32,750 nucleotides of DNA from Candidatus Geocrenenecus huangii (GTDB taxonomy: Archaea; Thermoproteota; Nitrososphaeria_A; Caldarchaeales; Wolframiiraptoraceae): positions 1 to 32,750 of the forward strand of contig JALNLM010000016.1 in NCBI GenBank assembly GCA_023254095.1, read 5' to 3'. Shown piece by piece: positions 1-32,750 of the stretch. Below the pieces are notes generated by a model. The model was not told where the DNA came from, made no database searches, and saw only the letters and a program-made list of their open reading frames with translations. The stretch's first letter is position 1. Each line of letters begins with the position of its first letter. The translations under genes and the position numbers were made by a program.

Positions 1-108
1 GTAGCTAGAGTTGAGACCTCAATAGATATAGGTGGCGTATGCTGGGAGCTTCTTTTGACGGTCGAGCCGACTGAATCTATCGATGAGTCTGGGGAGGAGC
101 AGGCATGA
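1..108 (+). CDS. 3' end of an unknown protein (partial at window edge), coupled to the next gene
   Basis: Frame 1 is open from base 1 (VARVETSIDIGGVCWELLLTVEPTESIDESGEEQA) to TGA 106-108, which overlaps ATG 105 (ATGA). GGAGG precedes the next start. Confidence 0.6.
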   Translation, partial: VARVETSIDIGGVCWELLLTVEPTESIDESGEEQA

Positions 109-491
109 GAACGATTATATTAATTCTAGTTCTTCTCTCTATAGCTGTTGCATACTCTGCAACTATCATCGTTACAGAGATATCCGAGATAGGAGGTACA
201 GATGCTGTGAAGGTAAGCAAATACAATATTAGAGTTATTAGCATCTCTATAGAAGTCTCAGGCAATGTTTACAATAACCGGATTACCTCGATCACTGTTA
301 GTGTAGCTTCTTCTCATCCTGGATACTACAACGTTCAAGCGACTGTCATTAGTGGTCAGTGTACGGACGCAACTTCTTGGACAAACATATATCTTGACTC
401 TACACCTAGATCTCTTACGAGTAGCCTCTCGAATCAATGTCGTTACACCCCTCCTGGAGCAACAGTTGAAGTAAGAGGTGTTCCTGCTTGA
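105..491 (+). CDS. small secreted beta-rich protein with signal peptide; candidate SipW substrate
   Basis: MRT plus hydrophobic stretch plus AYSA cleavage-like site; Ser/Thr/Val-rich body with two Cys; stop overlaps the TTG start of the signal peptidase. Confidence 0.75.
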   Translation: MRTIILILVLLSIAVAYSATIIVTEISEIGGTDAVKVSKYNIRVISISIEVSGNVYNNRITSITVSVASSHPGYYNVQATVISGQCTDATSWTNIYLDSTPRSLTSSLSNQCRYTPPGATVEVRGVPA

Positions 492-1141
492 AGACGAAGC
501 TTCTAGCAATCTTCATCATTACAGTAATAATCTTAACCTCTATTTCGCTGGTCGACGATTTGAGAATGTTCCGTATCGTTTCTCCAAGCATGGAGCCCGC
601 TGTTCCGGTCGGCTCGCTCGTCATAGTATCTCAAACAGAGCCGATAGAGGTAGGGGACGTCGTCGCGTACGAGCTCGAAGTCTTAGGCAGGAAGTATACG
701 GTCGTTCACAGAGTAGTAGACGTTGAGGATAGAGTATACATGGTGAAGGCAGACGTAGACGCTTCGGGTCTAGGAGAGAGAGTTGAAGCTGGAAGAATTA
801 TAGGTAAAGCTGTACTAGTAATCCCCTATCTAGGATACTTGGCTGGAGCATTTATAGCCGTCCCAGCAATAATAATCCTAATCCCAATCATAGGCAAGAA
901 AGGTGGATTAGGCTTCCCCGCAGCGGCATTCATATCTTTCCTACCATCCGTACTACCATTACAAGGCTTAGCATCTATCCTCGGTAACATATATTTCACA
1001 ACAATCGTGGTTGGAGCAGTAATCGTTGGAAGAATAATAGAGCTTAAAGATGAAGATATGGCGGAAATAATCTACACGCTAGCTGCAGGAGTAAGCGTTG
1101 TAAGCATCAACGTACTGGAAGTAGTAAGATGGTTCGCCTAG
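488..1141 (+). CDS. signal peptidase I, S26B/SipW type, with extra C-terminal TM helices
   Basis: IVSPSMEP (catalytic Ser), GDVVAY, VVHRVV (catalytic His), KAD for KGD, IPYLGY; N-terminal anchor and hydrophobic C-terminus. Confidence 0.9.
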   Translation: MKTKLLAIFIITVIILTSISLVDDLRMFRIVSPSMEPAVPVGSLVIVSQTEPIEVGDVVAYELEVLGRKYTVVHRVVDVEDRVYMVKADVDASGLGERVEAGRIIGKAVLVIPYLGYLAGAFIAVPAIIILIPIIGKKGGLGFPAAAFISFLPSVLPLQGLASILGNIYFTTIVVGAVIVGRIIELKDEDMAEIIYTLAAGVSVVSINVLEVVRWFA

Positions 1142-1221
1142 CAGATCAACATAAATGCAACGATGACATCGTGAACATTTCTTGTAGCAAGAAGGATACT
1201 TGGTCAATATGGATTAACCTG

Positions 1222-1292
1222 CATCGATGGTGATGAACAGTTTGCGGCACAGACGTGAAGACGAATATGCCGTCGAGAATATGAACATCGAT
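1222..1292 (+). ncRNA. candidate C/D-box-like small RNA
   Basis: GTGATGA (1230-1236), CAGA (1250-1253), GTGAAGA (1255-1261), ATGA (1281-1284), bracketed by ATCGATG/CATCGAT; the boxes other than C are degenerate. Confidence 0.3.
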
Positions 1293-1349
1293 AGCTTCCA
1301 AGTCTAATCCTTATATACAGGCTTCAGTAGAGAACGATTGAAAAAATAA

Positions 1350-1820
1350 ATGTTGGAGCAGGCAGCCTCAGTAAGAATAATCGTCGACGCAGAAAAGCAG
1401 AGACTAGGTAGGATGGCCTCTAGAATCGCGAAACTCCTACTCTCAGGAGTCGAGGTGGTAGTCGTAAACGCGGAGAAAGCAGTGGTTACAGGTAGCAAGA
1501 CCGCTATCCTAGAGAGATATCTTAAGTTAATGAGGAGGAGGCAACTTACATCTCATAAAGTTATAAAAGTCTGGTATCCTAGAAAACCAGACAGGATAGT
1601 TTGGTATACTATTGCTCGAATGCTCCCCCGCAAAAAGCCTAAAGGCAGAGAAGCATTAGGAAGATTAAAAGTATACATGGGTGTCCCTGAACAATTCCAG
1701 AACATTGAAAAGGTAAAATTCAAAGATGCAGAGCTAGGAGACGGTGTAAGCAAGTCGGGGAGAGTATTGAGATACATGACTATAGGAGAGATATCTAGAA
1801 TAATAGGAGGTAGACAATAG
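1350..1820 (+). CDS. rpl13: 50S ribosomal protein uL13
   Basis: IIVDAE..LGRMAS.IAK.LL.G..VVVVNAEKAVVTG, PRKPD, RMLPRKKPKGREAL.RLKVYMGVP. Confidence 0.97.
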   Translation: MLEQAASVRIIVDAEKQRLGRMASRIAKLLLSGVEVVVVNAEKAVVTGSKTAILERYLKLMRRRQLTSHKVIKVWYPRKPDRIVWYTIARMLPRKKPKGREALGRLKVYMGVPEQFQNIEKVKFKDAELGDGVSKSGRVLRYMTIGEISRIIGGRQ

Positions 1821-1821
1821 A

Positions 1822-2220
1822 ATGGTTAAGCTTATGGGGCCATTCGTAGGTAGGAGAAAGACAGCTATAGCAAAACTATACATAAGACCTGGGAAGGGAA
1901 ACATTTACATAAACAACCAACCTATAACCTACTTCGGAAACGAGATCATAAGAAACAAGATACTTACCCCGCTTTACCTAGATGAGAAATTCTGGAAAAA
2001 CCATGACTTCTACGTAAAAGTTGAAGGTGGAGGGGTAATAGCGATAGCAGATGCGGTATCCTTCGCATTAGCTAAAGCACTTGCTTCAAGAAGCGAGAAC
2101 GTGGCCCAGAAGATAAAAGAATATAATAGAATACTGCTGGCTGGAGATCCCAGACAAACAGAACCGAAGAAGCCAAACAGATACTCTGCTAGAAGATTCA
2201 AACAGAAATCCTATAGGTAA
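1822..2220 (+). CDS. rps9: 30S ribosomal protein uS9
   Basis: GRRKTAIA, GKGNIYIN, VEGGG, GDPRQTEPKK, C-terminal KSYR; follows rpl13. Confidence 0.97.
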   Translation: MVKLMGPFVGRRKTAIAKLYIRPGKGNIYINNQPITYFGNEIIRNKILTPLYLDEKFWKNHDFYVKVEGGGVIAIADAVSFALAKALASRSENVAQKIKEYNRILLAGDPRQTEPKKPNRYSARRFKQKSYR

Positions 2221-2262
2221 TATTTTAGAGGAAGAGCTGGTTGATGAGTGTCTCCTAAGATT

Positions 2263-3444
2263 TTATAACTGAGTGCAGTTCAAGAAGGCCTCTGCATATT
2301 TGTAGAAATGGTCGGGAAAAACCAAGACCGATACACCATCTCGTTCAGAGAGCTTTTCTAGACCTGCTATTATAGCTCCAGAGCTTAAACCTATGGGTAA
2401 ACCATCCATACTGGAGACTTTCGTCAATCCCTCGATAGCTTCTCTCCTAGTAACATCGACCACATGGTCTATCTTTACATAGTGTATCCATTTCATGCCT
2501 GTCTCCACTCTCCTCATACCCGGTATCGTCTCATCATTGGCTGGCTGAACACCTACGACCTCTACCTCATCCCCATACCTGTTCTTGAAGTAGAATGATA
2601 TAGCACTCGCATGACCGGAGGTTCCAAGAGCGCAAATTATTCTTCTAGGTTTTAAACCGATACTCTTCAGCTGGTAGTCGAGCTCTTTAGATGTATATCT
2701 TAGATGACATATGAAGTTAGCATCATTTTCGAACTGGTCGATATGTAGTGCATTATCTCTTATAGAATCCTGTCTTACCAAGTTTATGGCCTCTACAGTT
2801 AGTTGTTCTTGAACTCTAATGACCTCTGAGCCTAGAAGCCTTAGATAGATATCGCTACATCTCTGAACAGTCCTCGGAAGATATATCCTGGTTTTCAGAT
2901 TAAGGCTCTTTCCTATGCATGATAAGGCTATGCCGGTATTAGTCGAAGAAGCCTCATAAATGGATCTAGTACCATGTAGAATCCTTCCATTTTCTAATGC
3001 ATCTATGATCATATACCAACCAATCCTATCCTTGATGCTATTACTGAAGGGGTTCAAGTATTCTAACTTGGCCCAAACTTCTCGTGAACCACTCGATAAA
3101 GAATTCAGCCGGATTAAAGGAGTAGGCCAGCAAGCCTTGATTAATTCTGTATGATTTCTACAAACCTTCATCGGGTTAAAATCCAGGTCTTCACGGAATC
3201 CAAGATCTTCCAATGATAAATCGACTCTCTCTCTACAGTTTATCGATGCAGGGATAAATCGCACCCCTAAAATCTTCAAAGCATGAAATCTCTTGTAGTC
3301 TGCTAAACATACATTATACCCTTCATCCAGCTGGATCGTCTCGGTAACTCTACACGTCCTCAATAACTTGATAGCTTCATCGAGGAGCTCACCTATAGGT
3401 GGTCTAGGAAGAGATCTAACATCTTCTATGGGTACTAACTTCAT
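2263..3444 (-). CDS. PLP-dependent cysteine synthase, O-phosphoserine sulfhydrylase type, with N-terminal degenerate ParB/SerK-like domain
   Basis: PTPLIRL, KLEYLNPFSNSIKDR (PLP Lys), EASSTNTG, LGTSGH and IPGMRRVETG, resembling Aeropyrum OPSS as I recall it; about 90 extra N-terminal residues. Confidence 0.88.
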   Translation of the reverse strand: MKLVPIEDVRSLPRPPIGELLDEAIKLLRTCRVTETIQLDEGYNVCLADYKRFHALKILGVRFIPASINCRERVDLSLEDLGFREDLDFNPMKVCRNHTELIKACWPTPLIRLNSLSSGSREVWAKLEYLNPFSNSIKDRIGWYMIIDALENGRILHGTRSIYEASSTNTGIALSCIGKSLNLKTRIYLPRTVQRCSDIYLRLLGSEVIRVQEQLTVEAINLVRQDSIRDNALHIDQFENDANFICHLRYTSKELDYQLKSIGLKPRRIICALGTSGHASAISFYFKNRYGDEVEVVGVQPANDETIPGMRRVETGMKWIHYVKIDHVVDVTRREAIEGLTKVSSMDGLPIGLSSGAIIAGLEKLSERDGVSVLVFPDHFYKYAEAFLNCTQL

Positions 3445-3885
3445 TTATTCATCCTCCATCAATCTTCTTAGAGGAATATTGACTTCAGGAATTACGATGT
3501 CTCTTACGACATGCTTACTCGTCTTGTATGGAAGCTTCTTACTTCTCGACAACCCCGCATTGACAACTATTTCTTTGGTTACATTCCAATCATTACGCCA
3601 TGAGTAAACTTCGATCAATGGAGAATCGTAGTCTACTAAGAATACTGGGGCAAGTCTTGCTCCCAGCATCTTTAAAACAGCATATCTATGATGACCATCC
3701 AATAGGATGTAATATCTATCCTCGACCAGTAACGGCTTTACGAGCATCTTGTCTCTGACAACTTCATGATACAATTTCAAGACATAATCTCTACATACTT
3801 CTTCATGCGGTTTGATAAGTTTCATAGGAACGAGATATACTCTCCAAGGAATAAGGAGCTGCCGGCTCTTAAGAGATACTGACAC
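3445..3885 (-). CDS. serK: ParB/Srx-fold free serine kinase, SerK/SbnI-like
   Basis: KPHEE, KPLLV, ILLDGHHRY, LVDY, VYSW motifs. Start reassigned to GTG 3885, which has AGGTGG upstream, instead of 4020. Stop abuts the cysteine synthase start. Confidence 0.75.
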   Translation of the reverse strand: MSVSLKSRQLLIPWRVYLVPMKLIKPHEEVCRDYVLKLYHEVVRDKMLVKPLLVEDRYYILLDGHHRYAVLKMLGARLAPVFLVDYDSPLIEVYSWRNDWNVTKEIVVNAGLSRSKKLPYKTSKHVVRDIVIPEVNIPLRRLMEDE

Positions 3886-3989
3886 AAATATAGACCACCT
3901 GTAACTAACGCTGCTACACCGGATATTTAACTTTAACACACTAACAAAAAAGGACTTAACTCCAGGGCATCTTGAAGAACACGCTAAAA

Positions 3990-4004
3990 GAGTAAACTTA
4001 TATA
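3990..4004 (+). promoter_or_regulatory. BRE/TATA promoter of rpoN (probably leaderless)
   Basis: GAGTAAACTTATATA about 30 nt before ATG 4035. Confidence 0.5.
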
Positions 4005-4034
4005 GTATGCCGGACGGCAAGATAGTGAAATTAC

Positions 4035-4256
4035 ATGATGTTTCCTATTAGATGTTTTACGTGTGGCGCATTGATAGCGGATAAATGGGAGGAATATCAG
4101 GAAAGAGTAGAGAGAGGAGAAGAACCTGGAAAAGTCCTAGATTCACTAGGAGTGAAAAGATACTGTTGTAGAAGAATGTTCCTTACACACTACGAAGTAT
4201 ATGATGAAATCGTGAAGTTCCACACAATATATGGATATAAGGAAGCAACGGAGTAA
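4035..4256 (+). CDS. rpoN: DNA-directed RNA polymerase subunit N (Rpo10)
   Basis: PIRCFTCG...[18 protein letters not shown] zinc-binding signature. Confidence 0.98.
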
Positions 4257-4316
4257 AGGCCAAAACATAGTGAACCCAGCAAAACTTATATTAGAAGAAC
4301 AGTATCTCTAAATGTT

Positions 4317-5228
4317 ATGTTTAGACCTTTATCCACTTACTCGATAGTAGCAATAGATAGGGTGAATGGGGTAATGGGGGTCGCAGTCCAATCTCACTGG
4401 TTCTCTGTAGGTTCAATAGTTGCATGGGCTGAGCCTGGAGTAGGAGTAGTTGCAACTCAATCGGTAGTTGAGGTTAGCTATGGCCCCCTAGGTTTAGCGT
4501 TAATGCGTGGGGGAATGACGGCGGAGAAAGCTCTTAAAGCATTATTATGCATTGACCAGTTCCCTGAAGTTAGGCAGGTGGCAATGCTTGATAAAAATGG
4601 AATCGTGGCAGCTCATACTGGCAGTAAATGCATACCAGAGGCAGGCCACATCATCGGAGACGGATTTAGTGTACAAGCCAACTTAATGCGGAGTAGTAGA
4701 GTATGGGTAGAGATGGCTGAAGCATTTAAGAATAGTAAAGGACCTTTACATGAAAGACTCTTAACAGCTCTCGAAGCAGCAGAAGCTGCTGGAGGAGATA
4801 TAAGAGGAAGGCAATCAGCATGCATACTAGTCGTTAAAACTAGTTCATCGGGATCTATCTGGGGAGGTAAAATAGTGGACCTCCGAGTAGAAGATCATCC
4901 AGAACCATTAAAAGAATTGAGGAGGCTTGTTACACTCCATGAAGCATATGAGCATGCCAATAGAGGGGATAGCCTGGTGGCGGAGGGAAAGATCGAAGAA
5001 GCCTTACAAGAGTATAAGAAAGCATCAGAACTCGCACCCGACAAGATAGAATTAAAATTCTGGCAAGCCTTAACCATGTACCTGCATGATAGACGAACGG
5101 AGGCTGAAAAAATCTTTAAAGAAGTATTCTCAAAGAGTAAAGATTGGAAGACCGTATTAAGGTCTCTACCTAGAACAGGTTTATTCGATATAAAAGAAGA
5201 AGATGTAGAAGAAATCCTAAAACTGTAA
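4317..5228 (+). CDS. DUF1028 Ntn-hydrolase-like protein with C-terminal TPR
   Basis: TYSIVA, GVAVQS, VATQS, RQVAM, AHTG, QANLM, GGDIRGRQSA, DLRVEDHPEP; helical TPR-like tail. Confidence 0.88.
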   Translation: MFRPLSTYSIVAIDRVNGVMGVAVQSHWFSVGSIVAWAEPGVGVVATQSVVEVSYGPLGLALMRGGMTAEKALKALLCIDQFPEVRQVAMLDKNGIVAAHTGSKCIPEAGHIIGDGFSVQANLMRSSRVWVEMAEAFKNSKGPLHERLLTALEAAEAAGGDIRGRQSACILVVKTSSSGSIWGGKIVDLRVEDHPEPLKELRRLVTLHEAYEHANRGDSLVAEGKIEEALQEYKKASELAPDKIELKFWQALTMYLHDRRTEAEKIFKEVFSKSKDWKTVLRSLPRTGLFDIKEEDVEEILKL

Positions 5229-5368
5229 TAAGAATTACAATCACCAATAAACATCAATGCTACCTGGTTCTCCGACCACGTCTCACTCAACGATTCTCTC
5301 ATAGGGTTATTCCAACTGTATATTTTTCTTAGTTAATGTTTATATACATAATGATTTCAGTAGGTTAC

Positions 5369-6958
5369 ATGAGAAAAATTAGTCGTACAGCATTATCAAG
5401 GGTCGCGGTAGTTGTTATTGCTATTGTGGTAATAGCTGCAGTGGCCTTGTCAGCTTTTTATCTTACATCCACGGTTTCTCCACCTCAACCGAAAAGATCT
5501 GATACTCTCATAATAGGTACTACTGACAGGGTTACACAGATGGATCCCGCAAAAGCATACGACTTCTACACATGGGAGGTTCTAAACAATGTACTTGAAG
5601 GCTTAATGAAGTATGAGCCTGGGACAGCTAGGTTAACCTTTGGATTAGCTGAAAGGTATACTGTGAGTTCTGACGGAACAGAATATGTCTTCAAACTGAA
5701 AGAAGGCTTAAAGTTTAGTGATGGAACACCTCTAGACGCTACTCATGTTAAATACCAGATAGACAGAGTATTCGCTACTCAAGCAGATCCTTCATGGCTT
5801 GTAACCTCATTTGTTGAAAGCGTAGAAGTCTTGAATTCAACAGCAATAAAATTCAAGCTGTATGCTCCAACATCATTCTTTCCTGCATTATTGGCTACAC
5901 CACCATACTTCCCCGTTAATCCTAAAGGATACCCTCTCGATGAAATTGCTCCCGACTCAACAGCGGGCGGAGCAGGACCGTACAGGATCAAGAGCTGGGT
6001 TAGGGACCAGCAATTGATCCTAGAAGCAAACCCATACTATCACGGGCCTCCTCCTGCTACGAAGACAATAGTAATAAAATTCTACAAAGATGCATCATCG
6101 CTTAGACTAGCTGTTGAGAGAGGAGAGATAGATATTGCTTGGAGAGCCTTAAACCCAGTCGATTTAGAAGACCTTCGTAAGAATCCTAAACTACAGGTCC
6201 TCGAAGTCCCAGCCTCATATATTGGATTCTTGGTCTTCAATACTAAAGACCCTCCATTCAACGATGTAAGAGTTAGGAAAGCGCTGGCAGCCGCTATCGA
6301 TAGAAAGGAAATAGCATCTAAAGCATTCTTTGATACAGTCATACCATTGTATACTCTTGTTCCAAGCTTCTTGTGGGGTCGTGAAGAATCGTTTAGAAAA
6401 CTTGGAGACGCAAACATAGAGTTAGCTAGGTCTCTCCTAAGGGAAGCGGGATACTCTGAGCAGAATAAGCTCCAAGTCGAGTTGTGGTACACTACTACTC
6501 AGCTAGGAGAACCGGGAAGAGATATGGCCTTAGTAATTAAAGATAGCTGGGAGAAGACAGGCTTAGTAAGTGTGTCTCTGAATACAGCTGAGTGGGCAAC
6601 TTACCTAGACAATGCAGCTAACGGTATAATGAAAGTCTACATCCAGACCTGGTATCCAGACTACTTAGACCCTGATGATTATCTAACGCCCTTCCTAGTA
6701 CCTGAAGCGAATAGCTGGAGCGGATGCTTCTACGACAACGAGGAGGTAACAAACCTAATACTGGAAGCGCAGAAGATAACCGACCAGAATGCTAGAGCCA
6801 ATCTGTACAAGAAGGTTCAGGAAATTGTTGCAGAAGAGATACCTTTTGTCCCAGTATTCGAAGGGAAAACAATAATGGTAGCAGCAAAAGGAGTCAAAGG
6901 AGTTCTGCTAGATGCTACGACCTTGTTAAAGTATTTGACAATATACAAGGAAACATAA
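5369..6958 (+). CDS. dppA: peptide/nickel ABC transporter substrate-binding protein (family 5)
   Basis: MDPA, EGL, LKFSDGTP, GAGPY, PPFNDVRVRKAL, W.PDYLDPD; N-terminal TM helix; start set at the Met about 23 nt after TTTATATA. Confidence 0.92.
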   Translation: MRKISRTALSRVAVVVIAIVVIAAVALSAFYLTSTVSPPQPKRSDTLIIGTTDRVTQMDPAKAYDFYTWEVLNNVLEGLMKYEPGTARLTFGLAERYTVSSDGTEYVFKLKEGLKFSDGTPLDATHVKYQIDRVFATQADPSWLVTSFVESVEVLNSTAIKFKLYAPTSFFPALLATPPYFPVNPKGYPLDEIAPDSTAGGAGPYRIKSWVRDQQLILEANPYYHGPPPATKTIVIKFYKDASSLRLAVERGEIDIAWRALNPVDLEDLRKNPKLQVLEVPASYIGFLVFNTKDPPFNDVRVRKALAAAIDRKEIASKAFFDTVIPLYTLVPSFLWGREESFRKLGDANIELARSLLREAGYSEQNKLQVELWYTTTQLGEPGRDMALVIKDSWEKTGLVSVSLNTAEWATYLDNAANGIMKVYIQTWYPDYLDPDDYLTPFLVPEANSWSGCFYDNEEVTNLILEAQKITDQNARANLYKKVQEIVAEEIPFVPVFEGKTIMVAAKGVKGVLLDATTLLKYLTIYKET

Positions 6959-6986
6959 ATATCGCTAGTACGAGAAGAAGCTGAAG

Positions 6987-8000
6987 ATGGCTAGCCTGAG
7001 AAGCTACATTGTTACGAGGCTGCTGCTAGTTATACCGATGGTATTCATAGTACTCACTATCATCTTTATTGTTCTAAGAATTCTCCCAGGAGATCCTGTC
7101 ATCACGGTTCTAGGTCCAAAATCGACACTAGAAGAAAGAGAGAGGCTGAGAGAACAGCTGGGTCTCAATAAACCGATATACATACAATACGTAGAATATC
7201 TAGGCAATATTGTGAGAGGCGACCTAGGTAGGTCATTGATATTTGGTAGACGACTAGTGATAGATGAAATCATGGATAGGTTTCCAGCTACCGTAGAGTT
7301 AGCGGTCACCTCACTTATCTTCGGAGCGGGAGTCGGCATACTCATAGGTTCCCTCGGCGCATTGTCTAAAAGAAAAAGTGTCGATATTATTTCAAGATTG
7401 TATGGGATAGCGTCTTATTCATTCTTTATTCCTTGGCTAGGATTAATGCTACAGATGGGGTTAAGTATAGGTCTGGGATTATTCCCAGTCTCAGGAAGAA
7501 TCGACCCTCTACTAACACCTCCTAGAATAACTGGTCTATACTTAGTAGATAGTCTCCTAACAGGAAGACTTGACTCATTTCTGAGCGCTCTATGGCATAT
7601 AGTTCTACCAACAATAACTCTGGGCACAGTTATCTCAGGTATATTCGCTAAACTTGGAAGGACAAGCTTCGCAGAAGTGATTGTGCAAGACCATGTACTG
7701 GCAGCGAGAGCTAGAGGAATCAGAGAATCGACAGTATTTAGACATCACGTGGCCAGGAATGCCATCGTCCCTATAATGACTATGATGGGTTTACAATTTG
7801 CACTACTGCTGGGAGGTACTGTTCTAACTGAAGCAACATTCTCATGGCCTGGGATGGGCTACCTCTTATTTGAGAGAATACTCTACAGAGACTACAATGT
7901 TATCCAAGGTGTATTGATAATATTCGGATTACTTGTCGCTTTAATAAACTTGATAGTAGATATTCTCTACGCATACGTTGATCCCAGGGTGAGGTTCTAA
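6987..8000 (+). CDS. dppB: peptide ABC transporter permease
   Basis: LPGDP, LGLNKPIYIQY, ARARG loop, TEATFSWPGMG, YAYVDPRV. Confidence 0.95.
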   Translation: MASLRSYIVTRLLLVIPMVFIVLTIIFIVLRILPGDPVITVLGPKSTLEERERLREQLGLNKPIYIQYVEYLGNIVRGDLGRSLIFGRRLVIDEIMDRFPATVELAVTSLIFGAGVGILIGSLGALSKRKSVDIISRLYGIASYSFFIPWLGLMLQMGLSIGLGLFPVSGRIDPLLTPPRITGLYLVDSLLTGRLDSFLSALWHIVLPTITLGTVISGIFAKLGRTSFAEVIVQDHVLAARARGIRESTVFRHHVARNAIVPIMTMMGLQFALLLGGTVLTEATFSWPGMGYLLFERILYRDYNVIQGVLIIFGLLVALINLIVDILYAYVDPRVRF

Positions 8001-8002
8001 GA

Positions 8003-8866
8003 ATGGTTTCAATGAATGTAACTCGCCTAATCGGTAGGCTGCTACCGCAGCGGAAAACGCCTCACTACCTAGTCTTTACAGGCGGACTCATAGTTGCATC
8101 GATAATTATAATGTCATTGATAGCGCCCCTACTCACCGAATACGATCCTACCATCCCCGTAGCCGATCCCCTACTACCACCTTCTCCTGAACATCCTCTA
8201 GGAACAAATAACCTAGGATACGATATGTTCAGTAGACTACTCTACGGGGGTAGAACCGTTCTATACATCGTCATACTGTCAACGTTGATGTCTATGATCG
8301 CAGGTGTCTCTCTCGGATTAGTTTCAGGCTATTACGGCGGATACAAAGATAGAGTTCTAACCTTGATTATGGATAGTGTCTACTCCTTTCCAGACGTAAT
8401 ACTGGCTATAGCTATCTCGATAGCTCTTGGACCAGGAATCTATAATGCCGCAATAGCGATAGCAGTAGTATACATCCCGACATACTTCAGGATGGTTAGA
8501 GGTCAAGCATTAGTTCTGAGAGAGCAGGGATACGTTGTTGCAGCTCATATGCTAGGTGCCAAGGATTGGTGGATCATGGTAAGATATATCCTGCCCAACC
8601 TTCTACCAGTAGTAGTCGTAGTCTTCACGTTAAATATTACTGACGCTATACTTACGGAAGCAGCTTTAAGCTTTCTGGGCCTCGGTGTCGTACCGCCTAC
8701 ACCAGATTGGGGCTATGACCTGAGAGCAGGTCAGACCTACCTACCCTCAGGATACTGGTGGCTCGTAACATTTCCAGGACTAATGATAATGGTCTTAGTG
8801 ATAGGTTTCAGCTTAATTGGAGAAGGGCTTAACGATATTCTCAACCCACGCATCTCGAGAAGATAG
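8003..8866 (+). CDS. dppC: peptide ABC transporter permease
   Basis: HPLGTNNLGYDMFSR, ILTEAALSFLGLG, PDWG, WWLVTFPG. Confidence 0.95.
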   Translation: MVSMNVTRLIGRLLPQRKTPHYLVFTGGLIVASIIIMSLIAPLLTEYDPTIPVADPLLPPSPEHPLGTNNLGYDMFSRLLYGGRTVLYIVILSTLMSMIAGVSLGLVSGYYGGYKDRVLTLIMDSVYSFPDVILAIAISIALGPGIYNAAIAIAVVYIPTYFRMVRGQALVLREQGYVVAAHMLGAKDWWIMVRYILPNLLPVVVVVFTLNITDAILTEAALSFLGLGVVPPTPDWGYDLRAGQTYLPSGYWWLVTFPGLMIMVLVIGFSLIGEGLNDILNPRISRR

Positions 8867-8877
8867 AGCACACTACA

Positions 8878-9864
8878 CTAATGCGAGAATGGAAGGACTG
8901 GGCATGCGACGAAATGGTCTCGTAAGATCTCTTCTAGTGTTGGCTCATTCTTCCTACATGATTCTATCGCATAGGGGCATCTAGTATGAAATCTACACCC
9001 CTCAGGTGGATTTATTGGGCTGGGTATCTCGCCAGAAGGTATAAACTTCTCTCTCCGAAGTCTTGGGTCTGGAACTGGCACTGCAGAGATGAGGGCCTTC
9101 GTATATGGGTGCATAGGGTTATCAAATAATTCGTCTGTATTTGCGAGCTCCACGATCTTACCGAGATACATTACGGCAATCCTATCGCATACATAGCTAG
9201 CGGCTGAGAGGTCATGCGTTATAAAGATATATGTTAACCCATATTCTTTTTTCAAGCTAAGTAGGAGGTCTAGTATCTGAGCTCTTACCGAAACATCAAC
9301 CATCGCAACAGGTTCATCGGCCACTATCAGTTCAGGTTTCAAGATTATGGCTCTAGCTATTACTACTCTCTGTCTCTGTCCGCCACTTAATTCATGTGGA
9401 AACCTATCCATAAATGAAGGGCTCAACCCAACCTTCTGGAGGGCTTCACTAACCATTTCTCTTCTTTCTTTCGCAGAACCTATCCCGTGGATTCGTAGTG
9501 GTTCTTCGACGGCCTCGCCAATTTTCATTCTGGGATTCAGAGAGGCCATAGGGTCCTGAAACACCATTTGGATCTTTTTCCTTAATTGTCTTAGCTCTCT
9601 AGAAGATAGGCTAGCAATATCGGCTCCGTCGAACAATATTCTTCCATAGGTTGGTTTAGTTAAACCCACCACCATTAAGCCTGTCGTAGTTTTCCCGCTT
9701 CCGCTCTCTCCTACAAGTCCTAGTACTTCACCTCTCAAGACTTTAAAACTTACTCCGTCGACAGCCTTGACATAGGTCTTCTCCTTCGAGAATATCCTCT
9801 CAATAAAACTCTTCTCAATCGGAAAGTATTTCTTTACATTATCGACGACTAGTATGTTTTCCAT
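8878..9864 (-). CDS. dppF: peptide ABC transporter ATP-binding protein
   Basis: KAVDGVSF, GESGSGKTT, LSGGQRQR, ADEP, HPYT and C-terminal GCRFHTRCP Fe-S motif. Confidence 0.95.
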   Translation of the reverse strand: MENILVVDNVKKYFPIEKSFIERIFSKEKTYVKAVDGVSFKVLRGEVLGLVGESGSGKTTTGLMVVGLTKPTYGRILFDGADIASLSSRELRQLRKKIQMVFQDPMASLNPRMKIGEAVEEPLRIHGIGSAKERREMVSEALQKVGLSPSFMDRFPHELSGGQRQRVVIARAIILKPELIVADEPVAMVDVSVRAQILDLLLSLKKEYGLTYIFITHDLSAASYVCDRIAVMYLGKIVELANTDELFDNPMHPYTKALISAVPVPDPRLRREKFIPSGEIPSPINPPEGCRFHTRCPYAIESCRKNEPTLEEILRDHFVACPVLPFSH

Positions 9865-9867
9865 TCT

Positions 9868-10830
9868 TCATCCTCCATAGAGGTAGCATGCTACAATTCT
9901 TCCTCCAACATCTATTAGAGGTGGATGTTCTTTAAGGCATTTATCAAATCTCTTCGGACAGCGAGGATTGAAGAGGCATCCCGAGGGTGGATTTATTAAG
10001 TCTGGGGGTTCTCCAGGTATAGATGCTATGTTTCTAACCCTTCTGAGAAAGTTTGGTGCGGACTCGAATAATCCTTGGGTATAGGGGTGTAGGGGTTCTG
10101 CGAATATTTCTTCTTTAGAGGCGGCTTCAACGAGTTTGCCAGCATACATCACGGCTATCCTATCTGCATTCTCTGCAACCACCCCCATGTTATGCGTTAT
10201 CAAGATCATTGTTAGATTCAGTTCCCGTTTAAGCCTGTTTAGAAGTCTGAGAATCTGTGCTTCAATCAGAACATCAAGAGCAGTGGTGGGTTCATCCGCT
10301 ATCAAGATCTTCGGGTTAAGGGCTATTGCTAATCCTATGTAGACACGCTGCTTCATCCCTCCACTTAACTGATGGGGATAATCATTAAATCTCTCAGACG
10401 GTATCCCTAACCTCTTCAGAATCTCTATACTTCTTTCTTCAACGTCTTTATCCGATATGTTCGGCTCATGAGTTCTAAATAGTTCGATGAAATGATCTTT
10501 TATCTTCATGAGCGGGTTAAGAGATGAAGAAGGATCTTGGAAAACCATAGAGATCTCTCTTCCTCTTATCTTTTGGATCGTTTCATCATCTACTCTAAGC
10601 AAGTCTACTCCATTATAGAAGATCGATCCCTTCACTATTCTGCCTGGTGGGGGGACAAGTCTGAGTATGGCGAGACCAAGGGTAGACTTACCTGAACCGG
10701 ATTCTCCAACGAGCCCTAGGACTTCACCTTTCAGGATAGAGATGCTAACATCGTCGACGGCTCTAACGAGGCCATAAGGAGATTGGTATGCTACTGATAG
10801 CCTCTGAATATCGAGGATGTTATCGCTCAT
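9868..10830 (-). CDS. dppD: peptide ABC transporter ATP-binding protein
   Basis: GESGSGKS, YPHQLSGGMKQR, ADEPTTALDV, HPYT, GCLFNPRCP. Confidence 0.95.
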   Translation of the reverse strand: MSDNILDIQRLSVAYQSPYGLVRAVDDVSISILKGEVLGLVGESGSGKSTLGLAILRLVPPPGRIVKGSIFYNGVDLLRVDDETIQKIRGREISMVFQDPSSSLNPLMKIKDHFIELFRTHEPNISDKDVEERSIEILKRLGIPSERFNDYPHQLSGGMKQRVYIGLAIALNPKILIADEPTTALDVLIEAQILRLLNRLKRELNLTMILITHNMGVVAENADRIAVMYAGKLVEAASKEEIFAEPLHPYTQGLFESAPNFLRRVRNIASIPGEPPDLINPPSGCLFNPRCPKRFDKCLKEHPPLIDVGGRIVACYLYGG

Positions 10831-11074
10831 CGATCTAATCGGCTTAACTCATTTTTATAAACCTTTAAAGAATCCAATAATTTTAAGTAAACCTTACATC
10901 TGAGAGATTAACAGACTCTACATATTCGAGGACGGATAGCGTTTAACTAGAAAAGTGAGCCCCTCTATCTCTACCAGCCTCTACCCATCTTGACATGCGC
11001 TATTTTAGAATATTTCTATAATCCCTCCCAACTATCGTTAAGTATTTTAATTCACTAATAGAGGATATTTCAGA

Positions 11075-12322
11075 ATGTCAGAGACCGTTATAAAGAATGT
11101 TAGAGCTAGACTCGTCTATAATAGTAGAGGAGAAGAGACAATTGAGGTTGAAGTCGTTGTTGGTAATAGTGTAGGGAGAGCTGCTGCTCCAGCAGGTAAA
11201 AGTAAAGGAGAGAAAGAAGTAATGTATTATCCGAGTGGAGGCGTAGCTGAAGCTATAAGAATAGTCAACGACGAGATCGCGGATAAACTAAGAGGAGTAG
11301 ATGCTTCAAGGATAGAGAACGTTGAAGAGATTTTGAGAAGGTATGACGATACGAAGAACTTGAAAAAAATAGGTGGAAACACAGTTTATGCAGTATCTTT
11401 AGCGGCTTCCCTAGCCGCCTCGAATAGTATGGGAATCCCGTTATACAAGTATCTGAGGATAGTTAACGACTTCCATCTACCTATACCATTGGGAAACGTA
11501 ATTGGAGGTGGAAGACATGCTGGAAAAGGCGCTCCTGATTGGCAGGAGCTTTTAGCTCTGCCTATAGAAGCACCCAATATACATTTAGCAATAAGAGCGA
11601 ACATCATGGTGCATGAATATACGGGGAAGCTTCTAGACAAGACACTTGGAGGATTTACACTAGGTAAAGGAGATGAAGGTGCTTATGCTCCTCCGATAGA
11701 CACCCTTAAAGGGCTAGAGATACTTAAAGAAGCAGTTGAACATGTATCAGATGAGCTGGGATTCAAGATAGGCGTAGGAGTCGATGTAGCTGCGTCGAGC
11801 TTATGGGATCCAAAAAACAAGATGTATGTTTATCCAACAGAAGGTAAAAAGCTCTCTCGAAAAGAACAGATAGAAAGAGTAGTAGATTGGGTTGAGAGGT
11901 TCAATCTGGTTTATGTTGAGGATCCTATGGAGGAGAATGATATGGACGGGTTCGTAGAACTTAACAAGATGCTAAATGGGAAAACCTTGATATGCGGCGA
12001 TGACCTAATCGTTACAAACCCAGATATACTGAGAGAAGCAGTAGCTAAGAAAGCTGTAACAGCGTTAATCGTTAAACCCAATCAAGTTGGATTCATTACA
12101 ACATCTATGGAGACCGTAAGGGTAGCTCATACAGAAAAGATCGTTCCAGTCGTTTCTCATAGGTCTGGTGAACCGCCAGAAGGACACCTAGCACAGCTAG
12201 CCATTGCATGGGGTGGCAAGATTCTGAAGTCGGGAATAATGGGTGGGGAGAGAATAGCTAAGGCAAATGAATTAATTAGAGTCAGTGAAGAAATTGGAGG
12301 TAGTAGAGTAGCGAGGTTATAG
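11075..12322 (+). CDS. eno: enolase
   Basis: NSRGEETIEVEV, IGGN, GDEG, DVAAS, VEDP, GDDL, KPNQVG, SHRSGE; precedes rps2 as in the archaeal superoperon. Confidence 0.93.
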   Translation: MSETVIKNVRARLVYNSRGEETIEVEVVVGNSVGRAAAPAGKSKGEKEVMYYPSGGVAEAIRIVNDEIADKLRGVDASRIENVEEILRRYDDTKNLKKIGGNTVYAVSLAASLAASNSMGIPLYKYLRIVNDFHLPIPLGNVIGGGRHAGKGAPDWQELLALPIEAPNIHLAIRANIMVHEYTGKLLDKTLGGFTLGKGDEGAYAPPIDTLKGLEILKEAVEHVSDELGFKIGVGVDVAASSLWDPKNKMYVYPTEGKKLSRKEQIERVVDWVERFNLVYVEDPMEENDMDGFVELNKMLNGKTLICGDDLIVTNPDILREAVAKKAVTALIVKPNQVGFITTSMETVRVAHTEKIVPVVSHRSGEPPEGHLAQLAIAWGGKILKSGIMGGERIAKANELIRVSEEIGGSRVARL

Positions 12323-12324
12323 CT

Positions 12325-12954
12325 ATGTCGGTCGGAGACAATAAACCAACGAAAAGCGATGAGATAAAAGAAATACTCGTAAAAAGTAGTCTGCATATCG
12401 GTTCGCAGATAAAGGTCAAACATATGGAGAAATTTATCTTCAGGCTTAGACCCGACGGAGTCTACTTAATAGATATTGGTAAAACAATCGAGAGACTTAA
12501 CATAGCTGCTAGGTTCATATCATTCTACCCTCCTGAGAAGGTAGTAGTAATCTCTACGCACGTCTATGGAACGAAGCCTGTAAGAAGATTCTGCGAATTA
12601 ACAGGATGTGTACCTATAACTGAAAGGTTTGAGCCGGGGTCTTTCACGAATCCTAGCCTTCCATCCTATATGGAGCCTGAGCTAATAGTTGTATCAGATC
12701 CTAGATACGATAGCCAGGCGGTTCTAGAAGCCAAGATTGCGAGGATACCCGTGATAGCAATGTGTAGCACGGATAACAGTATTAGCAACATCGACTTAGT
12801 GATACCGATGAATAATCGTGGGAGGCTAGCTCTACCATATGCTTTCTGGTATCTAGCGAGAAGAATACTAGTAGAGAAGGGGATACTGACAGAAGAGCTA
12901 GTTGATAATATAAAACCTGAAGAATTTATAACGCAGCAGGTTACGGAGACTTAG
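12325..12954 (+). CDS. rps2: 30S ribosomal protein uS2
   Basis: HIGS, RPDGVYLID, RFEPGSFTNP, DP..D.QA..EA, DLVIPMNNRG. Confidence 0.97.
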   Translation: MSVGDNKPTKSDEIKEILVKSSLHIGSQIKVKHMEKFIFRLRPDGVYLIDIGKTIERLNIAARFISFYPPEKVVVISTHVYGTKPVRRFCELTGCVPITERFEPGSFTNPSLPSYMEPELIVVSDPRYDSQAVLEAKIARIPVIAMCSTDNSISNIDLVIPMNNRGRLALPYAFWYLARRILVEKGILTEELVDNIKPEEFITQQVTET

Positions 12955-13726
12955 TAGAAAGCCTCGTCCCAATTGTTTCTTCTCCAATAATAGCTGACTT
13001 AATTCTTCCTCTAGCCAACCCGTTTACCAAGAGTACTTCGACACCTTTCTCCGCAGCCTCGAAACCTTCTTCAATCTTCTTGATTATTCCTCCAGTAACA
13101 TCTTCCTCGACCGTTTTGAAAACTTCTATAGGCATGCCAGGTGTGAGTTTTTCTGCGAGCTTGACCTCTCCTGTAACTCTATCTCTTATGTAGACCCCAT
13201 CTACATCTAGTGCGAAAACTATCCTCTTAGCCTTTAACCTAACTGATAGGTATGATGCGATAGTATCACCTGAGAGAATTGTAAACTTCAATACTCTATC
13301 GAATACAGCATCTCCACATGTTATAGGCGTTACACCTATATCCAATGCTGTGAAGAAGGCATCTAGGTTACATGTCTCGATCCTTCCATTCTTCGTAATA
13401 ATGAACGTTGAGGCGGGGATACCTATACATGGGAAACCTGAATTGACAAGATTTTCAACTACTTCGCTATTTAGTCTCCTAACGATCTTGGCCGTTTCGA
13501 GAAATCCCTTAAGATGTTCAGGCGTCTTGTATCCTTCCGAGACTCTATAGGTCTTAGCGATTGGATGAGCATAAGACCCCCCTCCGTGAACTATGATTAA
13601 CGGAGTAGGCCAAACTTCTCTTAACTCTCGACCAATATCCTCTAAGACATCTCTCCTAAGAGTGAAGGTTTTCTCTTTATCGGTTATTAAGGAACCTCCT
13701 AACTTCAATATCGTTAACTCTCTCAC
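12941..13726 (-). CDS. ipk: isopentenyl phosphate kinase
   Basis: ILKLGGSLITDK, VHGGGSYAHP, GD.V, ILSGD, DVDG, DVTGG; adjacent to mvk. Confidence 0.92.
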   Translation of the reverse strand: MRELTILKLGGSLITDKEKTFTLRRDVLEDIGRELREVWPTPLIIVHGGGSYAHPIAKTYRVSEGYKTPEHLKGFLETAKIVRRLNSEVVENLVNSGFPCIGIPASTFIITKNGRIETCNLDAFFTALDIGVTPITCGDAVFDRVLKFTILSGDTIASYLSVRLKAKRIVFALDVDGVYIRDRVTGEVKLAEKLTPGMPIEVFKTVEEDVTGGIIKKIEEGFEAAEKGVEVLLVNGLARGRIKSAIIGEETIGTRLSTKSP

Positions 13727-14634
13727 GTCTTCTCCTCCTTCAATCCTACTGCTGAAAGCTCTGTCAAATATGTTTTAAACTTACTTGATAGGGCTTTAGA
13801 GATACGTTCTATCTTGTCTTCGTCGACGAGGCATATGACACATCCTCCTCCGCCAGCTCCCGTGATCTTTGCTCCATAAGCACCAGCATCTAAAGCAAGC
13901 TTTATAGCTTCATCGATCTCCATCGATGAAACTCCCAACTCTCTAAGAAGATTCTGGTTTTCAAGCATTAGCTTTCCAAGCTTTTCGAGATCCATATTCT
14001 TGAATGCATCGAATGCATCTCTTATAATTTCCTCCTCTTTCTCCAGCATCATGTTGAATCTTTCTTTATTCTGCTCCATGAAGTCTTTGACACGCTTCAC
14101 CATCTCTCCCGTTTTGCGGATCCTCCCCGTGTTGACAATTAAGATCTTCTTTAGAGGTATGTCTACATGCATGAAGCCACTGGACTTTCTATACACTCCT
14201 CCTCCACCATACAATGCTATGGTTGTATCGATGCCTGAAGGATTAAAGTGAACGATCTTTTCGCCTTCAACCGCCGCGGCCTTCACCAATTCTATATCTA
14301 TCTTCTTGAGACTGAGTAGAGATGCTGTAGCAGCGGATGCGACGGATATTGAAGCTGAAGAGCCTAGACCTACGCTTGCAGGGATATCAGATGAGATCTT
14401 CAGTGAGATGCCTGAAGTAAAACCTGTTTTCCCGAAAATATATTCTATAGCTCTTGAAGCGGGGTGATTCGAGAGCCTCCTACCCCTAATCCATACACCC
14501 GGCTCATCATATTTCCATGCTTCTACGTATGCTCTAAGATTTATCGCGGAGACTATTGCTGGCCTATCATATACCACGAAGTGTTCACCGAATAATATTA
14601 CTTTGCCTGGAGCTGAAGCAACGACTTTCTCCAT
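13723..14634 (-). CDS. mvk: mevalonate kinase
   Basis: SAPGKVILFGEHFVVY, P.SVGLGSSAS, PSGID, GAKITGAGGGG (GHMP motifs). Confidence 0.95.
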   Translation of the reverse strand: MEKVVASAPGKVILFGEHFVVYDRPAIVSAINLRAYVEAWKYDEPGVWIRGRRLSNHPASRAIEYIFGKTGFTSGISLKISSDIPASVGLGSSASISVASAATASLLSLKKIDIELVKAAAVEGEKIVHFNPSGIDTTIALYGGGGVYRKSSGFMHVDIPLKKILIVNTGRIRKTGEMVKRVKDFMEQNKERFNMMLEKEEEIIRDAFDAFKNMDLEKLGKLMLENQNLLRELGVSSMEIDEAIKLALDAGAYGAKITGAGGGGCVICLVDEDKIERISKALSSKFKTYLTELSAVGLKEEKT

Positions 14635-14688
14635 CTTCTATTATACCACCAACTAAAAGAATTATGCCAGTAAATAAATTATCTTCTA

Positions 14689-15390
14689 TTATTGTTTTCC
14701 AGCGCTCTCATGTATTAATGGATGAACTTCTCTAAAAATGTAGTCTAGGAAGTCTAACTCATTCATTCTAGTAAAAGATGTGACCACACAGTTCCTCGTC
14801 AACCCCATGACATACGAGGTATTAGGAACCTGGTATACGATATACCATATCTTTCCATGCCTAAGATACTCTTCATATAAGGCTGAATTCTTAACACTAT
14901 CACCATACAGTGCGAGCTTGGCGACTTCAGGTATGTCTAGGTCGTCAAAGTATATGACCTTCGTATTCTCAGGGTTTCTTTCATGGAACGCTCTCATGAT
15001 CTCAGGCGATATCCGTGCCTCAACTATTGCACGATAGCTAAGAAATAGTTGATGAGAAAGAAGAGAGGCAACAGCATTCGCGAAATGTTTCTCCTGTACA
15101 ACGGTAAGCAAAGTCATTCCATGTTCCTTGCTAAAAACAATTCTAGCTTGAGTAGTCTTCACAATAGGTACGGTTCTACCCCTTTGGGGTATCAGTATTA
15201 TCTTATCTTTACTGAAGATTCCCTCCAGCCTATTCTTCTTCAAGTCTAAGTCTCTGACTTCAGTAATTAATTCGAATTTTTCACCTTCTTCCTCTCTTTC
15301 TTCAGCAATTCTATAATCTTTAAGCTTCTCAGCGATTTCTTCTAAAGAAGTATCGGGCTTAATATCAAATATTTTAGATGCTAGGGGCAG
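14689..15390 (-). CDS. hypothetical protein; probable CTG start
   Basis: Long ORF with typical composition; GGAGGTG lies 7 nt before CTG 15390 (ORF track start is 15420). Confidence 0.75.
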   Translation of the reverse strand: MPLASKIFDIKPDTSLEEIAEKLKDYRIAEEREEEGEKFELITEVRDLDLKKNRLEGIFSKDKIILIPQRGRTVPIVKTTQARIVFSKEHGMTLLTVVQEKHFANAVASLLSHQLFLSYRAIVEARISPEIMRAFHERNPENTKVIYFDDLDIPEVAKLALYGDSVKNSALYEEYLRHGKIWYIVYQVPNTSYVMGLTRNCVVTSFTRMNELDFLDYIFREVHPLIHESAGKQ

Positions 15391-15466
15391 CGTCCAACAC
15401 CTCCCATAAACAATTCTCAAGCTTTAATAAAATCTCATCGCAGACACATGCATTCATTACTAGGGT

Positions 15467-16522
15467 TTAACTAGACTCTTCATAGATTCTCCAAAGTTCA
15501 TCAATTATTTGTCCAGTAATCTTCTCTTCGCTCTTATCGGCTTTCACGAGAATATTAGGCATTTTCTTCTCTCTTAGTTCTCCTATAACCTTGAATCCCA
15601 TCTTCTCAACACTCCTTAAGTTCTTCTTTGAGATACATGCCAGTAGAACTCCTGAGCTAACTAGCTTCAATGGGTCACATCCTAGAATACTGCATATCTG
15701 TCTAGTTTCTTCAGAGACTGGTATCCTGTCCTCATATATTATGAAAGATGTATTGCTTGCTTCGGAGAGCTCATAGACTCCTCCTAATACTCCACCCTCT
15801 GTGGGGTCATGCATCGCAGTAGCCAATCCCAGCCTAGCAAGTTTAAGAGCTTCTTCAACAACGCTTATCTTCTCATAATATTTCTGAGCTTTCTCCAATA
15901 CCTCGGCAGAGACCTTCTGTCTCAATATTTCTCTAAAATCCCTTGCAAGTATGGCCGTCCCCTCTATCCCCGCCGTCTTAGACATTATGATTAAATCGCC
16001 GGCTCTCCCTCCACCTGTTCTTATCGGCCTACGAGATATAAGCTTCCCCATCATGAATCCACATACTATGCTACGTTGAATGTTCGGGGTAACCTCTGTA
16101 TGCCCCGTCACTACTCCGACTCCAAGCTCCCGACATGCTCGATGGATATCGTCCACAATATTTTCTAGCTCTTTTCTATCCGCACTTCTACTTAATAGTA
16201 TTATTGGAGAGAACCATGCTGGCTTACCTCCGCAGACAGCGACATCGTTTGCATTGATATAGACTGACAGCCATCCTATCCTCTCCGAAGCACCAGTGAT
16301 CGGGTCGCAGGAAACAACAATCAGCCCACCATTCTTGATTACTCCAGCATCTTCGCCGAAAGCGGGGCCGAGAAGAATGTCTCTTCTTCTTACGCCAAGC
16401 TTTACATAGACTACTTCTTCCAAGACCTCTTTACCAAATTTACCTAGCCTGAACTTCAAGTTCTTCAATGTAGAAGAAGACAGTCTCCCTAAAGAATGTA
16501 TACGCGGAAATTCTCTAATCAA
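15467..16522 (-). CDS. AIR synthase (PurM/HypE/ThiL) superfamily protein
   Basis: GPAFGEDAG, DPITG, NANDVA, GHTEVT, HDPTEGG, DPLKLVSSG; true start probably a few codons downstream. Confidence 0.88.
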   Translation of the reverse strand: MIREFPRIHSLGRLSSSTLKNLKFRLGKFGKEVLEEVVYVKLGVRRRDILLGPAFGEDAGVIKNGGLIVVSCDPITGASERIGWLSVYINANDVAVCGGKPAWFSPIILLSRSADRKELENIVDDIHRACRELGVGVVTGHTEVTPNIQRSIVCGFMMGKLISRRPIRTGGGRAGDLIIMSKTAGIEGTAILARDFREILRQKVSAEVLEKAQKYYEKISVVEEALKLARLGLATAMHDPTEGGVLGGVYELSEASNTSFIIYEDRIPVSEETRQICSILGCDPLKLVSSGVLLACISKKNLRSVEKMGFKVIGELREKKMPNILVKADKSEEKITGQIIDELWRIYEESS

Positions 16523-16547
16523 TCTGTCAAGTCATACGTGTTTATGA

Positions 16548-17162
16548 CTATTTTCTTCTTTTAAGTATGTTCTCAACTCTATGGATGTCCGAGGGATTGG
16601 AGACCCTCAAGAACATTAAGAGTTTTTCATCGAAGATTCTCAAACTATTACTTGACAGGTACAGCACTTTCTGCACTTTTCTAACTAGTGAATCCATGTC
16701 TTCTTCACGATTCTTAGAGAAAACTTCTAGGAAGGGGCTTCTCTGATATGATGCCATAGTGTATATTGTCTCTCTAGCTTGATTACGTGGTATAACTGCT
16801 GAAAACTTCTGAGAAGCCTCAACCAAGAAGGTTGTAAAATCTCTAGTCAGAAGTGGAGAATCACATGGAAGTAGGAGGACGTTTTCAGTATGGGCGGATG
16901 AGATTGCGAACTCGATTTGACTTCTAACTGATCCGGATAACTGGTTTGACAATAAGACTTCAGCGAGATATTCTCTAGCCAAGTCTCTGTATGCTTCAGC
17001 CTTCTTCTCATCATCAACGGCTATGAATATGTCGGATACCTGATCCGGGACGACTTCGAGAACGTATTCTATCATGGGTTTACCTGCGATCGGGATTAAG
17101 CCACGTTCAATACCCTTAAATCCCCTCATGTTAGCAAAAATCACAGCAGATGCTTCCTTCAA
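16548..17162 (-). CDS. MobA-like NTP transferase with degenerate nucleotide-binding loop
   Basis: GKPMIEYV, LLPCDSP, SAVIP, RIFDEKL..F; lacks LAGG. Confidence 0.7.
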   Translation of the reverse strand: MKEASAVIFANMRGFKGIERGLIPIAGKPMIEYVLEVVPDQVSDIFIAVDDEKKAEAYRDLAREYLAEVLLSNQLSGSVRSQIEFAISSAHTENVLLLPCDSPLLTRDFTTFLVEASQKFSAVIPRNQARETIYTMASYQRSPFLEVFSKNREEDMDSLVRKVQKVLYLSSNSLRIFDEKLLMFLRVSNPSDIHRVENILKRRK

Positions 17163-17281
17163 CCTCTAACCCTTCAACATTGAATAGGTATGAGACAAAA
17201 TTTAAAGATATAAACCCTCTAGAAAGATCCCAGTAGGCTGGGTCTGTTGATTAGAGCGTTGGAGAAGAGTCGAAGTCCTCG

Positions 17282-18259
17282 CTATCTCTGTTCAAGGAGG
17301 AAATATTGAGATAGAACCATGTTTTCTTCGAAGTAGCTGGGTAGAGGCCACATTAAGAGGACCTCGTAGTTGAGCTTCATTGATTGTTCCGAGACTCCTC
17401 CGCCTAAAAGGAGTTCTAATAGAGTTGGAGTTCTAGGTCTAATCCATTTTCTGGGGGAGTCTTCAGGTATTCCAGCTAGCTGGCATGCTCTCTTCACAGC
17501 ATCATCTATCGAACCGATGTGATCAATAATTCCTGCTTCTAGAGCTTGGATACCCGTATATGGTCTAGCAGTAAATACCTCATCATAATTTCTTATCTTA
17601 TCTCTTCGATGTTCTCTTACCCTCTCCTTGAATACGTCGGCTACAGATCCTATAATAGAAAGCATAATATTTCTTTCCTCATCTGTTAAATCTCTCCACG
17701 AACTTCCAATATCTTTTAATCTTCCACTTTTGAATGTTTCGGTTTTTATGCCGAGCTTATCCATTAATTCTTTATAGTTTATTACCAGGCTTATTGCGCC
17801 GACGGAACCTGTTAAAGCGTGTGGAGAAGCAATTATCTCTCTTGATGGCAGAGCAATGTAGTATCCACCTGATGCACCATACTCCGTAATATATGCAACT
17901 GATACTTTCTCCTCACTTAACTTCTTGAGCATGCTGTATATTTCTTCGGAAGCCGCCGCGCTCCCACCTGGACTATTGATAACTAGCACTATGGCCTTTA
18001 TAGTTGGATCTCTAGTAGCTTGAAGAATAAGTTGTTCAACATCTCTTGGTGTGAGAACATCTCCTGAAAACAAGGTTAATGGTGATTCAGAATAGGCAAT
18101 AGTCCCTGAAAGCTCAATTAATCCAATATATTCTAAGCCTTTAACAGTAGTCGAAGCTTGTAGGAGATAATATATCCCTGAAGATAATCCTACTCCTAGA
18201 ATCAATCCAATTAGAAGCCACACCCACCATTTGAAGCTTCTAACCATACTCCTCACCAT
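17282..18259 (-). CDS. sppA: signal peptide peptidase SppA (S49)
   Basis: INSPGGS, GASGGYYIA, TGSVG, KSGRLKD; N-terminal TM helix. Confidence 0.95.
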   Translation of the reverse strand: MVRSMVRSFKWWVWLLIGLILGVGLSSGIYYLLQASTTVKGLEYIGLIELSGTIAYSESPLTLFSGDVLTPRDVEQLILQATRDPTIKAIVLVINSPGGSAAASEEIYSMLKKLSEEKVSVAYITEYGASGGYYIALPSREIIASPHALTGSVGAISLVINYKELMDKLGIKTETFKSGRLKDIGSSWRDLTDEERNIMLSIIGSVADVFKERVREHRRDKIRNYDEVFTARPYTGIQALEAGIIDHIGSIDDAVKRACQLAGIPEDSPRKWIRPRTPTLLELLLGGGVSEQSMKLNYEVLLMWPLPSYFEENMVLSQYFLLEQR

Positions 18260-18446
18260 TAATGCACCTTCTTGAGAAATAAATCTTTTGGATAAATCTT
18301 AGACCTGTCGATATAAAAACACAAAATTTAAGAATTGTATGGTCAATCGTAATAATCTCGAGCTATATCTACAGATCTTCTCATTGTCTTATACTGGAGC
18401 CGGTTTTTTGAAATACTTAATATATTAAATTGGGACAACCCTATCA

Positions 18447-19109
18447 TTGGTGAATAAGAAGTTGAAGTTCCCGTTCGGGGTAAGAAACGAAAAGCCTGTT
18501 CAAAGCCAACCTAAACCTCTCGCAATACTGATGAATAATAGGTTGATGGATATCTTGACACAACTAAAGATCCAATCTGAGAAGCTTAAGAGAACATATC
18601 AAAGACTGTTAGCAAGAGATAGAACACTATTTGAAGCATGCATAAGAGCAGAACAAGAACTCGACAGGGATAGGGCCGTCATATACGCTAATGAGATAGC
18701 TCAACTTAGAAAGATGAGTAGGACAGTACTGAGAAGCCAGATATCGTTAGAGAAAGTTATACTGAGACTAGAAACAGTACAAGAATTCGGAGATGTAATG
18801 AGGGCTCTCGCACCTGCAACGAAGATAATAAAACAAGTTCAATCAGAACTATCAGGTCTAGTTCCAGAAGTGTCTGCTGCACTAAGAACAGTGGATGAGA
18901 TGCTTGAAACAGTAATAATAGAGGCAGGAAACGTTACGGGAGCACAAGTATCAGTGATGGTTTCAGATAGTGAAGCACAGAAGATACTTGAAGAAGCAGC
19001 GGAGATAGCAGCTCAAAGAATGAATAGTCAATTCCCACAACTTCCTGAAACATTGAAAGATTTATCAAGTGAACAATCTTCAAGTAATAGCAAACTAAGA
19101 AATCCATAA
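18447..19109 (+). CDS. cdvB: ESCRT-III/Snf7 family protein, CdvB1/B2-like
   Basis: RA.IYANEIAQLRK, LEKVILRLET..EFGD, EAQKILEEAAEIA, FPQLP tail; no winged-helix extension. Confidence 0.9.
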   Translation: MVNKKLKFPFGVRNEKPVQSQPKPLAILMNNRLMDILTQLKIQSEKLKRTYQRLLARDRTLFEACIRAEQELDRDRAVIYANEIAQLRKMSRTVLRSQISLEKVILRLETVQEFGDVMRALAPATKIIKQVQSELSGLVPEVSAALRTVDEMLETVIIEAGNVTGAQVSVMVSDSEAQKILEEAAEIAAQRMNSQFPQLPETLKDLSSEQSSSNSKLRNP

Positions 19110-19335
19110 TGATTAAAATTGAAGCACTGAAAGAAGGTGGAGACGACGACTTTCAGGATAAAAGCTAGAATATAGCATAGAATTAAGAAGGCTCACCCTT
19201 ATTATTTATTAATAAGCAAATCATGATGAAAGAGGAATCTACATCAGGAAGCATGTATAGCACATCAGGTGACATGGGTGCCAGGTTATCTGGTAATATT
19301 TATATTTTACTAATGCATAGAAGATAACGAGCATT

Positions 19336-20499
19336 ATGGTCTCTCAACATATTGCTTTCTTCGAAGAGCCCAGGAACCCTATACCTGGTGACTTAGTCTT
19401 TAGAGCTTTAACACCTCCTAGAGAAATAATTCTAGCAGTGAATCCAAGAGTAACTTTAGAAGTAATAGAAGGGGTCTTGAGAGCGGCAAAAGACACGGAG
19501 AACATAGTAATTCTTGAATTGGCCTTATCCGAGATGAATCTTAAAGGTGGATACACTGGTCTTACACCCAAGGCATTTGCGGAAAGAGTTAGAAAGGCAG
19601 CAGAAAACGTTGGATGGTTCGGATATGTTCTTCACGCTGACCATGTAACTGTGAGAAAGGGGACCTATGAAGAGATAGATAATGTAAAAAGAGAATTAGA
19701 AGCAAGGATAGAAGCAGGCTTCACAAGTTTCGCAATCGATACATCATACTTATTCGATGTAAGTAAAGATAACATACCTGAACAATTGAAAAGAGTGATA
19801 GACGTGGGGACCGAGCTATTCAGGTTCCTAGACGAAAAGATAGGTCATAGAAATTATGGAAGAGAAGGAGAAGTAGGAGAAATCGGGAAAAGTGAATTAA
19901 CAGAAGTTGAAGAAGCTCTTTACTATGTTAAGACTATGAAAGAGAATGGAGTAGATCTCCATTGGCTGGCGATAAATAATGGTTCGAAGCACGGTGTATC
20001 TGTAGATGCGGAAGGAAACATTATCCCCCAGTTAGGCATTAACATAAAAAGAACAGTAGAAATAGTTCAAGCACTCTGGAATAATCGCTACCCGACGAGA
20101 ATCGCTCAACATGGAGTCAGTGGAACTCCACTCCACCTCATAGCAGAAGCATTTCCAAAAGGTATGATAAACAAGGGAAACGTAGCAACATATTACATGC
20201 TAATGGTATATGATATACTCAGGATCTATGAACCCGAATTATTTAAGAGAATATACAAATGGGTAGTCGAAAAGTACAAGAAAGAAAATATTCCAGAAGT
20301 TGAGATATTCGTAGAAAATTCTAAGAATGCTATAAAGGAATTCTTTAACGAGTTCGAGAAGATAAGTGACGAAGCGAAGCAATCAATAAGAGCGAAGGCT
20401 TATGCTGATACCCTACTACATATAAAAGCATTTGGGATGGAGAAAACCGCTAGGAAGGTCTATGATTACCTGAAGAAGACGAACATCAAATATGAATAA
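19336..20499 (+). CDS. fba: class II fructose-bisphosphate aldolase
   Basis: HADH, EGEVGEIG, NGSKHG, AQHGVSG, KGNVAT metal and substrate motifs. Confidence 0.88.
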   Translation: MVSQHIAFFEEPRNPIPGDLVFRALTPPREIILAVNPRVTLEVIEGVLRAAKDTENIVILELALSEMNLKGGYTGLTPKAFAERVRKAAENVGWFGYVLHADHVTVRKGTYEEIDNVKRELEARIEAGFTSFAIDTSYLFDVSKDNIPEQLKRVIDVGTELFRFLDEKIGHRNYGREGEVGEIGKSELTEVEEALYYVKTMKENGVDLHWLAINNGSKHGVSVDAEGNIIPQLGINIKRTVEIVQALWNNRYPTRIAQHGVSGTPLHLIAEAFPKGMINKGNVATYYMLMVYDILRIYEPELFKRIYKWVVEKYKKENIPEVEIFVENSKNAIKEFFNEFEKISDEAKQSIRAKAYADTLLHIKAFGMEKTARKVYDYLKKTNIKYE

Positions 20500-20694
20500 G
20501 CTCCTCTACTCGTATCCTATTTCATTCTTCTAACTAAACATATTCATTAAGGTAAAGCTTAATATCTTCATAAGAAACTAATCGATGACTGAGACATGAA
20601 TCATTCACGTGTATGCCCCCGTAAAGAACAGGGTGAAGGAAATAGATTATACAGTTACAAGTATATTCATAAAACTGTAATTCATTACAAATAG

Positions 20695-21426
20695 GTGCAG
20701 GAAGATATGACGATGGTCCCTAAAAAATCTCAGTTACCTCCTCCAAAGATAGTTCCATCTATATTATCGGCAGATTTTAGAAAACTCGGAGAGGAAGTTA
20801 GGAAAGTTGAGAAAGCCGGAGCAGACATGCTGCACTTCGATATAATGGATGGACACTTTGTCCCGAATATAAGCTTCGGCCCCATGGTAGTGAAGGCTCT
20901 ACGAAAAGAAGTTAGTATCCCGTTTCTAGTTCACTTAATGGTTGAGAACCCAGAGGTAATCCTTGACCAGACAATAGATTCAGGAGCCGACATAATATTA
21001 TTCCATGTAGAAGTCTCTCCACATTTATGGAGAATACTAGAGTCGATAAAGGAGAGAGGAGTTAAAGCAGGTGCAGCATTAAACCCATCTACTCCATTAT
21101 CTACAATCGAATACTTCATAGAAGAATTAGATATGGTTCTACTAATGACTGTTAACCCAGGATTCGGTGGACAGAGGCTCATACCAAAAATGCTTGACAA
21201 GATACGTGATTTTAGAAGAAGCTTGATAGAGAAGAAGATTATGCTAGACATAGCAGTGGACGGCGGAGTAACATTCGAAAATGTGGAAGACATAATAGAG
21301 GCTGGAGCAAACGTTATAATAGCTGGGACAACAATATTCGGTCAGGAGGATGTTGAAGAAGCAACAAGGAGGTTAAAGAAGTTGGCAGAAGAGAAATATT
21401 CTCGAATAATCTCATTTTACCTATAA
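20695..21426 (+). CDS. rpe: ribulose-phosphate 3-epimerase
   Basis: PSILSADF, HFDIMDGHFVPN, HLMV, MTVNPGFGGQ, VDGGV. Confidence 0.96.
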   Translation: MQEDMTMVPKKSQLPPPKIVPSILSADFRKLGEEVRKVEKAGADMLHFDIMDGHFVPNISFGPMVVKALRKEVSIPFLVHLMVENPEVILDQTIDSGADIILFHVEVSPHLWRILESIKERGVKAGAALNPSTPLSTIEYFIEELDMVLLMTVNPGFGGQRLIPKMLDKIRDFRRSLIEKKIMLDIAVDGGVTFENVEDIIEAGANVIIAGTTIFGQEDVEEATRRLKKLAEEKYSRIISFYL

Positions 21427-21442
21427 TCTTTCTGAGCAATGT

Positions 21443-22354
21443 TCATGCTTCTCTAGATAGCTTCTGTAAGAATCCTAACTTTTCTGAAACCCATCTAAAT
21501 AGATCTACTTTAGGCTTCCATGAAAGAATATTTTGAGCGAGTGAAATATCTGCAACACTGTATCTTACATCGTTTTTCCTCGGCTCCCGGTAAACTATTC
21601 CGACACCTGACCTTTCATTAATGTATTCTGCAAGTTCTCCTACTTTGACTGGTTTACCTGAACCGATATTGAACACCTTTCCAGACACGGAATCTTTCAT
21701 ACATGCTTTGTAGAAACCCTTAACAACATCTCCAACATATATGAAGTCTCTAACATTCTTTCCGTTGCCGAATACTGTTAGAGGTTTACCTAGATATACG
21801 GATTCTAGAAAGTTCTTCACTACCCCAGCTCTGGCTCTCTCGCCATAGACATTGAACAATCTTAAGATGACAACATCTATCTTGTCGGAGTATCTAAGAC
21901 ATTCTTTTTCTCCTTCAAGTTTTGTATGACCATAAAAGTTTAAAGGGTTCAGAAGAGCATCCTCTACTGCAGGCTTCTCTAAATCACCATACACCGCCGC
22001 CGAGCTAGCGTAGACTACCCTCATATTCTTCTTCGATGCGATATCGAGAATATTTGCTGTCCCGAGAAAGTTTACCTCCCAATAACTAGATCTATCTATC
22101 TCACTTTCTTCAACATCCGTCAATGCTGCTAAATGGAATACTACGTCTCCAGATAGTACTTCAGATAATCTGCCTCTATCTCTAATGTCAACAACCTCAA
22201 CTTCTAGATTATTCATTTTCAAAAATCTACTATAAACATCTATTGAAGCTCTAGATAGATTATCGATAACCTTAACTCTAAACCCCTTCTCTAACAAGAA
22301 TTCTACGAGATGGCTACCGATGAACCCGCATCCTCCAGTTACAACAGCCTTCAT
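21443..22354 (-). CDS. NAD-dependent nucleotide-sugar epimerase/dehydratase (GalE-like)
   Basis: GGCGFIGSH, SSAAVYG, YGHTK, RLFNVYG, RDFIYV. Confidence 0.92.
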   Translation of the reverse strand: MKAVVTGGCGFIGSHLVEFLLEKGFRVKVIDNLSRASIDVYSRFLKMNNLEVEVVDIRDRGRLSEVLSGDVVFHLAALTDVEESEIDRSSYWEVNFLGTANILDIASKKNMRVVYASSAAVYGDLEKPAVEDALLNPLNFYGHTKLEGEKECLRYSDKIDVVILRLFNVYGERARAGVVKNFLESVYLGKPLTVFGNGKNVRDFIYVGDVVKGFYKACMKDSVSGKVFNIGSGKPVKVGELAEYINERSGVGIVYREPRKNDVRYSVADISLAQNILSWKPKVDLFRWVSEKLGFLQKLSREA

Positions 22355-22469
22355 TCATGAAACCGTTATCTTCAATACTAAAAAACTTTTAAGAATACAA
22401 TTACATAAACATAGATAACTCAATAGATCTCTACCCACATATTTTAAACATACATCGTAATAGAATACA

Positions 22470-22483
22470 GGAAATACTTATAT
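22470..22483 (+). promoter_or_regulatory. putative BRE/TATA promoter of the 23S gene
   Basis: GGAAATACTTATAT about 30 nt upstream of the outermost precursor stem (22514). Confidence 0.5.
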
Positions 22484-22570
22484 CCAGCCAGATACAGTAT
22501 AGGAATGGCGTTCATGAAAGTCTCCAATGAAAAATTGGAGACTAGATGCTGATGAGCCCTGAAGCTCAAG

Positions 22571-22625
22571 ATGAAGCATCTACAGGAATAAGAGATACCG
22601 CAAACTAGATAGTAGAAGAACCCAC
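22571..22625 (+). repeat. 5' arm of the 23S processing stem with BHB motif
   Basis: GCATCTACAGGAATAAGAGATA-CCGC-AAA-CTAGATAGTAGAAGAA is the inverted repeat of 26213-26264. Confidence 0.9.
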
Positions 22626-23852
22626 ACCCTAGGCCTGAAAACGCCGACCGGTGGATGCCTCGGCTCAGGCGCCGAGGAAGGACGTGGCAAGCTACGAAAA
22701 GCCCCGGGTAGCCGCAGGCGGGCGTTGATCCGGGGATCTCCGAATAGGACTTCCAGGGAACTCGACCTTTACGGGTTGAGTTCTCACTCCCGGGTTTAAC
22801 CCTGGGAGAGGGAACCTCCCGAACGGAAGCATCCAAGTAGGGAGAGGAAAAGAAACCAAGATGGGATTCCCTGAGTACCGGCGAGGGAAAAGGGAGGAGC
22901 CTAAACCAAACCTCTAGAGGATAACTCTAGAGGGATGTGGGGTGATGGACCTGGGGCCCACCCTAACCCATCGATCCGAAGTGCTCTGGAACGGGCCGCC
23001 GAAGAGGGTGAAAGCCCCGTAGGAGAAGATGGGAAGGGTGATGCCCGGGTTCCCGAGTACCACACCTTGAATATGGTGTGGGAAGTTGGGGGCCATCGGC
23101 CTCCAAGGCTAAATACGTCCTGAGACCGATAGCGCACCAGTAGCGTGAGCGAAAGGTGAAAAGTACCCCGGGAGGGGGGTGAAAAGCGTCTGAAACCGGT
23201 CGGTAACAGACGTGTGCGGCCTGAAAGGGTAATCCCCACGAAAACTCCTATCATAGGGGTTGAGTGGGGATACCAGGGTCGCACGCTCCGTCTTGAAACA
23301 CGGGCCGGGGAGTGCATGGTCGTGGCGAGCCTAAGGGTTCTAAAGCCCGCAGGCGTAGGGAAACCGACTAGCCCGTAGCCGGAGAGTTCCGGCGAGAGGC
23401 GAGGTCCCATAAGGGCCTGTAGTCACGGCCATGCGGCTAGAAACCGGGCGATCTAGCCCTGGGCAGGGTGAAGCCGGGGGAAACCCCGGTCGAGGCCCGT
23501 AAGAGGTCCTGACGTGCAATTCGGTCTCCTGACCTGGGGCTAGGGGCTAAAAACCAATCTAGCCCGGTGATAGCTAGTTCCCCCCGAAGTGTCTCGCAGG
23601 ACAGCCTCAGGCGAGGTAGCCCGCGGGGTAGAGCACCGATAGGGGAGTAAGGGCTCGAAAGGGCCCGCTTTCCTTTCGAACTCCGAATCTGCGGGCGCCG
23701 TAGACCCTGGGAGTGGGGGATAGGGGGTAAGCTCCTATCCCGAGAGGGGAACAACCCAGACCTAGGGTTAAGGCCCCTAAGTGCCCGCTAAGTGAACAAA
23801 CCAAAGGGCGTCTCCAGCCTAAGACAGCGGGGAGGTAAGCTTAGAAGCAGCT

Positions 23853-23891
<39 letters not shown>

Positions 23892-24408
23892 GGAGGCCCC
23901 GAAAATTGACGGGTCTAAGCGGGCCGCCGAAACCCTGGACTACTGGGCAGAGATGCCTAGTAGTGGTAGGGGGGCGTAGCGGCTGGGTAGAAGCTGGGCC
24001 GTGAGGTCCAGTGGACCGGCCGCTAATGTAGATCCCGGTGGTAGTAACAGCAAAGCGGGGTGGGAATCCCCGCCACCGAAGGGGCAAGGGTCTCCCGGCA
24101 ATGCGTCGTCAGCCGGGAGTAAGCCGGTCCTAAGGCTGACCTTAACTGGGTAGGCCGAAAGGGAAACCGGTTAATATTCCGGTGCCGTGGAGGTAGGATT
24201 GCGGTGACGCAAGCCGGCTCCCTGACGCTTCGGGGTAGGCTGAGCCAAGTTGTAGCTTGGTCTAACCTCATAAGCCTGGGGAGTGCCGTAAAGGCGAGAA
24301 CCAGGTGAAAGAGGGATGGGGCCCCCGTATGGGGGCTTCAGCTGATCCCTGGAGCCGGTGAAAAGGGGAGCTGGAACGAGCCTCCGCGACCGTGCCAAGA
24401 ACCGACAC

Positions 24409-24856
24409 ACCGGCAGCCTCAGGCATCTTTATTAAATTCCTAAGAGGAGTCTTCTCTACTAAGGAAATGAATCATATCGAAGTTACCGAGATTGTGGGCC
24501 GACACATCGCTGACGGGTTATTAATCAAGAGCCCGAAAAAGAAATGGCTATAAAGTAATTTTGACAGAAACTTTACCGGCAAGGAATAATAGATTGCGAT
24601 GAAACAATTTATTATGATAAGAACAACAAACTATGGATTACCCAAGCTAAATGTAATTCACTATGATATAACAAAATTTATTGAGAAAGTGTTAAACCCA
24701 ATCCCACATGAAATTTATTTTATGTAAAAAGTGAAAAAGTGTGGATACAGAAAGACATCCTATGCCTTAAGGATTTAGGTGAAAGAAGAATATCTTACGT
24801 CATCTTAAGGTTATAGGTTCCTTGAAAATTAAGCCTGGGTTTGCTGCCGGGTCGAG
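24409..24856 (+). mobile_element. 448-nt archaeal BHB intron in the 23S (about E. coli 1617/1618)
   Basis: AT-rich insert; CCGGCAGC/GCTGCCGG stem, bulges ACA and AGA, central CGAC/GTCG helix; excision restores ACCGACAC|AGGTGCCCC. Confidence 0.93.
24422..24835 (+). pseudogene. decayed LAGLIDADG homing endonuclease inside intron 1
   Basis: Fragments in shifting frames: FLRGVFST, MNHIEVTEIVGRHIADG (ATG 24467 to TAA 24553), YKVILTE, IYYDKNNKLWI, ILRHLKVIGS; several stops and frameshifts. Confidence 0.65.
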
Positions 24857-25145
24857 AGGTGCCCCTAGGTGAGAAGCCTCAGGTGTGTGGGGTGACTCCG
24901 GGCGAGGGAACTCGGCAAACTAGCCCCGTACCCTCGGTAGAAGGGGTGCCTGCAGTCTTAGGCCACGTGCCTGGGACCGCAGGTCGCAGTGACAAGGGGG
25001 TCCCGACTGTTTAATAAAAACATAGGGAGCCGCAAGACCGAAAGGTCGTGAACGGCTCCTCAATCCTGGCCAGCAGGGGTACCTGAACCCCGGGTCCAAC
25101 CGGGATAAGGGCTCCTAAACGCCGGGAGTAACTCTGACTCTCTTA

Positions 25146-25202
25146 ACGAGGACCTGCCCACCGTCATTGGAGGCTCATGAGGTGGGTGAGGCCTCGGGAG
25201 AA
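25146..25202 (+). mobile_element. 57-nt hairpin BHB intron in the 23S (E. coli 1927 site)
   Basis: Outer ACT/GGT, central CTCT/GGAG, bulges TAA and AAA, inner CGAGG/CCTCG; excision restores GACTCTCTTA|AGGTAGCC. Confidence 0.93.
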
Positions 25203-25790
25203 AGGTAGCCAAATGCCTTGTCGGGTAAGTTCCGACGTGCATGAATGGATCAACGAGGGCCCCGCTGTCCCCGTCCGGAGCCCCGTGAACCCACATAACC
25301 TGGATGAACAGTCCAGGATCTCCCAGCGGGGAGAGAAGACCCTGTGGAGCTTTACTGCAGCCTGTCGCTGCGGCATGACTGGAAGTACAGAGCGTAGCCG
25401 GGAGCCGTAGATCCCAGCCTCTCCGGGGGCTGGGGGAGGCGACGATGTAACACCGGCTACTTCTGGTTGTGCCGCTAACCGGGGCCTGTGCCCTGGGACA
25501 ACGGCAGGTGGGCAGTTTGGCTGGGGCGGCACCCCCTCGAAAAGGTATCGAGGGGGCCCAAAGGTCGGCTCAGGTGGGACAGAAACCCACCGTAGAGTGC
25601 AAGGGCAAAAGCCGGCCTGACTGCGCCCTTGACAGTAAGGGGCGCAGGGGGGAAACCCGGGCCTAGCGATCCATCGTCTCCCACCGATGGGGGACGGTGG
25701 TGACAGAAAAGTTACCCCAGGGATAACAGGCTCGTCGCGGGCGAGAGTCCCCATCGACCCCGCGGCTTGGTACCTCGATGTCGGCTCTTC

Positions 25791-25822
<32 letters not shown>

Positions 25823-25838
25823 CGCCTGTTCGGCGATC

Positions 25839-25883
<45 letters not shown>

Positions 25884-26212
25884 ATTCTACCTGCTGGGAG
25901 CGGTGGCCGCTTGAGGGGAAGGCGCTCCTAGTACGAGAGGAACGGAGCGCCGGGGCCAACTGGGTACCGGTCCTCCTACAGGGGGTAGCCGGGCACCTGC
26001 GCCCCAGCGAATAAGGGCTGAAAGCATCTAAGCCCGAAGTCGCTCCCGAGATTAGGCGGCCACTTAGAGGCCATGGGGCTTGGCAACAGGCCTCGGCCTC
26101 TAACGAGGGCGCCCGTAGAAGACGGGTTTGATGGGGTGGAGGTGTAAGAGCGGAGGCCTTGTGCCGGACGCTCTCAGCCTGCCACTCCCAACTGCCCGGA
26201 GGGGCCTAGGGT

Positions 26213-26264
26213 CTTCTTCTACTATCTAGGCGAATGTATCTCTTATTCCTGTAGATGCTTTCAT
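26213..26264 (+). repeat. 3' arm of the 23S processing stem
   Basis: TTCTTCTACTATCTAG-GCGA-ATG-TATCTCTTATTCCTGTAGATGC is complementary to 22571-22620. Confidence 0.9.
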
Positions 26265-26374
26265 GGAAGCTTTCATATATCGTGGAGTCATTATCTTTCC
26301 GGGAAAAGGATTGCTCAACTCCATCATTGTTAATAGAAATATACATGAGGACCAGTAGATGATTATTCGAGTAG

Positions 26375-27283
26375 ATGGAAGCCGTAGTCTCACAAGATCT
26401 CGTTAAAATCTATGAAAATGGGGTTAAAGCATTAGATTCTATCTCTCTATCTATTAAGTCAGGAATAGTCTTCAGCTTGCTTGGCAGAAACGGTGCTGGC
26501 AAAACAACTTTTCTTAGAATAATGGCTACACAGCTATTACCAACTAGTGGTAAAGGATACGTACTCGGATATGATATAGTTTCTGAAGCAGGAAAGATTA
26601 GAGAGAAGATAGCGGTCATCCCTCAGGAATCTCGACCGATGTATATCTTGACCGTGAGAGAACATGTAAAATACTTCTTGATGATGAGGGGGTTATCGAT
26701 GTATCAAGCATCGCGGCAAGCATCTAGGATATTGCGTGAAATAGGTCTCGAAGAGTATTCTGACACTTTGTGTATGAAGCTCTCAGGAGGATTGAGGAGA
26801 AAAGTTCTAGTAGCGATGGCCATGGCCACAGAAGCCGAGATACTCTTCCTAGATGAGCCGACCACAGGTCTAGACCCGCTTTCAAGAAGACTTGTATGGG
26901 ATGTAATCCAGAGAGCTTCCAATTCAGGGCAAACAATATTTCTAACAACACATTACATGGATGAAGCTGAGAAGATATCGAATGAGATAGCTATTCTACA
27001 TAGTGGTAGACTACTTACGTCTGGGAGCATAGATGAATTCAGGAAGCTTATACCCTACAAGCTCAAAGCAGAGATTGCTACAGATAATGTAATATTCGAA
27101 GACATAAGAAAATATGGGAGGACATTAACGCTTGGGAGGAGAATAATAGTGTATATGATTGACGAGGAAGACTCGAGGAAGCTTCATGAATACTGCATCT
27201 TGAATAAGATTCCAGTAACGTTTTCTCCCCTAAACCTCGAAGATGTATTCATAAAATTGGTGGGTGAGAATGAGGATAGCTAG
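26375..27283 (+). CDS. ABC-2 type exporter ATP-binding protein
   Basis: GRNGAGKTT, LSGG, FLDEPTTGLDP, LTTHYMDEAE, LEDVFIKL. Confidence 0.95.
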   Translation: MEAVVSQDLVKIYENGVKALDSISLSIKSGIVFSLLGRNGAGKTTFLRIMATQLLPTSGKGYVLGYDIVSEAGKIREKIAVIPQESRPMYILTVREHVKYFLMMRGLSMYQASRQASRILREIGLEEYSDTLCMKLSGGLRRKVLVAMAMATEAEILFLDEPTTGLDPLSRRLVWDVIQRASNSGQTIFLTTHYMDEAEKISNEIAILHSGRLLTSGSIDEFRKLIPYKLKAEIATDNVIFEDIRKYGRTLTLGRRIIVYMIDEEDSRKLHEYCILNKIPVTFSPLNLEDVFIKLVGENEDS

Positions 27284-28016
27284 GCAGATTAGAGCGTTAA
27301 ATGCTTTAGTTATGATGAATGGCTTAAAGCCTATCGTCAGAAGCCCTTTATGGCTGGTCGTAGAGTTATCCTTCCCACTAACATTGATATTCTTCATCTC
27401 TTTGTATGCATCGGAGAAAGCTGTTTCGGAAGCTTTGATAGGTGCAGCGATCTCCTTGATGACTATGAGTGGGCTAGCATTACAGAGCGACGTCATTTGG
27501 CTTAGAGTAGAATTAAAGTTTCAAGATATGGCGGTTGCATCACCTATCTCTCCGACAACGTATATGCTGGGGCTAGCTTTATCCGAGCTAGCTTACAGCT
27601 CTCCAGCAATAATCTTAATCTTAGCCTTGATGATAATTAGGGGGATGCTGAGATTGGAGAGCATACCGTTCATATCCTTGTCATTAGTGTTGTGCTGGCT
27701 GTTCGCTACATCACTTGGATTCTATCTTTCAACTAGAATAACAGACCTTAGACATATATGGGCCTTAAGCAGTCTACTCTCGGTACTGATAAGTATGCTT
27801 CCACCAGTATACTACTCAATAGAGTTGCTTCCAGGATGGGCTCAGATGTTAAGCTACCTTGTTCCAACTACGCATGCAGCTCTCCTCGCAAAGGAGGCTG
27901 TGAACCTTGCAAGCCTATCTTTATTCAATAAGCTTATCAGCTTTGCGATACTCTTAGCATGGACAATAATACTCACAATAATTGCAGCTAAGAGGTCGAC
28001 CTGGAGAGAAAAATGA
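27264..28016 (+). CDS. ABC-2 type exporter permease
   Basis: About six TM helices, ASPIS, PPVYYS..LLP.W, PTTH; overlaps the ATPase gene. Confidence 0.9.
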   Translation: MRMRIARQIRALNALVMMNGLKPIVRSPLWLVVELSFPLTLIFFISLYASEKAVSEALIGAAISLMTMSGLALQSDVIWLRVELKFQDMAVASPISPTTYMLGLALSELAYSSPAIILILALMIIRGMLRLESIPFISLSLVLCWLFATSLGFYLSTRITDLRHIWALSSLLSVLISMLPPVYYSIELLPGWAQMLSYLVPTTHAALLAKEAVNLASLSLFNKLISFAILLAWTIILTIIAAKRSTWREK

Positions 28017-28046
28017 GATCGTAGCATCCTGGCAGTCTATGGATAG

Positions 28047-29099
28047 TTATTGCTTAGGGGCAGTATATAATCCAGTGAATACGTTGGTTAATTCATGTAG
28101 CTCGTCTGGAACTTTCCGTACTGTTCCTACAACTTCTTCTATCTTTGCTGGAAGAATATTCATCCCATTCACTACGACTACATAGCCATATTTCTTTTCT
28201 TTCACTAAGTCTACCGCTTTAAAGCCAAGCCTCAATCCTAGAACCTTATCGTACGCTGAGGGTGTCCCTCCTCTCTGGATATGGCCCAAGACTGCCGACC
28301 TAACTTCTTCTCCAGTCCGTTTCTTGATCTCCTCTTCTAGAATCTTGGAGACTCCACCTAGACGTACATGCCCAAACTCATCTTTCTCTTTTGACACAGC
28401 AACGAGTTCTCCCACAGTCGGAATCGTTACGCCTTCAGCGACAGCGATGAGCGTATATGGTTCACCTCTCTCCCTACGCTCCTTAATGATTCTGCATACT
28501 TCATCAATGTCTACAGGTCTCTCAGGTATCAAGATTATGTGGGCTCCACCTGCAAGCCCACCAATCAATGTGAGCCATCCAGCATATCTACCCATAATCT
28601 CCGCAATCATCACTCTCTTATGAGATCTAGCAGTTGTGTGTAGTTTGTGTAACGCATCCGCTATTGTCTCGATAGCTGTCCAGAAGCCTACAGAGTAATC
28701 AGTCAAAGATAGATCATTGTCTATTGTCTTGGGTACTCCAACTATTGGGATACCCCTCTCGTAGAGTTTCTTGGCTGCACCTAGAGTATCATCTCCGCCA
28801 ATCGTTATCAAGACATCTAATCCAAGCTTCTTGATATTCTCGATAACTGTTTTCAATTCTTCTTCAGACTTAGCAGGGTTCTTCCTAGAAGTTCCAAGAA
28901 TAGTTCCACCAAGCCAATATATGTCTTCAACATCTTTAGGAGTTAGTTTTCTAGCTTTCCCATAAAGCAAACCTTTATAGCCATCTTCTATACCGAGCAC
29001 CTCATAACCATGCTGAGCAGCTCTTATCACTATTCCCTGAATAACCGCATTAAGTCCAGGACAATCACCACCACCCGTCAAAACGCCTATTCGAAACAT
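28047..29099 (-). CDS. pfp: phosphofructokinase, PfkA family, PPi-dependent signature
   Basis: TGGGDCPGLNA, GGDDT plus PKTIDND, MGR, LGHIQRGG. Confidence 0.88.
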   Translation of the reverse strand: MFRIGVLTGGGDCPGLNAVIQGIVIRAAQHGYEVLGIEDGYKGLLYGKARKLTPKDVEDIYWLGGTILGTSRKNPAKSEEELKTVIENIKKLGLDVLITIGGDDTLGAAKKLYERGIPIVGVPKTIDNDLSLTDYSVGFWTAIETIADALHKLHTTARSHKRVMIAEIMGRYAGWLTLIGGLAGGAHIILIPERPVDIDEVCRIIKERRERGEPYTLIAVAEGVTIPTVGELVAVSKEKDEFGHVRLGGVSKILEEEIKKRTGEEVRSAVLGHIQRGGTPSAYDKVLGLRLGFKAVDLVKEKKYGYVVVVNGMNILPAKIEEVVGTVRKVPDELHELTNVFTGLYTAPKQ

Positions 29100-29229
29100 T
29101 TCGCCTATACATTAACTTTACTAATATATATACATAAACACAACAAATAAAAGCAGTCATAAAATTAAACTCTACAATTAGTAGTTCAATCTTTAAATTT
29201 ATCGTATCTCTTTGAATATTTAGATTATT

Positions 29230-29688
29230 ATGGTTTTTAAGAGAGTTATAGTAGCTGCTGATAGACCCTATGCGGTTGCTAAGTTTATTACAGAATACAT
29301 CAAGACTAAAGGTTATGAAGTGATTCCAATGGGCGCTCTAGTAGATGGCAACCCTGTACCATGGCCTGACGTAGCATATGAAAGTGCCAAAAATCTTGCG
29401 GCAGGAAAAGCAGATACTGCAATCTTAATGTGTTATACGGGAACAGGCGTAACAATCGTTGCGAACAAAGTTAAGGGTGTTCGAGCAGCACCTAGTCCAG
29501 ATGCGCAGACAGCGAGGCTCGCAAGACTTCTAAATGATGCAAATGCCTTAACTTTAAGTGCCAGACTTACCACGGAAGAACTTGCAAAGGAGATCGTTGA
29601 TGCATGGTTCTCAGTCGAGTCGCCAGATCTTTCTAGAGCAAGTAGATTTGAAAGAGTTAAACAGATAGAAATGAATGAATTCAAGTAG
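29230..29688 (+). CDS. rpiB: RpiB/LacAB family sugar-phosphate isomerase
   Basis: CYTGTG, ANKVKGVRAA, ARL.NDANAL. Confidence 0.85.
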   Translation: MVFKRVIVAADRPYAVAKFITEYIKTKGYEVIPMGALVDGNPVPWPDVAYESAKNLAAGKADTAILMCYTGTGVTIVANKVKGVRAAPSPDAQTARLARLLNDANALTLSARLTTEELAKEIVDAWFSVESPDLSRASRFERVKQIEMNEFK

Positions 29689-29739
29689 ACTGCCTGAACG
29701 ACTAGAACGCAGAGAAACCAGAGATTAAATTATCTCCAG

Positions 29740-30411
29740 CTATAGATGCTCGGGGCTCTCTAAAAATCTTTTAACTATGCCTAGGAATATTGCAGCTGGA
29801 ACTCCATCCACCACTCTATGATCAAATACCAGAGTCAGATATCCGATATTCTTGATCCTCCATTCCGAGTTTACCAGTTGTGGCTGCTGTTTTATTGTAC
29901 CGAGAGCTAGGATTGCTGTGTCAGGAGGGTTGATTATTGGAGTAAAATACGTCACATTCATCATTCCTAGGTTCGTAACGGTAAAGCTGTGTCCCATCTG
30001 ATCCGCTAAAGTTATCTCACCTTTCTTGCCCTTCTCAGAAAATTCGTTTATAATCTTTGTTATTTCTATTAACGATTTCATGTCAGCGTTTTTTATTACA
30101 GGAGCTCTTAACCCTCTAGGTGTATGGACCGCTACCGCTATGTTTACTTCTTCATGGTATATCAGCTCATCACCTTCAAATGTAACATTCATGTCAGGGA
30201 ATTCTCTGAGCGCTAGAGCTGCAGCCTTAACACCGTAAGCCGTGAAGGATGCCTTATCATTGAGTTTATTCCTATGTTCAAGCAGAGCGTCTGCAGAATA
30301 CTCTGTCATCAGAGCTACTGGAAGAGCTTCATGAAATCCTGGTCTAAGTCTTTGAGTGATAGCTTTTCTAACACCTGCGAAAGGAATCTTCCGGGAAGCC
30401 ATAATTATCAC
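29740..30411 (-). CDS. dihydrolipoamide acyltransferase (E2), catalytic domain only
   Basis: NIAVAV.TPRGL.APVI, FTVTNLG, PIINPP, FDHRVVDG; no lipoyl domain. Confidence 0.92.
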   Translation of the reverse strand: MIIMASRKIPFAGVRKAITQRLRPGFHEALPVALMTEYSADALLEHRNKLNDKASFTAYGVKAAALALREFPDMNVTFEGDELIYHEEVNIAVAVHTPRGLRAPVIKNADMKSLIEITKIINEFSEKGKKGEITLADQMGHSFTVTNLGMMNVTYFTPIINPPDTAILALGTIKQQPQLVNSEWRIKNIGYLTLVFDHRVVDGVPAAIFLGIVKRFLESPEHL

Positions 30412-30453
30412 AACTCAATAATCATGGTCGACTATCATTGCGTTATAATCGCT

Positions 30454-30699
30454 CTATGCTTCTTCAATGACAGCGATCGTTTCTCCTACCTTCACAATTT
30501 CATCTTTATTCTTTAATATCCTTAATAATCTTCCACTATACGGTGAGGAAAATTCAAAAGTTGTCTTCTCCCCCTCAATAATAACCAACACCTCGTCTTT
30601 CTTCACGTAGTCGCCTTCGTTTTTAAGCCACTCAACAATCCTCCCCTCCTCCATTAACGGATCAAACCTAGGCATTTTAACTTCAACCATGAGATACAC
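30454..30699 (-). CDS. stand-alone lipoyl domain protein
   Basis: VKMP...MEEGRIVEWLK.EGD.V, EGEK lipoyl-Lys turn, SP.SG, VKVG. Confidence 0.9.
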   Translation of the reverse strand: MYLMVEVKMPRFDPLMEEGRIVEWLKNEGDYVKKDEVLVIIEGEKTTFEFSSPYSGRLLRILKNKDEIVKVGETIAVIEEA

Positions 30700-30739
30700 C
30701 GGAAGAGCTATCTCCTTTTCTCTAATTAACCTTTTTGTT

Positions 30740-31723
30740 TTAAATTATCTTTAGTACGGCTTCCACGATTTTCTCAGCACTTACCATGAAGGTTTTCTCG
30801 AGAGGTTGAGACGACGGCACCGGTATATCTGGAGAGTTTACTCGAATTATGGGTCCCTCTAAACTATCGAAAGCTTCTTCTACAACTTTTGCAGCGATCT
30901 CTGCGGAGATACTTCCAGTCTTATGTCCATCATCGACAACTACAAGTCTATTTGTCTTTCTCACAGAATTTAGTATTGTGTCCCAATCCATTGGATTGAT
31001 GGTTCTTGGATCGATAACCTCAGCATTAATTCCTTCTTCCATAAGTTTTTCAGCTGCTTTCAATGCTTCAATAACAGTTCTTGAGACTGCAACTATGGTG
31101 ACATCGTCTCCAGTTTTCTTAACGTCCGCTCTTCCTAATGGAACCAGATACTCATCAGCTGGTACTTGACCTTTAGTAGAATAAAGTACTCCAGACTCGA
31201 TGAATAATACAGGATCATCATCTCTTATCGATGACTTCAGTAATCCTTTAGCATCATACGGTGTTGAAGGCAGAACGACTTTCAATCCAGGAACGTTAAG
31301 AAACCAGGGAGCCAAGAATTGGCTATGCTGAGAAGCATGCACTCTTCCTAAACTATACTGCGTTCTAACTACAAGAGGAAGTTTCACCTGACCTCCACTC
31401 ATAAATCTAGCCTTCGCAGCATGTGTAACTAACTGATCCATACCTAAAGTTAAAAAGTCTAGGTACATTATCTCGGCGACAGGTCTTAACCCTATCAGTG
31501 CAGCACCTACAGCCATGCCTACAATAGCAGCTTCAGAGATGGGTGTATCAAGTACACGTCTCGAACCAAATTCCTCTAGAAGCCCTTTAGTTACTCGGTA
31601 AGCTCCTCCGATAACAGCTACGTCTTCACCGAAAACTATAACATTTTCATCTCTCCTCATCTCTTCTCTCAAAGCCTCATTAAGTGCTTCTGCATAAGTG
31701 ATCATTCGGCTCAACCCTATCAC
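30740..31723 (-). CDS. pdhB: 2-oxoacid/acetoin dehydrogenase E1 beta subunit
   Basis: FGEDV, DTPISE, RPVAEIMY.DF, HSQ, DAKGLL, EVIDPRT. Confidence 0.92.
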   Translation of the reverse strand: MIGLSRMITYAEALNEALREEMRRDENVIVFGEDVAVIGGAYRVTKGLLEEFGSRRVLDTPISEAAIVGMAVGAALIGLRPVAEIMYLDFLTLGMDQLVTHAAKARFMSGGQVKLPLVVRTQYSLGRVHASQHSQFLAPWFLNVPGLKVVLPSTPYDAKGLLKSSIRDDDPVLFIESGVLYSTKGQVPADEYLVPLGRADVKKTGDDVTIVAVSRTVIEALKAAEKLMEEGINAEVIDPRTINPMDWDTILNSVRKTNRLVVVDDGHKTGSISAEIAAKVVEEAFDSLEGPIIRVNSPDIPVPSSQPLEKTFMVSAEKIVEAVLKII

Positions 31724-31724
31724 C

Positions 31725-32747
31725 TCATCTAGAAGAATAGAGATACTTGAATAGTTCTCCGAATTCTAAGACCTTCGCTTTCCTCGCTATTTCAACTGCT
31801 TTCTCAACCTTCTCTTTAACGTCTTCATCTATATTCTTGAGTTCTTCTTCGGTCAACACGCCAAGCTCGACTAATCTTCTAGAAAACTTCATTACCGGAT
31901 CATTTCTCAACCATTCATCTACTTCCTCCTTTGGTCGATACAAAGCTCGATCATAAACACCGTGCCCCTTCTGCCTATAAGTCCGGCATTCTATAAACAC
32001 TGGGCTCTTATGTTTACGAACTTCTTCAACGGCTTCTCTAGACGCTCTATAAACAGAAATTACGTCATTACCATAAACAAAATACGATCTTAATCCATAC
32101 CCTGAAGCAAATTCAGCAACATTTCCGGCTGCGAATGATTTACTAAATGGAAGAGAATAAGCATATTGATTATTTTCGCAAACATATAATACTGGAAGTT
32201 TCAGTACCGCGGCCATGTTTATTCCTTCATGGAATGCACCAGTTGTGGCCGCTCCATCCCCGAAGAAGCAGGTAACAATATTATCTGAATTCTTGTATTT
32301 TAAACCTAGAGCGATGCCAGCCGCTATCGGTATGCCACTACCAACTATGGCTGTCGCCATCAAAATATTCTTCTTAACATACATTGCTGAATGCATAGAT
32401 CCTCCAAGACCTTTACATGTTCCTATCTCTCTACCGTATAGCTCTCCCATAAGCATCTCCATAGATACACCTCTCGCCAAAGCATGTCCATGACCCCTAT
32501 ATGTTGAAACAACAATATCCTCATTTGTTAGAGCTTTTATAACTCCCACAGCGATGGCCTCTTGTCCTAAATAGAGATGGCAGGGGCCGATTAACTCTCC
32601 CTCCACAAGGAAAAGTCTTTCAACTCGTTCCTCGAATCTACGTATCTCAAGCATCTGCTTCAACATGTCAACCATTTCTCTCGGAGTTAATCCTACATCG
32701 CAATATTCATCAACCGATGTCTCCCCTACAACTATTACATCGCTCAT
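31725..32747 (-). CDS. pdhA: 2-oxoacid/acetoin dehydrogenase E1 alpha subunit
   Basis: HLYLGQEA, YRGHGH, GGSMH, GDGA...ENN TPP motif, TYR..GH; substrate specificity not resolved. Confidence 0.92.
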   Translation of the reverse strand: MSDVIVVGETSVDEYCDVGLTPREMVDMLKQMLEIRRFEERVERLFLVEGELIGPCHLYLGQEAIAVGVIKALTNEDIVVSTYRGHGHALARGVSMEMLMGELYGREIGTCKGLGGSMHSAMYVKKNILMATAIVGSGIPIAAGIALGLKYKNSDNIVTCFFGDGAATTGAFHEGINMAAVLKLPVLYVCENNQYAYSLPFSKSFAAGNVAEFASGYGLRSYFVYGNDVISVYRASREAVEEVRKHKSPVFIECRTYRQKGHGVYDRALYRPKEEVDEWLRNDPVMKFSRRLVELGVLTEEELKNIDEDVKEKVEKAVEIARKAKVLEFGELFKYLYSSR

Positions 32748-32750
32748 TCT

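Follow-up and report, generated by a model that had tools for sequence, protein, structure and literature searches.

A probable BHB intron, with the remains of a homing endonuclease gene, in the 23S rRNA of an uncultivated archaeon from hot springs

We analysed a 32,750-nucleotide stretch of DNA (hereafter the window) from the uncultivated archaeon Candidatus Geocrenenecus huangii, which is contig C31 of a 32-contig, 1.61-Mb genome assembly (G000) that is 96% complete. Public sequencing runs that contain the stretch are labelled as hot-springs metagenomes, and when words were sampled from positions 24250-25010, a fraction of 0.70-0.97 was present in each of nine DNA runs from three studies. 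An Rfam scan of the window detected one RNA gene only, an archaeal LSU rRNA, and this was the single 23S match in the whole 1.6-Mb assembly. The gene and its insert are as follows.

22627..26211, plus strand: archaeal LSU (23S) rRNA gene in which the intron lies (Rfam RF02540, 2714.3 bits, model positions 1-2987).
24409..24856 (equivalently 24410..24857), plus strand: intron of 448 nt with 36% GC (insert relative to the covariance model; absence in relatives; RNA circles in runs X10 and X11).

The sequences flanking the 23S gene (22545..22625 and 26212..26290) are predicted to form a long processing stem, with a cofold energy of -108.4 kcal/mol. The 22.6 kb that precede the 23S gene contain no 16S gene, which is instead on a separate contig of the same assembly (L001; contig C24, 1..949, minus strand), where it is cut by the contig end at model position 832 of 1478. 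Near model position 137, this 16S gene has a 102-nt insert where the model has a hairpin loop of 3 nt. The insert is possibly a further intron, or else an expansion, and intron polymorphism may lie behind the contig break.

Alignment of the 23S gene to the archaeal LSU covariance model, which had been proposed as a check in a preliminary description of the locus, placed 449 extra bases after ...CCGACAC (ending at 24408), with the exon match resuming at GGUGCCCC (24858). As one of these bases is a consensus A the insert is 448 nt in length, and since 24409 and 24857 are both A, removal of either 24409..24856 or 24410..24857 gives an identical product, ACCGACACAGGU. The GC content is 0.359 in the intron compared with 0.617 in the exons, and both this and the alignment agree with the preliminary description, in which a 448-nt AT-rich insert had been placed at 24409..24856. 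Using BLAST against 76 genomes we found that the 23S exon matches abut at 24409/24857 in 37 of the 40 same-order genomes that contain the region, and all three same-genus genomes with the 23S region are intronless, at an exon identity of 91-97%. The only carriers among the 40 were the window itself, G011, which belongs to another genus of the same family and has a 658-nt insert at the identical position, and G035, which belongs to another family and has a 29-nt insert at the site. Judging from these sequence comparisons, the 448-nt stretch is an insertion rather than a lineage-specific expansion.

The ends of the insert and the adjoining exon bases can be modelled as a BHB, and its elements are listed in their order along the window.

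24392..24396, plus strand: 5' strand of a displaced outer helix, pairing with 24858-24862, with a 6-nt loop (24397-24402) before the central helix (RNAcofold of the two halves, -37.1 kcal/mol).
24403..24406, plus strand: exon strand of the 4-bp central BHB helix (CGAC), pairing with 24851-24854 (GUCG), 4/4 Watson-Crick.
24407..24409, plus strand: 5' three-base bulge (AC/A) with the 5' splice site, cut after 24408 (geometry; RNA circle junction).
24410..24417, plus strand: 5' strand of the 8-bp inner helix h', pairing with 24843-24850 (cofold; covariation).
24418..24424, plus strand: 5' strand of a second inner stem, pairing with 24833-24839 over 7 bp that include one G-U, beyond a UUU bulge (MFE and cofold).
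24833..24839, plus strand: 3' strand of the second inner stem, pairing with 24418-24424.
24843..24850, plus strand: 3' strand of inner helix h', pairing with 24410-24417.
24851..24854, plus strand: intron strand of the central BHB helix (GUCG), pairing with 24403-24406.
24855..24857, plus strand: 3' three-base bulge (AG/A) with the 3' splice site, cut after 24856 (geometry; circle junction).
24858..24862, plus strand: 3' strand of the displaced outer helix and start of exon 2 (cofold; a contig from run X11 continues with 24858-24872).

The predicted cuts lie after the second base of each bulge, i.e. after 24408 and after 24856. The exact BHB geometry that had been claimed was recovered, with a 4-bp central helix between two 3-nt bulges and an 8-bp inner helix, as was the second inner stem of 7 bp between 24418-24424 and 24833-24839, and the product that splicing was expected to regenerate is that of the Rfam consensus and of intronless relatives. 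The description of the outer helix as weak was also accurate, as the outer exon-exon helix has a single adjacent pair, with the 5-bp helix in the cofold displaced behind the 6-nt loop; this is not canonical, and as modelled the window's BHB is a relaxed form with a weak and displaced outer helix. Furthermore, in the minimum free energy fold of the whole region at 37 °C the 3' end of the intron pairs with an upstream exon copy of CGAC (24387-24391) and not with the proximal one, and in these predictions the canonical BHB is not the sole fold open to the precursor. The Rfam consensus has a 2-bp CC/GG hairpin here, in which C24402 pairs with G24859 and C24403 with G24858. As C24403 pairs in this hairpin but with intron bases in the BHB, the precursor must pair differently to be cut, and the earlier argument that the rRNA hairpin has to refold is therefore sound.

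To this we added RNA evidence, and contigs from three metatranscriptome runs (X10 and X11, from one study, and X14) and one DNA run (X7) were compared with positions 24250-25010 at 97% likeness; these RNA data are assembled contigs and not reads, and give no measure of abundance or of the absence of unspliced precursor. X10 and X11 each contained one 478-nt contig which covers 24409..24856 and joins 24856 back to 24409 (it 'goes back 448'), where the shorter side of the joint is 223 letters in X10 and 135 letters in X11, with a one-base ambiguity due to the shared A. The length of 478 equals 448 + 30, from which we infer a closed cycle of 31-letter words, and the internal point at which the circle is opened is not the same in the two contigs. 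Relative to the window they have 8 and 7 changed letters, respectively, and because these differences are only partly shared, the X10 and X11 circles are two variants; their source is close relatives of the window's strain, and not provably that strain itself. Within the BHB core and second stem (24409-24424 and 24833-24856) there were no listed variants. In the DNA run X7, a 545-nt contig runs straight through 24342-24886 and across both junctions, with no circle joint. The circle joint between 24856 and 24409 in RNA, together with this uninterrupted DNA contig, shows that the intron was excised and circularised exactly at the positions predicted from the BHB, and the intron circle that had been suggested as a check is thus present in the RNA contigs of two runs.

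A further contig of X11 (record 11) matches 24342-24409 with 0 differences and then continues for 15 letters identical to 24858-24872, where the bridge threshold of the tool is 31 letters. Over the same 68 exon bases there are 3, 3 and 9 mismatches between the window and the three genomes of the genus that lack the intron, which favours spliced RNA of an intron-bearing lineage as the source of the contig, on a thin bridge of 15 letters, although an unsampled intronless strain with identical exons could be an alternative source. The exact RNA circles in X10 and X11 and this one spliced-junction contig support the initial view of a BHB intron that does not stay in the rRNA. Only a joined form with 43 diverged letters was found in X14, which we take to be from a relative and to be neutral as evidence. 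The circle contigs had depths of 588 and 296, compared with 419 and 178 for the 5' exon contig, which would suggest that the circle is abundant, although such depths cannot rank abundance.

Within the intron we located the remains of a protein-coding gene, in two parts.

24467..24578, plus strand: N-terminal remnant of a LAGLIDADG homing endonuclease, residues 1-37 of an intact relative (tblastn with the 205-aa ORF of G011; two frames and a stop).
24580..24866, plus strand: C-terminal remnants of the endonuclease, residues about 109-204 (tblastn, summed E 4.6e-18; three frames, with an in-frame stop).

The 658-nt intron of G011 contains an intact 205-aa ORF with two LAGLIDADG motifs, which matches PF14528 (LAGLIDADG_3) with an E-value of 4.7e-13. 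When the window intron was searched with this protein using tblastn, residues 1-25 were matched at 72% identity and residues 17-37 in another frame, while the C-terminal blocks (residues about 109-132, 132-174 and 177-204) lie in three frames, with the loss of ~70 codons (38 to about 108) between the two remnants. This internal deletion was mapped by tblastn, as a MAFFT alignment of the window and G011 introns misplaced it. In the second LAGLIDADG motif of the window the last G is changed to E, the longest ATG-started ORF in the intron is 42 aa, and the fragments gave no Pfam match at E<=1. The endonuclease gene of the window is dead.

Intact ORFs of 204-222 aa, with pairwise identities of 45-98%, are present in the introns of G011 and of loci L092, L096, L103 and L109, which are 632-661 nt in length; of these five, G011 was the one scanned against Pfam. 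Introns of 382-479 nt contain partial ORFs, and the remaining introns at the site contain none. The endonuclease family is small, with 5 relatives among 169 candidates from a search of 5.8 billion proteins, and a scan of close relatives with the G011 endonuclease returned no record beyond its own. Its best PDB match is an intein endonuclease domain (E 5e-4), and the family is distant from solved structures.

We also searched for introns at the same site in other archaea using a degenerate pattern that combined the intron side of the central helix with two bases of the bulge and conserved positions in exon 2. Because this pattern dictates exon 2, the length of the bulge and the central helix on its intron side, the hits agree in these features by design, and independent evidence comes from the inner helix and the 5' side only. 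A scan of the genome collection gave 9 loci, all of which have the exon-1 motif upstream, with inserts of 29-658 nt, and the matching records were as follows.

G011, record titled 'Thaumarchaeota archaeon': genome-collection match.
'Nitrososphaeria archaeon' MAG: 29-nt insert, the same as that of G035.
Three MAGs titled Sulfolobales, Pyrobaculum and Desulfurococcaceae: 44-nt inserts with identical flanking exons.
Four MAGs titled Promethearchaeota (Asgard): 30-31-nt inserts.

Given their identical flanking exons, the Sulfolobales, Pyrobaculum and Desulfurococcaceae MAGs are possibly one lineage binned three ways. Likewise, a metagenome scan gave 42 loci, 38 of which have the exon-1 motif, with inserts of 29-887 nt. 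One metagenome locus, L087, is truncated by a contig end, and two others, L079 and L088, have no exon-1 motif upstream and were rejected, as they look like chance matches in unrelated sequence.

In total 48 introns at the site were scored (the window and 47 public loci), and these comprise 32 different sequences with 28 different BHB cores. Of the 28 cores, 26, 25, 27, 26 and 28 are paired at inner-helix positions 1 to 5, respectively, and each position is formed by 3-5 standard pair types, which constitutes strong covariation. In L094, a further metagenome locus, the exon has the variant CAAC and the intron has GUUG opposite it, so that both strands of the central helix have changed in a compensatory way, while the 29-nt mini-intron of G035 has two compensatory double changes relative to the window. 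All scored introns restore the same exon sequence, and in size they form a series from intact forms of ~630-660 nt, through decayed forms of ~380-480 nt and stubs of 39-122 nt, to bare BHB hairpins of 29-44 nt. The site had been thought unusual, and this did not hold, with introns at the exact position in the 9 genome-collection loci and 38 of the 42 metagenome loci. The site is recurrent across uncultivated archaea and not peculiar to the window's genome, and we regard this recurrence as the more interesting result.

Among these loci, L078, L081, L096 and L114 have introns of 67, 451 and 654 nt at the same site, with exons identical to those of the window over the stretches shown, but their inner helix is different from that of the window and their endonuclease is 45% identical (222-aa ORF, L096), which indicates that at least two intron lineages circulate in or near the genus. 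We also observed that the Asgard-type inserts of 29-31 nt (L064-L066, L071 and about 20 metagenome loci) often have two tandem copies of the motif GUCGAU (or GUCGAC) near the 3' end, and that the inner helices of these putative mini-introns are short or interrupted (2 bp, a mismatch and 5 bp).

The 23S gene of the window contains a second insert, of 57 nt (25146..25202), at about E. coli 1912-1926. Examined by hand, this is predicted to form a canonical BHB with a 3-bp outer helix, a central 4 bp between 25140-25143 and 25197-25200, bulges of UA/A and AA/A, and a 5-bp inner helix between 25147-25151 and 25192-25196, and its predicted removal restores CUCUUAAGGUAGCC. Many relatives lack the 57-nt insert (L006, for example, joins 25146 to 25202), while other relatives have inserts of about 510-1140 nt at or near 25146..25202. 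Across the 23S genes of the order (L003-L031), inserts of 63 to about 700 nt were also present at six or more further places, at positions equivalent to 23519, 23872, 24066, 25018, 25229 and 25725 of the window, or about 753, 1096, 1286, 1784, 1953 and 2449 in E. coli terms. In L024, an Rfam scan at gathering score returned the LSU match only.

The assembly of the window encodes two paralogues of the splicing endonuclease (PF01974), in open frames of 193 and 186 aa that score 92 and 71.8 bits (L072 and L073), and one RtcB ligase (PF01139, 570 bits). Lineages of this kind have a heterotetrameric splicing endonuclease. For a related archaeon a heterotetrameric enzyme is also stated by Nunoura et al. 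(PMC3082918). We read the insert as a classical archaeal BHB intron in 23S rRNA, which arrived as a mobile element with a LAGLIDADG homing endonuclease gene that has since decayed, and give this a probability of roughly 0.93. In the precursor, the final bases of exon 1 would pair with the 3' end of the intron and replace the small hairpin of the mature rRNA, giving a fold in which a 4-bp helix lies between two 3-nt bulges and is backed by the 8-bp intron helix. Both bulges would then be cut by the host splicing endonuclease, presumably a two-subunit enzyme, and RtcB would join the exons to restore the conserved ACCGACACAGGU. The intron is closed into a stable 448-nt RNA circle, as observed in the RNA contigs, and the enzyme here would probably again be RtcB. 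In the past, the endonuclease gene would have driven insertion into intronless 23S genes at the conserved site; with the gene dead, the intron would persist only because it is cleanly spliced out.

Three other explanations were weighed against this reading. The BHB might be cut and the insert removed but the exons not religated, which would leave the mature 23S fragmented or permuted at the site, an outcome reported for helix 98 of Pyrococcus furiosus 23S (PMC7758197). The circle proves excision only, and the exon junction is seen in a single contig with a 15-letter side, but this X11 contig does join exon 1 to exon 2 with an exact match to the window's exon allele, the join restores a sequence that is conserved across the Rfam model and that every intron at the site restores identically, and RtcB is encoded in the genome; we consider unligated exons very unlikely. 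An expansion segment or disabling insertion that is retained in the rRNA, or a chimera of assembly, would also place an AT-rich insert in a MAG rRNA gene, and such inserts can indeed be misassemblies. However, 0.70-0.97 of the words sampled across the region are present in nine DNA runs, which come from three studies, the X7 DNA contig spans both junctions, the RNA form is a circle and not an insert within exon context, and the gene is the sole 23S found in a 96% complete genome, which together make retention or a chimera extremely improbable.

Another possibility is that the insert is a group I intron that splices itself, with ends that look like a BHB without being one. LAGLIDADG-bearing group I introns are listed for archaeal LSU genes, including those of related archaea, in Table 1 of PMC6125680, and although no group I family reaches the gathering score in the window, the sensitivity of this Rfam test is doubtful, since the 1.1-kb insert of L024 is likewise without a group I match. 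A group I intron also has against it that the 5' exon ends in C or A and not in U, that introns down to 29 nt at the site keep the same geometry and are too short for ribozymes, that the circle is full-length with its joint exactly where the BHB predicts it, and that the inner helix covaries; the chance of a group I intron is vanishingly small. We therefore retain the reading of a BHB intron with a decayed endonuclease gene.

We then placed the site in E. coli numbering. The motif CCGACACAGG occurs at 1610-1619 of a 2,903-nt E. coli 23S copy, which puts the cut at 1616/1617 in that copy, and as we take the A before GG to be the methylated A1618, the cut would be at 1617/1618 in conventional numbering, presumably at the 3' end of domain III. 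The position of about 1617/1618 given in the preliminary description is right to within one base of the motif position in the E. coli copy. For this numbering we used a match in domain V and a MAFFT alignment followed by the exact position of the motif, as MAFFT misplaced the bases adjacent to the intron, and no match to E. coli genomes was obtained when the 5' exon was the BLAST query. The 23S intron sites of Desulfurococcus mobilis, Pyrobaculum organotrophum and Aeropyrum pernix are in domains IV and V.

Full-text literature searches returned no paper in which an archaeal intron is named at this site, and a search for the intron names L1616-L1619 gave no title on rRNA introns. As the classic intron catalogues are outside the coverage of these searches, the site may be unreported, which is possible but unproven. 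Positions 1616-1619 are absent from the main text of a survey of rRNA insertions in CPR bacteria (PMC11270868). From the Lokiarchaeota LSU sequences of Penev et al. (2020; PMC7594248) 'known intronic regions' were taken out, the positions of which are absent from the available passages and one supplement file, while Jay and Inskeep (2015; PMC4496867) dealt with 16S only and, in the passages available, considered genomes too few for a robust analysis of 23S intron diversity. Nawrocki et al. (2018; PMC6125680) list archaeal group I introns at LSU 1923, 1931, 2500 and 2593, and mention co-occurring BHB introns with no positions in the passages and Table 1 of that paper.

Site 1617/1618 is recurrent and possibly uncatalogued. 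A broader reading, which we put forward tentatively and would not expect to hold in full, is that 1617/1618 is an uncatalogued site that is among the most widely shared archaeal rRNA intron sites and has its own LAGLIDADG_3 family. It would be occupied in hot-spring Nitrososphaeria, in the MAGs titled Sulfolobales, Pyrobaculum and Desulfurococcaceae, and in Asgard archaea (Promethearchaeota) as mini-introns of 29-44 nt, and these might persist because precise loss is hard or because transient mis-pairing of the hairpin has been co-opted for a step of large-subunit assembly.

For annotation, short BHB inserts at the site could be mistaken for expansion segments in the 23S genes of uncultivated archaea, and they can break assemblies and distort both alignments and rRNA-based phylogenies. 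The one site also provides a complete decay series, from an intact endonuclease gene to a bare BHB hairpin in several lineages and with RNA evidence of excision for one member, which makes it useful for following the rise and fall of homing endonuclease genes and bears on whether BHB mini-introns are ever lost. In addition, the endonucleases with intact ORFs are candidates for thermostable rare-cutters with a putative new target.

The mechanism of splicing itself is not new and is as known for archaeal rRNA introns. BHB introns with LAGLIDADG genes occur in the 23S rRNA of D. mobilis, P. organotrophum and A. pernix, and the window intron shares with these a junction BHB that is the presumed substrate of the tRNA splicing endonuclease, release as a stable circle, an ORF of ~200 aa with two LAGLIDADG motifs (intact in relatives of the G011 type), and a highly conserved rRNA target that is occupied patchily among close relatives. 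It differs in that its site is at the 3' end of domain III, while theirs are in domain IV or V, and in that its endonuclease gene is dead and belongs to a small family far from solved structures. The 23S rRNA of Staphylothermus marinus contains small introns of about 55 nt with no ORF, and the 29-44-nt introns at the site and the 57-nt insert at 25146..25202 likewise consist of a BHB core and a short loop, whereas the 448-nt window intron is intermediate, with recognisable wreckage of a gene. Finally, the 16S introns of Thermoproteales and Aigarchaeota, as presented in the available passages of PMC4496867, similarly have insertion loci common to distant lineages, conserved cores that form a BHB, nested homing endonuclease genes, and both intron-bearing and intron-free alleles.
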